Of a DNA stretch of 64,000 bases, positions 1 to 64,000 are shown in pieces. Position numbers and translations under genes: made by a program. Position 1 is the first letter of the stretch. Each line of letters begins with the position of its first letter. Under the pieces are notes generated by a model. The model saw nothing but the letters and a program-made list of their open reading frames with translations. It had not been told where the DNA came from and made no database searches. This DNA is from an uncultured Thermotogaceae bacterium. GTDB lineage: Bacteria; Thermotogota; Thermotogae; MWEM01. The DNA is taken from the NCBI GenBank assembly GCA_964580185.1, contig CAZOJQ010000002.1, forward strand, positions 52,599 through 116,598, in the 5' to 3' direction.

Positions 1-450
1 CACTCCGGTTGGTGATCCAATGGAGTTTCGAAAAGGATCCAGTCTGTGTCTCCCAACGGAATGAGGTTTTTGGGTAGTCTGGAGGTGATATAGAGTTCGC
101 TCCCCTTCAGCACCGTGAGATTTGTTTGCCGCTCCATAACGGGCGCATATTCCCGATAATGGGTTTCAATCGCCTCCCAAGTAATATGAGGCAACCGGGG
201 AAACCCATAGTGCGGTGTCCAAACAATCGCGTCCGCGCCTCGTTCTTTGATTTGGCGCCCCAGGATTATGGCTTCTTCCAAAGATTTGGGACCGTCATCC
301 CGGAAACAGGGAAGAATATGTGTATGCACGTCGATTCGAGTTTTCGGATGAATCAGCTTCCGGGCAATATCCTGATTCCCCGGAAACTCCATCTTTTGAT
401 CGACTGCCCTGCTTTTCTCCTCTTGAATCGGTTGTGTCAATCCGTGCATA
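1..450 (-). CDS. CpsB/YwqE-like PHP-domain protein-tyrosine phosphatase (3' end runs off the window)
   Basis: My own minus-strand translation gives MHGLTQPIQEEKSRAVDQKMEFPGNQDIARKLIHPKTRIDVHTHILP..DDGPKSLEEAIILGRQIKERGADAIVWTPHY. The HxH...DDGP metal-binding N-terminus is typical of CpsB/YwqE. The ORF is open to the window edge. The plus-strand ORF 126..521 is its mirror artefact. Confidence 0.6.
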
Positions 451-459
451 TTGACCCCC

Positions 460-3354
460 TTACTGAATCTTGTTGTACAGACTCACTCCGGAATCCACAA
501 GAGAAATCATTCTCCCGATAAAGGTAACGACCTGGAGAATGTCAACCATTGCGCTTCGGGGCACATAGACCACGTCACCCGGTTGGAGGAATACATCGGC
601 GGAAGTTCTGCCCATCCGGATGACATCCAGGTCGACCATCGTCGGATTCTGGGAAATTCCTCCCGGAAAATGCAAAACTTTGCTCATATACGCAGCTTCA
701 GTTGGCCCCCCGGATGAGATGACCGCTTCCAAAAGTGTAAGCGCGGAATGGTACCGCACAATACCCGGTCGCACAACCTCTCCAAAGACGTAGACCTTCA
801 GTTTGCTGCTGGGCACCACATACACTACATCTCCCATTTGAATCTGCACGTTGGAAAGTACGCCCGGATCCTCATCAAAATATACCTGTTCCTTTCGACC
901 GTCTTTTCGGGTAATCTCGATGGTGGTGTTCAGGGTCCAGTCTCGGACTCCTCCTGCAAGACCAAGCAATTCCACCAACGCAATGCTTTCGCGTCTCAAA
1001 GAACGCACACCCGGATTCATGACATCTCCCAGAACAATGACCGTCTGTTCCAGGTTCTGATCCACAATAACATAGGAGTTATCGGGGACAATTATCTGAC
1101 TGGGATCTTCTATGTCGTCATAGGCATAATGGGTGATGACTCCGTCGGATGAGATCACTTTGATGGTTCGATCCGCATCATCCAAAAATCCCCCGCTTTT
1201 CGATAAAACCATCAGTAAAGTTGTAGGGATTCCTTTTTCGAACAGTTTCACCCCAGGGCTTGTCACTCGGCCAAAAACGTTGACCTTTGGTTGGATGAAC
1301 GGTTTGATGTATATGATCTGATCGGTTTTGAGGGGCACATTCCGCCCAGAATCCACAATCTCTTCGATGGAATAGATTTCCGTTTTTCCGTCATCATATA
1401 CCCAGATTCCTTCGGTTGCCGGTGAAAGGTCTGCTCTCACTTTGATCAACAGGTGCCTCAATGTAAACGGTTCATCCCGTGAAAAAGCAACTTCTCCCCA
1501 TCTCTGCGCATTCCCCAAAACATACACCCTTTGGTCGGTTTTTGGCAGCATGACCACACTCAGGGGATCCAATGATAAATCGAACTGTTTGGCCAGTATT
1601 TCGTCCAGATTGGCCATCCGGACAACCCCATTCGGACTGATGATCCGGATCCGAGAATCGAGCGTCGGAGATATCTCGCCCAATTTCATCAGAAGATGGA
1701 ACAGGGTCATGGGTTCGTACGAAGAGAAAGAGACTTTGGAGGTGGTCTGATCGTTTTGAATTACATAGATATGGTTCAAGCGGTCTTTTTGGGTATAAAC
1801 AATATCCCCTCTCTGCAAATCAAAGGCAACTGAGCTCATGAAAACCCGCTGCGAATCAAACGTATACACATCCGATCCCCGAATGACTTCCACATGGATC
1901 CGATCCACAGAAGAAACCGCATTGATCTTTGTTAATGCGGTCTTCAAGTCCATCGATTCATCCCATCGAAAAATCAATCGTCCCGACGATGCAACAAAAT
2001 CCCCATCTGATCCTGAAGAGGGCGCATGGTCTCCGATTACATAGACATATCGCATATACGGAAATTCGATAATGCTTCCGGATTGAAGATAGATGTCTTG
2101 GCGTGAATGGTCTTCGATCGAATATTCGTAAACGCGGCCTGATTCAGTGGTCACTCGAACTGTTCCCGGAAGCTGAAGAGGCATACCCAATTTCGCCATC
2201 AATGTCCGAAGCGTGAGGGTTTCTTCCTGGGCAAAGACCACTTTGCCCGTAGTGGGTAAGTCTCCCAGTACATAGAGGTACCGAGGCGCGGGAAACTCGA
2301 CGATGGTTCCCGCGATTAATGGTTGATTCAAGGGAGATTGCTGGGGCCGGATCGATTGCTTGTCCCCTCCGGGAAGCCACAGAATCAATTCTGGGAGATT
2401 TAGGCTTGTGAGCCCCAATTTTCCGAGCAAACTACCGATCGTCATCTTTTCTTCGAAACCAAATTCAACCCGACCGGAAGCCTCTCCGACGCCTACCGCA
2501 TATACATACCGTTCCTCCATACGGTTAATAACGAGGATATCATTGATATGAAGGGGTAGGTCCCCTGAAGAGGGAAGGGCTTCAATAGACAAAGTGTATT
2601 GCTGATCTTCCCGGAACAATCGAACCTCAGGGTGGACATTCTCTGGATTCAGCGCGGCTTTGGAAATCAAATGGCTCAAAGTGAATGGCTCCCGATCCTC
2701 AAAGTAGATTGGGCCACTTTTTCCGGCTGTGCCCAAAACATATACACGCCGTTCATACTTCCGGGGAACGATCAGGATATCTCCCGGATTCACCCTAGGT
2801 AGGGGAATATCCAAGCCTTGTTCCAAAACAGGTGTGAGATCCACTTCGATCCGATATTGATCAGGTTGGACAAGAAATAGTTTGCCAACGTCTGCCAGTT
2901 CTGTAAACCCGCCACTTGCGCTGATCGCCTGCATAATAGACATGGATCGCAAAAAAGTCAGATCGATCGGACCGTTGCGATGAACCTCACCCATGACATG
3001 CGCCAACTGAGGATAAAATTCCTCTCGGATGACTGTAATATGGGATTCCGGAGCAAACTGCGCATACTCTTTTTGAATCATCCGCGCCAATTCTTCGGGG
3101 GTATGTCCTGCGGCCTGCACCGGACCAATCAACTTGATCTCCACCATTCCATCCGGACCGATTCGAACGGTTTGGGACAAATCCGCATATCCATAATTGA
3201 AGACCTGTAGCACATCCCCGATTTGCAACGGAAGACGGTTGGATAAAACCATGGTGGGAATCATGCAAAGGGAAAACACGATCAACCAAAGAAAACGGGA
3301 TCGGAGCAGAGAACCTGGATCGTTTCCTCCGATTCTTGCGCAAAACGGCTTCAT
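460..3354 (-). CDS. Polysaccharide export protein (Wza/OPX-like): Poly_export domain followed by ~8 SLBB beta-grasp repeats
   Basis: 964 aa with an N-terminal signal-anchor. Poly_export-like motif (IGDVLQVFNYGYADLSQTVRIGPDGMVEIKLIGPVQAAGHTPEELA). Then a recurring ~100-aa module with R(V/Y)YV(L/I)G and DIIYI/ILIVP signatures, which are SLBB repeats. Confidence 0.75.
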   Translation of the reverse strand: MKPFCARIGGNDPGSLLRSRFLWLIVFSLCMIPTMVLSNRLPLQIGDVLQVFNYGYADLSQTVRIGPDGMVEIKLIGPVQAAGHTPEELARMIQKEYAQFAPESHITVIREEFYPQLAHVMGEVHRNGPIDLTFLRSMSIMQAISASGGFTELADVGKLFLVQPDQYRIEVDLTPVLEQGLDIPLPRVNPGDILIVPRKYERRVYVLGTAGKSGPIYFEDREPFTLSHLISKAALNPENVHPEVRLFREDQQYTLSIEALPSSGDLPLHINDILVINRMEERYVYAVGVGEASGRVEFGFEEKMTIGSLLGKLGLTSLNLPELILWLPGGDKQSIRPQQSPLNQPLIAGTIVEFPAPRYLYVLGDLPTTGKVVFAQEETLTLRTLMAKLGMPLQLPGTVRVTTESGRVYEYSIEDHSRQDIYLQSGSIIEFPYMRYVYVIGDHAPSSGSDGDFVASSGRLIFRWDESMDLKTALTKINAVSSVDRIHVEVIRGSDVYTFDSQRVFMSSVAFDLQRGDIVYTQKDRLNHIYVIQNDQTTSKVSFSSYEPMTLFHLLMKLGEISPTLDSRIRIISPNGVVRMANLDEILAKQFDLSLDPLSVVMLPKTDQRVYVLGNAQRWGEVAFSRDEPFTLRHLLIKVRADLSPATEGIWVYDDGKTEIYSIEEIVDSGRNVPLKTDQIIYIKPFIQPKVNVFGRVTSPGVKLFEKGIPTTLLMVLSKSGGFLDDADRTIKVISSDGVITHYAYDDIEDPSQIIVPDNSYVIVDQNLEQTVIVLGDVMNPGVRSLRRESIALVELLGLAGGVRDWTLNTTIEITRKDGRKEQVYFDEDPGVLSNVQIQMGDVVYVVPSSKLKVYVFGEVVRPGIVRYHSALTLLEAVISSGGPTEAAYMSKVLHFPGGISQNPTMVDLDVIRMGRTSADVFLQPGDVVYVPRSAMVDILQVVTFIGRMISLVDSGVSLYNKIQ

Positions 3355-3367
3355 TTATCGAATCCTC

Positions 3368-4942
3368 CTAACGAGCGTACGCTATGCTCCGTTTCTCTCG
3401 GATTACGGTCACTTTTACCTGACCCGGATACTCCATCTTCGCTTCCACTTCTTTTGAGACATCATAAGCCAATTTATCGGCCATCATATCGTCGATTTTG
3501 TCGGGCAGGACAATAATCCGCAGTTCTCTTCCTGCCTGGATGGCATATGATTTTTCCACAGAATCGTGTGAATTGGCGATCTCTTCCAATTGTTGGAGCC
3601 GTTTGATGTAAATATCGAGGGTCTCCCGCCTTGCGCCAGGTCTAGCCGCAGAAAGGGCATCCGCCGCCGCAATGATAACCGATTCCGGACATGTTGCCTC
3701 CACCTCACCATGATGGTATTGGATCATATTGATGATATCGGCTCGTTCTCCATACCGCTTTGCAAGCTCTCCACCGATCACAGCGTGCGACCCTTCCACC
3801 TCGTGGTCAACCGCTTTGCCGATATCATGAAGCAAGGCGCCTCTTTTGGCTCGATCCGCGTTCAATTCAAGCTCTGATGCCATCAACCCTGCCAGTCGGG
3901 CAACCTCGATGGAGTGTTCCAACACATTCTGGCCAAAACTAGTCCGAAACCGCAATCGCCCCAAAAGCTTGAGCAGTTCATGGTCGATCCCCCGAACTCC
4001 CGTTTCAAATACCGCTCTTTGTCCCTCGTCTTTAATGACACGAATCACATCTGCTTTGGCTTTTTCATACATATCTTCAATATGCGCGGGATGGATTCTC
4101 CCATCGGCAATCAGCTTTTCCAGAGTAATCCGGGCAATCTCTCGGCGAACCGTATTGAAACAAGATACCACGACCACTTCTGGCGTATCATCGATAATCA
4201 AGTCTGTACCCGTTGCCTTCTCGAACGCTCGAATATTCCTCCCTTCTCGACCGATGATTCTGCCTTTCATGTCATCGGAGGGCAAAGCAACTGTTGAGAC
4301 CGTCCCTTCATTCACATAATCCGCCGCATATCGTTGAATCGCAGTTGCTACAACCCATTGGGCATGTCGCTCCGCTTCTTCTTCATACCCAGTTTTGATC
4401 TCTTTGAACATCTGAGCGAGGTCATGCTCATATTGCTTGCTTGTTTCTTGAAACACAATTTCCCTCGCTTCATCGGGAGAAAGATTGGCAATGCTCATCA
4501 ACATCTCTTTTTGCTTTTCGAGGATTGTTTCCACTTCCACTTTGTTTTGATGCACCAATTCTTCTCGGCTGTTTAATGATTCCTCTTTCGAAGATATCTG
4601 CTCATCTCGGCCATTTAAATATTCTTCTCTTTTTTCCAATCGTTCTTCAAACTTCTTGTTTTCATCCCGGTCTTTCTTTAGCTCGCGTTCGATCTCTTCG
4701 CGCCATTTCTGAATCTCTTCTTTGGCGTCCAACAGCGCGTTCTTTTTCAGATCTTTGGCTTCCCGATCTGCCCGTTCAAGGATATCTTGCGCTGTGGACC
4801 GACTGGCTTCCAACTCTTTTTGAATCGTTTCTGATGCGGATCGCTCTCCGCGCTTCATTCCATACAGATATCCAAAAAAGACCCCTGCCAGCAGGGCCAA
4901 AATCGGAAGGACAATCAACAGCACAATCGTTATTTCATTCAT
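3368..4942 (-). CDS. rny: Ribonuclease Y
   Basis: N-terminal TM helix, long coiled-coil, KH domain (GRIIGREGRNIRAFE) and HD domain (LLHDIGKAVDHE..GSHAVIG). 524 aa. Confidence 0.9.
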   Translation of the reverse strand: MNEITIVLLIVLPILALLAGVFFGYLYGMKRGERSASETIQKELEASRSTAQDILERADREAKDLKKNALLDAKEEIQKWREEIERELKKDRDENKKFEERLEKREEYLNGRDEQISSKEESLNSREELVHQNKVEVETILEKQKEMLMSIANLSPDEAREIVFQETSKQYEHDLAQMFKEIKTGYEEEAERHAQWVVATAIQRYAADYVNEGTVSTVALPSDDMKGRIIGREGRNIRAFEKATGTDLIIDDTPEVVVVSCFNTVRREIARITLEKLIADGRIHPAHIEDMYEKAKADVIRVIKDEGQRAVFETGVRGIDHELLKLLGRLRFRTSFGQNVLEHSIEVARLAGLMASELELNADRAKRGALLHDIGKAVDHEVEGSHAVIGGELAKRYGERADIINMIQYHHGEVEATCPESVIIAAADALSAARPGARRETLDIYIKRLQQLEEIANSHDSVEKSYAIQAGRELRIIVLPDKIDDMMADKLAYDVSKEVEAKMEYPGQVKVTVIREKRSIAYAR

Positions 4943-4961
4943 ATGATCACCTCAATTGATT

Positions 4962-5435
4962 TCATGAATCGTTCCATTCTTCCCCATCTTGGAACTCATT
5001 TTCATAGATCTCGTCTGCGAGACCGATCCACTGTCGATCAAACCCTCTACGCATCAAGGAAGATTTGATTTTTTCGATGGTCCATGCCCTGTGTTTGCGT
5101 ACATAAGAGCGGATGATCTCGGTCATGTCGGTCTCTTGGCGAACTTGTTCCCATTCGTCTTCAATCACGTGGATGTCGACACCCTTTTGAAGCAGCTCCC
5201 AATGAAGCACTTTTGGCCCTTTTTCTTTCAATCGAAGCCCTTCTTCCAGGTACATCCGAGCATACCTCCGATCATCGATCAACCCATTGGCTTCAAGCTG
5301 TTGAACGGTTGCCAGAATTTCATCCAAAGGGTATCCTTTTTGCTGACATCGGAGGATCGCCTCATGGCGCGTCCTCAATCCATATCGAAACAATAGGGAT
5401 ATATACGCCTCAATCGTCCGTTTGGTTGGTTCCAT
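4962..5435 (-). CDS. recX: RecA regulator RecX
   Basis: RecX-like helical repeats ([39 protein letters not shown]) immediately downstream of recA. I trimmed the long ORF to the internal start MEPTKR to avoid a 295-nt overlap with recA. The true start is uncertain. Confidence 0.6.
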
Positions 5436-6507
5436 CGGTATCAATGTCTTCCGGATCGGCAAGCGGTGGTTTCTCCATACCCGATGCCCCGGGTATATTG
5501 GATTTTTCGCGGATGCGACGTTCCAGTTCATCGCTGATATCGGGATTCTGTTTGAGAAAATCCACTGCTGCATTCTTTCCTTGACCCATGCTAATCTCTT
5601 GGCTGTTGGGATCCAGATAGCTGAACCAAGATCCTTTCTTGAGAACAAATTCGGAAAGGACGCCCATATTGACCAACTCATTCTCCCGAACGATCCCTTT
5701 CCCATAGATCACATCAAAGATTGCTTCTCGAAAGGGGGATGCCACTTTGTTCTTGACGATTTTCACCCGTGTTTCGGATCCGATTGATTCTGTCGCATCT
5801 TTGATTGTGCTGGTCCGTCGAACATCGACGCGCACACTCGCATAGAACTTCATTGCCATACCGCCAGTGGTTGTTTCGGGATTTCCAAAGCTGATCCCAA
5901 TCTTCATCCGGAGTTGATTGGTAAAGATGACTGCCGTTTTTGATTTGTGGACAACGCCAGCGAGTTTTCGCAATGCCTGCGACATCAACCGGGCTTGCAA
6001 CCCCATCTGCATATCACCCATGTTGCCCTCGATCTCGGCTTTCGGAACCAAAGCAGCGACTGAATCCACGACAATTAAATCCACCGCGCCGCTCCGAACC
6101 AGAGTTTCCACAATCTCCAAGGCTTCTTCTCCGCTATCGGGTTGGGAGATTAACAGCCGCTTCAAGTCCACTCCCAAATTCCGAGCATATAAGGGATCCA
6201 ATGCGTGTTCAGCATCGACAAATGCCGTCATGCCTCCCAGTTTTTGCGCTTGAGCAATTGCATGGAGTGTCAGGGTAGTCTTTCCGCTGGACTCGGGTCC
6301 ATAAATCTCAATAATTCGTCCGCGCGGATACCCACCAACTCCCAAAGCAACATCCATCGCAATCGAACCCGAAGGGATGACTTCGATGGCGCGATTGGAG
6401 TCTTCCTCACCCAGAACCATAATGCTGCCTTGGCCAAAATCTTTTTCGATCTTTTTCATTGCGGCTTCCAAAGCCCTCATTTTCTCTTTGTTTCGATCCT
6501 CTGCCAC
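5410..6507 (-). CDS. recA: Recombinase RecA
   Basis: Walker [10 protein letters not shown], the canonical RecA core and a C-terminal acidic tail. 365 aa. Confidence 0.95.
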
Positions 6508-6510
6508 GGC

Positions 6511-7065
6511 TTACCCTCCTTTAGTCTGAAGGCGAATACGATCCAACTCCTGATAAATCGGCCCTTGAGGAGTCAGGGTAGAATGGATCAACGAAATGGT
6601 ATCCACCATCATCGGTACTTTCGGGATAATCTGCGCAGGAAACCCCAAATCTTCTTGGTTTGGGTACGACTTGATCCTGCATAAGGTCATATGTGGAACA
6701 TTTTTGGGTGGAAAGGTATATCCAAAATGGACAAACAATTCCACTCCTTTTCGATAGAGTCGAACAAAGGGCTCCGATCGTTCGAACCCTACGTGCAATA
6801 CGCGTAGATTGCCTTGTTTGGAGAAACCATCGACTTTCTCGGCAACCATTGGAAAGACACTCCATTCCTCCAGTTCCGAACGATACCGATCGATCATCAT
6901 TTGCGCTTTTCCATAAGAAACTTCCCCCAAAAAAAACAGGGTGATGTGCATGTTTTCTCTTCGGGTCCAACCCCCGCGAACTCCCAGCGCTTTAAACCGC
7001 TCGCTTTCAGCCAGGGCGCATGCTTGCACTGCTTCTGAAACGGGAATCCCTAAGAAAGCCCTCAT
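6511..7065 (-). CDS. thpR: RNA 2',3'-cyclic phosphodiesterase / 2'-5' RNA ligase (ThpR/LigT, 2H family)
   Basis: Two HxT/Sx motifs (HITLFFLG and HMTLCRI) about 90 aa apart. The start was chosen at MRAFLGIPV, giving an ATGA overlap with the pgsA stop. The longer ORF extension has no support. Confidence 0.75.
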   Translation of the reverse strand: MRAFLGIPVSEAVQACALAESERFKALGVRGGWTRRENMHITLFFLGEVSYGKAQMMIDRYRSELEEWSVFPMVAEKVDGFSKQGNLRVLHVGFERSEPFVRLYRKGVELFVHFGYTFPPKNVPHMTLCRIKSYPNQEDLGFPAQIIPKVPMMVDTISLIHSTLTPQGPIYQELDRIRLQTKGG

Positions 7066-7604
7066 GACAACACCTTGCCGATCCCACGGAAATACGAGAA
7101 GGCGGAACCAATGGTAATGATCCCCACTACCCATGCCAAAACAGCCAATACAAGTGATCCTGGCCATCCCGAAAGCAAAGACATGTACAAAAGAATCACA
7201 TACCCCATCTGTACAACGGTTTTCGCTTTTCCCAACCAATGGGCGGCAACCACCTTACCCTGCGACGCATACAACATTCGCGCGCCGCTCACGGCAATAT
7301 CCCGAATCACAATGAGGGCCAACAACCAATAACTTACCTCCTGATTCCACACAAAAGCGCAGAGGACCCCTGTGAGAAAGGCTTTATCCGCCAATTGATC
7401 CACAAACTTTCCAAGGTTGGTAATTTCATTCCGTTTTCGCGCAACCCATCCATCCAACCAATCGGATAGGGCGCCGATCAGAAACAGACAGAAGGCCACT
7501 CCATACCAATTGGGGTGGGAAGGTCCCATTGCTGTGGCCCAAATGATCCAAGGAATCAATACAATCCGAATCATGGTAATTTTTGTCGCCAATGTTACCG
7601 TCAT
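7062..7604 (-). CDS. pgsA: CDP-diacylglycerol--glycerol-3-phosphate 3-phosphatidyltransferase
   Basis: CDP-alcohol phosphatidyltransferase motif (DWLDGWVARK...GKFVDQLADK). 180 aa, multi-TM. Confidence 0.9.
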   Translation of the reverse strand: MTVTLATKITMIRIVLIPWIIWATAMGPSHPNWYGVAFCLFLIGALSDWLDGWVARKRNEITNLGKFVDQLADKAFLTGVLCAFVWNQEVSYWLLALIVIRDIAVSGARMLYASQGKVVAAHWLGKAKTVVQMGYVILLYMSLLSGWPGSLVLAVLAWVVGIITIGSAFSYFRGIGKVLS

Positions 7605-8893
7605 AGGACATCACCAACCAGATCATGTTCCATCGCATCCACTACCCGGCAGAGAACAAACTCTCCCAAGCGTAACGGAACACGCGGATTCAGCCAAACG
7701 ATTCCATCAATTTCTGGCGCGTCTCGAAAACTTCGGCCGATGTAGCCATCGGGTTCCTTCTCTTCAACCAACACCCGCAATTCTTTGCCAATCCAGTTCT
7801 GAAGAATGGTTGTGGATATCTCTTCCTGAGCCATCATAATCCGTTCGTGCCGATCATTCGCCACAGATGGCGACACGGGTTCTTTATGCTCCATGGCCGT
7901 TCCTTCTTCCGTCGAATAGATAAAGCATCCCAAATGGTCAAAACGCGCTCTCTGAACAAAATCCATAAGCAGCTCAAAATCTCGTTCTGTTTCTTCCGGA
8001 CAACCTACAATGACTGTGCTCCGAATCGAAGCCAAAGGATCCAAGGATCGGATGAACTGAACCTGTTCAAGGAGTTGGGTGCGATTCTTCTTTCGATTCA
8101 TTCGTCGAAGCATTGCATCGCTCCCGTGTTGCGCCGGCAGGTCAAAATACGGAATGATTTTCGGTAACCCGATCATCGTTCGGATCAGATCTTCAGTAAG
8201 ATGATCCGGATGGATATACAAAACACGAGTCCAGAAGTCCCCTTCGATCCCATCGATCCTTTTCAGCAATTCGGGAAGGTCAACCGGGCCATCTTGGTAT
8301 TGAGTTGTGTCTTGGTCCACCAAAATCATCTCTTTGATTCCCTTCGCGACCAGATCTTCCATCTCTTGGATAATCTTTTCCCAAGGCCTTGACCGATGAA
8401 CCCCTTTGAAAGAGGGTATCGAACAAAAACTGCATGCCCGATCACATCCGTCTCCAATCTTTACATAGGCACTTACCTGCTCGCGACAGACCTTCTGGCG
8501 AAACAGATCATGCAAGGGATTTGGCGGGCGGTCGGAGAATCGAATCGGCGCGCCCGATTCCAACAACGCATACACCGTTTCAAGGTCTTGCACTCCGATC
8601 CATCCATCAATTTCTGGGATTTCCTGAACGAGTGTTTGCCCATACCGCTGGACCAAACAACCCCACCCGATAATCTGTTGGTTTGGGTGGGACCGGTTGT
8701 GGGAAAACTGAAGCAACGCATCGATCGATTCTTGACGCGCATCAAGAATGAAACCGCACGTGTTGATCAACACCCGTTCTGCTTTTTCCGCGTCAGTGGT
8801 TACCGCATGCCCTTTTTGCTCGATCAATGCAGCCAAAACAGCGCTGTCCGCATCATTTTTGGGACATCCCAAGGTGTAAATAAAAACCGTCAT
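7601..8893 (-). CDS. rimO: Ribosomal protein S12 methylthiotransferase RimO (MiaB-family radical SAM with TRAM domain)
   Basis: MTTase N-terminus (YTLGCPKNDADS...INTCGFI), radical SAM CDRACSFCSIP, and a C-terminal TRAM with GRS..DAPEIDG.VWL, closest to the RimO pattern. Confidence 0.8.
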   Translation of the reverse strand: MTVFIYTLGCPKNDADSAVLAALIEQKGHAVTTDAEKAERVLINTCGFILDARQESIDALLQFSHNRSHPNQQIIGWGCLVQRYGQTLVQEIPEIDGWIGVQDLETVYALLESGAPIRFSDRPPNPLHDLFRQKVCREQVSAYVKIGDGCDRACSFCSIPSFKGVHRSRPWEKIIQEMEDLVAKGIKEMILVDQDTTQYQDGPVDLPELLKRIDGIEGDFWTRVLYIHPDHLTEDLIRTMIGLPKIIPYFDLPAQHGSDAMLRRMNRKKNRTQLLEQVQFIRSLDPLASIRSTVIVGCPEETERDFELLMDFVQRARFDHLGCFIYSTEEGTAMEHKEPVSPSVANDRHERIMMAQEEISTTILQNWIGKELRVLVEEKEPDGYIGRSFRDAPEIDGIVWLNPRVPLRLGEFVLCRVVDAMEHDLVGDVL

Positions 8894-9450
8894 GATTGTT
8901 CTCCCGATCGAGTGGAACGGTTCCGTTTTTTTAGATACTCGGCCCGAATTTGCTCCAATACTTTCCGATACTCGGGATCCGCATAATTGGGATAGGTATA
9001 GGGCAACGGTTGAAAGGCTCCATGAATGTACATAAGCGTTATTTCAGCATAGATTCCATCTTTCAGATAGATCCGATTGGCCCAATGCTTTGTCGAGGCG
9101 AGCACAAACTGCGAGGCGTGAATATATCCTGGATCCAGATTGATTGCCCTTCGCCCGTCAATCGCAAGGCTCTGTTCCAAATGATGGGTACCCCATTTGA
9201 TCTCGGCCAACCGTTCCGGCCGGATCAATTCCCGAAATCCCAAAAAACGCCCTTCAATCGGCCCATTGCCCATTTCACGATTATAGTACATGGTATATTT
9301 GCCAAAATCCAATAGCTCCGAACGAAAATCAATTGGTCCGAATTCCTTTTCCAGCGATGCTTGCAATGCATTAAGATGGACATCCACAAACGGCCCAAAA
9401 CAGAAAAGGACCAAAGCCACTTCTTCCATGGGTTTAATTTTACCCATCAT
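8890..9450 (-). CDS. Hypothetical protein (DUF4416-like)
   Basis: Conserved-looking soluble protein. Start taken at MGKIKPMEE. The ORF's N-terminal extension overlaps the upstream gene. Family assignment is from memory and is weak. Confidence 0.4.
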   Translation of the reverse strand: MMGKIKPMEEVALVLFCFGPFVDVHLNALQASLEKEFGPIDFRSELLDFGKYTMYYNREMGNGPIEGRFLGFRELIRPERLAEIKWGTHHLEQSLAIDGRRAINLDPGYIHASQFVLASTKHWANRIYLKDGIYAEITLMYIHGAFQPLPYTYPNYADPEYRKVLEQIRAEYLKKRNRSTRSGEQS

Positions 9451-10030
9451 TCCACTCCACGACAAACGCCTCCAACTCAACCCTCCATTGGTTTTTTCCG
9501 AATTCGACAAGAACTCGGTTTTGATTGGGATTTTGTACCTCCAAAGAATCCCCAATCGGAAATACACGCGTTTGGCCTACGCCCAACTCTTGCCATGGAT
9601 CTGAACCGTGTCGAATCTGGATGGAATACGAACCCAAATTCGTGATGCGGGGTTGACGTTGTTGAACCAGTGAATGGGTATGAATCCCCAGATATCCGAT
9701 GCTGCCCAGCAAAACAGGCAAGATCAATATATTCCACCAAACGATTGGTTTCCAACTCCGCCTCGCAATTGCGCGAAAATTCTCTTTTGCTCCAGACCCT
9801 GGGGGTTCGTAAAGATTCAGTACCGGTTGACAATCCATTTCAAAGTACCGGCAGATTCGCTTCAACGCATCTCGAACATAGATTCCCGGGGTGCCCTCAA
9901 TCGTGCCTTCTTCAAGGCTTTTAAGAAACTGCTCCGATATCTTAAGATGTCCTGCCAGTTCCTCGCATGACAGGTTTCGAGTCATCCGTTGTTGTCTCAA
10001 TAAACGTCCAAGTTCATGTGAATTGTCCAT
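9440..10030 (-). CDS. rodZ: RodZ-like cytoskeleton protein (XRE HTH, single TM, C-terminal domain)
   Basis: N-terminal HTH (LGRLLRQQRMTRNLSCEELAGHLKISEQFLKSLEEG), then a TM helix IVWWNILILPVLLGSIGYLGI. It sits upstream of the pgsA-recA block, as ymfM/rodZ does in Bacillus. Confidence 0.6.
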   Translation of the reverse strand: MDNSHELGRLLRQQRMTRNLSCEELAGHLKISEQFLKSLEEGTIEGTPGIYVRDALKRICRYFEMDCQPVLNLYEPPGSGAKENFRAIARRSWKPIVWWNILILPVLLGSIGYLGIHTHSLVQQRQPRITNLGSYSIQIRHGSDPWQELGVGQTRVFPIGDSLEVQNPNQNRVLVEFGKNQWRVELEAFVVEWNDG

Positions 10031-11108
10031 CGATTGCCTTTCGGATTCGATTCATGATGGCCATACCAATACCGATCTCTTCCACCCCTTCTATGAGGAT
10101 CATCGGATACCCTTCCTCATCAGCCATCCGAAATGCGTGGAACAGAGATTTCCCAATGGAATATGGTTGAGCCCGACTCCCGAGAGAAACATAAGATACT
10201 CCGCTATCTTGATATCGATCCATCGTCTCATCTGTGCATAGCACAAGAACCCGATGCTCCGGTCGATTCCTTTCATGATACCGGCAGAGGACCTGTTCGA
10301 TCATTCGCTCCAAATCCCGATCGCTACTCCCTGTATACTCGATCAAGGTCAACGAGGCTTTTGGTGCGTAATGTCGATACTTCATTCCCGGAGCAATTGC
10401 TTCCGCGCGGTGCATACCGATAACTAGATCTGGAATCATCGTTTGGATCTGTTCTACCGTGATTGGACCCGGTCGAAGCAATACCGGCGGTTCCTCCACC
10501 AGAGAAATGATGGTCGATTCCAATCCAAAATCCAGCGTCCCGCTATCAATGATCCAATCTGCGATTCCTTCCATCTCACACAAATGCTCTTTCCGTGTCA
10601 AACTGGGGGTTCCGGATCGGTTCGCGCTGGGCGCGGCTAAAGGAATGCCACACTCGGAAATGAGCGCTTGCGCAACGGGATGAGAAGGAAAGCGAATGGC
10701 TACCGTATCTCGTCCTCCGGTGACCCATTTCGGCACATGCGAACCTTTTGGGAACACGAAAGTCATTGGGCCCGGCCAAAACTTCTCTGCCAAATCTCGC
10801 CACGGATAGGCTACGGATCCGACCAAGCGAGTCAAGTTGTCCAAAGCGCTGATATGGAGAATCAATGGATTATCAATAGGCCTGCCTTTCGCTTGATACA
10901 CTTTTTGGACCGATGGTCCAAGAAAAGGATTCACACCCAACCCATAGACTGTTTCGGTCGGGAAGACCACCAGTCCTCCGTTCAGCAACTCCATCGCTGC
11001 TGGCCGGAGGATTTGGGTCATCTCCGGATTGGGCATACGGTCTTCGATGGAAAGCCATCTCGTTTTGAGCAACTCTGGTTTTGGATCCGACCCTTCGTTT
11101 TCGTTCAT
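10014..11108 (-). CDS. tsaC: L-threonylcarbamoyladenylate synthase (Sua5/TsaC with C-terminal Sua5 domain)
   Basis: YrdC motif (GGLVVFPTETVYGLGVNPF...KGRPIDNPLILHI) plus a ~130-aa Sua5 C-terminal domain. Start trimmed to MNENEG just after the minD stop. Confidence 0.8.
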   Translation of the reverse strand: MNENEGSDPKPELLKTRWLSIEDRMPNPEMTQILRPAAMELLNGGLVVFPTETVYGLGVNPFLGPSVQKVYQAKGRPIDNPLILHISALDNLTRLVGSVAYPWRDLAEKFWPGPMTFVFPKGSHVPKWVTGGRDTVAIRFPSHPVAQALISECGIPLAAPSANRSGTPSLTRKEHLCEMEGIADWIIDSGTLDFGLESTIISLVEEPPVLLRPGPITVEQIQTMIPDLVIGMHRAEAIAPGMKYRHYAPKASLTLIEYTGSSDRDLERMIEQVLCRYHERNRPEHRVLVLCTDETMDRYQDSGVSYVSLGSRAQPYSIGKSLFHAFRMADEEGYPMILIEGVEEIGIGMAIMNRIRKAIDGQFT

Positions 11109-11110
11109 CG

Positions 11111-11914
11111 TTATCGCCGGAACATGGCGCGAAATAGCGTCCAAAAGGTTGGTTTTGACAAACGATAATCTTCTTTGATCGGGATTTTGTGTCCCATAAT
11201 CCGGCGCGCGATGTTTCCGAATATTTGGTGAATTTCCTTGCTTCCTTCCATGGTGGCGGGTATCCCTCGATTGCTTGCCACGATAATCTCTTCGGAATCG
11301 GGGATAATCCCGATCAACTGCAACGCCAGAGTCTTCAAGATATCTTCGATGGAAAGCATTCCTTTTTTTTGAGACATCAGATCCCGATACCGGTTGATGA
11401 TCAGGAGAATTTGATCCTCTCTCTTACCCGATTTCTCCAAAAGGCCAACCACTCGATCCGCATCGCTCACAGACGGATATTCGGGGTTTGTTACAACAAC
11501 CGCGACATCCGCGCCAACAACCGCATTCCGAAACCCGCTCTCGATTCCAGCCGGAGAATCTACAATAACAAAGTCAAACTCGTTTCTCAGTTGACCGATC
11601 ACCTTTTTCATATCTTCTTCGTGCACCATCTCTTTGGTGGCAACCTGAGAAGCTGGCAATAAAAAGAGATTGCGATTTGTCTTATGCCGAACCAGAGCAT
11701 CGATTCCGGAAACCCGATCGGAAATTACGTCCATAATTGTATAAATGATCCGATTTTCTAACCCCAAAAGGACATCCAAGTTTTTTAGTCCGATATCGGC
11801 GTCTAAAAGGCACACCCTCCTGCCCAGATTGGCAAAAGATACTCCCAAATTCGCTGTAACGGTTGTTTTCCCAACTCCGCCTTTACCGGAAGTTACAACC
11901 AACACTTGGCCCAT
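11111..11914 (-). CDS. minD: Septum site-determining ATPase MinD (orphan; no minC/minE adjacent)
   Basis: Deviant Walker A SGKGGVGKTT. Near-identical to the Bacillus MinD core (DIGLKNLDVLLGLENRIIYTIMDV). C-terminal amphipathic helix KPTFWTLFRAMFRR. Confidence 0.8.
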   Translation of the reverse strand: MGQVLVVTSGKGGVGKTTVTANLGVSFANLGRRVCLLDADIGLKNLDVLLGLENRIIYTIMDVISDRVSGIDALVRHKTNRNLFLLPASQVATKEMVHEEDMKKVIGQLRNEFDFVIVDSPAGIESGFRNAVVGADVAVVVTNPEYPSVSDADRVVGLLEKSGKREDQILLIINRYRDLMSQKKGMLSIEDILKTLALQLIGIIPDSEEIIVASNRGIPATMEGSKEIHQIFGNIARRIMGHKIPIKEDYRLSKPTFWTLFRAMFRR

Positions 11915-11932
11915 ACCCCACCCCCATTGGTT

Positions 11933-12244
11933 TCAAGTCGATTGGCCCGGATGGTTCCGAATGCTCGAATCTAACCGATCTGGCGTCCATGGCGGATCAA
12001 AAACAAGTTGAACGGTACACTTTCCGGATCCAACCACTTGTTCCACAGCCCACGTAGCCTGTTCAACCATTACACCGGCAAGCGGGCATGCGGGAGTGGT
12101 CAATGTCATATCAACCTCAACGCGTTGATCATCCAAAATTCGAACATCATAGATTAACCCCAAAGTAACGATATCAATGCCCAGTTCAAGATCGATCACC
12201 TGGCTCAATGCTTCCATGATCGTTTTTTGATTCAGACCCCCCAT
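11933..12244 (-). CDS. DUF59 (SufT/MIP18-like) Fe-S assembly-associated protein
   Basis: 103 aa. DUF59 signature (IVTLGLIYDV...VEVDMTLTTPACPL). Confidence 0.65.
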   Translation of the reverse strand: MGGLNQKTIMEALSQVIDLELGIDIVTLGLIYDVRILDDQRVEVDMTLTTPACPLAGVMVEQATWAVEQVVGSGKCTVQLVFDPPWTPDRLDSSIRNHPGQST

Positions 12245-13266
12245 TCTTGTCCCTCCTCGTTTTTCGCGCGATTCTTCCTTTGGATCTCCATTTGATCTTT
12301 TGTGAAGGTCAGAACAGAATCAATGGCTTCATCCATTTCCAAAAGAAGGGTGCACCCTGCTGCTTTCGGATGGCCACCCCCACCAAAATGGAGGGCAACG
12401 GTTGCAATATCAAACCAGTCTTTCGAACGCATATGTGTTTTGATCTTTCCCTCCTCTTCTTCCGAGAAAAAAAGGGCCACTTCCATTCCCTTCACGGACC
12501 GAAGCACTCCAACGAATCCACTGGTATCCGAATAGCCATTGCCATAATCGCGAACATCCTCTTTCCGCAAATACGAGAATGCAATCCCCAAGTCTGGATC
12601 CATTTGCATATTGTGGATCATCCGCGCCAGCAAGGCAAAGTATTCCGGCCTTTGGTTCTCCAATACCAAATTGGCGGTAAAGGAAGGATCCGCTCCAAAC
12701 CGTGCCAATCGCGCAGCGTCTTCGAGCAATCGGGCATCCGTGTTGGAATACTTGAAAAACCCGGAATCCGTTTGAATCCCCATCAACAACAAAGTGGACA
12801 AAACGGGATCCAGTCCCAGTTCCGTCCGTTGGAAGATCCAGAGAACCATCTGCGCAGTTGCTGCTGCTGACGAGTCAACCCAGTTCACATCGCCAAAGTT
12901 CGTATTGGTCGCATGATGATCGATGACAACAGAAGGCATTGAGCCGAGCAGCATTTCGAACCGCCCGATTCGATCCCTGGACGAAGCGTCAACCACCACC
13001 AAGCATTCAAAATCCTTGGGAGTATGGAGATGACAAAACCGATCCCAATCCAGGATTTGGTCGGTAAGCAATAGAGGGCGGAAGGTTTCAGGAATCGGGC
13101 TATCAACCACCGCGATAGCCTGCTTCCCCATACGCCGTAGACCCAATGTCAAACCGAGCATGGAACTGATATCATCTCCATCCGGATCAATATGCCCAAT
13201 CACAAGAATGGAGTCGTTTGTTTGAATCTTTTCGATTACAGCCAATAGCTGCTTCTCATGCCACAT
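12232..13266 (-). CDS. nrnA: Bifunctional oligoribonuclease / pAp phosphatase NrnA (DHH-DHHA1)
   Basis: DHH motifs (HIDPDGD, DHH at VIDHHATN) and the DHHA1 GGGH motif (GGGGHPKAAG). Confidence 0.75.
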   Translation of the reverse strand: MWHEKQLLAVIEKIQTNDSILVIGHIDPDGDDISSMLGLTLGLRRMGKQAIAVVDSPIPETFRPLLLTDQILDWDRFCHLHTPKDFECLVVVDASSRDRIGRFEMLLGSMPSVVIDHHATNTNFGDVNWVDSSAAATAQMVLWIFQRTELGLDPVLSTLLLMGIQTDSGFFKYSNTDARLLEDAARLARFGADPSFTANLVLENQRPEYFALLARMIHNMQMDPDLGIAFSYLRKEDVRDYGNGYSDTSGFVGVLRSVKGMEVALFFSEEEEGKIKTHMRSKDWFDIATVALHFGGGGHPKAAGCTLLLEMDEAIDSVLTFTKDQMEIQRKNRAKNEEGQEWGV

Positions 13267-13324
13267 AAAATCACCCGTTCGCGGAATTATACCATGATTT
13301 TCTGAAAAAGAGAAGGTCTGAGGA

Positions 13325-14623
13325 TCACAGGATTCGGTTGAACCACCGGATTCCTAGGTACAAAGAAGCAACTGTCATCCCAATTAAAGAGATCACCACA
13401 CCATCCCGGAAAAATTGGCTAAACGGCATCCGGGTTTTCGATGTAGATTCAAGAATCCCTATACCGACAATATTTGCTGCTGTACCGCTAATTGTAAGAT
13501 TTCCTCCCATATTTGCGCCCAATACAAGCGCCCACCAGAGCTCTTGGGGATGCGAGAACCCCGGGGCGATCGTTTGGACAATCGGTATGAATACGGCTAC
13601 GACCGGCACAGCTCCGATCAATCCACCCAAAATCCCGGAAACCCATTGAATCAGGATGATCAGCAAAAAAGGCCGGGATTGAAAGGTCATGATCCATTGA
13701 GCGATATGGTCGATGACCCCAACCTCTTTCAGCGCCCCCGTGAGCAAAAATAACCCCAAGAAAAAGAAGAGAGTATTCCATTCAATCTCTCCCGCGATCT
13801 TCTCGAAGGTTCCTTTGGATAGAAAAAGCATGATTACTCCACCGCTCAATGCAATCAATGAAGCCTCATAATCCAATGTATCATGGAGGATAAACCCGAC
13901 CAAGACCACTCCAAAGGCGATCGATCCTTTCAAAAAAAGGGGACGGTCCAGAATCGCCTTCGACGGATCAATGGAAAGCAAAGCATTTAGTTGTTCTTTT
14001 GGAACTTGGGAAAATTGCGGATATCGGAATCGGAAATACAACAAACTGATTGCAAGCACGATCAGAGCAGGCGCAATCATTACCGAGCTGAACTCCAAAA
14101 AACCGATTTTGGCAGCGCTTCCGATCAAGATGTTGGGGGGGTCTCCGATAATGGTTGCCGAACCGCCAATGTTGGAAGCGAAAATCAAGGTTAGCATCAG
14201 GGGAGCAGGACGAAACCCAACGGAATCGCTAATCAAGAAAACGATTGGCGCAAAGAGCAGAATAGTCGTCACATTGTCCAATACGCTTGACAATCCGGCA
14301 ACAGCCACGATCATCAATACATAGATCACAGCCATATTTCCTTTTGAACTCCGTACGATTCGCGCTGCAATGTACTGAAACATCCCCGTGCTTTTCAGCA
14401 CACCGACGAGGATCATCATACCCAAAAGAATCCCTAGCGTATTGAAATCCACAAAATCCCCCATTCGGGAGATGGTCAATCCGTCGGCGACTTTAACAAA
14501 AATGGCCAGCAATCCCATGGAAAAAGCGATTAAGGATCGATCCAGCTTTCCGGTAATGATGAAGAAATAGGCCAAAAGGAAGATCCCAACAACAACTCCT
14601 TGCTGCAGCAAAAACACCTCCAA
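13325..14623 (-). CDS. ArsB/NhaD-superfamily anion permease
   Basis: 432 aa, ~12 TM. Duplicated halves with an SNIGGSATIIGDPPN re-entrant-loop motif typical of ArsB/NhaD/CitMHS permeases. Confidence 0.6.
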   Translation of the reverse strand: MEVFLLQQGVVVGIFLLAYFFIITGKLDRSLIAFSMGLLAIFVKVADGLTISRMGDFVDFNTLGILLGMMILVGVLKSTGMFQYIAARIVRSSKGNMAVIYVLMIVAVAGLSSVLDNVTTILLFAPIVFLISDSVGFRPAPLMLTLIFASNIGGSATIIGDPPNILIGSAAKIGFLEFSSVMIAPALIVLAISLLYFRFRYPQFSQVPKEQLNALLSIDPSKAILDRPLFLKGSIAFGVVLVGFILHDTLDYEASLIALSGGVIMLFLSKGTFEKIAGEIEWNTLFFFLGLFLLTGALKEVGVIDHIAQWIMTFQSRPFLLIILIQWVSGILGGLIGAVPVVAVFIPIVQTIAPGFSHPQELWWALVLGANMGGNLTISGTAANIVGIGILESTSKTRMPFSQFFRDGVVISLIGMTVASLYLGIRWFNRIL

Positions 14624-14760
14624 AGCCCTGATAATCTGTTTCTTTGTCTATACTGGATTATATCATAATCCGGCCGGTCCCCATTCATTTCGATCATCCG
14701 AATGATGGTTTGTTTGTGATATACTATCTCGATATGGTCCGATCGTCTTGGGGGGAGGAA

Positions 14761-15927
14761 ATGATGAGTTTCTGGTCAGCGCTCAAAGAAGGACGGAAGG
14801 AAAGCTCAGTCGAATGGATGATCTATTCAAATATAGCGGTTACCACGCTCTGGAGCCAATACTTTTATTCCGAGGGGTATAATCCCATTCAGATTGGCGT
14901 TCTTATGGCTATGATTCCTTTGATGTCCTTTGTATCCAATCCTTTCTTCTTCCGGTTATCCAATACTGTCAGCGAACAAAAGATCATTCGTTTTGTCGCG
15001 TTCATTCCCGCAATTCTCGTATGGGGGATCTTTTTCTTTTCCGGATTCTGGTTCAAACTTTGGATCATTTTGCCTGTTGCTTTGACCATGTCTGCCGTCA
15101 TTCCTATAGCCGAAGGCATGGTCATCCAAAGCTTGAAAAAGAAAGGGCTCCGGTTTGACCATATTCGCTTATGGGGAACCATCGGCTACTCCTGTACCAT
15201 TCTCATCTCGGGTCTTTTGATCCAGGTATCCTACGCATGGGTTTTTGCTTTCTCAACGATGTCACTCCTTGTCGTTGGCGCTGTATGTCCCCTTCTTGCT
15301 CAAACTCCCGTTCCGGTCTCCGTGAAAGAGCGGCCCAATTTCCCCTTGGGCCCGATGAAGACCTTTCTATTCATGCTCGGCTTTTCTGCAGTGGCTACAT
15401 CGGTTGGAAGTATGAGTTCCGTATTTCTTCCGATGTTGACAGATGGATACGGATTCCCGGAGTGGGCTCCTGGCGTTAGTTTTTCCATTATGGCCATTTC
15501 CGAAGTCCCTTTTCTTTTGCTTGGCGAACGCATCCTCAAGCGTCTTGGCAATACTCGGTTACTGGCTATCGGAATCAGCGCAATCGCTTTACGGGTATTG
15601 CTCATGTCCTGGATCTCGCATCCTCTGGGGTTCTTTTTTGCCTTGCCCATTCATGGCCTCGGCTACATCACCGTATACTATGCCCTTTTCCAATTCATCC
15701 ATTATCGCCTTTCTCCCCACCAAGTACGGAATGCGCAAGTCCTCCTTTGGATCACCCTTCAAGGCGTCAATTTCACGGTCGGATCCCTAGGAGGCGGATG
15801 GTTGGTGGAACAGACCGGGGTATTGGCGGGGTATCGATTCGCAGGGTGGTTGGGTGTTGCCGCAGCAGTGGGCGCGTGGATCTATTCCGTACAGGCAACC
15901 CGTTCCACTCACACGAAAGAACCATGA
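14761..15927 (+). CDS. MFS transporter
   Basis: 12 predicted TM segments. Start set at MMSFWSAL. The upstream part of the ORF is unsupported. Divergent from the permease gene. Confidence 0.55.
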   Translation: MMSFWSALKEGRKESSVEWMIYSNIAVTTLWSQYFYSEGYNPIQIGVLMAMIPLMSFVSNPFFFRLSNTVSEQKIIRFVAFIPAILVWGIFFFSGFWFKLWIILPVALTMSAVIPIAEGMVIQSLKKKGLRFDHIRLWGTIGYSCTILISGLLIQVSYAWVFAFSTMSLLVVGAVCPLLAQTPVPVSVKERPNFPLGPMKTFLFMLGFSAVATSVGSMSSVFLPMLTDGYGFPEWAPGVSFSIMAISEVPFLLLGERILKRLGNTRLLAIGISAIALRVLLMSWISHPLGFFFALPIHGLGYITVYYALFQFIHYRLSPHQVRNAQVLLWITLQGVNFTVGSLGGGWLVEQTGVLAGYRFAGWLGVAAAVGAWIYSVQATRSTHTKEP

Positions 15928-17786
15928 CCATGAATACGCGTGCTTTGAACGACATAAAAACCGGGTTACTTGAAGCGATTTCGACCGTGCGAAAATCCTT
16001 TGTTCCCGCAGTCCTTTTCGAAGCCGCGGTCAATATCATTGGGGCAGCCATCATAACGCCCCTATCTGCTTTTTTATTTGCGAGATTGGTTCGATTAAGC
16101 GGGTTTTCTGCGGTAAACAACCTTCAGGTTCTTTCCTTCTTCTTCAGCCTGCCTGGGGTTCTATCCATGACTCTCGCAGCGATGGCCCTTTTTATCGGGC
16201 TTTTTATCAAAGAAGCGGGTCAACTTGCCATCCTGAGTTCCGCTTATTATGGGGTTCCGGTTTCCTTTCGATATTTGGTAAACCGAAGCGTCTTTATGCT
16301 TCCAAAGCTTTTGAGAATGGGTGTTGTTGAGTTTTCGGTCTATTTTCTCCTGATTTTTCCCTTGCTCTGGCTTTTGGTCACTTTAGTCGGCGAAGGGGCT
16401 TTTTTCTCCTTAGGATGGCCTGCAGTGACCCAATGGATGTCCGGTTCCTGGTGGCGGATCGCTCTGGTAAGTATTGGAATTGGCGCATTGATTTATGGAA
16501 TGATCCGTTTCTTCGTGAACCGGATCTTTTTGATTCCATGCGCTGTATTGGAAAACCTGAGCTTCCCGCAATCCGTCCGCCGGAGTATATGTCTTGTCAA
16601 AGGGTCTTTTTTCCCGATCCTCTTGATGCTCTCTTTATGGTTTTTCGTCTTCGTCCTTGCCGTTGTCGGTGTTGCCTCTTTGATGGTCGGGATCATTGGC
16701 ATCGGAGTAGGATCCATTCACCCCGAGAACCCCGTTTTTTTCAGTTTCTTTGTTTTGGTGATCGTGGTCGGGGTCGTTGCGTCGGTGATTGTTTCTCTTG
16801 TGTTAAATCCGATCAATACCGCCTTTATCTTTCATTTATACCTGCGGCAACGAAGCCGAAAAGAAGGAGCCGAACCGAAGATTATCCTTCCGAAGATTTC
16901 CCGACAAATTGGACAAACCCCATGGATCCATAAGCACCCCAAGCTCGCGGCGGCGGGATTTTTTGCCGGTGTTCTCTCCGTTGCTTTTCTCATCTTTCTC
17001 GGCCTTCAAGAGGAGGCCCCTTTGCTGAAAGATCACGTTGAAGTCACGGCTCATCGTGGGAGCAGTTTGCGGGCTCCAGAAAACACGCTTTCTGCTATTC
17101 TGCTAGCTGCTAAAGAAGGGGCGGACTACGCAGAGATGGATGTTCGCCAGACGTCCGATGATGTCGTGGTTTTGCTTCATGATGAAAGCTTGTGGGCGCG
17201 GACCGGGGTTCATCAACGGATTTGGAACATAACCTATCTCGAAGTTAAACAATTGGATGCGGGGATCCGGTTTTCACCCGATTTCGCAGGGGAACAGATT
17301 GTATCTCTCGAAGAAGTGATTCAACAAACTATAGGGAAGATCAAATTGAACATCGAAATCAAAGCCCATGCGCAAAACTCCAATATCGCCAACGCGGTTG
17401 TTTCTTTGATTGAGCAATACGGAATTGTACACCAGTGCGTAATCACATCTTTGGACTATCGGACCCTTCAACGAGTGCGCCGTTTGAACCCGGATATCCG
17501 AATCGGTTTGATTACAGCGCTCAGCATCGGGACACTATGGGATCTTGATGTGGATTTTTATAGCATCATCCATACGATGGCCACCCCCGAATTTCTCCAT
17601 CGAGCAGAGTCGATTGGAAGACCGGTCCATGTATGGACCATCAATGACCGGGATGAAATGGAGCGTCTGATTCGTCTTGGGGTGGATAACATCATCACTG
17701 ACGATCCTTTGGTCTTTTTCTCCATCATGAAAGAAAAGACCGGAATCCCTGATCTAGGATTCGCTTGGGAACCCTATCTCGACTGA
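15924..17786 (+). CDS. Membrane-anchored glycerophosphodiester phosphodiesterase (multi-TM N-domain + C-terminal GDPD)
   Basis: C-terminal GDPD catalytic motifs (VTAHRGSSLRAPENT...EMDVRQTSDDVVVLLHDESL). N-terminal ~400 aa is polytopic. Start at MTMNTR with ATGA overlap on the MFS stop. Confidence 0.7.
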   Translation: MTMNTRALNDIKTGLLEAISTVRKSFVPAVLFEAAVNIIGAAIITPLSAFLFARLVRLSGFSAVNNLQVLSFFFSLPGVLSMTLAAMALFIGLFIKEAGQLAILSSAYYGVPVSFRYLVNRSVFMLPKLLRMGVVEFSVYFLLIFPLLWLLVTLVGEGAFFSLGWPAVTQWMSGSWWRIALVSIGIGALIYGMIRFFVNRIFLIPCAVLENLSFPQSVRRSICLVKGSFFPILLMLSLWFFVFVLAVVGVASLMVGIIGIGVGSIHPENPVFFSFFVLVIVVGVVASVIVSLVLNPINTAFIFHLYLRQRSRKEGAEPKIILPKISRQIGQTPWIHKHPKLAAAGFFAGVLSVAFLIFLGLQEEAPLLKDHVEVTAHRGSSLRAPENTLSAILLAAKEGADYAEMDVRQTSDDVVVLLHDESLWARTGVHQRIWNITYLEVKQLDAGIRFSPDFAGEQIVSLEEVIQQTIGKIKLNIEIKAHAQNSNIANAVVSLIEQYGIVHQCVITSLDYRTLQRVRRLNPDIRIGLITALSIGTLWDLDVDFYSIIHTMATPEFLHRAESIGRPVHVWTINDRDEMERLIRLGVDNIITDDPLVFFSIMKEKTGIPDLGFAWEPYLD

Positions 17787-17802
17787 TTCCGGCCAGTCTT
17801 TT

Positions 17803-19242
17803 TTAAAAGGTTCCCACGATAAAGGCGTCTGTAATGTGATTGCCTTGAACAGTCTGAACACCGGGAAAAGCCCAGTCTAACACCTTGTCTCGGGCATAAT
17901 GGTACAACTCCGGATAGGTCAACTTCTGATCCGCATTTCCCATTGGTCCATATCCGTCTGCGTTGTGTGTCGCGTCGAAAGCGCCCATTGGATTGTTTGA
18001 ACCCGTATGGCCCATTCCGTCAGTCAGAAAGAAGCTCATGTACCCGTGTTTCAACACATCATCTTCGTAAGCGCTTTCCGTAACGGAGGCTCCCGTCAAC
18101 ACATAGAATTCGTAGGTGGAGCCAAACGCGCCTCTCTTCTCAGGATCCTCCGCAAAAGCCGCAATGACCGCCTCGTTGAATCGAACTGCCCGATCCAATC
18201 GATCTTGGCCGGATCCATCCGGGGTAAGATTCGCGAAATACCCCGATTCGCAAGCATCGATGATTACAAGCTTTGTTCCCTGGATCTTTCCCAATTCGGT
18301 TCGCAAGTCGTTCACGCTGATTTCCCCCGAAGGCAAATAGATATACGAAGTAATCCCATTGTGATACCCATGCCCAGAGTAGTGGAAGACAAAGAAGTCC
18401 TCCGCTTGACTGCCCGGGATATACTCATTCAACCAGCCAATCACATCGGAACGTGACATCGACCCTGTCCGCGTCTGTACGTCGAAAGATTCCGCCAGGT
18501 TGGAAAAAACCACTCGAATCCGTTCGGAATCACGCGCCGCTCCCGGGAGATCACCGGTCCCACCATAATCCGAAGCGCCAATAGACAACGCCCGGAAAGA
18601 TCCAAGGGGAATAAGGGCGAAGTGGGCCGTCAGAGTCACAGGATGAGCAGGCATCGGATACGAATAAGCGGCAACAGCGCTGATCAGTTCTCCGTTTTCG
18701 GCCCAATGGGAAAATTGATATCCTTCTTGGGGAACGGCATCAATAGGTACAACCGCGCCTGCGGGGTATGACCCAGCTCCAAAAACCGCGCCCCCTGCCA
18801 AAGGCTGCGCTTGCAGCTGAAGAAGGTACAGGATGGGAACGAATCGGGCCCGAATCGTGCGAGATGCAATCGCTGGGAAATTTAAGGGATTTGAAGCGCT
18901 GACTTTTGTCGTTCCTTCATACCACCCTTCGAACTGATAGCCTTCATAGGCCTGCGCTTCCAGGGAGATATAGGTACCCACAAACACTGTTTTGCTTTGA
19001 GATTGATCGGTCCACAATCCTCCATCGATCCGAACCTCTCCCCCATATAGAGCGTTTCGTGAATGGGCTTCTTCCAATGGCATGACACTGACGGTTATGG
19101 TAACCTGCAAGGGTGTTGGCCCAGGCGAAATTCCGCCGCACGCTGTCATCAAAAAAATGCTGGCAATCAAAATCCCCACCATGCAAAGAACGCAGATTCT
19201 TCTTTTCACCAGATCCCTCCTTATGCGTATGTGGATCTTCAT
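17803..19242 (-). CDS. Lipoprotein with two Listeria-Bacteroides (InlB B-repeat-like) domains and a C-terminal caspase-like peptidase C14 (clan CD) domain
   Basis: Signal peptide with lipobox-like LMTAC. GYQFEGWYEG and GYQFSHWAENG hallmark motifs of PF09479-type repeats. Caspase His/Cys dyad context FHYSGHG ... LVIIDACESG. Confidence 0.65.
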   Translation of the reverse strand: MKIHIRIRRDLVKRRICVLCMVGILIASIFLMTACGGISPGPTPLQVTITVSVMPLEEAHSRNALYGGEVRIDGGLWTDQSQSKTVFVGTYISLEAQAYEGYQFEGWYEGTTKVSASNPLNFPAIASRTIRARFVPILYLLQLQAQPLAGGAVFGAGSYPAGAVVPIDAVPQEGYQFSHWAENGELISAVAAYSYPMPAHPVTLTAHFALIPLGSFRALSIGASDYGGTGDLPGAARDSERIRVVFSNLAESFDVQTRTGSMSRSDVIGWLNEYIPGSQAEDFFVFHYSGHGYHNGITSYIYLPSGEISVNDLRTELGKIQGTKLVIIDACESGYFANLTPDGSGQDRLDRAVRFNEAVIAAFAEDPEKRGAFGSTYEFYVLTGASVTESAYEDDVLKHGYMSFFLTDGMGHTGSNNPMGAFDATHNADGYGPMGNADQKLTYPELYHYARDKVLDWAFPGVQTVQGNHITDAFIVGTF

Positions 19243-19267
19243 AGAAACCCCTTGTGATGTCTTCGAA

Positions 19268-20728
19268 TTATTGCAGGCGGGCTTCGCTCAAGGGGATCCC
19301 CAAAGCCTCAGCCACTCCTTTTCCGTATGCGGGGTCGGCCTTGAAACAGTTTTGGATGTGCCGGATCTTGATCATCCGTGGCGCGTCGCCCATATTCCGA
19401 GCGGTGTTCTCAAACAACGCCTGTTTTTGCTCCGGGTTCATCAAGTTGAACAAGGCCCGAGGTTGGGAGTAATAGTCATCATCCTCACGGTGGTTCCAAT
19501 GGCCTGCGTCCCCCTCCAAACCAAGGGTTGGTTCAGAGAAGCCGGGTTGTTCTTCCCATTCTCCATAACTGTTTGGTTCATAACCGATTCTACTTCCGTG
19601 ATTCCCATCCACACGCATTTGCCCGTCTCGGTGATAGCTATGGACTGGACAACGAGGCGCGTTGACAGGGATCAGATGATGATTGACTCCAAGGCGGTAT
19701 CGCTGCGCGTCTCCATAGGAGAACAAACGCCCCTGAAGCATCTTGTCCGGCGAGAATCCGATGCCCGGCACAATGCTCGCCGGATTGAAGGCAGCTTGTT
19801 CCACATCGGCGAAGTAATTTTCGGGGTTTTTGTTCAACTCTAAGATTCCCACATCGATCAGGGGAAAATCCGCATGTGGCCATACCTTTGTAAGGTCAAA
19901 CGGATTGTAAGGGACTTTTGCTGCTTCTTGTTCCATCATGACTTGGATCGACATCTTCCATCGAGGATAATCGCCCTTTTCGATGGCCTCGAACAAATCC
20001 CGTTGGTGGCTTTCGCGATCCTTGGCGATGATGGCTTCTGCTTCCTGATCGGTCAGATTCTTGATCCCTTGTTGGGTATGAAGGTGAAACTTGACCCAAT
20101 GCCGCTCGTTGGCGCTGTTGATCATGCTGAACGTATGGCTGCCATACCCGTTCATGTGCCGATACGAATAGGGGATTCCGCGATCGCTCATGGTAATGGT
20201 CACCTGATGCAACGCTTCGGGAAGAGATGTCCAGAAATCCCAATTGTTTTTTGCGCTGCGCATATTCGTTTTCGGGTCTCTTTTTACAGCATGATTGAGA
20301 TCGGGAAACTTGAGGGGATCGCGGAGGAAGAAGACCGGGGTATTGTTTCCTACCAAATCCCAATTTCCTTCTTCCGTATAGAATTTGATCGCAAACCCAC
20401 GAATATCCCGCTCTGCGTCTGCCGCGCCGCGTTCACCCGCTACAGTGGAAAAGCGAACAAACACATCCGTTTTTTTCTCTACTTCGGAAAAGATCTTTGC
20501 CTTGGTAAATCGGGTAATATCGTGGGTCACGGTGAAGGTGCCGAACGCCCCCGATCCCTTTGCGTGCATTCGGCGTTCTGGAATTACTTCCCGATCAAAA
20601 TGCGCCAATTTTTCTAGATACCATACATCCTGCAACAACATCGGTCCTCGTTTGCCGGCAGTCATAATATTTTGATTGTCCGGTACAGGGGCTCCGTTGG
20701 TACGGGTTAACTTTTTCTTCTTATCCAT
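19268..20728 (-). CDS. katA: Heme catalase (monofunctional, clade 3-like)
   Basis: 486 aa. Catalase signatures (RERIPERVVHAKG-like HAKGSGAFG, and FDRERIPERVVHA equivalent [12 protein letters not shown]). Confidence 0.95.
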
Positions 20729-20882
20729 GGCCTGCCTCCTTTTTTTGATATGGTTGAAAAAGTTTGTGGTTTCAAACTTCTCACTCTAACGAAAACTATG
20801 GAGAATAAATTCCTCCAAAAGCCTTCGTGTTCAACAGAGGCTCGTTCATGTATGACTGGATCGTCAACGCCCAATCGGGTTG

Positions 20883-21353
20883 TTAAAGCACCCACCCTTC
20901 GGAATCCGGGAAGAGCGGTTTATGAACAAAGAGAAGATAGATCCCCATCCCAATAGCCCCCGAGACCACAAAGGCATCGGCAAAGTTGAAGATGGCGAAA
21001 TTTCCGATATGGATAAAGTCCACGACCGCCCCTCGAAAGAATCGATCGATCAAGTTGCCTACCGCTCCTCCGATGATGGCTCCGAACGAGAATCGGAGGA
21101 ACCAGGAGAAATCAGCGTATTTCCATGCAAGAACAGCCATACCGACGCTTATGATCAATACCGCTGGCAAGAGCTGATCCCCTTTTCCCTGGAGCATCCC
21201 GAAAACGATCCCTTCATTTTCATAATGGGTAAACCGGAACCATGAGCCAATAATCGGAATACTCTTGTATAAAGGGATATACACAACAACGAGCCATTTT
21301 GTCAGTTGATCCAGTCCCACAACCAAGAAAAACCAACAAACGGTCTTCTTCAT
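20883..21353 (-). CDS. lspA: Lipoprotein signal peptidase II
   Basis: 156 aa, 4 TM. Conserved LspA motifs (GNLIDR, FNFADAFV). Confidence 0.85.
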   Translation of the reverse strand: MKKTVCWFFLVVGLDQLTKWLVVVYIPLYKSIPIIGSWFRFTHYENEGIVFGMLQGKGDQLLPAVLIISVGMAVLAWKYADFSWFLRFSFGAIIGGAVGNLIDRFFRGAVVDFIHIGNFAIFNFADAFVVSGAIGMGIYLLFVHKPLFPDSEGWVL

Positions 21354-21362
21354 CGGAGGGGG

Positions 21363-22466
21363 TTACTTCTTTCCTTTGGTATAATATATCAATTCCGCCT
21401 CGATGAAGGCATCCAGATCCCCATCCATAACCGAATCAACATTTCCGGTTTCATGCTCGGTTCGAAGATCTTTAATCATTTTGTAGGGATGAAAAACGTA
21501 CGATCGAATCTGGTTGCCCCACGAAATACCCGTCAGTTCTCCTTGAATCGCATCGGCCTCTTTCCTCTTGATCTCCATTTCTCGTTCATACAGTTTCGCG
21601 GCAAGGATCTTCATTGCCGTATCTTTGTTCTGGTGCTGAGAACGTTGATTTTGGCAAGCAACAACAAACCCCGTAGGCAAATGGGTGATACGGACAGCGG
21701 ACTCGGTTCGGTTGACATACTGTCCCCCCGCTCCAGAAGCGCGGTATACATCTATCCGCAGATCGTCGGGGTTGATCTCGACGTCAACGTGATCGTCCAA
21801 CTCCGGCATCAAGTTTACAGAGACGAAAGACGTGTGTCTCCGTTTGGAGGAGTCAAAGGGCGAAATCCGGACCAACCGGTGGACACCTTTCTCGTATTTG
21901 AGATATCCATAGACATAATTGCCCTTGATCAGCAAGGTAGCATCCTTGATTCCTGCCTCATCCCCTGGCTGCACTTCGATTATTTCCGTTTCAAATCCGC
22001 GTCGTTCCGCCCATCGAAGGTACATTCTCAATAACATCTGGGCCCAATCTTGGGATTCTGTCCCGCCCGCTCCGGGATGGATGGTCAAAAAGGCATTGTT
22101 CATATCGAATTGCTCGTTCAAGACCATCTTCAATTCAAAATCGCGCACCTTTTGTCTCAGCATTCGAAGATCTTTCTGAAAATGCGCTTCCATGGAATCA
22201 TCGTCATCGATCAACTCAAGGGCTGTGTTTCCATCCTCAATCAGCTCCTGCAAATCCCGATACTCCTGCAGCTGGGTTTCAAGAACCTTGGCGTCTCTTA
22301 AGACATCGGCCGCTGATTGTGGATCGTCCCAAAATCCTTGACGGCCCATCTCTGTTTCCAATTCTGCCAATCGAGCCCGGCTTCGTTTTGGATCCAGAAC
22401 CGCTGACATATCTTCAAACTTTTCCGACAAAACGCGAAATTCCAGTTTTTCTTCGTATGATAACAA
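21363..22466 (-). CDS. prfB: Peptide chain release factor 2, encoded without the programmed +1 frameshift, TTG start
   Basis: SPF tripeptide (ISPFDS), GGQ (SGAGGQ), RF2-specific N-terminus. TTG start has a GAGGTGA SD 7 nt upstream. An in-frame TGA lies two codons upstream, so no extension is possible. There is no CTT-TGA-C site. Confidence 0.9.
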   Translation of the reverse strand: MLSYEEKLEFRVLSEKFEDMSAVLDPKRSRARLAELETEMGRQGFWDDPQSAADVLRDAKVLETQLQEYRDLQELIEDGNTALELIDDDDSMEAHFQKDLRMLRQKVRDFELKMVLNEQFDMNNAFLTIHPGAGGTESQDWAQMLLRMYLRWAERRGFETEIIEVQPGDEAGIKDATLLIKGNYVYGYLKYEKGVHRLVRISPFDSSKRRHTSFVSVNLMPELDDHVDVEINPDDLRIDVYRASGAGGQYVNRTESAVRITHLPTGFVVACQNQRSQHQNKDTAMKILAAKLYEREMEIKRKEADAIQGELTGISWGNQIRSYVFHPYKMIKDLRTEHETGNVDSVMDGDLDAFIEAELIYYTKGKK

Positions 22467-22472
22467 ACTCCG

Positions 22473-25100
22473 TCACCTCGCCACTTTCATTCTTCGCTTG
22501 GCCGTTGTCTTCGAGCCCTTTGCTTCTGTTTTTCTCCTCTGTTTTCGATTGAAAGAGTCGAAGTCTTCGTGGGTGTATTTCAATCGATCCACTTCCTGTT
22601 GGGCTTCTTGAGAGGCTTGCTGGTGATCAACCCGGACAATTCGGAGCAACAGAGAGGCCATATCGTCGTAGATCGAATCGATCATTTCCTCAAACAACCG
22701 ATGCGATTCTCTCTTAAACTCCATAACCGGATCTTTTTGCCCGTACGCCCGCAAACTGATTCCTTCCTTCAGAGAATCGATGGATTCCAGGTGTTTGCGC
22801 CACCGTTCATCGATGATTTTCAAAAGCAGATACTTTTGGAGTCCAAAAAAATCGGCTCCGATTTCCTCCTTCTTTGCTTCGTACGCTTGGATCATACATT
22901 CATAGAGATCGGTTTGAATCTGTTCGACCGATTGGATCGCATCCCATGGGATCGAGTCGAAAATGGGGGGAAAGGGATTCAGAGATCCTTTCAATCCCGG
23001 AAGATCCCACTCCGTTCCTGGACAATAGGTATCAATTCTTCGATCCACCACATCTTGATAGATGTCCTTGAGGTTCTCCGATATATCCGTTTCTCCCAGA
23101 ACCCAGTTTCGGTGCTCGTAGATGGCTTTTCTCTGGGAATCCATCACTGTATCGAGCTCCAAAAGGTATTTTCGAATAGAGAAGTGCATCCCTTCCACCC
23201 GCTTCTGCGCTTGCTCGATCAACCGGGTCAGCATCGGATGATAGATTGGTTCCCCTTGCTGAATCTTCATCATATCCATAATCTTGGCAATCCGGTCTCC
23301 ACCGAAGATCCGGACTAGATCGTCTTCTGTGGAAAGAAAGAACTTGGATTCCCCAACATCCCCCTGACGTCCGCTTCTGCCGCGAAGCTGGTTGTCGATT
23401 CTTCTCGCTTCATGCCGTTCGGTTCCAATGACATACAATCCCCCCAACTCTTTCACACCTCGGCCCAGCTTGATGTCAGTCCCGCGGCCTGCCATGTTGG
23501 TGGCAATTGTTACCATCTTCTGTTCCCCGGCTTTCGCAATGATTTCCGCTTCCTGTTCGTGAAATTTCGCGTTCAATACCTGGTGTGGGATGGAAAGCTT
23601 TTTGAGGGCTGTACTGATCCATTCGCTCTTTTCGATCGAAGTGGTTCCTACCAAGAGCGGTTGCCCTTTTTCATACCGAGCTTGGATTTCTTTGATAATG
23701 GCCCCGTATTTTTCTCCTACCGTTCGATAGATCTCATCGTCATGATCCGCACGGATCATGGGTTTGTGCGTGGGGATCACCGCGGCATCCATCCGATAGA
23801 TTTGCTTGAACTCCTCTTCTTCTGTTTTAGCGGTTCCTGTCATCCCAGCGAGCTTTTCATACATCCGGAAGTAATTCTGGAAGGTTATGCTTGCGTAGGT
23901 CAAAGACTCCTCTTGCACCTTCACCCCTTCCTTCGCTTCAAGGGCTTGATGCAATCCGCCGCTGAATCGCCGACCCGGCATGAGCCTTCCCGTAAATTCA
24001 TCCACGATCACAACTTGGCCCTGGTCATCGACAATATAGTGATCTTCTCGTTGATACAGGTGGAGGGCATTGAGGGCGTTGATGACATGATACAGATCAT
24101 CGATGTTCGCGGGGTCGTATAGGTTTTCCAGATTCAACAACTTTTCGGATTTTGCGACACCTTCTTCGGTCAGGGTAACGGTACGGCTCTTTTCATCGAT
24201 GACATAATCGGTATCTGCTCCATACTTTGGAGCTATGCGGGCAAACTTGTTGTACACCAAAGCCGTGCCTTTTGTAGGCCCGGAAATGATAAGAGGGGTT
24301 CGGGCTTCATCGATCAATATGGAATCAACCTCATCCACGATGGCGAAAAAGTGGCTTCTTTGTGATTTGGCAGATTGTTCGTATACCAAATTATCCCGCA
24401 AATAATCAAACCCAAATTCATTGTTGGTCCCGTATACCACATCCAATTGATACACATCTCTGCGTTCCACGGGCTCCAACCGGATCGAAAAGGCTTTTGC
24501 GGCCTCTGAGTTTTGTTCGCTTTCTTCGATGGTTTCGCGATCGACCCCTTTTGGCCATACCCACAAGTCTTTCTCGACTGCTTCTTTTTGAAGATCGGGG
24601 TGTTCCCATACCACCTCAAAAGAAGCGTTCAATGAGTTGATTACACCAATGCGCAAGCCTAGACTTTTATAGAGCGGCGCCATCCACATCGCATGAAACC
24701 GAGCCAAATAATCATTGACGGTAACCATATGGACCCCTTTTCCGGTCATTCCATTGAGAAAGACGGGAAGGGTCACTACAAGCGTTTTTCCTTCTCCTGT
24801 TCGCATTTCGGCTACATGTCCTTCATGAAGAGCGAGCGCGCCAACGATCTGAACATCGAAGGGAGCCAAACCTAGCACTCGTTTGGCTGTTTCACAGGCG
24901 ATTGCAAAGGCCTGTTCCACATAGTCATCCAAAGAACTGGCTTTCTGAACCTCTATTCTCAACTGTTCCGCTTGGTCAAACAAAGCCTGGTTTGTTTGTT
25001 TTTCCAGTTCTCGGTGGATTTCTCGGACAGAGTTCGCCATTTTGCGATATCTACGCAACAGGCTTTCGTTCTTATCGAATAGTTTCCCAAAGAGCTTCAT
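22473..25100 (-). CDS. secA: Preprotein translocase ATPase SecA
   Basis: 875 aa. DEAD-like motor motifs, a C-terminal zinc-finger-less basic tail (KRRMKVAR), and canonical secA-prfB synteny. Confidence 0.95.
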   Translation of the reverse strand: MKLFGKLFDKNESLLRRYRKMANSVREIHRELEKQTNQALFDQAEQLRIEVQKASSLDDYVEQAFAIACETAKRVLGLAPFDVQIVGALALHEGHVAEMRTGEGKTLVVTLPVFLNGMTGKGVHMVTVNDYLARFHAMWMAPLYKSLGLRIGVINSLNASFEVVWEHPDLQKEAVEKDLWVWPKGVDRETIEESEQNSEAAKAFSIRLEPVERRDVYQLDVVYGTNNEFGFDYLRDNLVYEQSAKSQRSHFFAIVDEVDSILIDEARTPLIISGPTKGTALVYNKFARIAPKYGADTDYVIDEKSRTVTLTEEGVAKSEKLLNLENLYDPANIDDLYHVINALNALHLYQREDHYIVDDQGQVVIVDEFTGRLMPGRRFSGGLHQALEAKEGVKVQEESLTYASITFQNYFRMYEKLAGMTGTAKTEEEEFKQIYRMDAAVIPTHKPMIRADHDDEIYRTVGEKYGAIIKEIQARYEKGQPLLVGTTSIEKSEWISTALKKLSIPHQVLNAKFHEQEAEIIAKAGEQKMVTIATNMAGRGTDIKLGRGVKELGGLYVIGTERHEARRIDNQLRGRSGRQGDVGESKFFLSTEDDLVRIFGGDRIAKIMDMMKIQQGEPIYHPMLTRLIEQAQKRVEGMHFSIRKYLLELDTVMDSQRKAIYEHRNWVLGETDISENLKDIYQDVVDRRIDTYCPGTEWDLPGLKGSLNPFPPIFDSIPWDAIQSVEQIQTDLYECMIQAYEAKKEEIGADFFGLQKYLLLKIIDERWRKHLESIDSLKEGISLRAYGQKDPVMEFKRESHRLFEEMIDSIYDDMASLLLRIVRVDHQQASQEAQQEVDRLKYTHEDFDSFNRKQRRKTEAKGSKTTAKRRMKVAR

Positions 25101-25113
25101 TCAATCATCTCCT

Positions 25114-26445
25114 TCAATAGATTCTCATAACTGTACGGTCAATTCGGGATTCCTGTATGTGGGCAAAGGGAACGGAAATCCGAACATGAGAGATCTCCCG
25201 AAACCACACTCCAAAATGGACCGCTCTGCGACCCTCGAAAACAGCGGTCCAAAGATCTCGCTCGTCGATAGAGGGAGGCGAACGGGGGGAAGATGATTGC
25301 TCTCGTTGATGATCCCAGCGATCATTTTTGTTGGAAAAAAGAATCCGGTCGTCCAATACTCGAATCCACAGGTTTGGAGGACTCGACCGCAAACAGATGA
25401 CCTGATCTTTGGCGCTTTCATCAAAGGGCTCAGACCAACTGGCAAAGAAAGGACGCATTGCCTCTTGGGCAAGAGGATGATGGACACGAATGATCCATTG
25501 ATCGGGAAAGTCTTCATGAATCACCATCGTCGCTTTTTCCAGAATAGCCCGCAACATCCGATTCCATTCAGAATCATACGTAAACTCAGGGAAAAGCGCT
25601 GGATATCTGGCCAGATAATACGAGGGAGAAAACCAGTGGATTTGGGACTGCTCGGAAGAAATCCCATAATCCTCAATCCAGTCCAGGACCGACTGAGCGG
25701 TTAATGGCTGATGACTACCCGTTGGCTGACCCCGAAGGTCGACACTGAGAAACCCGGCCTGTCTACGGACTTCTAAAACCTGAAGAGGGGTCTGTCCATA
25801 CAAAAGGATTGAAGGGGAAAAGGATTCCCGATAAATCTGCTGCTCTCGGATCCTTTGCAACCCTTGTGCTGAGAAGGATATCCCCACATATTCGCCCACG
25901 CGATACGAGAACGGTTCCGCGGAAAACAACCCCCGGAAAAGGATTTCAACTCCCTCAAAGTACGGAAGGATGACTCCTCCCCGTTCCATGGCATTGTGAA
26001 GCAAGCTGAAAAAGGCTTCTGGATGAAAAAACGCTTCGATCTGACCCAGGGGATTCCAACCCTCCATCGGGCCATACCAACAAAGGATGACAGGCTGTTT
26101 CAACAGCCGATCGAACAAGGAAGCATGCAGGTTATTTTCGATGCTCCACCGGAAAACCCGCTGCTCGATCTGCTGGTCCATGCGGAAAACATTCCATAGG
26201 GTATGGATTGAAGGCGCATCCAGATTCTGAAAACTTTGATAGGAAGACAAATACAGCGTTAGGGACGTGTCTTGCACCCAAGGAATGGAACCGACAGTAG
26301 CAAAAGCGGAATATGACGTCACGAACAAAGGAGCCAGTACCAGCCAGGCTAAAACGCTTCGGATTGTCCGAAGATCAGAACATTTGACCAAACCCAAAGC
26401 TAAATCCTCCCCATTCGAGGGTGCGCATATTCCAACCGGTATCAA
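25114..26445 (-). CDS. Uncharacterised secreted protein (no recognisable domain); start uncertain, overlaps bamA 3' end
   Basis: 443-aa ORF in a different frame from bamA. The putative signal peptide SVLAWLVLAPLFVTSYSAFA would need a start inside the bamA 3' end, and the ORF's first codon is TTG. I could recognise no family. Confidence 0.45.
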   Translation of the reverse strand: MIPVGICAPSNGEDLALGLVKCSDLRTIRSVLAWLVLAPLFVTSYSAFATVGSIPWVQDTSLTLYLSSYQSFQNLDAPSIHTLWNVFRMDQQIEQRVFRWSIENNLHASLFDRLLKQPVILCWYGPMEGWNPLGQIEAFFHPEAFFSLLHNAMERGGVILPYFEGVEILFRGLFSAEPFSYRVGEYVGISFSAQGLQRIREQQIYRESFSPSILLYGQTPLQVLEVRRQAGFLSVDLRGQPTGSHQPLTAQSVLDWIEDYGISSEQSQIHWFSPSYYLARYPALFPEFTYDSEWNRMLRAILEKATMVIHEDFPDQWIIRVHHPLAQEAMRPFFASWSEPFDESAKDQVICLRSSPPNLWIRVLDDRILFSNKNDRWDHQREQSSSPRSPPSIDERDLWTAVFEGRRAVHFGVWFREISHVRISVPFAHIQESRIDRTVMRIY

Positions 26446-28744
26446 ATCTCAAAAGCCCGAACCCCGGGATGGTAATCCTCATTCCAAACCCAAACGAACC
26501 CAGCATTCGCCCAAAGTCGAACTCACTTCCATCATTAAAGGCCATTCCCGCATCGATAAAGCCGACCAGGCCCAATCCAACAGGGTCTTGACGAATGATT
26601 TGATACCGATACTCCATATTCGCCGCAACGGCGTACTGTCCCAATTGCGATCTTGTATCCAATATCCCTCGAACCAATGCGCTCTGGGGCCCACCGATTT
26701 TATACTCTAAAACTTCTAGAGGATTATAGAGAATTTCTCCCGCAAAGATTCGTCCTGCAAAGGTATGATCTCTCCAAGGGGTCCAAAAGCCTCGAACAAA
26801 CTGGCGCATCTGGAACCAATCTTCTGTCGCCCCCAAGCCGGAATACTCCGCTCGAATATAGAACTCATATCCCGAGGTAGGACTGGTTAAGTCATCTCGG
26901 GTATCAAAGCTGTAGTTGAGTCCCAACACTGTAACGATCCCCGAAGGAGCAATTGTGGTTGCGGTGGCGGGAACATCATGGCGGTTGAAGCTCCCCCAGG
27001 TCAAATCAGCGCCTAGGAAGTGGAAGTCCCCGATCCGAAGGCCCACATTGGGAACAATCCGGAATGTATCGACTTCAAATCGGACAGGGATCCGTTCATC
27101 CTCATCGCGGAAATACCTTAGGTCCCACTTTCGGCTGTAATTCAAGCTGATGCCCGCGTCAAAATTGGAACCAAATAGGTTTTTGATGGCGTAGGAAAAA
27201 CCGAATTCGGGTTGACGGCCTAAAACTGCGCTCAGCGAAATGGTTTCCCCTTGACCGGTGGGGTTGATCCATTCAAAACTCATGTTTCCGGAAATCTGCT
27301 GAATGACAGATCCTTCAATAGAAGGATCGAAAGTAAGGCCGGCATTCATAGTCAGTGGATACGGAGATTCCTCCAAAGTGATCACAAAAATCGTGCCTGG
27401 GGAATTCCGGGCAAATCCGATCGGTTCCATGCGAATGTCAGAAAAGTACTGGGTTCGATTGAGGTTGATGTACGTCTGAACCCAATCCCGTTCGGTAACT
27501 GCTTGTCCAGGCCGTAATCGGACCTCCCTCATCACCAAGTCCTCTCTTGTTTTGGTTAGGCCTCGAATCCGGATTTCTTGCACCACCGATTCGGTGATGG
27601 TGAAGGTAAGGGTCTGTGTTGATGCACTATACACTGGATGGATGATTACGATGGGGTAGCCGGCGTCTTTGTATCGATAAACCATCAACTCGGTATCGCG
27701 CAGGACATCCATCAAAACGGTCGTAGGGTTGCGTACGCTTCGCAAACCGGGCATCAGCTCTGCATGAGACAGAAGGGTATTCCCTTTGATGATCACCTCT
27801 TGAACTGGATGGTCTTTGGGAACAACTGGGTTCAATTGAATCTTGAGCACAAGATATACTCCATACTCCCCTGTTTCCATCGGTTCATCCAGCGCGTTGA
27901 AATACATTTCTGTCTCAGGACCATATAGACCCGTATTGTAGAGTGAGTTCAAAGCAAGCTGAAGGGTAAGCAACTTTGGATAGCAAACCGCTTTGTTCCG
28001 AAAGATTCTCCAGAAATCCGCATAGAAGTCCTTCAAGGTTTCCAATTGCATGATATCCTTGACTTCCTGTAAAGTGATGTCTCCCGTCTCTCCGGTAACC
28101 TGGATGTCGTACAGACCATATTCGATAACCTTGATTTCCAGCTTCCCTTCCGGGATAAAAAAACGTCCATTCGGAGCGATCTCCATGTTGGTTCGTATTT
28201 CGATCAATTGAGGGATGTATCCTTGGCTGGAGTAATAGGTCCGGATGGCATTCGTGCTTCGAATCAGCATTTTATGATTGAACGCTCGATCTTTTTTGAT
28301 CTGGATTAATGGGTTCAAATCGGCTACTCGGACAACATTGGAGCCATTGATACTCAATGTGATATCATTGACAGTCGGGTGTTCCACCAGTTCAAAAACA
28401 ATCATCTTAACGTCGCCAATGTAGGGAGCCAAGCGGTAAGACACCGATTGAAAGTATCCCATATCTTCAATTAGGAAGATATCCTGTTCGATTTGGTCAA
28501 TCGTAACCCGAGCCCCTTCTTTGGTATTACGGATCACTTCTTGGATCTCATAGGTCGGAATGGTTGTATTCCCGGTAATCTCCACAAGCCCAATCGAATT
28601 GGACCATCCAAAACTCGCAAGTAGAATAAGTAGTATGATTCCTGTCCCTATTCGGATTTTCTTCAATGATAACAAAGCCCTGTCCCCCTTGATCATCCAA
28701 GTATGCGTAACCGATCTAAATTGCCGATGTTCCTTACGATCCAA
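26375..28744 (-). CDS. bamA: Outer-membrane protein assembly factor BamA/Omp85 family (POTRA repeats + 16-strand barrel)
   Basis: 789 aa. Signal-anchor, repeated POTRA-like modules, a C-terminal barrel with alternating hydrophobic dyads, and the terminal signature ...GFSFGFGQMF ending in Phe. Confidence 0.8.
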   Translation of the reverse strand: MDRKEHRQFRSVTHTWMIKGDRALLSLKKIRIGTGIILLILLASFGWSNSIGLVEITGNTTIPTYEIQEVIRNTKEGARVTIDQIEQDIFLIEDMGYFQSVSYRLAPYIGDVKMIVFELVEHPTVNDITLSINGSNVVRVADLNPLIQIKKDRAFNHKMLIRSTNAIRTYYSSQGYIPQLIEIRTNMEIAPNGRFFIPEGKLEIKVIEYGLYDIQVTGETGDITLQEVKDIMQLETLKDFYADFWRIFRNKAVCYPKLLTLQLALNSLYNTGLYGPETEMYFNALDEPMETGEYGVYLVLKIQLNPVVPKDHPVQEVIIKGNTLLSHAELMPGLRSVRNPTTVLMDVLRDTELMVYRYKDAGYPIVIIHPVYSASTQTLTFTITESVVQEIRIRGLTKTREDLVMREVRLRPGQAVTERDWVQTYINLNRTQYFSDIRMEPIGFARNSPGTIFVITLEESPYPLTMNAGLTFDPSIEGSVIQQISGNMSFEWINPTGQGETISLSAVLGRQPEFGFSYAIKNLFGSNFDAGISLNYSRKWDLRYFRDEDERIPVRFEVDTFRIVPNVGLRIGDFHFLGADLTWGSFNRHDVPATATTIAPSGIVTVLGLNYSFDTRDDLTSPTSGYEFYIRAEYSGLGATEDWFQMRQFVRGFWTPWRDHTFAGRIFAGEILYNPLEVLEYKIGGPQSALVRGILDTRSQLGQYAVAANMEYRYQIIRQDPVGLGLVGFIDAGMAFNDGSEFDFGRMLGSFGFGMRITIPGFGLLRFDTGWNMRTLEWGGFSFGFGQMF

Positions 28745-29183
28745 CCTTTTTCAGGATTTTGGGTCGAAACTTCCCCCGCGTGGCACGATCGATCCATCGA
28801 AGCGCAAAAAAACCGCTGGAAAGAGGGAGCAAAGACCACAAGAGTGATTGAACATCCGAAAGTCGAAAGATTTCACTGGTAAGGAAAAGCGAGAGGATAA
28901 AGAGGATGGTAGGAATCCCGTAGGTCAGAAATGCCAGTCGAGTCACGGGCGTTTGGGGGATTTCCACTTCCAACTCATCCATCGCTTGAACACTCATTCC
29001 ATTAGGGCATTCTATATGGAGTTCCAGTTTTTTTGGCACGCCACAAATCGACGAAGAGGGGCACGATCCACATGCTGCCGTTCGTTCCTTTTCAACGATC
29101 GCTACCGTTTTCCCTTTTTCCTGTTCTACGCGCACAACACGAAATACTTCGATCACTTGATTGCTCCAATCGATACATTCCAA
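28734..29183 (-). CDS. RseC/MucC-family protein (sigma-E regulator C / SoxR-reducing system component-like)
   Basis: 149 aa. Cys-rich N-domain (CGSCPSSSICG) followed by two TM helices, matching RseC/MucC architecture. Confidence 0.55.
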   Translation of the reverse strand: MECIDWSNQVIEVFRVVRVEQEKGKTVAIVEKERTAACGSCPSSSICGVPKKLELHIECPNGMSVQAMDELEVEIPQTPVTRLAFLTYGIPTILFILSLFLTSEIFRLSDVQSLLWSLLPLSSGFFALRWIDRATRGKFRPKILKKVGS

Positions 29184-29192
29184 CCCTCTGCT

Positions 29193-30350
29193 CTAGAAGC
29201 GGATCGAAATCCCCAAATAGGGGATCCATCGATCCCGGTGATGAACACCGGCATACATCTCAAATCCCGTTTGGACTTCAAATCCCAGTTGGAATCGCCA
29301 ATCTTCTTGTCTGATCCGAATCAAAACCCTCCATGGTAGATGGATCGATGAAAACTCCCAAGACAACTGCCCGGAATCGATCGAGTACAACAAGGTAAGG
29401 GTCTGATTCCAGGTATTGGATTTTACTTGAATCCCGGAGATCCATTCATCGTCATATCCACAAACCAGCTGAATTCTCGGATGGATGAACCATTCCTGAT
29501 AAAAAAATGGGTAGGTCTGTTGAGTTACGTTGATTCCAATCGCAGTCGCCCCGAACCAAAAGGTAGGAAAAACGGAAATGAACCGAAATTCATCGGGTTC
29601 TCCCGATCGGACATCCCCTTGGACAGAAACCCAAATGAAATCGAGTAAACCAACCCGAATCCCATTGGCATATTGACGACTAAATTCCTTGATTTGATGC
29701 ACATAGTCACGGGCTGGTGCTTCAGACAAAGGATCTTTTCCCGATTGCAGGAGGTTCGTGACTGCGCCTGTTCCCATATAATATGCAGCCAGTGCAAGGT
29801 CTTTGGAACCCAGTTGGCGCTCCAGACGATCGAAATATTGAAGGATGCGCACACCCCCATAGGGATTGAACGGATTGATCATCCCGATCTCTTCAGCTGT
29901 AAACGGTTTGGTTTGAAATAGCCCGAGCGCGAACGACGGTGAAATCGAATGAACGATAAACGAAGATTCCTTCTGAATCAAACCTCCAAGGATCGGATCA
30001 TCGATCCGAACGGATAATCCAGTCTGAAAAGTCCTTCTAAAGGTAATTTGCACCGAAAACTCGGTCATCCCTCCTTGGAAAGAAACATACGGGCGAGGTT
30101 GGTACAAAAGATTGGTGGGGAAAAAACCCATTACCCCTCTGGCCAAAAGGAAACCGATTGCAAACCAACCGATCGTTCTCCAGACACTAATGGAGATGTT
30201 CCTGTTCCTGGAGCGTTCGCGCAATAATCTCCTCCTGATGGGATCGGTCCAAATGGATGAAATAATCGCTATATCCTGCGACCCGGACCAGGAGATCGGC
30301 GTATTGTTCGGGATCTTTTTGCGCGGAGCGCAAAGTCTCTGTATCCACAA
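29193..30350 (-). CDS. Lytic transglycosylase (SLT domain) fused to a C-terminal putative outer-membrane beta-barrel; start uncertain
   Basis: SLT catalytic motifs ESSFIVHSISPSFALGLFQ and AAYYMGTGAV. C-terminal ~170 aa is beta-rich and ends in GISIRF (aromatic C-terminus). The N-terminal candidate signal-anchor IGWFAIGFLLA lies upstream of the internal ATG. Alternative starts fall at 30131 or 30146. Confidence 0.55.
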   Translation of the reverse strand: MWIQRLCAPRKKIPNNTPISWSGSQDIAIISSIWTDPIRRRLLRERSRNRNISISVWRTIGWFAIGFLLARGVMGFFPTNLLYQPRPYVSFQGGMTEFSVQITFRRTFQTGLSVRIDDPILGGLIQKESSFIVHSISPSFALGLFQTKPFTAEEIGMINPFNPYGGVRILQYFDRLERQLGSKDLALAAYYMGTGAVTNLLQSGKDPLSEAPARDYVHQIKEFSRQYANGIRVGLLDFIWVSVQGDVRSGEPDEFRFISVFPTFWFGATAIGINVTQQTYPFFYQEWFIHPRIQLVCGYDDEWISGIQVKSNTWNQTLTLLYSIDSGQLSWEFSSIHLPWRVLIRIRQEDWRFQLGFEVQTGFEMYAGVHHRDRWIPYLGISIRF

Positions 30351-32625
30351 CATTGAACTGGATATGGTGCCCTCCCTGACGAAAATAACTCCGGACCAGG
30401 TGCGCAATTTTTTGGATTCCCTCCCGTTCTTTGAATAAAGTCGGAGAAAACCGTTGATTGAGGAGCGTTCCTCCGGTTTTCGCCTGATCCATCCGGGAAA
30501 GCGAACGAATCACTGCCGTTGGTCCATTTCGATCCGCTCCATGAGACGGAGAAGTCCCATCTGAAATGGGAAGTCCCTTATGGCGCCCATTGGGTGTTGC
30601 TCCTGTTTTTGATCCGAAATAGACATGACAGGTCGTCGAAAGAAAGTTGATATGGTATCTCCCCCCAACGCTATCGGGTTTTCCATCAATCATTTCTAAC
30701 AAAGAGCCAAAAACCCGTTCCATCAGCTGATCCGCTTGAGGATCATCATTTCCAAAAAACGGGGTGTGATTCCATAGGAGTTGCCTCAGGCGTTCTTCCT
30801 CATGGAAATCCTGATTCATCGCATGGATGATTTGACCCATTGTACGGTCCTTTCGTTCATATACATGGGTCTGGAGCGCAGAGAGGCTGTCTGTGATCGT
30901 ACCGATTCCGCAGCATTGGATATAGTGGGAATTGTACCGCGCGCCTCCTTGATAGTAATCTTTTCCTTTTTGAATGCAGTCTGCAATCAGCACCGACAAA
31001 AAGGGCGCGGGCATCTCGTTGGCATATGCCTGTTCCAGCAGATGATTGGCTTCCATCTTGATCTGGATCGCGTAGTTCAGTTGCTTCTCAAATGCGCGAT
31101 ACAAAGCCTCAAAGGAATCCATCCGATTGGGATCTCCGCACGAAAGGCCTACTTGCTTTCCGCTGAATGGATCAACCCCTTGATTCAAAGTTAGTTCCAA
31201 GATTTTTGGAAGGTTAAGGTACCCAGTCAATATATAGGCCTCTTTCCCAAAAGCGCCCGTTTCGATACACCCGCTGGTCCCTCCTTCTCTGGCATCCTCT
31301 AGCGTTTTTCCCATGCCGACCATCTCTTGAACCACAAGATCGGCATTAAACACGGAAGGATATCCAAAGCCGCGGGAAATTACCGCGCAAGCCCTTTCGA
31401 GAAAGTGTTGGGGGGATTTTTGGCTGATTTGAATGTTGAATCCGGGTTGCAAAAGGTGGATCTCTTCCGCTATGTCCAACAATAGGTAGGAAAGGTCATT
31501 GACCCCATCGCTGCCATTGCGCAGCAGCCCACCCAAATTGATGTTTGTAAAATCATTGTAGGTTCCGCTTTCTTGGGCCGTAACACCCACCTTTGGGGGT
31601 GCTGGTTGATTGTTGAATTTGATCCACAGACAACTGATCAGTTCTCGCGCTTCTTCTTGGGTAAGTCGGCCTTCATCCAGATCGCTCCGATAAAACGGAT
31701 ACAGATGTTGATCCAAATGCCCCGGATTCATGGCATCCCATCCGTTTAGCTCCATGATGGTTCCCAAATGCAAAAACCAATAGGTCTGCAACGCTTCGTG
31801 CAAATTTTGAGGGGCATTTTCTGGGACTCGAGCGCAAACCCGCGCAACCGTTCGAAGCTCTTCTCTCCTTTTGGGATCCTTTTCCTGGTTGGCCATATGA
31901 TCGGCCAATTCCGAATGCCTCCGAGCAAATAGAACGATGGCATCGCACGCGATTTCCATAGCCATCAGCTGGTTCTGTTTTTCGTACGCATGGGGATCGC
32001 TGAGGCAATCTAACGCCTTCCGTTGATCCTGGATCTCTTGTTTCCAATCTTTGATCCCTTTTTGATAAATCCGACCATCAAGGGTCGTATGGCCAGGAGC
32101 GCGCTGTTCCATGAATTCGGTAAAAACCCCAGCCTCATACAACAAATGCCATGGTTCGGAAAATAGTGGAAGAAGGCGATCCCGCATCGATCTGCCTTCC
32201 CAATACGGAATCACTTTCGTTTCATAGGCTTCAAATACTTGTGGCGGCACCTGATAAGCGGTCATTTCTCGATCATTGAGCACCTGTAGGTCTTTCAGAC
32301 TATGGCATGTGAGTTCGGGAAAGGTGGGTACGGATTTCGGAAAAGGCCCCCTCTCTCCCACGATCCATTCATCGGCTCCGATATAAATCTGTTGCTTCGC
32401 GCACAGTTCGCGAAAACTTAGGGCCCGCAGGATTGGTATCGGCACTTTCCCCAATTGGTTTTTGTAGAAATCTGTTATTATGACGGCTCGTTCATGGGAA
32501 ATTGTTGGCTTTGCATGGTAGCTTTCTTCTCGCAACCGTTGAACCCTGGGTGTCATTGATCCTCTCCTCCGTTTCGCAGGGCAGTAAACCCTCTTTTGCG
32601 CAAATCCATCAACCACTGTTTGCAT
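30187..32625 (-). CDS. Glycyl radical enzyme, PFL2/glycerol-dehydratase family (substrate unknown)
   Basis: 812 aa. Glycine-radical motif RVAGYSDYF near the C-terminus. Catalytic Cys loop GCIETG (GCxE type of DhaB/CutC/HypD-like dehydratases and lyases). Confidence 0.85.
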   Translation of the reverse strand: MQTVVDGFAQKRVYCPAKRRRGSMTPRVQRLREESYHAKPTISHERAVIITDFYKNQLGKVPIPILRALSFRELCAKQQIYIGADEWIVGERGPFPKSVPTFPELTCHSLKDLQVLNDREMTAYQVPPQVFEAYETKVIPYWEGRSMRDRLLPLFSEPWHLLYEAGVFTEFMEQRAPGHTTLDGRIYQKGIKDWKQEIQDQRKALDCLSDPHAYEKQNQLMAMEIACDAIVLFARRHSELADHMANQEKDPKRREELRTVARVCARVPENAPQNLHEALQTYWFLHLGTIMELNGWDAMNPGHLDQHLYPFYRSDLDEGRLTQEEARELISCLWIKFNNQPAPPKVGVTAQESGTYNDFTNINLGGLLRNGSDGVNDLSYLLLDIAEEIHLLQPGFNIQISQKSPQHFLERACAVISRGFGYPSVFNADLVVQEMVGMGKTLEDAREGGTSGCIETGAFGKEAYILTGYLNLPKILELTLNQGVDPFSGKQVGLSCGDPNRMDSFEALYRAFEKQLNYAIQIKMEANHLLEQAYANEMPAPFLSVLIADCIQKGKDYYQGGARYNSHYIQCCGIGTITDSLSALQTHVYERKDRTMGQIIHAMNQDFHEEERLRQLLWNHTPFFGNDDPQADQLMERVFGSLLEMIDGKPDSVGGRYHINFLSTTCHVYFGSKTGATPNGRHKGLPISDGTSPSHGADRNGPTAVIRSLSRMDQAKTGGTLLNQRFSPTLFKEREGIQKIAHLVRSYFRQGGHHIQFNVVDTETLRSAQKDPEQYADLLVRVAGYSDYFIHLDRSHQEEIIARTLQEQEHLH

Positions 32626-33401
32626 GCTCGATCTGAAGCAGATGGGTCATACGAGTCTTGGGAAATACCGATTTTTCGGGCTTTTCCCGTGCCCCAGGCA
32701 TGATAGGGCATCAACTGAACCGATTTCATTCGATTCAAGCGTTCCAAAATTTGGATGGTGCCCATTCGATTCTCCTCTCCGTCGTTCATTCCAAAGATAA
32801 TGGGAATTCGGATGGCATAAGGGATTGTGGTCCTTTGGTCCAGGTAACTAAGGTTTTGGAGAATCTTCTCGTTGCTGGTTCCTGTGCAATCAAGATGGAG
32901 CTCTTTCGATGCCGCTTTGATATCAAACAAAACCCAGTCTGTATGGGAAAGGACGGATTGAAACAGGTCCAAATCTGCATAACCACTTGTATCCAACGTA
33001 CGGTGGATTCCTTTCTTACCCAAAGACTCCCACAGCTCGATCGTGAACATAGGCTGTGTCAATGGTTCCCCGCCCGAAAGGGTAACCCCTCCACCGGATT
33101 CTTCATAGAAGATCCGGTCTCTCATCACCAACGAAACTACCTCATCAGTCCTCATAGGACGGCCGACTAACTCTCGAGCGTTTGTTGGGCAAGTATACTG
33201 ACCTTTCGCATATATCCTGCATTGGCCGCAATCCATACACCGTTCTTTTGTAAAAAGGATTTGCGGTTCTGGGGACTGGCTCTCTGGGTTGTGACACCAC
33301 CGGCACCGAAGCGGGCACCCTTTTAAAAAAACGGTCGTTCGGATGCCACTGCCATCATCGGTCGCAAAACGCTTGATCAGAAAAACGGTAGCGCTCTCCA
33401 T
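32553..33401 (-). CDS. Glycyl-radical enzyme activating protein (radical SAM, with auxiliary ferredoxin-like cluster)
   Basis: CPLRCRWCHNPE (CxxxCxxC) at the N-terminus. Second Cys cluster CMDCGQCRIYAKGQYTCP. GGEP motif LSGGEPL. Overlaps the GRE gene start by ~70 nt. Confidence 0.85.
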   Translation of the reverse strand: MESATVFLIKRFATDDGSGIRTTVFLKGCPLRCRWCHNPESQSPEPQILFTKERCMDCGQCRIYAKGQYTCPTNARELVGRPMRTDEVVSLVMRDRIFYEESGGGVTLSGGEPLTQPMFTIELWESLGKKGIHRTLDTSGYADLDLFQSVLSHTDWVLFDIKAASKELHLDCTGTSNEKILQNLSYLDQRTTIPYAIRIPIIFGMNDGEENRMGTIQILERLNRMKSVQLMPYHAWGTGKARKIGISQDSYDPSASDRACKQWLMDLRKRGFTALRNGGEDQ

Positions 33402-34051
33402 TAGAACCCGCGAACAAGGGAGTTGGACATGCTCATAAATAAGGAGTATAATCCTTGGGTAGGCAGCAGAATCACAGCGGATCCATTGGGAACGAATCGA
33501 ATCAAAAGAATGAATCCGATAAGAATCATGAACTGTTGCCGTTCAATCCGGTCAAAGATCCCGTTCCATCGCATCGGAAAAACTCCGCGCAAGACCTTGA
33601 ACCCATCCAAAGGCGGGATGGGAAACAGATTGAAGATAAACAAAACACAGTTCAAAAGGACAATGGTTTGCAAGATGTATTGGATATTGGTCAGAAGATG
33701 AGAATCTGTGTTCCCGAATCGAGTAACCAAGGAAAAGATCAGAGAAAAGAAGAAAGCGACAGCAAGGTTAGAAAGGGGCCCCATAATGGATACTAGAATT
33801 TGGGCTTTATGATAGTTTCGGTACGCGCGTGGATTGATCAAAACAGGTTTGCCCCATCCAAAACCCACGAGGAGAAACGCAAAGAATCCGATCCAATCGA
33901 TGTGGGCAATCGGATTCAGCGTCAGGCGACCTTGCGACCGAGGCGTACTGTCTCCGAGAAGATCGGCGGTTTTGGCATGAGAGAATTCATGAATGCCTAT
34001 GGCAATCAGAATGGCTGGAATTAGCAAGAATTTATCGATGAGCAGTTCCAT
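33401..34051 (-). CDS. Site-2 protease family (peptidase M50-like) membrane metalloprotease
   Basis: HEFSHA (HExxH) within a TM helix, and a later LNPIAHIDWIG third-ligand region. Start set at MELLIDKF. Confidence 0.6.
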   Translation of the reverse strand: MELLIDKFLLIPAILIAIGIHEFSHAKTADLLGDSTPRSQGRLTLNPIAHIDWIGFFAFLLVGFGWGKPVLINPRAYRNYHKAQILVSIMGPLSNLAVAFFFSLIFSLVTRFGNTDSHLLTNIQYILQTIVLLNCVLFIFNLFPIPPLDGFKVLRGVFPMRWNGIFDRIERQQFMILIGFILLIRFVPNGSAVILLPTQGLYSLFMSMSNSLVRGF

Positions 34052-34554
34052 ATTGGTTCGGTTCTCCTTCCTTTGAATGGCTCGATGTCTCGAAAATAGT
34101 ATAACAGCGAAACAAAGAAAAGTCAATACCCTTTTTTGAGGGTCGAATAAACAGGAAGTAACCATGGTCCTATGATTCTATATATAAAGGTAGTCCCTAT
34201 AGTAGATCGGTCGATGATTCGTTGAAAATCCCGGAAACGGGGAGAGGATCGAAAAGAGAAGCCGTCGGATCCTGTCGGAAAAAAATCCGTTCGTCGATTC
34301 CGAGAAAAACAGGCAGGATAAAAAGCCGTTTTCGACAAAAGATTCAACCCATTCATCAAAATCATTCACAAAACGAATCAGTATTCGACGGAGTTCGTAG
34401 AAAATGCGATCAAGCGCGCATGAAAAGCCTTCTGGATAACAGAATAGTTAGGATGGCGAATCGTTTTCGACGAAGGAGTTGAGCCGATCGAGGAAAAAGG
34501 GTAACATAACCTTATCATACCCTCACCGGCGAGAGCATTTTTTTATGTTTTGGA

Positions 34555-34583
34555 TTGGAGTTGTATCATTCCTGTGGTATAAT
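34555..34583 (+). promoter_or_regulatory. Sigma-70-type promoter for the oligopeptide ABC operon (TTGGAG - 17 nt - TGgTATAAT)
   Basis: Near-consensus -35 and extended -10, read directly, ~40 nt upstream of the AGGAGGTG SD and the ATG at 34624. Confidence 0.5.
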
Positions 34584-34623
34584 TTCCGAAAAAATAGATC
34601 CATATCTTTTTGTAGGAGGTGGC

Positions 34624-36714
34624 ATGATGAAAAAGCGGATTTTGTTCACAGTACTCGTGTCTCTAATGGTTGTTGTAGGCCTGGCTCAAGTTTCCTTGGA
34701 CGAAGCGGCACCGGAGATCCTTCGAAGAGGGATTTTGCGAGCGGTGGACTCCTCGGAGTTGACCTTTGCCGAGTTTCGATCAGCCGTTGCAGTTGCTTTC
34801 CCCGGAAAAGAACACCTGGTCGAGGTTGTTGATTGCGAAATGAGCCGGACGGACTTTTTGCTCAACCTGATCAAAGTGCTTGGCTTGGAAGATCAAGCAG
34901 CTCAGTATTCACAAGTGGTGACAATGGCCAATGATGAATCCAAAGTGAATGAAGAAGCAACTGGAGCCTTTTCTCTTGCATTCCGGAGCGATCAGCAACT
35001 CCTGAACTATCGATATGGCCATACCCTTCAACCAAATGCTTTGATTACAAAAGAAGAGGCGGCGCTGTCGTTCTACATGGCTCTATATCCTCCGGTTCAG
35101 GGAGGATCGATTACAACGCGCGTTGGAGCCGATGTACCTGGATTCAATACCTTGTTCACTTCCTCTGGTTTAACTTGGACCATCTGCAACATGATTGGGG
35201 ATGGTTTGTTGGGAACAAACCAGGATGGATTCTACCATCCACGCATGATTCGTGAGATCCCTTCTTTGGAAAATGGGTTGATTCAGCTTCACGAGGATGG
35301 AAGCGTCTCCATTACATACCACCTTCGAGAGGGAATGAAATGGCACGATGGGCACCCTGTGACAGCCCACGATGCAAAATTCCAATGGGAAGTCATGATT
35401 TCTGGCGCTCCTGTAACTTCGAATCACTACGAACTGGCAGCCTCGTCGGTCGAAGTTATGGATGACCTCACCTATGTGGTCCACTTCGATGAGGTTTTCG
35501 GGAGCGCTTGGTTTGGTTCTTCGGAGTATGCCTATTACTTTGGATGGTTCCAACTGCCCAAACATGTTTTCGAATCGGATTTCCTAAAGGCCAAAGAACG
35601 AGGCATCTGGGATGATTTTATTCTCAAGGTTACACGGAATCCTGTGATGAGTGGACCATACAAGTTTAAGGAATACCGGGAAGGCCAACATGTTGTCTTT
35701 GAGGCCTTCGATGAGTACTTCATGGGGCGGCCCAACATCGATACCATCGTTATGCGGATCATCCCGGATGGAGATGTAGCTTTTGCCGCAGCGAAAAATG
35801 GGGAGATCGATTTCGGAAGGTATACCCTGACTTTGAGGCATACTTTGCAGTTGGCCCAAGAACACGCAGATATGTTCACAGCGTATCTGGTTCCCAACAT
35901 CGCTCCGGATCTGATCTACCTCAACTTCCGCAATCCAGACAATCTATCGGAACCCAATTTCTTCTTCTCCGATCTTCGCGTTCGCCAAGCCATTGCCCAC
36001 GCAATCAATCGCGAGGCCATCAACAATCTCATCTATAACGGAACGGGAGATGTTGCCGTTTCATGGATCACCGAACTCCACATGATGAGAGAAGCGCTTG
36101 CGCATCCAGATATTCAACAGTATCCGTATGATATGGCGAAGGCTAAAGCCCTTCTGGAACAAGCCGGTTGGCGGACCAACCGAAGCGGGGTATATGAAAA
36201 GGACGGAAAAGCGCTCCAATTCGAACTGCTTGTCGGAGCAGGAACCCCCGATTACTTGACCATGGCGCAGATGATCCAAGGTATGCTCAGACAGGTGGGG
36301 ATCACCATGGAGATCAAAACCATTCCTTCCGTCGCAATGTGGGAGATCATGCCCCAAGGGGAGTACAACGCCATATTGTCTGGATGGGGATATGGGATCT
36401 CTGCTGAAGCCGCCGAATACTGGACGACCGATTCGATTCCTTCGGAAGCCAATTCATTTGGGGGAGTCAACTATAGCGCTTGGTCCAATGAAGAGAATGA
36501 CTGGATCGTTCTTCGCGCGGGAGCAACCGTAGATTCCCAGGAAAAACGAGAGCTTTACGAGCGGCATTTGGTTCTGTGGTCCGAAGCATTGCCGTATATT
36601 CCATTGGTTTGCCCACCCACTCCAATCTTTGCAAAGAACAATATCAAATCATTCAACGCGGGATACGATAATGGGATCGGGTGGATCATACAGAACTGGT
36701 TTGTCAGGAAGTAA
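34624..36714 (+). CDS. ABC transporter substrate-binding protein, family 5 (oligopeptide/nickel type) with ~170-aa N-terminal SLH-like extension
   Basis: Signal peptide MMKKRILFTVLVSLMVVVGLA. Residues ~25-190 carry SLH-like motifs (DFLLNLIKVLGL, LQPNALITKEEAALSFYMAL). The remainder is a typical OppA/DppA-like SBP_bac_5 domain. Strong SD AGGAGGTG. Confidence 0.8.
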   Translation: MMKKRILFTVLVSLMVVVGLAQVSLDEAAPEILRRGILRAVDSSELTFAEFRSAVAVAFPGKEHLVEVVDCEMSRTDFLLNLIKVLGLEDQAAQYSQVVTMANDESKVNEEATGAFSLAFRSDQQLLNYRYGHTLQPNALITKEEAALSFYMALYPPVQGGSITTRVGADVPGFNTLFTSSGLTWTICNMIGDGLLGTNQDGFYHPRMIREIPSLENGLIQLHEDGSVSITYHLREGMKWHDGHPVTAHDAKFQWEVMISGAPVTSNHYELAASSVEVMDDLTYVVHFDEVFGSAWFGSSEYAYYFGWFQLPKHVFESDFLKAKERGIWDDFILKVTRNPVMSGPYKFKEYREGQHVVFEAFDEYFMGRPNIDTIVMRIIPDGDVAFAAAKNGEIDFGRYTLTLRHTLQLAQEHADMFTAYLVPNIAPDLIYLNFRNPDNLSEPNFFFSDLRVRQAIAHAINREAINNLIYNGTGDVAVSWITELHMMREALAHPDIQQYPYDMAKAKALLEQAGWRTNRSGVYEKDGKALQFELLVGAGTPDYLTMAQMIQGMLRQVGITMEIKTIPSVAMWEIMPQGEYNAILSGWGYGISAEAAEYWTTDSIPSEANSFGGVNYSAWSNEENDWIVLRAGATVDSQEKRELYERHLVLWSEALPYIPLVCPPTPIFAKNNIKSFNAGYDNGIGWIIQNWFVRK

Positions 36715-36847
36715 CAAAGAGTTTTCGGACTCATTTGATTGAAAGATGCAGAGCGGCAGGTCTAATGATCTGCCGCATTTCTCTGGCAGCTCCGATTCGG
36801 TGAACTAGGGAAAAATCGGTTGACTATTCTTCCAGCGAGGTGTTGAT

Positions 36848-38248
36848 ATGGATTTTCAGTCAGTGATCGATCAAATACCAGACTTTCAGCGTTTTTTCCG
36901 CGTCGACGAAATGGATCGACGCTCTTTGCAACTAGCCAAGGATTATCCAGAGCGTGTGGAGGTTATGGAACGAGGAAGGTCCCGGGAAGGGAACCCGATC
37001 TATGTGATCAAAATCGGGAGTGGTTCCAAAAATGCGCTTCTGTTCGGATGTCCCCATCCCAACGAACCAATTGGCGCGATGATGCTTGAAGTGCTGAGCG
37101 AATTATTGGCAAAAAATGACCCGGCTCTACAGGAACTTGACTATACCTGGTATCTGATCAAATCGATCGATATCGATGGAACGAAACGGAACGAAGGGTG
37201 GTTTGACGACTCTTCTTCCATTCGGAAGTATGCCGAACACTTCTATCGTCCGGCCAGCTTCGAACAGGTGGAATGGACCTTTCCCGTAGATTACAAAACG
37301 CTCCACTTCCACAAGCCTCTTCCCGAAACCCAAGTATTGATGGAAATCATCCAAGAGAAAAAACCGGTCTTTATGTATTCGCTACACAATTCGGGATTCG
37401 GAGGGGTGTACTATTATGTTTCCGGAACCCTAACGGATTCGCTCTTTGATCTCTTTCAAGCCATTCCAGGCCATTTTCAGCTGCCCTTGAATCTGGGGGA
37501 ACCGGAGGTGCCTTATCTCAAACCCTTTGCTCCCGCGATTTTCCCGATGTTTGGGATATCCGATGAATATGATTATCTGGAAAAGCATCTGCCCGAAGGC
37601 ATGGACCCGGCAACCGTGATTCAAGCAGGGACCAGCTCGGATGATTATGCGAAGAAGATGGCGGGCACGTATTCATTGGTCTGTGAAATGCCGTATTACT
37701 TTGATCCCAGGGTCAACGACCAAACAACCGTTGAACAAAGCCGCCGGCACTTTCTTGAAAAGGCGGTTCAGTCGGGAAAAGAAAATTACGATCGGTTGCA
37801 TGCCATCTTCTCATCGATAGAAAGCGCCATTCATAAGAAAGACTCTCCTTTCTTCACTGCGGTTCATCATTATCTGTCCATGATTCCCAACCATTTGGCC
37901 GCTCAAGAGAACTGGATCAAAACCGACGAGACATTACAAAGACCAGCGACCAAGGCGGAGGAGTTCGACAACCTGTACGCGCAAAAGTTCTACAACCTGT
38001 TAATGCAAGGCATGATGAGGAGAATGATTCGGGAAAATCTCACAACCGCGCCAGGGAACGCATCGATGAAAGAGGCGTTGGAAAATGCCGATCGGTATTT
38101 TGAAGAAACGGTCGACTTCCTTGAGAAAAACCTCACCTATCAGACGATCCCCATCAAAAAACTGGTCAGCGTTCAAATGCTGGCGGGGTTGCATACCATG
38201 AAAACCATCCAAGATCAAAACCAAGCAAATCCCGAGGGTATGTCTTGA
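36848..38248 (+). CDS. M14-family zinc carboxypeptidase-like protein (no signal peptide) embedded in the opp operon
   Basis: HxxE zinc motif in GCPHPNEPIG, and downstream SLHNSGFGGVYYY typical of the M14/AstE-AspA fold. 466 aa with a long helical C-terminal region. Confidence 0.6.
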   Translation: MDFQSVIDQIPDFQRFFRVDEMDRRSLQLAKDYPERVEVMERGRSREGNPIYVIKIGSGSKNALLFGCPHPNEPIGAMMLEVLSELLAKNDPALQELDYTWYLIKSIDIDGTKRNEGWFDDSSSIRKYAEHFYRPASFEQVEWTFPVDYKTLHFHKPLPETQVLMEIIQEKKPVFMYSLHNSGFGGVYYYVSGTLTDSLFDLFQAIPGHFQLPLNLGEPEVPYLKPFAPAIFPMFGISDEYDYLEKHLPEGMDPATVIQAGTSSDDYAKKMAGTYSLVCEMPYYFDPRVNDQTTVEQSRRHFLEKAVQSGKENYDRLHAIFSSIESAIHKKDSPFFTAVHHYLSMIPNHLAAQENWIKTDETLQRPATKAEEFDNLYAQKFYNLLMQGMMRRMIRENLTTAPGNASMKEALENADRYFEETVDFLEKNLTYQTIPIKKLVSVQMLAGLHTMKTIQDQNQANPEGMS

Positions 38249-39228
38249 AAGCGTATCTAATCAAACGGGTTTTGGAATTAATTCCCGTCTTTTTCATGAT
38301 CTCTTTGATCATTTTCCTTTTGATCAACCTCATGCCTGGCGATCCCTTGCTCCAGATGCGGATGGACAACCCCCGCGCCGTAATGACCGATCCTCAGCGA
38401 ATCCAAGCCTTGCGCGAATACTATCGTCTGGACGATCCGCTGTTCATCCGGTATCTCACATGGTTGGGCAGCGCCTTCACGGGAGACTTCGGCTTTTCCA
38501 GCCTCTACAAAGTGCCTGTCTGGGATATGATTATCTCTCGACTGCCCAATACCCTTTTGTTGACCATCGTTGCCTGGTTGATCGGATTGGCGGTGGCTTT
38601 ACCAATTGGGATCTACTCTGCGGTCAAAAAGTACTCAGTATTCGATTATTCCGCCACAGTAACTGCCTTTGTGGGCATGTCGCTGCCCAGTTTTTGGTTT
38701 GGCCTTATGGGGATCATCATCTTTAGCGTTACCCTGAAATGGCTTCCCGTATCAGGGATGGAAACCTATGGGTTGACTGAGCCTTGGGCCATCTTTTGGG
38801 ATCGGGTCCGTCATTTGATTCTCCCAGCGTGTGTTTTGGGATTTGTGCAAGTCGCTTCCTGGGTACGGTACATTCGCACCTCTCTCTTGGAAGTCCTTGA
38901 CCAAGACTATGTCCGAACGGCGTATGCCAAAGGCGTTCCGGATCGGAAAGTGATTATCCGCCATGCTTTGAAAAATGCGATGATTCCAATCATTACCATT
39001 ATCGCGCTGGATATCCCGTATTTTTTTGGAGGGGCGCTAATCATCGAGACGATCTTCTCTTGGCCTGGGATGGGTCGGTTAATGTACCAAGCGGTAATCG
39101 GGAGCGATTACAATCTCGCCATCAGTTGCCTGATGTTCTTGACGATGATTACGTTAATCTCCAACTTAGTAGCGGATTTTCTCTATGTTCTTGTCGATCC
39201 GAGAATCCGAATCACACGGAAGGCGTAA
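38245..39228 (+). CDS. Oligopeptide ABC transporter permease (OppB/DppB-like)
   Basis: BPD_transp_1 EAA-like loop and 6 TM. 327 aa. Confidence 0.85.
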   Translation: MKAYLIKRVLELIPVFFMISLIIFLLINLMPGDPLLQMRMDNPRAVMTDPQRIQALREYYRLDDPLFIRYLTWLGSAFTGDFGFSSLYKVPVWDMIISRLPNTLLLTIVAWLIGLAVALPIGIYSAVKKYSVFDYSATVTAFVGMSLPSFWFGLMGIIIFSVTLKWLPVSGMETYGLTEPWAIFWDRVRHLILPACVLGFVQVASWVRYIRTSLLEVLDQDYVRTAYAKGVPDRKVIIRHALKNAMIPIITIIALDIPYFFGGALIIETIFSWPGMGRLMYQAVIGSDYNLAISCLMFLTMITLISNLVADFLYVLVDPRIRITRKA

Positions 39229-39238
39229 GGAGGAAACG

Positions 39239-40174
39239 ATGCGTCCATCACGGTTTTCGTACAAAAGCAAAATTCAAAAGATCGAAGAGCAATCGTCCTC
39301 CATCAATATCGTAACCTATCGAAAATTGGTATGGATGAAGTTCAAAAGCCATAAATTAGCACTATTCGGAGCGATCGTTCTGCTTGGAATGCTCGCGTTT
39401 TGCTTCATTGGACCATGGTTCACCTCCATCCAATACTACGACATGGATTTCTCCTCCATCTTCGTGCCGCCAATGACGCCCGGCCATATTTTGGGAACCG
39501 ATGAACTGGGGCAGGATACCTTTGTTCGACTGATGTATGGGGGAAGAATCTCTTTGCTGGTAGGAATCTGCTCGGCATTATTCACAACCATCATCGGCAT
39601 GGGGATCGGATTGTTCTCGGGATACTTTGGCGGTATGATCGACCGAATTCTCATGCGTTTTGTCGATGTCATGTTATCCATCCCGATGTTCCCAATCCTG
39701 CTAACCTTGACCATGGTCATTGGATCAGGGCTCTGGAATATCGTTCTGGTTCTTACCGTTTTCGGATGGATGGGTGTGTCCCGTTTGGTCCGGGGTTTGA
39801 CCTTGTCCATTCGAGAATCCGAATATGTGGTCATCGCAAGAGCTCTTGGCGTGAAGACCATACCGATTATTCTGCGGCACATCATTCCCAATGTTCTTCC
39901 GGTGGTGATCGTTTCAGCCACCCTCAACATGTCCTACGCCATCTTGGCAGAATCTTCCCTCAGCTATTTGGGTTTGGGGATCCAACCTCCTTTGCCTTCA
40001 TGGGGCAATATGCTGCAAAAATCCATGAATTATATCCTGGGAACACCCATGGGGATCAGCCCCTGGTGGCTGACCTTTTTCCCGGGGCTGTTCATCTTTA
40101 TGACTGTACTCAATGTAAACTTTCTCGGTGATGGACTGAGGGATGCCTTGGATCCCAAGTTTACCAGCGAATGA
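39239..40174 (+). CDS. Oligopeptide ABC transporter permease (OppC/DppC-like)
   Basis: Start at MRPSRF, preceded by AAGGAGGAAA. N-terminal OppC-type extension, then 6 TM. Confidence 0.85.
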   Translation: MRPSRFSYKSKIQKIEEQSSSINIVTYRKLVWMKFKSHKLALFGAIVLLGMLAFCFIGPWFTSIQYYDMDFSSIFVPPMTPGHILGTDELGQDTFVRLMYGGRISLLVGICSALFTTIIGMGIGLFSGYFGGMIDRILMRFVDVMLSIPMFPILLTLTMVIGSGLWNIVLVLTVFGWMGVSRLVRGLTLSIRESEYVVIARALGVKTIPIILRHIIPNVLPVVIVSATLNMSYAILAESSLSYLGLGIQPPLPSWGNMLQKSMNYILGTPMGISPWWLTFFPGLFIFMTVLNVNFLGDGLRDALDPKFTSE

Positions 40175-40184
40175 TCAGGAAAGG

Positions 40185-41225
40185 ATGAGATGGATGCGTC
40201 AAAAAAGCGATACAGCCTTGCAAGATCCTGAAACCATTCTCAGGGTTAAAGATCTGGAAATCTCATTCAAGACCCAATTCGGAGTCGTAACTCCTGTCGA
40301 TGATGTTCGATTCGATTTGAAAAAAGGGGAGACATTGGGAATTGTTGGGGAGTCGGGATGCGGAAAGACCATCACGGCTTTTTCGATCCTGAGATTATTG
40401 CCCAAAAATGCCATCTTGGGAACAAGGACGGAAATATCCTTTGAAGGGAAGAATGTAGCCCATTTCAGCAAAGAACAGCTCCAGAAGATTCGCGGAAAGA
40501 AGATTTCCATGATCTTTCAAGAGCCAATGACCTCATTGAACCCAGTGTATACAGTTGGGCAACAACTTTCCGAAGTGTTCATGTTGCACGAAAGGGTAAC
40601 CGAAAAGCAAGCATGGTCCAAAAGCCTTGAACTGCTTCAAATGGTTCGGATTCCGGAACCAAGCAAACGGATTCGCGATTATCCCCACTTATTGTCGGGA
40701 GGGATGAGGCAACGGGTAATGATCGCGATGGCATTGGCATGCAAACCATTGCTGTTGATTGCAGACGAACCAACGACGGCCTTGGATGTAACCATTCAGG
40801 CGCAAATCCTTGAATTGATCGATGAGTTGAGAACCAAACAGAATACAACCACCATCATCATTACACATGATCTGGGTGTTGTGGCGGAGATGTGCGACCG
40901 AGTGATCGTTATGTATGCTGGGCAGATCGTGGAAGCTGCCGAAATCTTTGCGCTGTTTTCTAACCCCAAACACCCGTATACCCAAGGCTTGATTCACTCC
41001 ATCCCTCGAATTGAAGTACCCAAACAGGATCAAAAAAGACTCCACGTGATTCCGGGGTATGTTCCGCACCCTTCCGCTTTTCCCAAAGGTTGTCGGTTTC
41101 AACCAAGATGCCAACAAGCGATGGAACGGTGTTTGCTGGAAATCCCCCCTGTTCGATCCATTCAAGGGCACCAAGTGAAATGCTGGCTCTATGAGCAAGA
41201 GGGGGACAGCCATGAACCCACCTAA
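40185..41225 (+). CDS. Oligopeptide ABC transporter ATP-binding protein (OppD-like)
   Basis: Walker A GESGCGKT, signature LSGGMRQR, and C-terminal oligopeptide-type extension with Cys motif (CRFQPRCQ). The start among MRWMRQK methionines is ambiguous. Confidence 0.85.
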
Positions 41226-42222
41226 GACTCTATGTACAGTTCAGAATCTGACAAAATGGTTTCCCGTCAAAGGGGCTCGGATTTTCGGAGAAAAGCCTTT
41301 TCTCAAAGCAGTCGATGGAGTGGATTTTCAGGTGCAAACCCGGGAGACATTGGGGCTCGTTGGAGAGTCGGGATGCGGAAAAACCACCGTCGGTCGAACC
41401 TTGATGCGGATCCATGACCCAACAGCAGGGGTCTTTCTCTATTATCCCGAGGATGCACAGAAGCACCCTGTTGATATCTTCAGTCTGAAAGCGCAACCTC
41501 TCCGAAAAGTAAAACGGCAAATCCAGATGGTCTTTCAGGATCCATACGCATCGCTAAACCCCAGAATGACAGTCCAAGACATCATTTCCGAAGGAATCCG
41601 GGCCAATCGGATGGTACGCTCCAAGAAAGGGATCATTGACCATGTTGCCGATATTATGGAAAAAGTAGGTCTGCGACCAGAATACATGAAACGGTATCCC
41701 CACGAGTTCTCAGGAGGGCAAAGGCAACGGATCGGAATTGCGCGCGTGATGATCATGAGGCCGCGCTTGGTGATCTGTGACGAACCGGTGTCAGCGCTGG
41801 ATGTTTCGGTTCAAGCACAAATCATCAATCTGCTGGAAGACTTGAAAGAAGCCTTTGATCTTACCTACCTCTTCATTGCGCATGATCTGTCGGTTGTGAA
41901 GCATATCTCTGACCGCATCGCCGTGATGTATCTGGGAAAAATCGTGGAAACCGCAGACACAGAGACTCTCTTTTCCCGTCCGCTGCATCCCTATACGGTG
42001 GGGTTGCTTAGCGCCATTCCTGTTCCGGATCCCCGCTTTCGAAAGAAAGAACAACGGGCCTTACTGACCGGAGATATCCCGTCCCCGATCAATCCACCTG
42101 ATGGTTGTCGGTTTGCCAAAAGGTGTCCGTACGTTATGGACCGTTGCAACCGGGAGAACCCTTCATGGGTCGAGCGGGAATCGGGCCATTTCGTCTCGTG
42201 TTTTCTGCATCAATCCGATTAA
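41212..42222 (+). CDS. Oligopeptide ABC transporter ATP-binding protein (OppF-like)
   Basis: Walker [10 protein letters not shown], signature FSGGQRQR, and C-terminal CRFAKRCP motif. Start at MNPPKT with an AGAGGGGGA SD. Confidence 0.85.
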   Translation: MNPPKTLCTVQNLTKWFPVKGARIFGEKPFLKAVDGVDFQVQTRETLGLVGESGCGKTTVGRTLMRIHDPTAGVFLYYPEDAQKHPVDIFSLKAQPLRKVKRQIQMVFQDPYASLNPRMTVQDIISEGIRANRMVRSKKGIIDHVADIMEKVGLRPEYMKRYPHEFSGGQRQRIGIARVMIMRPRLVICDEPVSALDVSVQAQIINLLEDLKEAFDLTYLFIAHDLSVVKHISDRIAVMYLGKIVETADTETLFSRPLHPYTVGLLSAIPVPDPRFRKKEQRALLTGDIPSPINPPDGCRFAKRCPYVMDRCNRENPSWVERESGHFVSCFLHQSD

Positions 42223-42286
42223 CAATACCTCATTGATCGGTCGAAACTCGAAAGCAGAAAGGGGTATTTTCATTCGAAACAATCAG

Positions 42287-42315
42287 TTGACAGAGGCCCA
42301 ATTTTGTGATATACT
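42287..42315 (+). promoter_or_regulatory. Consensus sigma-70 promoter (TTGACA - 17 nt - TGaTATACT)
   Basis: Perfect -35 TTGACA at 42287-42292, a 17-nt spacer, and an extended -10 TGATATACT. Read directly. Confidence 0.65.
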
Positions 42316-42357
42316 CGTAAAGTAAGCAAAAATCCTACAATAAAGGAGGCGACGCGG

Positions 42358-42462
42358 ATGTTCAACAATATGACACGAAATCGTAGCTCTATGATCGGTA
42401 ATGCTACTGTTATCGTGGGATTGGTCTGTCTCGTCGCGCCTGAAAGGAATGCTTTGTTGTAG
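42358..42462 (+). CDS. Small hydrophobic peptide (34 aa) MFNNMTRNRSSMIGNATVIVGLVCLVAPERNALL
   Basis: AAAGGAGG SD 7 nt upstream of the ATG. The consensus promoter is ~45 nt upstream and an intrinsic terminator immediately downstream. One predicted TM helix. Below the ORF-track size cutoff. Confidence 0.45.
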   Translation: MFNNMTRNRSSMIGNATVIVGLVCLVAPERNALL

Positions 42463-42487
42463 GATCCGAACAACAAACGAGAAGAAA

Positions 42488-42528
42488 CAAGAGGGCTGTG
42501 ACGAATCATAGCCCTCTTTTTTTTGCCA
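42488..42528 (+). terminator. Rho-independent terminator (AGAGGGCTgtgacgaatcatAGCCCTCT + T8)
   Basis: 9-bp GC-rich stem with a 12-nt loop, followed by TTTTTTTT. Confidence 0.65.
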
Positions 42529-42548
42529 AAATCATAGGAGGTGTACGA

Positions 42549-42671
42549 ATGAGAAGGAAAGGGTATCATCAGGGAGAACGGGCAGAAAAACATCAGCAGG
42601 TGATCCGAAAAAAGGAAGAGGTGATTTTCAATGCAAGGGAGATCCATGAAAAACCGTGGGTCGGAACGTAA
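42549..42671 (+). CDS. Possible small basic protein (40 aa) MRRKGYHQGERAEKHQQVIRKKEEVIFNAREIHEKPWVGT
   Basis: ATAGGAGGTG SD 6 nt upstream of the ATG. Lies between the terminator and the ABC ATPase gene and overlaps the 67-aa ORF 42631..42834 in another frame. Could be a leader element rather than a protein. Confidence 0.25.
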   Translation: MRRKGYHQGERAEKHQQVIRKKEEVIFNAREIHEKPWVGT

Positions 42672-42808
42672 TCGAGCGAAAGTGACGCAGTTTCGATTTG
42701 CGCAAGCCCAGAAAAAGAAAGAACGGACAAATAAGGCAGAGAACCATTCAGAACCATTTCGACCGAATCGTTGGATTCCATCAGGGACCGAAGAAGAAGG
42801 AGTGAATC

Positions 42809-43627
42809 GTGATGACGAAAAAAGATCCAGATAAGGCTCTAGAAGTACATAGTGTCGATAAAATATTTATCAAACGAAAGAACAAGCAGATCAAAGCGGT
42901 GGATCAGGTGCAGTTTTCGATAGGGAGAGGGGAGATCTTCGGTGTTTTGGGGCCGAACGGATCCGGGAAATCAACATTGATCCGAATGATATCGACTCTT
43001 CTGGTACCCGACCAAGGGACAATCGAGGTATTCGGATATGATTCAGTGAAAGAAGCGATGATGGTCCGCAAACTGATCAATCGGGTATCCGCGGAAGCCA
43101 GTTTTTTCAAAAAGCTGTCTGCAATGGAAAATCTCCTATTTACTGCCGGGTTATATGGAATTCCCAAACCCTACGCCCGGAAGAAATTGATGGAGATCTT
43201 TGAACGAGTCGGCCTTCCCGCGAAACGGGTGCATGATCCGTTGGAAGATTTTTCCCGCGGGATGCAACAAAAAGTGGCTATAGCGCGGGCGTTTTTGACG
43301 ACCCCAGCGCTCCTCCTTTTGGATGAACCGACAACGGGACTGGATCCAAGGGCGAAAAAGGAAGTGCAAAGCCTGATCCTCGAGATCCAAAAGGAACATC
43401 AGACAACCGTACTTTTAACCACACACGATATGGAGGAAGCAGATCAACTCTGTGAGCACGTTGCGATTATCCACGATGGAAAGATCGCTGCCATCGGCAC
43501 CTCTCAGGATTTGAAGAAGAAAGCTTCCCGGAACGGATCGGTTTGCACCTTGGAAGAGGTCTTTATGTTCTTCACAGGGTCCCAATTGGTCCAATATGAA
43601 GATGAGATGATTGCTGAGGTGAGTTGA
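42809..43627 (+). CDS. ABC transporter ATP-binding protein (single NBD, DrrA/ABC-2 exporter type)
   Basis: Walker A GPNGSGKST, signature FSRGMQQK, Walker B LLLLDEPT. GTG/ATG start with a GAAGGAGTG SD. Confidence 0.85.
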   Translation: MMTKKDPDKALEVHSVDKIFIKRKNKQIKAVDQVQFSIGRGEIFGVLGPNGSGKSTLIRMISTLLVPDQGTIEVFGYDSVKEAMMVRKLINRVSAEASFFKKLSAMENLLFTAGLYGIPKPYARKKLMEIFERVGLPAKRVHDPLEDFSRGMQQKVAIARAFLTTPALLLLDEPTTGLDPRAKKEVQSLILEIQKEHQTTVLLTTHDMEEADQLCEHVAIIHDGKIAAIGTSQDLKKKASRNGSVCTLEEVFMFFTGSQLVQYEDEMIAEVS

Positions 43628-43629
43628 TC

Positions 43630-44454
43630 ATGGGAAAGGTTTTTCAAGAAGCGCGCGCTGCGTGGGCCTTTATCGAACGGAATTTCAACCTGGTCAAACG
43701 GTATTGGAAATGGGAACTGGTCTTCTTTGTCTATACCGTGGCCAATTCGGTAACGATGGGCTTCATAGGGAAAGGTATAGAGAACTTCAGCGGCGTGGTT
43801 GTAGATACACAATACTTAATTCTATACATGCTTTTAGGGTCCATCCTCTGGGGATATCTGTCCATCCTTTTTGAAGTGGTGGCCGAAACAGTTGCATGGG
43901 AGCGATGGGAAGAGACGATCGAATACACATTTATGGCGCCAGTATCTCGAGCCACACACTTGTTGAGCGTCTGTGGATTCAGCATCTTTTATGGGCTCCT
44001 CCGCAGTGGATTGATCCTTTTGGTTGTGTCCGTTTTTTTCAATCTGGATCTTCAGGGCGCAAACATTTGGGCCGCAGGCGGAGTGCTCGGAATCGCCAGT
44101 CTATCCTTTATCGGGTTGGGTATGATCGCATCCATTCTGCCGTTAATCTCCCCGGAAAAAGGAGTGCAAGTGGTCCACATCTTTCAGGCGCTGTTGCTCA
44201 TGTTTTCGGGTGTCTATTATGAAGTGGAAGTTCTGCCCCATTGGATGCAGATGGTCGGACGGATTTCTCCCGCGACCTATGCACTGCGTGGGATGCGCGC
44301 AGCCATTTTGGAAGGAGAAGGGTTTTTGTCCCTGTGGATGCATTGGACCCCCTTGTTGCTCATGGGGATCATTATGCTTCCTATGGGGATCCTGATCTTC
44401 TCGTGGATGGAAACCTACGCCAAACGCCGCGGTTTGTTGAAACGGAACGGGTAA
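43630..44454 (+). CDS. ABC-2 family transporter permease
   Basis: 6 TM, ABC-2 type. Start at the ATG right after the ATPase stop, with a GAGGTGAG SD. The ORF track begins at an upstream TTG. Confidence 0.75.
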   Translation: MGKVFQEARAAWAFIERNFNLVKRYWKWELVFFVYTVANSVTMGFIGKGIENFSGVVVDTQYLILYMLLGSILWGYLSILFEVVAETVAWERWEETIEYTFMAPVSRATHLLSVCGFSIFYGLLRSGLILLVVSVFFNLDLQGANIWAAGGVLGIASLSFIGLGMIASILPLISPEKGVQVVHIFQALLLMFSGVYYEVEVLPHWMQMVGRISPATYALRGMRAAILEGEGFLSLWMHWTPLLLMGIIMLPMGILIFSWMETYAKRRGLLKRNG

Positions 44455-44616
44455 CCCTCCGAAAACAGCTTGAAATCTTGGTTCTTGCTGATGCCCCCTG
44501 TTGTGGAAAATCCCTTTTTTTGGGGTATTGCTTTATCCACGGCATTTGTGGTATATTTGGGGTAGGAAAAAACCGTGGATCCATGGGAAGATTCTACAGA
44601 AGGAGGGGGGATTACT

Positions 44617-44889
44617 GTGAACAAGAAGGAAATGGTTGACAAACTAGCAGCTGAAGCAAGTGTTTCCAAGAAAGAAGCGGGAAAACTCCTTGACTCATTC
44701 ATCAAAGTAGTAGAAGATGAATTGGCTACAGGAGGCAGTGTGCGTTTGGTGGGATTCGGTAGTTTTGTTGTTAAGCAAAACGCGGCTCGAAAGGGCGTTG
44801 ATCCCCGAACCAAAGCACCCATCAACATTCCTGCGAAAAAAGTGCCGAAATTTGTTCCCGGTAAGGAACTCAAAGAGAGAGTCCGGTAA
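44617..44889 (+). CDS. hup: DNA-binding protein HU
   Basis: GTG start after a GGAGGGGGG SD. MNKKEMVDKLA...GFGSFVVKQNAARKGVDPRTKAPINIPAKKVPKFVPGK is the canonical HU fold with a beta-arm. Confidence 0.9.
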   Translation: MNKKEMVDKLAAEASVSKKEAGKLLDSFIKVVEDELATGGSVRLVGFGSFVVKQNAARKGVDPRTKAPINIPAKKVPKFVPGKELKERVR

Positions 44890-44904
44890 CCGGAACAGGG
44901 TAAG

Positions 44905-44940
44905 AAAAAGAAAAGGGCTTGCAGATGCAAGCCCTTTTTG
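44905..44940. terminator. Bidirectional intrinsic terminator between hup (+) and csp (-)
   Basis: Stem AGGGCTTGC/GCAAGCCCT with a 4-nt loop, flanked by an A-tract upstream and TTTTT downstream. Confidence 0.7.
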
Positions 44941-44961
44941 TTTCAGAGGAAAAAAGCAAAA

Positions 44962-45165
44962 TTATCCAATAAGGTGTACGTTTGCGGCCTGAGGACCTTT
45001 GGGCCCATCCGTAACCTCAAACTCTACCGCTTGTCCTTCTTCCAATGTGCGGAATCCATCAGCCTGAATGGCAGAAAAATGGACAAAAACATCGGGGCCA
45101 TCTTCCTGTGAGATGAATCCGTACCCCTTTTTCCCATCGAACCACTTTACTGTACCTTTTAACAT
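44962..45165 (-). CDS. csp: Cold-shock protein (CspA family)
   Basis: [33 protein letters not shown] with RNP1/RNP2 motifs. 67 aa. Start trimmed to MLKG, with an AGGAGGA SD. The long upstream region is a 5'UTR typical of csp genes. Confidence 0.9.
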
Positions 45166-45346
45166 CCTGCATCCTCCTACATCAATAATACTTCTCTTTA
45201 ACGAAAAGCTTATGTGTATCATACTCTTTTTTTCTTGATTTGTCAAGGTTTGGATCAGATTCGTATATCCCTATGCGAGGGAGAGAGCCTAAAACAAGCA
45301 TCGGATTGTGATATAATCAAGAACCCGTGGAAAAACAGGAGTCAAT

Positions 45347-46249
45347 ATGGCTATTCATGAGATCGAAGCAAAAACCGTTTTGCATTACCATAAAAGGAAA
45401 ACGGCCACCCACTGGGATATAAACATATATCGGGGATGTGGCCACGGATGTCGGTATTGCTTTGCTCGCTACACGCATGAATATGTTTCCGTGGCAAACC
45501 CTTCGGATCACGCGTTCTTCCAAGAAATCTTCGTGAAGACAAACGCGCCTCAGGTTTTGGAACGCCAACTTCGATCGCCTCGGTGGAAAGGAGATCCGAT
45601 CACCATCGGAGGGGTAAGCGATTCCTACCAGCCAATTGAAGACAGATACCAAATCATGCCTGAAATCTTGCAGATCATGATCAAGTACCGAAATCCGATT
45701 GTACTCTCGACAAAATCCACCCGCATTCTCAGGGACCTTTCGCTGTTCGAACGACTTGCTCAGGTGTGTCCGGTGCATGTGGGTGTCTCTGTATCTACAC
45801 TGGATCCCTCTGTTCAAAAAGTATTGGAACCCCACGCTTCTCCGACTATGGACCGATTTGAACTCCTCCGCGCTTTCCGTAAGATTGGCTGTGGGACCAG
45901 CATTTTGATGATGCCAATCGTTCCTTGGATCACCGACTCCTATGAGAATTTGGAAGCGCTGATCCATATGGCGCATCAAGTCGGTGCACAAGACCTGATT
46001 TCTGGTAGTCTCCGCTTACGAGGAAATACCCGTGAAGTCTTCTTCCGATTTTTGGAGCAGGAGTATCCGGGTCTGAAAGAGAAGTATCAGGATCTGTACG
46101 CGGGCGAGAAACCGGAAAAATCGTATCGGTACAGGATGAACCGCCAGATTCAAACGCTTTTAGCCCAGTATCCGCTGAGTTCTCCTCAGAAACCGGTAGA
46201 TCAAGCCCCTCACCCCTACAAAAAACCCGAACAGCTTCGGCTATTCTAA
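45347..46249 (+). CDS. Radical SAM protein, SplB/DNA-repair-photolyase-like (COG1533 family)
   Basis: CGHGCRYC (Cx3Cx2C) near the N-terminus. Overall similarity pattern to spore-photoproduct-lyase-like proteins. 300 aa. Confidence 0.65.
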   Translation: MAIHEIEAKTVLHYHKRKTATHWDINIYRGCGHGCRYCFARYTHEYVSVANPSDHAFFQEIFVKTNAPQVLERQLRSPRWKGDPITIGGVSDSYQPIEDRYQIMPEILQIMIKYRNPIVLSTKSTRILRDLSLFERLAQVCPVHVGVSVSTLDPSVQKVLEPHASPTMDRFELLRAFRKIGCGTSILMMPIVPWITDSYENLEALIHMAHQVGAQDLISGSLRLRGNTREVFFRFLEQEYPGLKEKYQDLYAGEKPEKSYRYRMNRQIQTLLAQYPLSSPQKPVDQAPHPYKKPEQLRLF

Positions 46250-46274
46250 CAACCGATCCTCTGGATTTTTGGTA

Positions 46275-46328
46275 AGTAATCAGTTACCAGCAAGTATTCA
46301 GTTACCGGCAAGGAATCAGGTACCGTTG
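46275..46328. repeat. Three tandem ~18-nt imperfect direct repeats (gtaATCAGTTACCaGCAA / gtaTTCAGTTACCgGCAA / ggaATCAGGTACCgttgt)
   Basis: Read directly in the convergent intergenic region between the radical SAM gene and asd. The last unit overlaps the asd stop. Confidence 0.5.
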
Positions 46329-47293
46329 TTATTTCGAAGCGCCCGTTCCATAATCCGAAGGGCGTTGGTGGCAGCCCCAACGCGGACATTATCCGCTACG
46401 ATCCACATCATCAGCTCGCGGGGCCCTACGAAGCGAAGGCGGCTAATTCCTGTATGATCGCTGCCCGCAAATTCTTGGGGAGTATGATACCCATCGCTTC
46501 TTTGGATATGAAGGGTCCGATCGACAATCCGCGCGATTTCATGTTTTGAAGGGATTGGCTCCGATGTGCGCACGAACACGGCTTCGGAATGGCCATACAC
46601 TACCGGGACCCGTACACAGGTCGGGAAAATGCGGATATTCGGGTCATTAAGGATTTTCCGGGTTTCGTCGATCATCTTCCGTTCTTCGGTTGTGAATCCA
46701 TCTTCTTGGGAATCGCCAATGATAGGGATCACGTTCTCATGGATCACATTGGGGAAATGGCCATGTTCCAGAGAACCCTCCTGTTGAGACCGGAACTCAA
46801 GAATCCCCGTATTGCCTGCCCCAGAAACCGATTGAAAGGTAACGACAACGATTTCTTCAATACCCCACTCCATATGAATCCCGTATAGGCCCAATACCAT
46901 TTGAATGGTCGAGCAGTTTGGGTTGGCAACAATCCCTTGATAGGCGTTCAAAAGAGACCCATTGACTTCGGGCACGATCAAGGGGATATGGGGGTCTTTT
47001 CGAAAAGCCGAAGAGTTGTCGATGACGATCGGAGTATGCGCAGCTCCGATAGGAGCGTATTTCCGAGCAATATCAGAGCCAGCGGAGAAGAAAAGGAAAT
47101 CATAGGTGTGGGAAAGGGCTTCTGGGGAAAGGCGTTGAATCGGGATCTCCTTTCCATGAAAGGGAATGGATCGCCCGAGCGACCGCTCCGATGCGAAAAG
47201 ATCCAACTGACTCACACCGATCGGGTGTTCTTGAAGCAACTGAATCATGGTTCTCCCAACCAACCCTGTCGCGCCAACAATCCCTATTTTCAC
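46316..47293 (-). CDS. asd: Aspartate-semialdehyde dehydrogenase
   Basis: NAD(P) motif GIVGATGLVG, active-site NCSTIQ. 325 aa. Confidence 0.9.
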   Translation of the reverse strand: MKIGIVGATGLVGRTMIQLLQEHPIGVSQLDLFASERSLGRSIPFHGKEIPIQRLSPEALSHTYDFLFFSAGSDIARKYAPIGAAHTPIVIDNSSAFRKDPHIPLIVPEVNGSLLNAYQGIVANPNCSTIQMVLGLYGIHMEWGIEEIVVVTFQSVSGAGNTGILEFRSQQEGSLEHGHFPNVIHENVIPIIGDSQEDGFTTEERKMIDETRKILNDPNIRIFPTCVRVPVVYGHSEAVFVRTSEPIPSKHEIARIVDRTLHIQRSDGYHTPQEFAGSDHTGISRLRFVGPRELMMWIVADNVRVGAATNALRIMERALRNNNGT

Positions 47294-47446
47294 AGCCGGT
47301 TTCTCCGATTTATGGGGTTAATCCTCCCCAAAGAATGCGATCGAATGGACTTCCGGTCGATTATATCACATCCCCTGCGCGAAAGTTTCCCAAAGAGTTT
47401 GTGGTATAATCCTTCCAAAGGAGGTGGTGCCGGTTTCGGCGAATGT

Positions 47447-48106
47447 ATGAAACAAAAGGTGATCCATATTCAAACTGCGGTGGATATGATTCCTCAAGCG
47501 GCCTCTCTGATGATCGGAGGGTTTTTGGGCGATGGATCCCCCGATTCCATGATCGAACGCCTGTTGGAGTGCACCAACGGCGGATTCACCATCATTGCCA
47601 ACGATACGGCCTTTCCCGACAAGGGAATTGGCAAACTGATTGTAGCCCAAAAAGCGGCGCGTGTCATCGTTTCTCACATCGGCACCAATCCAGAAACCCA
47701 GAAACAGATGATCGATGGGCGTTTGGATGTGGAGCTTGTACCTCAAGGGACTTTGGCGGAACAAGTCCGAGCGGCGGGATTTGGCTTGGGAGGAATCCTA
47801 ACCCCAACAGGAGTCGGTACCATCGCTGAGAAGGGGAAACAGAAAATCACCATAGAAGGTAGGGAGTATCTGGTAGCCCTTCCCATCTTCGCGGATTTTG
47901 CCCTCATTCGGGCCAAAAGGGCTGATTATTTGGGCAATCTCTCTTTTTCGCTCACGGGGCGGAACTTCAATCCCCTTATGGCATTTGCCGCTCGCACTGT
48001 AATCGCTGAGGTGGACGAACTTTTGCCGGTCGGTGGTCTGCCACCTGACGAGATCGTTGTCCCGCATGCTGTGGTAGACTATCTGGTAAGGAGGGATGTC
48101 CAATGA
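47447..48106 (+). CDS. scoA: 3-oxoacid CoA-transferase subunit A (ScoA/AtoD-like)
   Basis: CoA-transferase family I alpha motifs (MIGGFLGDGSP, LAEQVRAAGFGLGG). Start at MKQKVI. The upstream 180 codons of the ORF are unsupported. Confidence 0.85.
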   Translation: MKQKVIHIQTAVDMIPQAASLMIGGFLGDGSPDSMIERLLECTNGGFTIIANDTAFPDKGIGKLIVAQKAARVIVSHIGTNPETQKQMIDGRLDVELVPQGTLAEQVRAAGFGLGGILTPTGVGTIAEKGKQKITIEGREYLVALPIFADFALIRAKRADYLGNLSFSLTGRNFNPLMAFAARTVIAEVDELLPVGGLPPDEIVVPHAVVDYLVRRDVQ

Positions 48107-48795
48107 TCCAAGATCCCAAGACCGCCCGGAAGGTTATTGCGCAAAGGATCGCTCTGGAGCTTCATGATGGAGATATTGTCAATCTTGGAATCGGAATTCC
48201 CACCTTGGTGGCCAATTTCATTCCCAAAGGGATTCAAGTCCACTTTCAATCAGAAAATGGAATCTTGGGAATGGGGCCCGCCCCAGCGCCCGGGATGGAA
48301 CACCCTCAATTGAACAATGCGGGTGGGATGCCCATTACCTTTTTGCCAGGGGCAGTCGCTTTTGATTCGGCCACTTCCTTCGGATTAATCAGGGGCAGGC
48401 ATGTCGATATCACAGTTTTGGGAGGGCTTGAGGTTGACCAACGAGGGCTTTTGGCCAATTGGATGGTGCCCGGAAAGATGATCCCAGGCATGGGCGGCGC
48501 GATGGATCTGGTGACCGGGGCGAAGAAGGTGATCGTTGCTATGACTCATACAAACAAAGACGGGTCGCCCAAAATCATTCCTGAATGCACGCTGCCTTTG
48601 ACATCGATCCGACCGATCCACCTGATCGTAACCGAAATGGCAGTGATTGCTGTTGAACCCGGAATCGGATTGGTCTTGAAAGAGATTGCCCCGCAGACCA
48701 GCTTGGAAGAGGTTCTGAAAGCTACAACCGCTCAATTGAAGGTGTCCGATTCGTTGACAGTGATGGATGTCCAGCTCTCCAGCGGCCAAGAGTAG
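48103..48795 (+). CDS. scoB: 3-oxoacid CoA-transferase subunit B (ScoB/AtoA-like)
   Basis: Beta-subunit motifs, including the catalytic Glu context (SENG...GMGGAMDLV). ATGA overlap with scoA. Confidence 0.85.
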   Translation: MIQDPKTARKVIAQRIALELHDGDIVNLGIGIPTLVANFIPKGIQVHFQSENGILGMGPAPAPGMEHPQLNNAGGMPITFLPGAVAFDSATSFGLIRGRHVDITVLGGLEVDQRGLLANWMVPGKMIPGMGGAMDLVTGAKKVIVAMTHTNKDGSPKIIPECTLPLTSIRPIHLIVTEMAVIAVEPGIGLVLKEIAPQTSLEEVLKATTAQLKVSDSLTVMDVQLSSGQE

Positions 48796-48835
48796 AAAAA
48801 AGAACCGATTCCTTTTTCTCAGCCATTACGCGGGA

Positions 48836-49768
48836 TCAATCGAAAAAGCGAATAATCCGCCGCGCGATCCACCCGGTCAGAGCAATCGAAGTTGTATGGC
48901 CCATGGGATATCGGACTACATGAGGATTTGGCAGCAATTGAAGGAGATCGTCGGTTGCCTGAGACGGAATGACCCGGTCAAACAACCCCCGGATGAAAAG
49001 AACGGGAGACCGGATCAAAGGGGCAAAAGAGATGGGATCATATTGATAGCACGGAATGGGCGCTTTCTCGAAAATGTCTTCGACCCTCCGAACTTCCCGC
49101 TTGACCCAACCCACGGGATCGGGACGAAATTTGCGGATGCAGGTTTCTTCCGAATCGCACCCATAGGAATTCCCTTTGTTGCTGTATTCCGCGCGCACTT
49201 TGCGCGTATAGGGACAGTGGAAATTGATCCGCCTCCAATTGCCGCCCGTAATAACCAGCGCCCCTTTGCGAAACCGTTGATCCAATCCCATGGTCAGAGT
49301 CCCGATCATGCCACCGAACGAAACCCCCACCAACCATAACCGATCGGAATGAAACCCTTCCAGAGTTTCGATCAAGTCCGCGCTTCGGCGCACATCCTTA
49401 ACAGCCCGGTGGAACCGGACCACACACAGATCGGGTTCCGCTGAATAAAAGGGGTCTCCGCTTTCCATATGAGACGGTTTGCGCTTCTGATGATACGGCA
49501 GGATGACCATCGACGCCCGATACCCTTTCGATGCAAAGAACTTCGGAAACCGCTCAAGAAACCGGATATTCGATCCCCCGATCCCGTGTAAAAAGAGGAT
49601 GTCCCCCAGCAACGGGCGGTTTTTTGGGGAAAAAACCCGAAGAAAGACCCGTTCATTTTCGCGGACCGGGTCTTCATAGTTGGTGGGAAAGACATATTCC
49701 GCGCAATCGGGTTCCTGAGTCACTGAGTATTGGATTGGCTTCTTCTCGTACGTATACAAGTCGGACAA
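48836..49768 (-). CDS. Alpha/beta-hydrolase fold protein (esterase/dienelactone-hydrolase-like)
   Basis: Nucleophile elbow GVSFGG. Predicted Asp/His downstream (RGLFDRVIP, PMGHT). Confidence 0.6.
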   Translation of the reverse strand: MSDLYTYEKKPIQYSVTQEPDCAEYVFPTNYEDPVRENERVFLRVFSPKNRPLLGDILFLHGIGGSNIRFLERFPKFFASKGYRASMVILPYHQKRKPSHMESGDPFYSAEPDLCVVRFHRAVKDVRRSADLIETLEGFHSDRLWLVGVSFGGMIGTLTMGLDQRFRKGALVITGGNWRRINFHCPYTRKVRAEYSNKGNSYGCDSEETCIRKFRPDPVGWVKREVRRVEDIFEKAPIPCYQYDPISFAPLIRSPVLFIRGLFDRVIPSQATDDLLQLLPNPHVVRYPMGHTTSIALTGWIARRIIRFFD

Positions 49769-49889
49769 AAAGGGTGCTCTCCTATTTGAAATTAGAGGAC
49801 CTGTTCCAACCCCTGTGGGTTGAGGAACGCGATTCTTAATTCTTTTGGTTCTTTAGACTTGTTCATTTCGAATGGTCTGCCCAGCGAGT

Positions 49890-49923
49890 GGAAAAAAAGG
49901 CAACCAGAATCAGGTTGCCTTTT
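49890..49923. terminator. Bidirectional intrinsic terminator (GGCAACC-loop-GGTTGCC flanked by A7 / T5)
   Basis: Immediately 3' of tRNA-Asn on the minus strand, and 3' of the preceding region on the plus strand. Confidence 0.6.
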
Positions 49924-49998
49924 TGGCTCCGGCAGAGGGTTTCGAACCCCCAACCCTGCGGTTAACAGCCGCATGCTCTACCGTTGAGCTATGCCGGA
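49924..49998 (-). tRNA. tRNA-Asn (anticodon GUU)
   Basis: Cloverleaf read by hand: UCCGGCA acceptor stem / UGCCGGA + G + CCA. D-arm AGCUCAACGGUAGAGC. Anticodon loop CU-GUU-AA. T-arm GGTTCGAACCC. Encoded CCA. Confidence 0.8.
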
Positions 49999-50080
49999 GT
50001 GGTTACCGATCGTATTGTACCAAATATTTCCCCAAAAATCAAGATATCGGTTTTCTGATTCCTCAGAGAAGGGATTTCTC

Positions 50081-51289
50081 TCAAGCAAACGGTTCTCCGT
50101 CTTCTTTCTCTTTCTCGTTTTCCGACTCGTCATGCGAGTCCATCGGTTCATCTGGTTCGGGGCCTTCTACATCCTTCAGAAAATGGTTGATCTCGTTTTC
50201 GTTGTATTCCAGGATGGTCAGAAGCTCAACAGCTTCTTGCCGGGTGATGATCCCTTGGGTATGGGTTTGAATGATCTTTCGCACCTCTTCGTTGGGTTCG
50301 ACCAACCGTTCAAAAAACCCATTGTCCTTATTGGATGTCTTAATGGGTTCTTGAACGCGCGCTTCTTCTAATGTGTGCACTCTCAGGTCCCCCGAAACCG
50401 TGTTTATCTTCAGAATCCCTTCTTTTCCCGTTCCAAAGACATATTCCGATCTTCCTCCGGCGATCGGGCGTTGGCCTTTGAAGGAAGCGTCCCCTGAAAC
50501 GCTGGTGAATCGAATGGTTCCATTCAACATATGCGCTTGGATGGTTACATCCCCGCTGACGGTTTTGATCGTCCAGCTCGGTTCCAACAGGTCTCCTGTC
50601 TTCAGACCGAAATCTCCGCTAACAGACTGAACCGTCCCGCGATTGCAGCGCGTTTTCGCGGATATATCGCCACTGACAGTAAATAACCGGATTTCCCGCG
50701 GATTTTCCGATCGATCGTCCAGAGAAATATCGCCAGATTTCGAGGTGCACTTCAAATCCTCAAAAGAGACCCGATGCAACCGGACTTCCCCGGAAAAACT
50801 TTCAACCTCAAGTGTTCCTGAGCACAACGCGTCTTCCACCACACAATCCCCGGATTTTGTGGAAAGATGAAGCGATGGAGATTGTGAATCGTTGACCGTG
50901 ATATCGCCGGAAGTGGTCGACAGTTTGAAATGTCGGGATACTCGATAATCAGAGGAACGGAGATTTCCCGAGATCGAGTTGATCTGAACCGTCTCGACTC
51001 CTTTGGGAATCCGGATCAAAGCGCGGTCCAGGGTTCCGCTACTGGTTCCAATCCGAATCCGGCCAACCATGATGCCCACAAAAGTTTCTTTGCTGTCAAA
51101 CCGGATGACCATTCGCTTTCCTTCGCGAACGACTTCCACACTGCCCTTTTCTTCGGATCTCCAATAGGCATCCCACGTGAGATGATCCTCCTCCTCGGGC
51201 AAAGGCAGCAGCTCTATATTTCCATCGATCGAATTGATAACGACTTCGGAAATTCCTTCCAAACTTTCTTTTCCTTGTTCGATAAACAT
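50081..51289 (-). CDS. DUF4097-domain protein (LiaF/YvlB-like putative beta-helical adhesin domain) with acidic C-terminal tail
   Basis: About 9 tandem beta-helix rungs marked by the recurring SGD(I/V/F) motif (TSGDITV, KSGDCVV, FSGEVRL, KSGDISL, VSGDISA, VSGDFGL, VSGDVTI, VSGDASF, VSGDLRV). Cytoplasmic-looking with no signal peptide. Confidence 0.65.
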   Translation of the reverse strand: MFIEQGKESLEGISEVVINSIDGNIELLPLPEEEDHLTWDAYWRSEEKGSVEVVREGKRMVIRFDSKETFVGIMVGRIRIGTSSGTLDRALIRIPKGVETVQINSISGNLRSSDYRVSRHFKLSTTSGDITVNDSQSPSLHLSTKSGDCVVEDALCSGTLEVESFSGEVRLHRVSFEDLKCTSKSGDISLDDRSENPREIRLFTVSGDISAKTRCNRGTVQSVSGDFGLKTGDLLEPSWTIKTVSGDVTIQAHMLNGTIRFTSVSGDASFKGQRPIAGGRSEYVFGTGKEGILKINTVSGDLRVHTLEEARVQEPIKTSNKDNGFFERLVEPNEEVRKIIQTHTQGIITRQEAVELLTILEYNENEINHFLKDVEGPEPDEPMDSHDESENEKEKEDGEPFA

Positions 51290-51293
51290 CTCT

Positions 51294-51524
51294 TCACATC
51301 CCTCCCAACAGACTCATGCCCAAAATGGCAAGAATCCAATTTATGATCGCGTATCCGATGGTCAAAGGGAAAAAGTCAATCACGAGAACCACCGCAAATC
51401 CAACAGCCAAGACAAGATACAGCAAATTCAGATACGGAACCCGGATGGCCAAAAATCGTTTCCCCAAAACCAGCAGGGGGAGGGTTCCGATAATGGCCAG
51501 CGCAATCCGAATCCAGAAAGGCAT
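51294..51524 (-). CDS. Small membrane protein (2 TM), paralog of the next gene
   Basis: 76 aa. Shares an (A/K)(I/R)RFL motif with the 71-aa neighbour. Tightly packed in the operon. Confidence 0.45.
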   Translation of the reverse strand: MPFWIRIALAIIGTLPLLVLGKRFLAIRVPYLNLLYLVLAVGFAVVLVIDFFPLTIGYAIINWILAILGMSLLGGM

Positions 51525-51526
51525 TT

Positions 51527-51742
51527 CTACCGCGCCACCAGTTTTTTCACAAGGACCAGCATCAGCAAGAGCGCGAGCAGGGGCAGGATAAAGGGGATCA
51601 GCACAATAAAGACGATGATCAAAACGATCACAACCCCAATTCCCACAAAACCCGCAATGGATACCCCAAGGATGATGGGCAAAAACCGGATGGCAAGGAT
51701 AAAGAGAAAGATTCCCCCCAAAACAGCCAGGAAATACATCAT
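51527..51742 (-). CDS. Small membrane protein (2 TM, holin-like topology)
   Basis: 71 aa, highly hydrophobic with a basic C-terminus KKLVAR. 4-nt overlap with the upstream gene. Confidence 0.45.
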   Translation of the reverse strand: MMYFLAVLGGIFLFILAIRFLPIILGVSIAGFVGIGVVIVLIIVFIVLIPFILPLLALLLMLVLVKKLVAR

Positions 51743-52122
51743 GATTTTTGTCCTCCTTTCAAAGATCGAAGCATATCCATCGCTTCTTTGGCCGAAATTT
51801 CGTTTCGCTCCAACATGTCCAATATCTTCTGCGACTCCGTTTTTTCGGGAGTTTCTCCAGGTTCGAAACCCATCCCGCGCACCGCTTCTTCCAACCGATT
51901 CCGCGCGGTCGGATAGGATATTTCCAACTCTTTCTGAACCTCCGAAAGATTTCCCCGGTTTTTGATGAAGACCTTCAAAAACAACAGCTGATCCTCTGAA
52001 AGACGAAAAAACTCATCCAGTTCAAACTTCCCCTGGATCTTCGTGCCGCACCGGGTGCAGGTGTATTCGGTAATCATCATCGCTCCCGAGCATGCCGGAC
52101 AATTGGTAAAGGTCTTTCTCAT
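51739..52122 (-). CDS. Zinc-ribbon + HTH protein (DUF2089-like putative regulator)
   Basis: N-terminal CPACSG...CTRCG zinc ribbon. C-terminal helix-turn-helix-like region (NLSEVQKELEISYPTARNRLEEA). Confidence 0.55.
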   Translation of the reverse strand: MRKTFTNCPACSGAMMITEYTCTRCGTKIQGKFELDEFFRLSEDQLLFLKVFIKNRGNLSEVQKELEISYPTARNRLEEAVRGMGFEPGETPEKTESQKILDMLERNEISAKEAMDMLRSLKGGQKS

Positions 52123-52462
52123 CAGTTCACCTCGCTTTCTGCCCCATACGGCAAGATTGATTATCTGTTTATATTATACCACATGGATATCAGAATGTCA
52201 AGTCCAAAATGAAATATATTGATTTTGACATCATACATTTTGAACCAACAATCATATTCTTGGAGGTTGAAATTGAATATTCAGCATCTTGGTGTTGTGC
52301 CCCAATCCATTCTGAGCATCCACACCCTCAGGGCAATCGAGAGTAGAAAGGGTAGATCTCCTTTCTGGATCTGAAAAGAAAGGAATGTTGGAAACATGAT
52401 TGATTAATGGTTTACGGTTGTGATACAATATTGTAGAATCATAGTGAAAAGCGAGGTGGAGC

Positions 52463-54007
52463 ATGAAAAGCATCTGGACCGTCATCCTTCTCCTAGGGGT
52501 TTGTCTGCCGCTATTTGCTAACACTCCTACGGACTCTCCGGGAACACCGTTGAATCAGCAACCCCCTTTGGAAAGCGCGCCTTTCTTCTCGTTGGAAACG
52601 ATTTTTTCCCGCGTGGATACAATAACCCAAGAAATCCACCGACTGGAACGGGAAATCAATAACCTACACAAAGACAACATTTCCTGGTGGCAGGGATATC
52701 TAGGAAATCTGATCGCTATAATGGCTGCAACGATCGCTATTATTGGGATATTAATAACAGTTCTGGTTTCCAAAGGAGAAAAGAAACGGAATGAGGAAAT
52801 AAACCGATCAGTGGATAAAACCGAAAAATTAACCCAAGATTCTCTTCAACGAGTAGATAAGGCAGAGGAGAAAGTCGAAAAAAGCTCAGAAAAGATAGAA
52901 GAATTGTTAAAACAAGCAGAAGATGATACAAAAAAGATTCGGGAATCAAGATTACATTCAACCGCAGAGGACACAAAGGAAAAGATGCAGAAAGAAATAG
53001 AACAAGCCGAAACTCTTCCTAATCTATCTTTCATAGAACAAACAAGGAGAAAAGCCATAGAATACCAACTGAATGGAGATACTGAAGAAGCGTTTTTTAG
53101 TTGGAAGAGATTGCTTTCTGAACCGCTTTCTCCGAAAGACTTGGCAGATACGTACTTCAGTTTAGGCTTCCTAAGCGGCGAACTGAACCATCCGGAAGAA
53201 GAAACGATCCGGTATTATACCAATTGTCTGGAAATAGATCCCAAGCAGGTTTTTGCACTCAACAATCGCGGGATTGCATATGCCAATCAGAAAGAGTACC
53301 AGAAAGCAATCAAAGATTTCACGGAAGCGATCCGTCTCAAACCGGATTACCCTGAAGCCTACCTAAATCTAGGGAAACTTTATGCAGATCAAAAAGAGTA
53401 CGAGCAAGCGATCAAAAACTACACAGAAGCGATCAGACAAAAAAACAATTTTCCTGAAGCCTACAACAGTCGCGGGGTTACGTATGTTAATCAGAGAGAG
53501 TACCAGAAAGCAATCAAAGATTTTACAGAAGCGATCCAGCTCAAACCGGATTTCCCCGAAGCTTACAGTAATCGCGGGAATGTGTACTACAGTTTAAAGG
53601 AGCACATACAAGCGATAAAAGACCATACTAAGGCGATCAGTATCCAACCTGATTATCCTGATGCCTACAATAATCGCGGGAATGCTTTCCTCGAAACTCA
53701 CGAATTTGACTTAGCAGAAAAGGACTATCAGAGGGCGTTGGAGTTGAATCCAAGTTTCGATGTTGCGCATGCGAACTATGGAGAATTCTATCTCCTGAAG
53801 AAGGAATATATCAAAGCGTTGGATTCCTTGAACCAAGCGATAGAGATTAATCCCAGGCGTAGTTGGTTCTATAGCCGTAGGAGCTTGGTGTATAAATATC
53901 TGGGAAAAACCGATAAAGAAAACGAAGATTTGAAGCGCGCTCAGGAGCTTGACCCTGATTGGGAAAAGGATTATCAAGACCTTCGAAAACGCATAGAGTC
54001 CGAATAG
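52463..54007 (+). CDS. TPR-repeat protein with signal peptide, TM helix and coiled-coil; AT-rich
   Basis: Signal peptide MKSIWTVILLLGVCLPLFA, TM LGNLIAIMAATIAIIGILITVLV, and a K/E-rich coiled-coil. At least 8 TPR units with iterated YQKAIKDFTEAI / PEAY..RG motifs. Confidence 0.75.
   Translation: MKSIWTVILLLGVCLPLFANTPTDSPGTPLNQQPPLESAPFFSLETIFSRVDTITQEIHRLEREINNLHKDNISWWQGYLGNLIAIMAATIAIIGILITVLVSKGEKKRNEEINRSVDKTEKLTQDSLQRVDKAEEKVEKSSEKIEELLKQAEDDTKKIRESRLHSTAEDTKEKMQKEIEQAETLPNLSFIEQTRRKAIEYQLNGDTEEAFFSWKRLLSEPLSPKDLADTYFSLGFLSGELNHPEEETIRYYTNCLEIDPKQVFALNNRGIAYANQKEYQKAIKDFTEAIRLKPDYPEAYLNLGKLYADQKEYEQAIKNYTEAIRQKNNFPEAYNSRGVTYVNQREYQKAIKDFTEAIQLKPDFPEAYSNRGNVYYSLKEHIQAIKDHTKAISIQPDYPDAYNNRGNAFLETHEFDLAEKDYQRALELNPSFDVAHANYGEFYLLKKEYIKALDSLNQAIEINPRRSWFYSRRSLVYKYLGKTDKENEDLKRAQELDPDWEKDYQDLRKRIESE
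53270..53640 (+). repeat. Near-identical in-frame DNA repeats (~75-nt units recurring every 204 nt) inside the TPR gene
   Basis: For example 53290-53365 versus 53494-53570: cag/caa aga gag tac cag aaa gca atc aaa gat tt(c/t) ac(g/a) gaa gcg atc c(gt/ag) ctc aaa ccg gat t(a/t)c cc. Confidence 0.6.
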
Positions 54008-54136
54008 ACAGAAGTGCCGGAGGAATGATTCTTCCAGACCCTGCCGGATCTGTTTTTGCCACCAAACGTGGTATAATAGCGAAGAAAACCAACGGGTTTT
54101 CTTGTTGGTTTCGCATTTCTTCCATTGAGGTGGCGC

Positions 54137-56104
54137 ATGGACAAGCCCAGTTTCTACATTACCACACCCATCTACTACGCGAACTCCGATCCACATATCG
54201 GATCGGCCTATACAACGATCATCGGGGATGTGCTTGCCCGGTACAAGCGGTTTATGGGATATCGGGTGTATTATCTCACCGGCACCGACGAGCACGGTCA
54301 GAAGATGCTGGAGACGGCGAAATCCATGGGAATGGATGTTCGGCTTTTTTGTGATCAGCTATCGGAAAAATTCAAAACGCTGTGGAAGGCTTTGGATATC
54401 ACTCATGATGGATTCATCCGGACAACTGAACCGCGGCATGAACGAGTGGTTCAGTATTTTGTGCAGCAGATGCTGGAAAAAGGGGATGTCTATAAAGGGA
54501 CCTATGAAGGATGGTACTGCGTTCCTTGCGAGACCTTTTGCCCAGAGGATGAAATCGAGATTCGAGAGGGTAAGAAGAGTTGTCCGAGCTGTGGGCGAGA
54601 GGTCCGATGGTTGGGCGAAGAAAACTACTTTTTTGCCCTTTCAAAGTATCAACAACCGCTGCTCGATCATTTCCGCGCAAACCCCGGATTTGTGGAACCG
54701 GATTTTCGGGCCAATGAGATGATCCGAGTTTTAGAATCGGGCCTGAAAGACCTGAGCATCACACGCACAACCTTTCAGTGGGGGGTTCCCCTGCTGGAAG
54801 ACCCCAAACACGTGATCTATGTTTGGGTGGACGCCTTGATCAACTATATCTCCGAACTGGAGTATGGACCTGAACCGGGGCCTTTGTTCCACCAGTTTTG
54901 GCCCGCCGATGTCCATCTGATCGGAAAGGAGATCAACCGATTCCATTCCCTTATTTGGCCGGCGATGCTGATGTCGGTTGGATTGCCTCTACCCAAGAAG
55001 ATTTTCGCCCATGGATGGCTAACCGTCAATGGGGAAAAGATCAGCAAATCCGCGGGCAATGCCGTTGATCCTCGGGAATTGATTCCGACCTATGGCAAAG
55101 ACGCGCTGAAATACTATCTACTGCGCGAGATCCAGTTTGGCCGAGATGGGGATTTTTCCGAAGAAAACCTGATCCTGAGAATCAACGCGGACTTGGCCAA
55201 CGATCTGGGCAATCTTGTACACCGGACTCTAGCAATGCTGCATCAAAACTTTGCGGGGACGATTCCTGCTTATGATGAACACCTTGCTCTTTCGGAAGAT
55301 GACCGGCAGCTTCGCGCGGCCTTTGACCGATTGGCCGAAGACTTCCCTCAGAAGATGGAGCGGTATCAGTTTACCCAGGCTTTGGAAGCCTTATGGGGTT
55401 GCGTGGGTTTGTCCAACAAATACATCGACCTGAGCCGCCCGTGGGTCTTGGCCAAAGACCCCAAAGACCGTGGATTGCTGGGGAATGTCCTGATCCACTT
55501 GGCCCAAGCGATTCGGAATGTGGCTCTTTACCTCAAACCCGTCATGCCGGATACTTCGCGGGAGATCTTCCGTCGGTTGGGTGTATCCGAAGACCGATGG
55601 GCATCATCGACATTCCAAGATATCGGATGGGAGCATTCGATGAAAGGGTGGAAGGTTCTAGAAGCCGAGCCCCTCTTTCCACGGATCGATGTCAAAAAGG
55701 CAAAGCGGGTGATTCATATGCATGGCATGCAAAAACCAGCGCCTCAAGAAGATGAGGGTTCGGATCTTCCTGAGGGGCTCATCGAGTTCCAAGATTTTGC
55801 GAAGGTCCAGCTCCATGTAGGGACCATTCTTGAAGCCCAAGCGGTTCCAAAGTCCAGAAAACTGGTCCGCCTCCAGATCGACTTGGGCTCCGTATTGGGA
55901 CAACGGCAGATTGTTGCCGGGATCTTGCAGCATTATACCCCCGACCAATTGCTTGGGAAACAGGTCATTGTTGTAACCAATCTCAAACCCGCATCGCTCA
56001 TGGGTGTTGAATCCCATGGCATGCTTCTGGCAGCCAAGTTTACGGACCAATTGCGATTGCTGACTGTGGAACAAGCCATCGCGCCGGGCGCCACAATATC
56101 CTGA
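54137..56104 (+). CDS. metG: Methionine--tRNA ligase with C-terminal EMAP/tRNA-binding domain
   Basis: HIGH (DPHIGSAYT) and KMSKS (KISKS) motifs, zinc knuckle (CVPCETFCPEDE...CPSCG), and a C-terminal OB-fold domain. Start at MDKPSFY after a GAGGTGG SD. Confidence 0.9.
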   Translation: MDKPSFYITTPIYYANSDPHIGSAYTTIIGDVLARYKRFMGYRVYYLTGTDEHGQKMLETAKSMGMDVRLFCDQLSEKFKTLWKALDITHDGFIRTTEPRHERVVQYFVQQMLEKGDVYKGTYEGWYCVPCETFCPEDEIEIREGKKSCPSCGREVRWLGEENYFFALSKYQQPLLDHFRANPGFVEPDFRANEMIRVLESGLKDLSITRTTFQWGVPLLEDPKHVIYVWVDALINYISELEYGPEPGPLFHQFWPADVHLIGKEINRFHSLIWPAMLMSVGLPLPKKIFAHGWLTVNGEKISKSAGNAVDPRELIPTYGKDALKYYLLREIQFGRDGDFSEENLILRINADLANDLGNLVHRTLAMLHQNFAGTIPAYDEHLALSEDDRQLRAAFDRLAEDFPQKMERYQFTQALEALWGCVGLSNKYIDLSRPWVLAKDPKDRGLLGNVLIHLAQAIRNVALYLKPVMPDTSREIFRRLGVSEDRWASSTFQDIGWEHSMKGWKVLEAEPLFPRIDVKKAKRVIHMHGMQKPAPQEDEGSDLPEGLIEFQDFAKVQLHVGTILEAQAVPKSRKLVRLQIDLGSVLGQRQIVAGILQHYTPDQLLGKQVIVVTNLKPASLMGVESHGMLLAAKFTDQLRLLTVEQAIAPGATIS

Positions 56105-56141
56105 ATGGTGAATCTGAACAGAATCGGAGGCAATCGGAACG

Positions 56142-58697
56142 ATGGCAAAAGAAAAAGATAAGTCCCAGTTGTCCCTTGGAGGACAAACGACGGGGAATGT
56201 CATAAATCGGCATTTTGAAGATGAAATGAGCGAGTCCTATGTGAACTATTCCATGTCAGTGATCATCGGACGCGCCATCCCCGAGGTCCGGGATGGGATG
56301 AAACCGGTTCAGCGGCGGATCCTATTTGGAATGATGGATCTCAAGAATTGGCACAACTCCCCCCACAAAAAGAGCGCGAGAATCGTGGGAGAAGTGATCG
56401 GTAAGTACCATCCCCACGGAGATGTGGCCCTCTACGAAGCGTTGGTGCGCATGGCGCAGGAATTCAATATGCGGTACCCGCTGGTGGATGGGCAGGGGAA
56501 CTTTGGATCGATCGACCGGGATCCAGCGGCCGCAATGCGATATACCGAAGCGCGGCTGGCAAAGATTGCCGAAGAGCTGTTGGCCGACATCGATCAAGAT
56601 ACCGTCGATTTTGTGCCCAATTACGATGAAACTCTGCAGGAACCGGTTGTATTGCCGAGCGCGTTGCCCAATCTGCTCATGAACGGAGCGTCAGGGATTG
56701 CGGTGGGAATGGCAACCAGCATCCCACCTCACAATCTGGGGGAATTGGTGGATGGCTTGGTGTGTCTGATCGACTCCCCTGAAGCCACGGTCAAAGATCT
56801 GATGCAGTGGATCAAAGGCCCTGATTTCCCCACAGGAGGGAAGATCCTCAGCGGAGAGAACCTGCAATCCATGTATGAAACCGGTCAGGGAAGTATTGCG
56901 GTGGAAGGCGAATATGAACTGGAAGAAGATCGGATCATCATCACCGAGATTCCCTACGCCCTCTCGAAAGCGGGATTGATCGAACAGATTGCCGATTACT
57001 TCAAACGACAGGATAAACCCATGATTCGGGATATCCGGGATGAATCGGATCGACGTGGGATGCGCGTTGTGATTGAAATCGCCCGCAACGCAAACCCTCA
57101 TGTAGCCCTGAACCAGATTCTCAAGCATTCGTCGCTGAGAACCAGCTTTTCGACCAAGATGCTGGTGATCGATCGGAACCGGAAACCGAGGGTCATGTCG
57201 TTGAAGGAGCTTCTGGAAGCCTTTTTGGAACACCGCTATGAAGTGGTTCGAAGGCGTTCGGAGCATCAGCTGTCTTTAGCGACCAAACGGGCGCATATTG
57301 TCGAAGGGCTTATGAAGGCCGCGCGTTCGATCGATACGACCGTGGACATTATTCGGCATTCCAAAGACACCGAGGATGCCATTCGCAATCTCATGGACAC
57401 TTTGGAAGTCAGCGAAGAACAAGCCAAAGCCATTTTGGATCTCCGCCTCGGAAGGCTCACCTCCATGGAGGTGGACAAGCTTTTGTCCGAGATGCGCGAG
57501 TTGAATCAGAAGATTCAATCCTTGAAAACCCTTTTGGGAAATGAAGACGAGATTCGGGCCGAAGTGAAACGGTCGCTGATCGAACTGAAGGAACAGTATA
57601 CGAATCCCCGTCGAACCCGGATCGAGTCTCAAGGAATCACGGACATGGAAGCCGAAGATCTCATCGAGGATCAGGAAGTCATCATTACCGTTACCCGCAG
57701 AGGATACATTCTTCAGACGGAACTGGCTGACTATCGGAGGCAGTATCGCGGTGGACGGGGGGCCAAAGGCATCAAGACGCGCGAAGAAGATTGGGTCCGG
57801 CATATTATGTCGACCAGCAAACTGGCCCATACGATGTTCATCTCGTCCAAAGGGAAGGCCTATACCCTAAGGAATTACGAGATTGAGAGCACATCCAAAG
57901 GATCAAAAGGCAAGCATCTCATGTCCTATTTGAAGTTGGATGAAGGGGAAGTGATCCGTACTGTCCTAGAGGTCGGGAGAGACTTCCATAGCGGGCAAGA
58001 TATCATTATTGTCACCGAGAAAGGGAAGGTAAAACGGTCTTCGTTGAAAGACTTCGGGCGAGCAGGAATCAACGGCGTAATCGCAATCCGTTTGGAAGAG
58101 GGAGACCAGGTGGTTGACGCCATTCTCATCCCTGCCGCGGATGAAATGTCCCGGCTGTTCATCGCGACACAAGATGGGATGAGCATTCAATTTCCGACGT
58201 CCGATGCGCGCCGATTGGGCCGAAATGCCATCGGTGTGAAGGCGATCGACCTGAAGAAGGAGGATCGGATCGTATCGCTCACCCAGTATACCCCGCACCC
58301 GAGCGGGCAAATGACCTTGAGTCCGGGGAAGACAGTGGCGACGGTTTTGACCGTGACTGAGAAGGGATTTGGAAAACGAACACCGATCGAGGAATATCGT
58401 CTTCAATCACGAGGAGGAAAAGGGATCAAGAATTTGGCGCTCACGCCTTCCGCAGGGAAAGTGGTCAGTGTGCACCTGGTCGATAACCAGGACGAGATCC
58501 TGGTGGTTACCAAATCTGGATTCACCATCCGATTTCGAAGCAGTGATATCCGCTCCATGGGTCGAGTGACCCGCGGAGTTCGGGCAATCGACCTTTCGGA
58601 AGAGGATGAAGTGGCTTCGGTCGAACTGGTCACCGGAGAGACGAGCGATCCGACGCAACCAATCGAAAGTATCATGGATCCAAACGGACCATCATAG
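56142..58697 (+). CDS. gyrA: DNA gyrase subunit A
   Basis: Active-site Tyr region ([10 protein letters not shown]), a QRDR-like region, and a GyrA-box-like [10 protein letters not shown] at the start of the C-terminal beta-pinwheel. The GyrA box argues against ParC. Confidence 0.85.
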
Positions 58698-58718
58698 CAT
58701 ATCAAGGAGGGAAAATCT

Positions 58719-59042
58719 ATGTTGGCATCAAAAAATCAGGGGAAATGGACGTTGGTTGATCTAAGCGGCACTCTGGACATTTCCAATTCCGTAGAAACAA
58801 AAAAACAGCTGGTCGAAGGCTTCATCGACAAAGGGAAAACGAATCTGGCCTTAGACCTATCCAATGTGCCGATGGTCGATAGTTCCGGGTTGGGGGTCTT
58901 TATCAGCCTGGTCCGCCGGTGCAAGACTTCGGGCGGGGATTTTGCCTTAGTTTGTCCGAACGAAAAAGTGGAGAAGCTTCTCAAGATCACAGGAATCGAC
59001 AGATCAACCACTGTGTTGAAGAACCCTAGCGAGCTCCGGTAA
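58719..59042 (+). CDS. STAS-domain anti-sigma-factor antagonist (SpoIIAA-like)
   Basis: 107 aa. Conserved phospho-Ser context (DLSNVPMVDSSGLGVFISL). Confidence 0.75.
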   Translation: MLASKNQGKWTLVDLSGTLDISNSVETKKQLVEGFIDKGKTNLALDLSNVPMVDSSGLGVFISLVRRCKTSGGDFALVCPNEKVEKLLKITGIDRSTTVLKNPSELR

Positions 59043-59056
59043 AAGGTGGGAATGAT

Positions 59057-59389
59057 TTGCTGCGGATAACTCAATCAGGAAAATGGAAGATTGTCAGCAT
59101 GAGCGGAGAACTGGATGTCAACTCCTCCAGTTCTTTCAAGGACGAGGTCATGGAGCAGCTGATCCAACAGGGCGCGCGGTGGATCGCGATGGACTGCAAA
59201 GATCTGGAGTATATTGACAGTTCGGGTCTTGCGGCGATTGTCAGCCTCCACAAAAAACTCAAAACCAGTGGGGGCGGATTCGCTTTGATTGCGCTTAACG
59301 ATACCCTTACCCGCCTGTTCCGGCTTACTTCTTTGGACAAAGCCCTCGCAATCTATTCCGATCAAGAGAATCTGGCGGATTCGCATTGA
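59057..59389 (+). CDS. STAS-domain anti-sigma-factor antagonist, second tandem copy (TTG start)
   Basis: 110 aa. MDCKDLEYIDSSGLAAIVSL. TTG start 6 nt after an AAAGGTGGGAA SD. Confidence 0.7.
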   Translation: MLRITQSGKWKIVSMSGELDVNSSSSFKDEVMEQLIQQGARWIAMDCKDLEYIDSSGLAAIVSLHKKLKTSGGGFALIALNDTLTRLFRLTSLDKALAIYSDQENLADSH

Positions 59390-59856
59390 TCAGGGTCGCG
59401 CTTGGTTCAGATCACGCTGCTTGGGTTCCAAAAGAACAACTGAAGACCTTCCTCGAAACCCAGGGGTATGTTGTATTGGATGAAGGGACTCATTCGGCCG
59501 ATTCTGTGGATTATCCGGATATCGCGGAACGGGTATGCAACCGATACAATCGGAAAGAAGCGGATTTTGGCGTGCTTCTGTGCGGCACGGGAATCGGGAT
59601 GTCCATCACTGCCAACAAGATTCCCTCCATTCGCGCGGCCTTGTGTCTGTTCCCGGAAATGGCCGAGCTGGCCCGCAGGCACAACAATGCCAATGTTCTT
59701 GTTCTGGGTGGCCGATTGATGGGTCCTACGCTGATCCAATGGACCGTTCAACGGTTTTTGGAGACATCGTTCGAGGCCGGACGCCATCAAACTCGTGTGA
59801 ACAAAATCACGAATATTGAGAAGAAAGCGGAGTTTGATCGTGAAAGCCGTATTTGA
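59386..59856 (+). CDS. rpiB: Ribose-5-phosphate isomerase B
   Basis: MIRVALGSDHAAW...LLCGTGIGMSITANK, canonical RpiB/LacAB. TTG start in a TTGA overlap with the preceding stop. Confidence 0.85.
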   Translation: MIRVALGSDHAAWVPKEQLKTFLETQGYVVLDEGTHSADSVDYPDIAERVCNRYNRKEADFGVLLCGTGIGMSITANKIPSIRAALCLFPEMAELARRHNNANVLVLGGRLMGPTLIQWTVQRFLETSFEAGRHQTRVNKITNIEKKAEFDRESRI

Positions 59857-60817
59857 CCCAAAGGGGTTTTGCTACCATCCAGAATGGGAAGGGGTGCACC
59901 ATTACCCCCTGTTCCCCCATTTTTACGCCTCTTCCGGTGTGGAACGAATCCGACAGTCTATGCAGCTTCAGCCGTTTATCGAGTTTGCCAAGGCTCGGGA
60001 GTTTCCCCGCACGATGCTCTATACCATTCACAGCCCCGAATATGTCAAATGGTTGCTGAACCTTCCCAAGACCATACCAGACGGAACGGCTCGCTTTCCT
60101 TTGGTGATGGGACATGACCTGTGCTACGATACCCTGACCCCCCTTACCAAGGAAAGTTTCGAAGCTGCATGGTGCGCAGCCCGGATTGCATGGACCGGAG
60201 CGCGTTTGCTGATTCAGGAAGAAGAAAACCGGGTCTACGGGTTAACCTTTCCATCGGGCAACCATTGCCTCCAAGGGTTTTGCGGAGGGAGCAGTTTTCT
60301 GAATCATGCTGCCCTAGCGGCTGAATACTTCCTGAAAGAAGGGGCGTTGAATGTTGCTGTTTTGGATCTGGATCTCCATCACGGCAATGGAACCCAAGAA
60401 ATCTTTTACGAAATGCCGGAAGTGCTGACGATATCGATCCACGGAGATCCTCAGAAGGTTTTTCCTTGGGTCAGCGGATTCGAGTGGGAAAAGGGAGAAG
60501 AGGAAGGAAAGGGATACAACATCAACCTTCCGCTCGAACAAGGAGCTACATTCAAGGACTACTCATGGGCATTGGACATGGCGATTCAACAATTGGAGGT
60601 CTTTGACCCGGAATTTTTGATTCTATCGATGGCCTTCAATACTCATGCGGATAGTCCCTATCAATGGTTTCAGCTTCGGAACGATGATTTTCGATTAATA
60701 GGCCGGTCAATTCGGTCTTTAGAAGTGCCCACACTCATTTTGCAGGAAGATGGAAGCGATTTTGAACAACTTGGAATCGCTTCATCCATGTTTGTAAGGG
60801 GGTTGGAAGGGTATTGA
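59840..60817 (+). CDS. Histone-deacetylase-family amidohydrolase (AcuC / acetylpolyamine-amidohydrolase-like)
   Basis: LDLDLHHGNGTQ metal/charge-relay motif and HGDPQ. Probable GTG start (VKAVFDPKGFCYHPEW) overlapping the rpiB 3' end by 17 nt. Confidence 0.75.
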   Translation: MKAVFDPKGFCYHPEWEGVHHYPLFPHFYASSGVERIRQSMQLQPFIEFAKAREFPRTMLYTIHSPEYVKWLLNLPKTIPDGTARFPLVMGHDLCYDTLTPLTKESFEAAWCAARIAWTGARLLIQEEENRVYGLTFPSGNHCLQGFCGGSSFLNHAALAAEYFLKEGALNVAVLDLDLHHGNGTQEIFYEMPEVLTISIHGDPQKVFPWVSGFEWEKGEEEGKGYNINLPLEQGATFKDYSWALDMAIQQLEVFDPEFLILSMAFNTHADSPYQWFQLRNDDFRLIGRSIRSLEVPTLILQEDGSDFEQLGIASSMFVRGLEGY

Positions 60818-61776
60818 AGCGTGTATGGATCGGAGCAATCAGCCTTCTGCTCGTTGTTTTCCTCTTGAGCGGCTGTTTTGTGATCGAGTTCTTTTTCCCG
60901 CCGGAAAAAAAACTGTACAAAGCGAACTTTTACGCCTATTTTTATAATGTGCACCCCAAAAACCATAGCCTTCAGGGGGTGGATATTCCCATTCAATCCT
61001 TGAAATTCGGAGGCCAGGAGATCGCGGAGCAGCAGATCATCACGCTTTCGCTGACCCCCTCCGGAGAAGTGGACGAGTTTGCGGATCTCTTTGCCTTTTT
61101 GGTCGTTCCCCTCTATGGAAGCCTTGATTTTGCCGAGGAGGATATTCCCATCCGTCAACCCGCCATTACGCTCACTTTGGGGGATACCCTCACCGCGCAC
61201 TACATCAACCCCGAAACGCAAGAACCGTTCGAAGTGGATCTGCCCATCGAGCAATCGTCTCGAACTTTGGTACTGAACCTAAGAGATCTCACCACAAGCG
61301 GATTTTCCGCCAAAGACCGATTATTCCTCAATCCTGTGGAAACGCAACTATTCATGATCTTCAACCTGGTCAACCTGCCTCGATGGGACAATTATGACGA
61401 AACGGTCCCTGTGAACCTGGCCCAATCGATGTATATGGTCACCGATGACCTTGTTCTTTTATATGGGCGGATTCTTTCGCAGGATGAAGACATCCTCCTA
61501 CCCGGACAACGCTGGTCTCTTTCCTTCCAGGACGATCCACTCCTGTATTTGGGGGGATTTCCGTTTCGCGCGTTGAGTTATCCAGTGGCTCCATTGGACC
61601 AGCACCATTATTTTCTTTTGGTCCCTAAGATGAAGCAAATGCCTTCCTTTATCGGAAAATTGGAACTGTTTGGCCCCGAGGATCCTTCGGATCAACCCAT
61701 GAAGACAGTCAATATAACCGTTTCCACCGCGGTAACCCGGATCCTTCAAAATATCCAGGCAGGAGAAGAGGAATGA
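60814..61776 (+). CDS. Hypothetical lipoprotein
   Basis: Signal peptide with lipobox LLSGC. No recognisable domain. ATGA overlap with the upstream gene. Confidence 0.5.
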   Translation: MKRVWIGAISLLLVVFLLSGCFVIEFFFPPEKKLYKANFYAYFYNVHPKNHSLQGVDIPIQSLKFGGQEIAEQQIITLSLTPSGEVDEFADLFAFLVVPLYGSLDFAEEDIPIRQPAITLTLGDTLTAHYINPETQEPFEVDLPIEQSSRTLVLNLRDLTTSGFSAKDRLFLNPVETQLFMIFNLVNLPRWDNYDETVPVNLAQSMYMVTDDLVLLYGRILSQDEDILLPGQRWSLSFQDDPLLYLGGFPFRALSYPVAPLDQHHYFLLVPKMKQMPSFIGKLELFGPEDPSDQPMKTVNITVSTAVTRILQNIQAGEEE

Positions 61777-62072
61777 TCTACCCCAAGCGGCAGGCAGTAG
61801 AATCCGGATTGAACCTGGCTGGGAAAAGCCAACCTCGACGCCGTACGAAAAAAAAGAGGAACTCCAGTCAGATTCTGTATTGGGTGGTTGTGGGGTTGTT
61901 GTCGACCTGGATGTTGTATCTCAACATCAGCGTCCTCTTCGATTATCAGGAAATCCGGGAAGAATATCAGCAAACCTTGGAGCAATACCAAGAAAAAAAG
62001 AGAATCTTGGATGAACGAGTGCTCGAGTTTCAGAGGCTTCAGGAATTGATCGATTATGCAAATACCCCCTAA
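61773..62072 (+). CDS. FtsB/DivIC-like septum formation initiator (single TM + coiled-coil)
   Basis: 99 aa. Basic N-terminus, TM ILYWVVVGLLSTWMLYL, then heptad-rich EEYQQTLEQYQEKKRILDERVLEFQRL. Confidence 0.45.
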   Translation: MIYPKRQAVESGLNLAGKSQPRRRTKKKRNSSQILYWVVVGLLSTWMLYLNISVLFDYQEIREEYQQTLEQYQEKKRILDERVLEFQRLQELIDYANTP

Positions 62073-62868
62073 TGTTCAACGGTTTCAAGAAGAATCCTTC
62101 TTCGTAACGACATCCAACCGTCCCAAAAAAGAATTGGTGATCCGCGCCAAAGAGCTTGCGCGCCTTTTGAAAGCACCATACATTTCCCGAAGAACTCTGG
62201 TCCAACAACAAAACCCGCCCCAACCGGACTTTTACTATGTGTTGGAACAAGATCGGCTGGTGATCCGAGGAGCCGATGGAAGTCAACTTTTCTTTCATCC
62301 GGCCAGCGCCAAAATGCGCCACCGGAACTTGAAAAACGGGCAAGATGATCATCTGATCAAAGTGCTGGAATTGCGGGGGGATGAACAGATCTTGGACCTA
62401 ACCCTAGGATTGGGCAGCGAAGCGATTCTTATGGCAGGATACCTGGATCGGGGCGGGGTTGTCGTGGGGTTGGAAGCGTCGAGACACCTTGCGGTGATTG
62501 TCGGATACGGGCTCCAGACCTATCAAGATGATTCTCCCTGGATTCAACAGGCCATGAGCCGGGTGGCGGTGGAACATGCCGACTATAAGCGAAGAATCCG
62601 AGAACTGCCTGATAACGCCTATGATATTGTATACTGCGATCCTATGTTTGAAAGCCCGGTTTGGGAATCGTCCGCGCTCAATGCCATCCGTCCCTTTGCC
62701 GTCTACGATTCGATCGATTTGGAGGATGTGGATCAAATGAAGCGGGTTGCCCGGAAGAAGGTCGTGTTGAAAGCCCTGTATCGGGATTCCCTCTTTGATC
62801 GAATCGCCGTGGACCATCTGACTGGCAGCCGCCATAGCGGGGTGCTGTACGGTGTGATCCACCCTTGA
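62056..62868 (+). CDS. Class I SAM-dependent methyltransferase (RsmJ/YhiQ-like)
   Basis: Motif I-like LDLTLGLGSEA, and a post-motif acidic residue in DIVYCDPMF (the DPPY-like region of the RsmJ family). Confidence 0.55.
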   Translation: MQIPPNVQRFQEESFFVTTSNRPKKELVIRAKELARLLKAPYISRRTLVQQQNPPQPDFYYVLEQDRLVIRGADGSQLFFHPASAKMRHRNLKNGQDDHLIKVLELRGDEQILDLTLGLGSEAILMAGYLDRGGVVVGLEASRHLAVIVGYGLQTYQDDSPWIQQAMSRVAVEHADYKRRIRELPDNAYDIVYCDPMFESPVWESSALNAIRPFAVYDSIDLEDVDQMKRVARKKVVLKALYRDSLFDRIAVDHLTGSRHSGVLYGVIHP

Positions 62869-63773
62869 TTCCGGTAATCTTCGGTCCAACCGCCATTGGA
62901 AAGACCGATCTTCTCCTCTTCCTTTCCAATCACTTCCCTATTGAAGTAGTTTCCATGGATTCCATGCAGATCTATACGGAGATGGATATTGGAACGGCCA
63001 AACCCACTCCGGATGAACGGCTGCGATTGCCGCACTGGATGATCGACATTGTTCGGCCTGACGAACCCTTTGATGCCTATTCTTATGCCCGCCTTTGTAA
63101 AGCGCGCATTGCCGATGTGCAAAAAAGGGGAAGGATACCCATCGTTTCCGGAGGAACTGGTCTGTATCTGGACGCGCTTATGTATGGGATTGCTCAGGGC
63201 GTGCAGCGGGATGAATCGGTTCGGTTACAGCTGGAAACCCAAGAACAAGAGCGTCCGGGAATTTTGTATCAGAGACTCCAAGAGATCGATCCTCCTTCAG
63301 CCCAACGGATCCATCCAAACGACCTTCGAAGAATCATTCGCGCTCTGGAGATTCACCAGATCACGGGAACGGCTTGGTCGGAACTGAGAACGCATCATCA
63401 GCCCGACCCTCAGTATCGGTTGGTGATCCTTTCGCGCGACCGTTCGGAGTTATACCGCCGGATCGAAGCGCGGGTGCCAGTCATGGTGGACTCGGGTTTA
63501 ATCGAAGAAACCCAAAGGCTTGTACAGCGGTATGGAACAGCCCATTCATCGATGAAAGCCATCGGATATCAACAGACCATCCAATACCTCCACGGGGAGA
63601 TCGGCAGCATCGATGACCTGAAATCGGTGATCGCGCGGGATACCCGCCATTATGCCCGACGGCAAATCATTTGGGGTAGGAAGTATTCTCACGCCATTCA
63701 TTGGCCATTGAGTGGCGATCCATCTGGCATCTCTCCCCTTGATTGGATGCGAACCATCCTGGGTGATACATGA
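62865..63773 (+). CDS. miaA: tRNA dimethylallyltransferase
   Basis: P-loop GPTAIGKT, substrate motif DIGTAKP. Conserved miaA-hfq synteny. Confidence 0.9.
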   Translation: MIPVIFGPTAIGKTDLLLFLSNHFPIEVVSMDSMQIYTEMDIGTAKPTPDERLRLPHWMIDIVRPDEPFDAYSYARLCKARIADVQKRGRIPIVSGGTGLYLDALMYGIAQGVQRDESVRLQLETQEQERPGILYQRLQEIDPPSAQRIHPNDLRRIIRALEIHQITGTAWSELRTHHQPDPQYRLVILSRDRSELYRRIEARVPVMVDSGLIEETQRLVQRYGTAHSSMKAIGYQQTIQYLHGEIGSIDDLKSVIARDTRHYARRQIIWGRKYSHAIHWPLSGDPSGISPLDWMRTILGDT

Positions 63774-63896
63774 ATCCCCCTTTCCTTTACTTGGGTACCC
63801 CGCTTTGTGGTATAGTAGAGAAGGTATTCCAGTACCCGTTGCTTTTGGTTGGGAAAGAAAGAGAGAGAGAGAATGGATTCAAGGGGGAGAGTGTAT

Positions 63897-64000
63897 ATGG
63901 CGGATAAGTTCAATCTGCAGGACCGTTTTCTGAACCATCTACGTACACATAAGATCGACACAAAGGTCTATCTGATCAATGGGTTTCAGACCAAAGGAAT
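63897..64000 (+). CDS. hfq: RNA chaperone Hfq (5' part; continues beyond window)
   Basis: MADKFNLQDRFLNHLRTHKIDTKVYLINGFQTKG with the Sm1 motif. AAGGGGGAGAG SD. Upstream TTGTGGTATAGT -10-like element. Confidence 0.8.
   Translation, partial: MADKFNLQDRFLNHLRTHKIDTKVYLINGFQTKG

What the first reader, a model, noticed from the sequence alone, without database searches (positions are those of the whole stretch)
29193..30407. Lytic transglycosylase fused to a C-terminal outer-membrane-like beta-barrel
The N-terminal half carries clear SLT catalytic motifs (ES..., GLFQ, AYYMGTG). The C-terminal ~170 aa is beta-rich with alternating hydrophobic residues and ends in ...YLGISIRF, the aromatic C-terminal signature of BamA substrates. 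Known lytic transglycosylases are lipoproteins or soluble, so a barrel-anchored one would be a distinct architecture. The gene lies in a cluster with bamA and an RseC-like gene. The 5' end is unresolved because the candidate signal-anchor lies where the gene would overlap the GRE gene.
Basis: partly seen in the sequence, partly recalled or inferred. Interest (0 to 1): 0.5.

Follow-up and report, generated by a model that had tools for sequence, protein, structure and literature searches.

The report
Cell-wall cutter built into outer-membrane barrel
This gene from an uncultured Thermotogota bacterium encodes a cell-wall-cutting enzyme (lytic transglycosylase) predicted to sit inside a loop of a 14-stranded outer-membrane barrel, always next to the barrel-assembly gene bamA; no enzyme of this class that I know of, or could find in a limited literature search, is anchored this way.

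Summary

One refinement: the barrel is split. Two strands before the SLT domain and 12 after it appear to form a 14-strand barrel. The enzyme would then be an insertion between strands 2 and 3, which by normal barrel topology is a periplasmic turn.

All 14 strands show two-residue hydrophobic periodicity. 26 of 28 homologues end in F or Y, and the more distant homologues have signal peptides.

The family is rare (5 clusters among 1.84 billion representatives) and was found only in Thermotogota MAGs. The order SLT-barrel, RseC, BamA, unknown, SecA holds in 27 of the 28 loci that extend past the gene; in a minority RseC was not detected.

Likely function: a peptidoglycan lytic transglycosylase anchored to the toga by a BamA-inserted barrel, in a phylum that lacks outer-membrane lipoprotein sorting.

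The start codon remains unresolved (TTG 30224 or ATT 30191). The public gene calls cut off the signal peptide. This is a new variant of a known kind.

The parts
30126..30224 (-). Probable Sec signal peptide (MRERSRNRNISISVWRTIGWFAIGFLLARGVMG, if translation starts at TTG 30224). An alternative start is ATT 30191, which overlaps the GRE stop codon. The public gene call starts at ATG 30131 and cuts this segment off.
   Evidence: AGGAGG lies 6 nt upstream of TTG 30224. The hydrophobic segment aligns with ATG-initiated signal peptides of the distant homologues, directly before the conserved LFPNxxLYQ motif. ATG 30131 is GTT in the 80%-identical relative, and TTG 30224 is TTT there. dN/dS is 0.33 after the GRE stop.
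30000..30125 (-). Conserved N-terminal motif FPTNLLYQ plus the beta-hairpin (strand 1 residues 46-52, strand 2 residues 55-74) that forms the first two strands of the barrel.
29661..29999 (-). SLT (family 1 lytic transglycosylase) catalytic domain, residues 76-188, inserted between barrel strands 2 and 3.
29967..29969 (-). Codon of the putative catalytic glutamate (E86 in IQKESSF).
   Evidence: Invariant in alignments A1, A3 and A4. It aligns with the Glu of the ES motif in MltC (QIESSF), Cj0843c (RQESRF) and Slt (RQESRF).
29196..29660 (-). Twelve C-terminal transmembrane beta-strands (residues 189-343), strands 3-14 of the barrel. The stop codon is at 29193-29195.
29196..29225 (-). Last strand with a beta-signal-like C-terminus, IPYLGISIRF (hydrophobic at -1, -3 and -5, terminal Phe).
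   Evidence: The terminal residue is F in 24, Y in 2 and L in 2 of 28 distinct homologues.
28734..29183 (-). RseC/MucC-family gene directly downstream, detected at this position in most related loci.
   Evidence: Pfam PF04246, E 1.6e-21. Synteny by tblastn.
26375..28744 (-). BamA (POTRA repeats plus Omp85 barrel), the presumed insertase for this protein. It follows the SLT-barrel gene in all but one related locus that reaches that far.
   Evidence: Pfam POTRA and Omp85; NCBIfam BamA TIGR03303 at 123.7 bits, which is below its curated cut-off of 297. Synteny.

Best explanation
The gene encodes a secreted two-module envelope protein of an uncultured Thermotogota lineage. A predicted 14-stranded outer-membrane (toga) beta-barrel carries a family-1 lytic transglycosylase (SLT) domain inserted between strands 2 and 3. 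Shown by computation: the SLT domain with conserved catalytic residues, the barrel-like fold of the rest in a predicted model, conservation of the architecture, and the link to bamA. Inferred: after Sec export, the barrel is folded into the outer membrane by the BamA encoded two genes downstream. Because both barrel termini normally face the periplasm, the strand 2-3 connection is a periplasmic turn, so the enzyme hangs under the outer membrane. The unusually long strands 2 and 3 (20 and 18 residues) may act as a stalk. From there it cleaves MurNAc-GlcNAc bonds of the peptidoglycan within reach of the outer membrane. The barrel would do the job that a lipid anchor does for the outer-membrane lipoprotein lytic transglycosylases (MltA-F) of Proteobacteria, in a phylum that lacks the Lol sorting route.
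For: SLT domain: Pfam 39.4 bits, found in 17 of 17 aligned members. The catalytic Glu and the GxxQ and AYxxG motifs are invariant and align with MltC, Cj0843c and Slt.

Context: the order SLT-barrel, (RseC), BamA, unknown, SecA holds in 27 of the 28 related loci that extend past the gene. One short contig (L022) shows nothing downstream. The SLT-barrel proteins in these loci are only 28-34% identical to this one.

Selection: all three parts are under purifying selection, dN/dS 0.11-0.22.

[quoted passage not shown] The toga is built from beta-barrel proteins (PMC10160955).

Against: In this window and its 80%-identical relative, no conserved canonical start codon lies upstream of the hydrophobic segment. 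TTG 30224 is TTT in the relative. The only start-capable position shared by both (30146) would leave no signal peptide.

All connections between strands are very short, so loop lengths give no independent evidence for orientation.

There is no experimental evidence for activity or localisation. One sub-clade ends in ...VLIL rather than an aromatic residue.
Confidence: 0.75

Rival explanations
1. The beta-rich region is a soluble periplasmic beta-sandwich or other accessory domain, such as a carbohydrate-binding or 3D-like domain, and the protein is an ordinary soluble or signal-anchored lytic transglycosylase.
For: Amphipathic strands also occur in sandwiches. No Pfam outer-membrane family matches the region. 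The fold rests on a prediction from a shallow alignment.
Confidence: 0.05
2. The protein is barrel-anchored, but its SLT domain mainly binds peptidoglycan rather than cutting it. It would tether the toga to the cell wall, analogous to OmpA, Pal or the SLH domain of OmpM/Omp-alpha.
For: Thermotogae lack the SlpA/OmpM fusion and are thought to use a variable bipartite tether (PMC10160955). A barrel with a periplasmic wall-binding module is the classic tether design.
Against: The catalytic Glu and all family-1 motif residues are invariant across sequences of about 30% identity. That is the pattern of a retained enzyme activity. Degenerate binding-only domains usually lose these residues.
Confidence: 0.1
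3. The protein is a dedicated partner of the BAM/Sec envelope-assembly machinery, or a muropeptide channel. Either the enzyme locally opens or senses the wall where BamA inserts toga proteins, or the 14-strand barrel conducts the anhydro-muropeptides that the enzyme releases.
For: The gene order with rseC, bamA, an unknown secreted protein and secA is conserved across deep divergence, while the upstream genes vary. The closest structural matches are channel-forming 14-strand barrels (Omp33, FadL, OmpG) and BamG, a barrel subunit of the Flavobacterium BAM complex.
Against: Gene order alone does not show physical or functional coupling, and no promoter or terminator pattern distinguishes an operon. 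I could not assess whether the barrel lumen is open. This is a refinement of the main explanation rather than an exclusive alternative.
Confidence: 0.12
4. The two-module ORF is an artefact: an assembly chimera, or a recent accidental gene fusion of no functional significance.
For: The window comes from a metagenome-assembled genome.
Against: The same architecture occurs in 28 distinct sequences from many independent samples and assemblies. There are no in-frame stops, and dN/dS is 0.11-0.22 in every part.
Confidence: 0.01

Closest known systems
Family 1 lytic transglycosylases with the SLT fold (E. coli Slt70, MltC, MltD, MltE/EmtA, MltF; C. jejuni Cj0843c)
   Different: The known members are soluble (Slt70, Cj0843c) or lipid-anchored outer-membrane lipoproteins, with helical, LysM or transporter-like accessory domains. 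This protein has no lipobox cysteine in its leader. It is embedded in a predicted transmembrane barrel instead. The domain also carries family-specific invariant motifs (HS[IV]S, KPF, NPF).
MipA (MltA-interacting protein; MipA/OmpV outer-membrane barrel) with MltA
   Same: An outer-membrane beta-barrel is physically associated with a lytic transglycosylase at the inner face of the outer membrane. MipA is a 12-strand barrel resembling NanC and OmpG, and it was reported to bind MltA and PBP1B (PMC10936184).
   Different: In MipA-MltA, barrel and enzyme are separate proteins and the enzyme is from a different family (MltA, family 2). Here they form one polypeptide with the enzyme inserted into the barrel. 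There is no sequence match to the MipA Pfam family.
Omp33 of Acinetobacter baumannii and other 14-strand barrels (FadL/TodX family, OmpG, BamG)
   Different: Sequence identity is only 8-13% and there is no family-level sequence match. None of these carries an enzyme domain in a periplasmic turn.
Outer-membrane barrels fused to peptidoglycan-binding modules (OmpA C-terminal domain, intimin/invasin LysM, SlpA/OmpM SLH)
   Same: One polypeptide links a BamA-inserted barrel to a periplasmic module that engages the cell wall.
   Different: Those modules bind but do not cleave peptidoglycan, and they are attached at a terminus of the barrel. Here the module is a hydrolase-like enzyme with intact catalytic residues, placed inside the barrel sequence. 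(The comparison rests on general knowledge plus PMC10160955.)

Membership tests
Family 1 lytic transglycosylases (Pfam SLT, PF01464) | Significant match to the SLT profile above the curated threshold | tested here: met
   39.4 bits against a cut-off of 21.3. 17 of 17 aligned family members match, best E 6.4e-11.
Family 1 lytic transglycosylases (Pfam SLT, PF01464) | Catalytic glutamate in the E-S motif, aligned with that of solved enzymes | tested here: met
   E86 (IQKESSF) aligns with the ES motif of MltC (QIESSF), Cj0843c (RQESRF) and Slt (RQESRF). It is invariant in alignments A1, A3 and A4.
Family 1 lytic transglycosylases (Pfam SLT, PF01464) | Motifs G-L-x-Q and A-Y-x-x-G that shape the substrate groove | tested here: met
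   G101, Q104, L145, Y148 and G151 are invariant. They align with GLMQ and GYNAGPG of 5o2n.
Family 1 lytic transglycosylases (Pfam SLT, PF01464) | Lysozyme-like helical fold | tested here: met
Family 1 lytic transglycosylases (Pfam SLT, PF01464) | Non-hydrolytic cleavage of MurNAc-GlcNAc that yields 1,6-anhydroMurNAc | not testable with these tools
   Needs an enzyme assay on sacculi.
Integral outer-membrane beta-barrel proteins (BAM substrates) | Closed antiparallel barrel with an even number of membrane-spanning strands | tested here: met
Integral outer-membrane beta-barrel proteins (BAM substrates) | Alternating lipid-facing hydrophobic and lumen-facing polar residues in every strand | tested here: met
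   All 14 strands show this at family level. The mean difference is 3.0 KD units, against 0.84 in the helices used as control.
Integral outer-membrane beta-barrel proteins (BAM substrates) | N-terminal Sec signal peptide | tested here: inconclusive
   By eye, the more distant homologues have clear ATG-initiated signal peptides; no signal-peptide predictor was available. In the window a matching hydrophobic segment exists, but it needs TTG 30224 or ATT 30191 as start. Neither is confirmed, and TTG is not conserved in the close relative.
Integral outer-membrane beta-barrel proteins (BAM substrates) | C-terminal beta-signal ending in an aromatic residue | tested here: met
   The window ends in ...YLGISIRF. 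Among 28 distinct members, 24 end in F, 2 in Y and 2 in L.
Integral outer-membrane beta-barrel proteins (BAM substrates) | Physical location in the outer membrane and dependence on BamA | not testable with these tools
   Only circumstantial: a BamA gene lies two genes downstream in 27 of the 28 related loci that extend past the gene.
Outer-membrane lipoprotein lytic transglycosylases (MltA-F type) | Lipobox with an invariant Cys at the signal-peptide cleavage site | tested here: not met
   There is no cysteine in the first 45 residues of the window protein. Some homologues have a Cys near the end of the leader, but it is not conserved across the family.
MipA/OmpV scaffold barrels (PF06629) | Sequence match to the family profile | tested here: not met
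   No Pfam match to the barrel part even at E up to 10.
OmpA-like, SLH or LysM tether proteins | A recognised non-catalytic peptidoglycan-binding domain | tested here: not met
   SLT is the only Pfam domain found in the protein.

The most novel reading that the evidence does not exclude
A peptidoglycan-cleaving enzyme is spliced into a periplasmic turn of a BamA-dependent barrel and works together with the co-encoded BamA, RseC, unknown protein and SecA module. This would couple local wall remodelling to insertion of toga proteins. It would be a Thermotogota-specific, lipoprotein-independent solution to coordinating the cell wall and the outer membrane, and a new class of outer-membrane enzyme in which the catalytic domain is periplasmic and inserted within the barrel.
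Probability: 0.25. Interest if true: 0.7.

Novelty: new variant of a known kind. Interest (0 to 1): 0.55.

Why it matters
As far as I know, and as far as a limited literature search shows, all described lytic transglycosylases are soluble, lipid-anchored or helix-anchored. An enzyme of this class inserted into an outer-membrane barrel would be a new way to position wall-cutting activity at the inner face of an outer membrane.

It also suggests how diderm bacteria without the Lol lipoprotein-sorting pathway, such as Thermotogota, place periplasmic enzymes on the outer membrane: as BamA substrates.

The conserved neighbourhood with bamA and secA provides a testable lead on how wall remodelling and toga or outer-membrane assembly are coordinated in a deep-branching phylum whose envelope is used as a model for outer-membrane evolution (PMC10160955).

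Practically, public annotation calls these proteins only 'lytic transglycosylase domain-containing protein'. In this clade it also starts the gene too late and removes the signal peptide.

Tried and rejected
- A single-sequence AlphaFold2 run was useless (pLDDT 33.5).
- A word-indexed search with the C-terminal alignment alone returned nothing, not even the query's own protein. The same tool with the full-length alignment added only two new family clusters.
- The afdb50 structure library was unavailable. I therefore could not look for similar predicted architectures in cultured Thermotogae or in other phyla.
- Pfam on the barrel part at E up to 10 gave only noise: DUF3859 and DUF3841, one member each.
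- The weak NCBIfam hit to the Borrelia flagellar transglycosylase BB0259 (14.5 bits against a cut-off of 234) covers only the SLT catalytic motif. I rejected it as a family assignment.
- The promoter and terminator scan of the cluster found fewer sites than the shuffled controls. A weak hairpin at 30174-30152, inside the putative signal-peptide region, has only 3 G-C pairs, and I did not take it as a terminator.
- Literature searches for a lytic transglycosylase joined to an outer-membrane barrel found no description of such a protein.
- ATG 30353 as start was rejected. It has no Shine-Dalgarno sequence, and its conservation is explained by the overlapping GRE codons.
Full report
**1. What is in the sequence**

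It is the maximal ORF. Its first ~73 codons overlap the 3' end of a glycyl-radical enzyme gene (PFL-like plus Gly_radical, 30187-32625).

Pfam finds one domain, SLT (PF01464), at 39.4 bits against a gathering score of 21.3. Sequence comparison with solved structures aligns IQKESSF, GLFQ and AYYMGTG with the ES, GLMQ and AYNAG motifs of Slt, MltC and Cj0843c.

Downstream on the same strand, with gaps of a few bases or small overlaps, lie:
- an RseC/MucC-family gene (28734-29183);
- a BamA (POTRA plus Omp85, 26375-28744);
- a 443-aa ORF with no family match (25114-26445);
- SecA and a class-I release factor (PCRF and RF-1 domains).

**2. Origin and family**

Word-indexed protein searches found only the protein itself (P0001, called as 312 aa) and an 81%-identical relative (P0002).

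An exhaustive phmmer search of the last 157 residues against 1.84 billion cluster representatives found only five clusters at E <= 0.001. All are 303-343 aa long, and the matching region is always at the C-terminus. All contain SLT.

A pattern scan of one genome per GTDB species found 15 loci. Every one is from a MAG labelled Thermotogota, Thermotogae or Thermotogaceae. A metagenome scan added 20 more loci. NCBI names for members are only 'lytic transglycosylase domain-containing protein [Thermotogota bacterium]'.

In total I collected 28 distinct sequences, most only 27-34% identical to the window protein. The architecture is therefore old and conserved, but the family is rare and lineage-restricted. 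The beta part has no Pfam family.

**3. The fold of the beta part**

A single-sequence AlphaFold2 run failed. With an 8-sequence alignment (A4), the model reached mean pLDDT 80.5 and pTM 0.73. Confidence is 79-92 per 10-residue block through the C-terminal strands and the helical core of the SLT domain, and lower (69-78) in one stretch of the SLT domain (residues 91-120).

The secondary structure is:
- a low-confidence N-terminal helix (the leader);
- two strands (residues 46-52 and 55-74);
- the helical SLT domain (about 76-188);
- twelve strands (189-342).

- then a P. gingivalis BAM subunit, COG4313, KdgM, TodX and CymA.

**4. The barrel is split**

Independent sequence evidence supports this:
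- At family level all 14 strands, including the two N-terminal ones, show strict two-residue hydrophobic periodicity. The mean difference between alternate positions is 3.0 Kyte-Doolittle units, against 0.84 for the SLT helices.
- The hairpin is the most constrained part of the gene in the comparison with the 80% relative: dN/dS 0.11, against 0.18 for SLT and 0.22 for the C-terminal strands.

Strands 2 and 3 are unusually long (20 and 18 residues). All other connections between strands are 1-5 residues.

Inference from general barrel topology: the N- and C-termini face the periplasm and the strand number is even, so the strand 2-3 connection is the first periplasmic turn. The enzyme then faces the cell wall, with the long hairpin as a possible stalk. 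I could not inspect coordinates, so this remains an inference.

**5. Export and insertion signals**

The last residue is F in 24, Y in 2 and L in 2 of the 28 distinct sequences. The window ends in YLGISIRF, with hydrophobic residues at -1, -3 and -5.

By eye, the more distant homologues carry ordinary ATG-initiated signal peptides directly before a conserved LFPNxxLYQ motif. No signal-peptide predictor was available.

In the window, the equivalent hydrophobic segment (IGWFAIGFLLARGVMG) lies between the GRE stop codon and the publicly called ATG (30131). That gene call removes the segment.

Candidate starts:
- TTG 30224 has an AGGAGG 6 nt upstream and overlaps the GRE gene by 38 nt. In the 80% relative this codon is TTT.
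- ATG 30131 is GTT in the relative, and the relative's called ATG corresponds to TTG 30146 in the window. The two public calls thus begin at non-homologous codons, and both lack a leader.
- ATT 30191, which overlaps the GRE stop codon, is present in both. It would give a typical 22-residue leader (MSVWRTIGWFAIGFLLARGVMG and MSAWRRICWFAIVLLMAKGVVG), but ATT is a rare start codon.

After the GRE stop, the reading frame shows 5 synonymous against 7 non-synonymous changes (dN/dS 0.33). This is weakly consistent with coding.

The 5' end therefore stays unresolved. A leader is nonetheless a family feature and is required by the fold.

**6. Context**

In tblastn comparisons, 27 of the 28 related loci that extend beyond the gene show BamA or RseC directly downstream. 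One short contig (L022, 1.5 kb) shows nothing there. Where the contig is long enough, the order is SLT-barrel, RseC-like, BamA, the unknown ORF, SecA. RseC was not detected in seven loci and the unknown ORF in two. This holds even though the SLT-barrel proteins share only 28-34% identity and BamA about 40%.

The upstream GRE and its activase are present only in the close relatives. The stable association is thus with the envelope-biogenesis genes.

A promoter and terminator scan gave nothing above chance.

**7. Most likely mechanism**

Shown by computation: a conserved, apparently catalytically competent SLT domain; a barrel-like fold of the remainder in a predicted model; an outer-membrane-type C-terminus; a link to bamA.

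Inferred: Sec export, BamA-dependent insertion into the toga, and a periplasmic enzyme that cuts glycan strands only where the wall is within reach of the outer membrane.

The rationale comes from the phylum. [quoted passage not shown] Their toga is built of beta-barrel proteins (PMC10160955). A barrel anchor would give what the lipid anchor gives to MltA-F in Proteobacteria.

Rivals:
- a soluble sandwich (5%, contradicted);
- a non-catalytic wall tether (10%, contradicted by the invariant catalytic residues);
- a BAM-coupled or channel function (12%, a refinement that synteny and the channel-like structural matches allow but do not show);
- an artefact (1%).

**8. Comparison with the known**

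The catalytic module is a member of the family 1 lytic transglycosylases, and all testable defining features are met. The beta module meets the testable criteria of an integral outer-membrane barrel, with the leader unconfirmed in this particular gene. It belongs to no described sequence family.

The protein is not an Mlt-type lipoprotein, because it has no lipobox. It is not a MipA/OmpV member. Functionally the closest analogy is the MipA-MltA pair, a barrel and a lytic transglycosylase as separate proteins (PMC10936184). Barrel-plus-wall-binding fusions such as OmpA or OmpM are a second analogy.

Text searches found no description of a lytic transglycosylase fused to or inserted in an outer-membrane barrel. 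That is absence in a limited library, not proof of absence.

**9. Verdict**

This is a real, conserved and unusual architecture: a new variant of a known kind. Interest is moderate to high for envelope biologists (0.55).

The main caveats are that the structure is a prediction from a shallow alignment, that the start codon is unresolved in this clade, and that nothing has been tested experimentally.

Noticed in passing
window 25114-26445 (-): A 443-aa ORF between bamA and secA has a signal-peptide-like N-terminus and an aromatic C-terminus (...MRIY), but no Pfam or NCBIfam match. A weakly similar gene (18-28% identity) sits at the same place after BamA in most related Thermotogota loci. It could be an unrecognised BAM accessory or envelope factor.
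   Followed up: partly
window 28734-29183 (-): An RseC/MucC-family gene with a Cys-rich N-terminus and hydrophobic C-terminal segments sits between the SLT-barrel gene and bamA. It was detected in most related loci, though not all. A fixed RseC-BamA pairing is not something I know from model organisms.
   Followed up: partly
window 30131-30224; L001 9535-9613: Public gene calls for this protein and for its 80% relative start at non-homologous codons (ATG 30131 here, and the equivalent of 30146 in the relative). Both remove the signal-peptide-like segment. An ATT that overlaps the upstream GRE stop codon is present in both and would give a normal 22-residue leader.
   Followed up: partly
window 30187-33401 (-): A glycyl-radical enzyme (PFL-like, 812 aa as ORF) and its radical-SAM activase lie directly upstream and overlap the SLT-barrel ORF. 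This pairing occurs only in the close relatives, not in the wider family.
   Followed up: partly
L011 1844-2887, L028, L032: One sub-clade of the family ends in ...VLIL instead of an aromatic residue, unlike the other 26 distinct sequences.
   Followed up: no
window 17803-19242 (-): A 479-aa protein combines Listeria-Bacteroides/InlB B-repeat domains with a caspase-like Peptidase_C14 domain.
   Followed up: no
tool behaviour: The word-indexed protein search with the C-terminal-domain alignment (A2) returned no hits at all, not even the query's own database entry. The exhaustive phmmer search with the same region found 5 clusters. Negative results from that tool with poorly conserved alignments should not be trusted.
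   Followed up: no

Follow-up and report, generated by a model that had tools for sequence, protein, structure and literature searches.

What role does a small expression unit play when it lies just ahead of the genes for an ABC-2 exporter? The question arises in the stretch of DNA analysed here (64,000 nt, hereafter the window), which comes from an uncultured Thermotogaceae bacterium. An earlier note on this DNA had described a promoter, an SD, a 34-codon ORF and an intrinsic terminator, all of which are present in the sequence and were recovered by the scans (Table 1). It had interpreted them as a stand-alone, highly expressed mini-gene, and had listed a small membrane regulator, a type I toxin, an exported peptide and a leader peptide controlling the ABC pair among the possible roles of the product. 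Our analysis suggests that the exporter operon probably has its promoter and 5' leader in the segment 42287-42526, and that this segment acts as a ribosome-mediated transcription attenuator like that of bmrB-bmrCD.

Organization of the locus

Table 1. Features of the leader and of the proposed exporter operon (positions in the window)
Feature	Position	Strand	Basis
Sigma-70-type promoter of the leader and the operon	-35 TTGACA 42287-42292; -10 TATACT 42310-42315	+	Sequence scan
Region 1: 5' UTR, SD and first two start-codon bases; 5' strand of P1 (1:2), the anti-antiterminator	42332..42359	+	MFE, RNAalifold
SD AAAGGAGG	42342-42349 (GGAGG 42345-42349)	+	Sequence
Leader ORF, 34 codons, peptide MFNNMTRNRSSMIGNATVIVGLVCLVAPERNALL	42358..42462 (ATG 42358, stop TAG 42460-42462)	+	ORF list
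Region 2: anti-SD segment in the 3' part of the ORF, GUCUCGUCGCGCCU	42428..42441	+	Folds, duplex search
Small hairpin UUUGUUGU / ACAACAAA, across the stop codon	42453..42477	+	Constrained folds
Intrinsic terminator (3:4)	42489..42526 (5' arm 42489-42501, loop 42502-42505, 3' arm 42506-42518, T8 42519-42526)	+	Scan
Region 3: terminator 5' arm and loop	42489-42505	+	Fold
Region 4: terminator 3' arm and U-tract	42506-42526	+	Fold
Post-terminator SD GGAGGTG (42536-42542) and ORF2 (ATG 42549, 40 codons)	42536..42671	+	ORF list
ORF3, 67 codons, overlapping the ORF2 end and the ATPase gene start	42631..42834	+	ORF list
ABC transporter ATP-binding protein, proposed regulated gene 1	42809..43627	+	PF00005, E = 4.5e-31
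ABC-2 type permease, proposed regulated gene 2	43624..44454	+	PF01061, E = 6.4e-14

The promoter matches the consensus at 11 of 12 positions, has a 17-nt spacer between the -35 and -10 hexamers and a TG extension at 42307-42308, and would start the leader transcript near 42322. It was the sole promoter-like site of the + strand in 41000-44000, with none besides it between 42316 and 44000 in the consensus scan, a type of scan that a non-canonical promoter in the ~290-nt spacer before the ATPase gene could escape. Relatives carry an extended -10 element (TGnTATAAT-like) at the equivalent place, 5' of the SD. Counts of promoter-like and terminator-like sites in the 3-kb region were not above those in shuffles; the arrangement exceeds chance because the whole layout is conserved in relatives.

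The terminator has a 13-bp stem with 6 G-C pairs and a 4-nt loop, and the hairpin with its flanks folds at -21.1 kcal/mol. The SD and ORF2 that come after it would belong to the read-through transcript. A GGAGGTG-like SD lies shortly 3' of the terminator in the Thermotogota relatives as well, and at three of the related loci (L018, L021 and L093) the post-terminator SD is that of the ABC ATPase itself. The ORF2 peptide shows no conservation between clades. ORF3 is a possible translational relay, and a 25-nt indel relative to L001 falls inside it. None of the three small ORFs (leader ORF, ORF2 and ORF3) matched a Pfam or NCBIfam family. The unit had been placed directly upstream of the exporter; the leader does precede the pair, but the wording was slightly generous, as a gap of ~290 nt with two more small ORFs lies between them.

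By their Pfam matches (ABC_tran and ABC2_membrane), the ATPase and the permease are a generic ABC-2 exporter pair. The permease probably starts at 43630, because its homologues are 274 aa long. The designation "DrrAB-type" holds loosely, for the ATPase scores 260 bits against TIGR01188 (drrA), below the curated cut-off of 312, and the permease 43 bits against TIGR01247 (drrB), below the cut-off of 223. Permease homologues are 50-98% identical and come under MAG names from Thermotogota, Caldisericota, Chloroflexota, Firmicutes and other phyla, those across phyla being 50-79% identical to the permease of the window; the PDB held no sequence relative of the permease at E <= 1. Annotation pipelines have missed the leader element in some cases; in others they called a hypothetical gene of 34 aa there, or a spurious antisense ORF of 96 aa.

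Occurrence in related genomes

The same layout, in the order extended -10 promoter, GGAGG, start, ORF, stop, terminator and GGAGGTG, was found 5' of orthologous ABC-2 ATPase/permease pairs in Thermotogota, Caldisericota, Anaerolineae and Firmicutes MAGs, that is, in at least four phyla; 28 non-identical leaders made up the comparison set. The gene 5' of the leader encodes an Opp ABC ATPase in the window and at L001-L006 and an inositol phosphatase at L007 and L010-L012, with other neighbours at L093, L095 and L096. Among cultivable carriers, Pseudothermotoga spp. have the locus P0035 and Thermosipho ferrireducens (CP071446) has L095. Despite these differing contexts and phyla, the leader unit was never found apart from the ABC-2 pair in the relatives examined. 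At L018, L021, L093 and L095 the ATPase gene starts 25-46 nt after the terminator, which leaves no space for another promoter and implies that the operon is transcribed by read-through.

The leader ORF and its peptide

Across the 28 non-identical leaders the ORF has 22-35 codons, the start follows the SD at 5-11 nt in 28 of 28 cases, and the stop codon always lies 5-27 nt 5' of the terminator, a position with a shuffle probability of 0.04-0.18 per lineage; these statistics are biased by selection, because the script that chose the leader ORFs demanded an SD-ORF ending near the terminator. No conservation of the peptide between clades was seen in this set, the sequences being unalignable. Between close leader pairs substitutions are evenly spread over the codon positions, with no bias, and codon changes between close relatives are mostly non-synonymous. 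The nucleotides of region 2 are translated in a different frame at L015-L017 and L031. It seems from these sequences that being translated matters for the leader ORF and that the encoded sequence does not. The earlier note had suggested that conservation of the nucleotides but not of the reading frame would point to a regulatory RNA or attenuator. The RNA pairing segments are indeed conserved or covary and their frame changes in some lineages, but every leader keeps an open frame of about the same length.

The hydrophobic, TM-like stretch reported for the peptide is real in the window, where the Kyte-Doolittle maximum over 17 residues is 2.09, but it is not a feature of the family, as most homologous leaders stay below 1.5 and high values are confined to the window/L001, L010 and L029. 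In 24 representative leaders no common run of regulatory codons and no universal arrest motif were found, and their codon composition is merely Arg-, Leu- and Val-rich; the sensing of amino-acid starvation was rejected for want of codon runs in these representatives. Macrolide-type +x+ arrest motifs occur in about half of the leaders, are not universal, and no claim is built on them. Most lineages retain an in-frame Pro codon at the anti-SD (42439-42441 in the window), which lies within [R/C]SAP in Chloroflexota and within VAP, VTP or VLP in the clade of the window. A 9-nt block, UCGUGGGAU (42413-42421), is invariant in this clade, third codon positions included. A search for its partner found the complementary AUCC(U/C)AC of the 5' UTR in the window and L001; no such complement is present in the 5' UTR of L007, L010, L013 and L014.

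Competing RNA helices

The leader can form three mutually exclusive helices: SD/start with anti-SD (1:2), the terminator (3:4), and anti-SD with the 5' arm and loop of the terminator (2:3, the antiterminator). All three covary on a plain MAFFT alignment. The putative transcript folds with z = -6.2 relative to shuffles, and in the MFE fold P1 pairs 42332-42345 with 42452-42465, 42349-42354 with 42432-42437 and 42356-42359 with 42428-42431, the mid-region of the leader forming a separate hairpin. The SD and the AUG are thereby buried, which the earlier note had overlooked.

For covariation, 17 leaders were aligned with MAFFT (alignment A4, not fitted to any of the helices) after trimming to 6 nt 5' of the SD, as a 28-nt flank misaligned the SD. 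The RNAalifold structure for this alignment comprises the SD:anti-SD helix together with the terminator, with 90.8% of cells paired, compensatory changes in 12 of 16 pairs, and a score reached by 0/500 shuffles, although shuffle controls, here and below, overstate significance because the lineages are related. The antiterminator of the window (42431-42441 x 42493-42504; 11 bp with U42497 bulged) uses bases of the terminator 5' arm and becomes the MFE structure (-21.2 kcal/mol) when region 1 is masked and region 4 untranscribed. On A4, 81.3% of its cells are paired, compared with 30-56% in slid controls, and compensatory changes occur in 7 of 10 pairs; its score, too, was reached by 0/500 shuffles. 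With the six leaders of the window clade alone, the RNAalifold consensus is the antiterminator, unprompted.

Columns 108-112 of A4 are common to helices 1:2 and 2:3. Independent searches for the two duplexes gave overlapping region-2 segments in 27 of the 28 leaders, and in every leader region 2 falls within the ORF. Compared with dinucleotide shuffles, the duplex energies have a median z of -2.3 for 1:2 and -2.4 for 2:3. When strands were swapped among 14 Thermotogota and Caldisericota representatives, cognate duplexes were more stable than non-cognate ones both for 1:2 (-23.4 vs -16.7 kcal/mol) and for 2:3 (-19.4 vs -14.0 kcal/mol), and 0/50,000 permutations equalled the observed mean. In Anaerolineae alone the swap test of 2:3 was not significant (p = 0.11), owing to the near-invariance of regions 2 and 3 in this group. 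In a narrow span (SD-18 to AUG+9) the 1:2 duplex of the window is no better than shuffles (z = -0.7), and its strong P1 depends on a clade-specific extension of the 5' UTR, 42332-42345. The small hairpin across the stop codon nests within the antiterminator loop, and in the OFF fold its 5' strand joins the lower stem of P1; it is a clade-specific accessory, because it was seen only in the window and L001.

At the gathering threshold, the only Rfam match in the whole window is a tRNA elsewhere in it; at E <= 10 the weak matches on 42200-42900 (DapZ and others) are to the terminator alone, and the 16 related loci gave only tRNAs.

Proposed mechanism

In the attenuator that we propose, a leader without a ribosome would form 1:2, 3:4 would form as well, and transcription would stop (OFF). 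Smooth translation to the stop codon would have the same outcome, for the ribosome would cover region 2, or would just have left it, while the polymerase makes regions 3 and 4, and 3:4 would form again. If ribosomes were loaded but delayed early in the ORF, or queued back to its start, region 1 would be occupied and region 2 free to pair with region 3, which would prevent the terminator (ON); the polymerase would then continue into ORF2, ORF3 and the genes for the ABC ATPase and permease. Judged by the sequence, the leader is presumably translated and the terminator presumably read through. The delayed ribosome is likewise the presumed state that yields read-through and slowed translation the presumed natural signal, with ribosome-targeting antibiotics, by analogy with bmrB-bmrCD, as the leading guess for the inducers. 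A ribosome covers region 1 only within about the first five codons, so that read-through caused by a stall further into the ORF would need ribosome queuing, which is assumed here. A ribosome at the stop codon cannot block the terminator, because the stop lies 26 nt upstream of it, too far away; a pyrBI-type mechanism, in which the ribosome physically blocks the terminator, was rejected since the ORF always ends 5-27 nt before the hairpin.

A more specific version, to which we attach a small likelihood, is that the ribosome is arrested on the leader ORF by the nascent peptide acting with a small molecule that the exporter pumps, the leader being an ancient substrate-sensing module that travels with the exporter across phyla. 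The exporter would then be switched on only when its substrate accumulates, and the in-frame Pro codon at the anti-SD might take part in the arrest. The terminated leader RNA of ~200 nt, or the peptide, could also act in trans, as has been described for rnTrpL and peTrpL.

Alternative explanations

An attenuator could also work without a ribosome if a ligand (as in a riboswitch), a protein or a tRNA bound between regions 1 and 2 and stabilized 1:2 or 2:3, the ORF being incidental or a mere holder of SD-like pairing sequences. Three alternative covarying helices would suit any terminator/antiterminator switch, the invariance of the UCGUGGGAU block in the window clade looks like a constraint at the RNA level, and the mid-region of the window has a hairpin of its own. 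However, no Rfam family matches the leader, either in the window or at the 16 related loci, and the stretch that separates region 1 from region 2 differs in length among leaders and shares neither sequence nor structure between clades, so that neither Rfam nor the comparison of this stretch revealed a conserved aptamer core across representatives. Such a switch would also leave unexplained why in every leader the start comes 5-11 nt past GGAGG, the frame stays open over region 2 and the stop codon falls 5-27 nt short of the terminator. We therefore consider it unlikely, though the leader may hold a very small aptamer without a known family. Still less probable, in our view, is a different or opposite logic, in which the leader senses ribosome availability or initiation rate: abundant ribosomes would keep region 1 occupied, the vacated region 2 would pair with region 3 and give read-through, and poor initiation would lead to 1:2 and a stop. 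Since region 1 consists of the SD and start codon, not of an internal coding segment, its occupancy would indeed depend directly on initiation, and the failure to find regulatory codons or a universal arrest motif is in keeping with this. The tight stop-to-terminator distance and the location of region 2 within the ORF, on the other hand, suit a lead ribosome that masks region 2 in normal coupled translation, and no documented precedent of initiation sensing was found, against several for read-through induced by stalling (PMC4191407; vmlR, msrD and other uORF studies).

The interpretation as a stand-alone small gene, with a 34-aa hydrophobic product acting in trans as a membrane regulator, as a type I toxin, or as a peptide exported by the ABC pair or dealt with by it as an immunity system, appears very improbable. 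It would account for the complete cassette with its strong promoter, strong SD and terminator and for the hydrophobic stretch of the window peptide, and the burial of the SD by a long-range 5'-3' helix is shared with type I toxin mRNAs, which also hide their SD in this way. All three roles are nevertheless disfavoured, as neither the peptide nor its hydrophobicity is conserved, substitutions between close leaders fall evenly over codon positions and are mostly non-synonymous, and no family of Pfam or NCBIfam includes the product. No promoter-like site was predicted on the minus (antisense) strand in 42280-42530; neither a conserved hydrophobic toxin nor a gene for an antisense RNA, as expected of a type I toxin-antitoxin system, was thus found. 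The mini-gene hypothesis is further weakened by the constant cis-linkage of the unit to the ABC-2 pair, which it adjoins at the ATPase start in some genomes, with no room for a promoter in several relatives. Among the roles listed at the outset, the evidence favours the leader peptide controlling the ABC pair.

Significance

Seeing the element as a leader corrects the structure of the operon in the annotation. It would also add a family of leader-peptide attenuators that spans Thermotogota, Caldisericota, Chloroflexota and Firmicutes MAGs; literature searches found no attenuator of the leader-peptide type described in these deep-branching phyla, and full-text searches found no published description of the ABC-2 leader element and nothing relevant on a Thermotoga ABC exporter induced by chloramphenicol or on leader peptides of Thermotogae or Chloroflexi. 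The design itself is of interest, as covariation backs all three competing helices and the leader contributes its own SD as a competing strand. Conservation of the exporter is unusually high, and identifying an inducer of read-through would lead directly to what this exporter does. Should ribosome-targeting antibiotics prove to be the inducers, the element would mark a resistance determinant, intrinsic and inducible, in bacteria of anaerobic digesters and the subsurface.

Comparison with known systems

The four-segment logic of 1:2, 2:3 and 3:4 pairing is that of the trpL, hisL, pheL and leuL leaders, which terminate without translation or with unimpeded translation and are read through when a ribosome is held upstream of region 2. 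Unlike these, the leaders described here contain no regulatory codon run among the 24 representatives, which speaks against sensing of an amino acid, their region 1 consists of the SD and start codon instead of stall codons, and they precede exporter genes and not a biosynthetic operon. The uORF attenuators of the vmlR, msrD and lmo0919 type, known from term-seq and related work, sense antibiotics, the stalled ribosome being the signal (such leaders are studied, for example, in PMC9226507). Their uORFs, usually of only a few codons, regulate ribosome-protection factors of the ABC-F type. The combination of a short uORF, a terminator and an antiterminator is common to both, theirs lying upstream of resistance determinants. 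In contrast, the ORF here has 22-35 codons and lies upstream of a membrane ABC-2 exporter, in Thermotogota, Caldisericota, Chloroflexota and Firmicutes MAGs.

The sequence contains the elements of a leader-peptide attenuator, that is, an ORF with its own RBS, a terminator without a second promoter-like site, an antiterminator and an anti-antiterminator, and in design it resembles other leaders of ABC transporter operons. BmrCD belongs to another transporter class, being a heterodimer of fused TMD-NBD half-transporters, whereas here the ATPase is one protein and the ABC-2 permease another. The "ABC-leaders" predicted by an analysis of premature terminators are likewise computational terminator/antiterminator leaders upstream of ABC transporter operons, one of them for a multidrug exporter (Naville and Gautheret, 2010; PMC2965389). 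In the main text of that paper, however, the motifs are different and come from Proteobacteria and Firmicutes, with no mention of Thermotogae or Chloroflexi, and the leaders of its Figure 4 are discussed as possible riboswitches, not as leader peptides. In B. subtilis, according to Reilman et al. (2014; PMC4191407), bmrB-bmrCD combines a translated leader ORF, alternative stem-loops and an intrinsic terminator, and the ABC transporter, termed a multidrug ABC transporter, responds to translation inhibitors: translation of the leader is required, and antibiotics that target translation are inducers. As there, a small ORF lies just 5' of ABC transporter genes, the stem-loops include an intrinsic terminator, and the structural genes are co-transcribed by read-through, which here is a prediction. 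The bmrB terminator, according to that paper, lies within the bmrB coding region, whereas the ORF here stops 5-27 nt before the terminator. No sequence relationship with bmrB is expected, and region 1 here is the leader's own SD and start.

Leader of the ABC-2 exporter genes

The promoter, SD, 34-codon ORF and terminator listed in the earlier note were all found (see table). Across the 3-kb region, promoter-like and terminator-like sites are no more numerous than in shuffled sequences; the functional case for the leader rests on conservation. Compared with shuffled sequences, the putative transcript (42322-42526) has a far more stable fold (z = -6.2), which hides the SD and AUG in a long helix formed with the 3' portion of the ORF; the earlier note had missed this. 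A minus-strand ORF overlaps the entire leader, and metagenome annotations of near-identical contigs contain either a 96-aa minus-strand gene or plus-strand ORFs of 34, 40 and 49 aa; the minus-strand call, for which no Pfam match is on record, is probably spurious. An Opp-type oligopeptide importer ends 65 nt upstream of the leader promoter, a neighbourhood specific to the window and loci L001-L006.

Features of the leader and its surroundings (window coordinates, except for the relatives' loci, L)
Feature	Position	Strand	Remarks
Opp-type oligopeptide ABC importer	38245-42222		two permeases and two ATPases with oligo_HPY domains
ORF overlapping the leader	42270-42647	-	125 codons
Leader promoter	-35 TTGACA 42287-42292; TG 42307-42308; -10 TATACT 42310-42315	+	17-nt spacer; 11 of 12 consensus positions
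Region 1 (SD/start)	42332-42359	+	
Leader SD	42342-42349	+	AAAGGAGG
Leader ORF	ATG 42358; stop TAG 42460-42462	+	34 codons
Invariant block	42413-42421	+	UCGUGGGAU
Region 2 (anti-SD in the 3' part of the ORF)	42428-42441	+	in-frame Pro codon 42439-42441
Region 3 (terminator 5' arm and loop)	42489-42505	+	
Terminator	42489-42518, then T8	+	13-bp stem, 4-nt loop
Region 4 (3' arm and U-tract)	42506-42526	+	
ORF2	42549-42671 (ATG 42549)	+	40 codons; strong GGAGGTG SD at 42536-42542
ORF3	42631-42834	+	67 codons; overlaps ORF2 end and ATPase start
ABC_tran ATPase gene	42809-43627	+	Pfam match
ABC2_membrane permease gene	43624-44454	+	Pfam match
HU-family DNA-binding protein gene	44575-44889		directly 3' of the permease gene
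tRNA gene	49927-49998	-	sole Rfam gathering-level match in the window
Tandem-terminator leaders	L029 231-317; L030 977-1059; L032 2011-2097		also L036, L044, L053, L079
Loci beside the window considered for the anti-SD Pro codon			L027, L029-L033, L038, L044-L046, L053

Distribution among relatives

Loci with a homologous exporter were gathered from one genome per GTDB species and by additional locus look-ups, and 28 non-identical leaders were curated. The nearest permease homologues carry Thermotogota MAG names. L001-L006 (permease 98% identical) represent the same locus with an almost identical leader; L007 and L010-L012 (79% identical) have a different upstream gene but keep the layout, i.e., extended -10, GGAGG, ATG, an ORF of 30-33 codons, terminator, GGAGGTG, small ORF(s), ABC ATPase, ABC-2 permease and HU gene. 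The layout also occurs in Kosmotogaceae, Pseudothermotoga, Thermosipho, Caldisericota, Anaerolineae and other Chloroflexota, Firmicutes MAGs, and single loci of other phyla. The HU gene keeps its position in L001-L012, the nearest relatives, and not in L093-L097. In four loci (L018, L021, L093 and L095) just 25-46 nt lie between the terminator and the start codon of the ATPase, so the leader promoter, by way of read-through, is the only one that can serve the ABC genes there; the unit is therefore a cis-acting leader, and the stand-alone gene proposed earlier is not borne out. Two terminators in tandem, spaced by about 60 nt and each with GGCCGUGGG as its 5' arm, occur in many leaders of Anaerolineae and in related leaders; these could constitute a second attenuation checkpoint.

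The downstream genes do form an ABC-2 pair, as had been noted, but both proteins score below the NCBIfam curated cut-offs for drrA and drrB, and the pair is therefore a generic ABC-2 exporter and not DrrAB proper. In the window clade and Kosmotogaceae a stretch of 260-550 nt, containing between one and three small ORFs that are not conserved, separates the terminator from the ATPase gene; in the window these are ORF2 and ORF3, whose peptides are not conserved between clades. In relatives without this insert, the SD of the ATPase occupies the position of the post-terminator GGAGGTG, and in L018, L021 and L093 this GGAGGTG is the SD of the ATPase itself. This suggests that the segment is an insertion in the window clade; its ORFs are possibly a translational-coupling relay.

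Competing helices

Three mutually exclusive helices were found: 1:2 (SD/start with anti-SD), 2:3 (antiterminator) and 3:4 (terminator), region 2 sitting inside the ORF. Seventeen Thermotogota and Caldisericota leaders were aligned with plain MAFFT, and from this alignment RNAalifold recovered 1:2 together with the terminator (90.8% of cells pair; compensatory changes in 12 of 16 pairs). When region 1 of the window was masked, mimicking ribosome occupancy, and the RNA ended before the terminator 3' arm, the MFE structure was an 11-bp antiterminator (42431-42441 with 42493-42504; -21.2 kcal/mol vs -21.1 for the terminator hairpin with flanks). Transferred to the same alignment, which had not been fitted to it, this helix pairs in 81.3% of cells, against 30-56% with partners slid by 1-3 columns; compensatory changes affect 7 of 10 pairs, and none of 500 shuffles reached the observed covariation score. 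It is also the RNAalifold consensus of the six window-clade leaders alone.

Median duplex z-scores against dinucleotide shuffles are -2.3 (1:2) and -2.4 (2:3), and in all but one of the 28 leaders (27) both duplexes select overlapping segments of region 2. Swapping partners among 14 Thermotogota and Caldisericota representatives weakened both duplexes by 5-7 kcal/mol (observed mean matched by 0 of 50,000 permutations). In Pseudothermotoga L093, region 1 (GGGGGCAUGCAAGGUG) and region 3 (GGGGUUGUGCAAGGUG) are each complementary to region 2 (CACCUUGCA); L020, a relative, shows concerted changes in these three segments, to UGCGAGGUG, CGCCUUGCA and UGCAGGGCG. Anaerolineae show covariation of UCGCAG/CUGCGA to UCGUAG/CUACGA.

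The leader ORF and its proposed translation

The architecture is constant: SD-start spacing of 5-11 nt, an ORF of 22-35 codons and a stop 5-27 nt before the terminator. The chance of a first in-frame stop in the 0-30-nt zone before the terminator is 0.04-0.18 per lineage (dinucleotide shuffling), a statistic biased by the script, which picked ORFs by this very SD-ORF-terminator pattern. No alignment of the peptides is possible between clades (window, MFNNMTRNRSSMIGNATVIVGLVCLVAPERNALL; L015, MVRRFRIMAIETLNRVSGDAVLRHAFIRRVRYKLV; L018, MFKMLLNKVLEKHRKSLPRRHL; L029, MRTAMFNVCALGLRDMIGVLVLPCRSAPV); in close pairs substitutions fall evenly across codon positions, with non-synonymous changes in the majority; transmembrane-like hydrophobicity is restricted to a few leaders; and in L015-L017, as well as in L031 (1-nt insertion), the anti-SD nucleotides are kept but the frame is shifted. 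Given all this, the act of translation looks to be selected, and the peptide product not.

In most lineages the anti-SD CCN is in frame as Pro (window clade: VAP, VTP, VLP or SPP; Chloroflexota: [R/C]SAP in 11 of 12 leaders, raw count); it is out of frame in L015-L017, L021, L093 and L031. The preference may reflect ribosomes pausing on region 2 in a Pro-dependent manner. In the window, L001-L007 and L010-L014 the UCGUGGGAU block does not vary, even at third codon positions, while the codons on either side of it do. No consistent pairing partner for it was found in these leaders, and it may be an RNA-level signal, e.g., a pause or binding site.

Proposed mechanism and alternatives

Taken together, the sequence features make it likely that 42287-42526 is a four-segment ribosome-mediated attenuator of the classical type, with the ribosome-binding site of the leader itself serving as region 1. 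In the absence of a ribosome, 1:2 and 3:4 would form and transcription would stop. Under unimpeded coupled translation, the lead ribosome would mask region 2 during synthesis of regions 3 and 4 and halt too far upstream to block the hairpin, again stopping transcription. If loaded ribosomes were held up ahead of region 2, region 1 would be occupied and region 2 free, 2:3 would form, and the polymerase would read through. No regulatory codon runs were found in the leader ORFs, and +x+ motifs are common to only part of the leaders. Our leading guess for the signal, a tentative one, is slowed elongation caused by ribosome-targeting compounds, by analogy with bmrB-bmrCD (PMC4191407) and other antibiotic-sensing uORFs.

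The same helices would serve a riboswitch or a switch under protein control, but such a reading leaves the invariant start-codon spacing, open frame and stop position unaccounted for; as regions 1 and 2 enclose no conserved core and an Rfam search with the window leader and related loci gave no match, we regard it as unlikely. An initiation-rate sensor with a different logic seems slightly less probable still. Least credible is the functional micropeptide or type I toxin considered in the earlier note, which is contradicted by the unconserved peptide and the obligatory cis-linkage to the ABC pair; nor is an antisense promoter predicted.

Comparison with known systems

The element proposed here as an attenuator is absent from Rfam 15, full-text literature searches did not find it described, and a 2010 survey of ABC leaders (Naville and Gautheret, PMC2965389) makes no mention of these phyla in its main text. 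Its interest lies in its reach across phyla, in how cleanly the three helices covary, and in the access that it could give experimenters to a highly conserved ABC-2 exporter. By analogy, it would work similarly to trp-type leaders and to bmrB-bmrCD; it is probably a sequence relative of neither, has no regulatory codons, and would control a transporter class different from that of bmrB-bmrCD.
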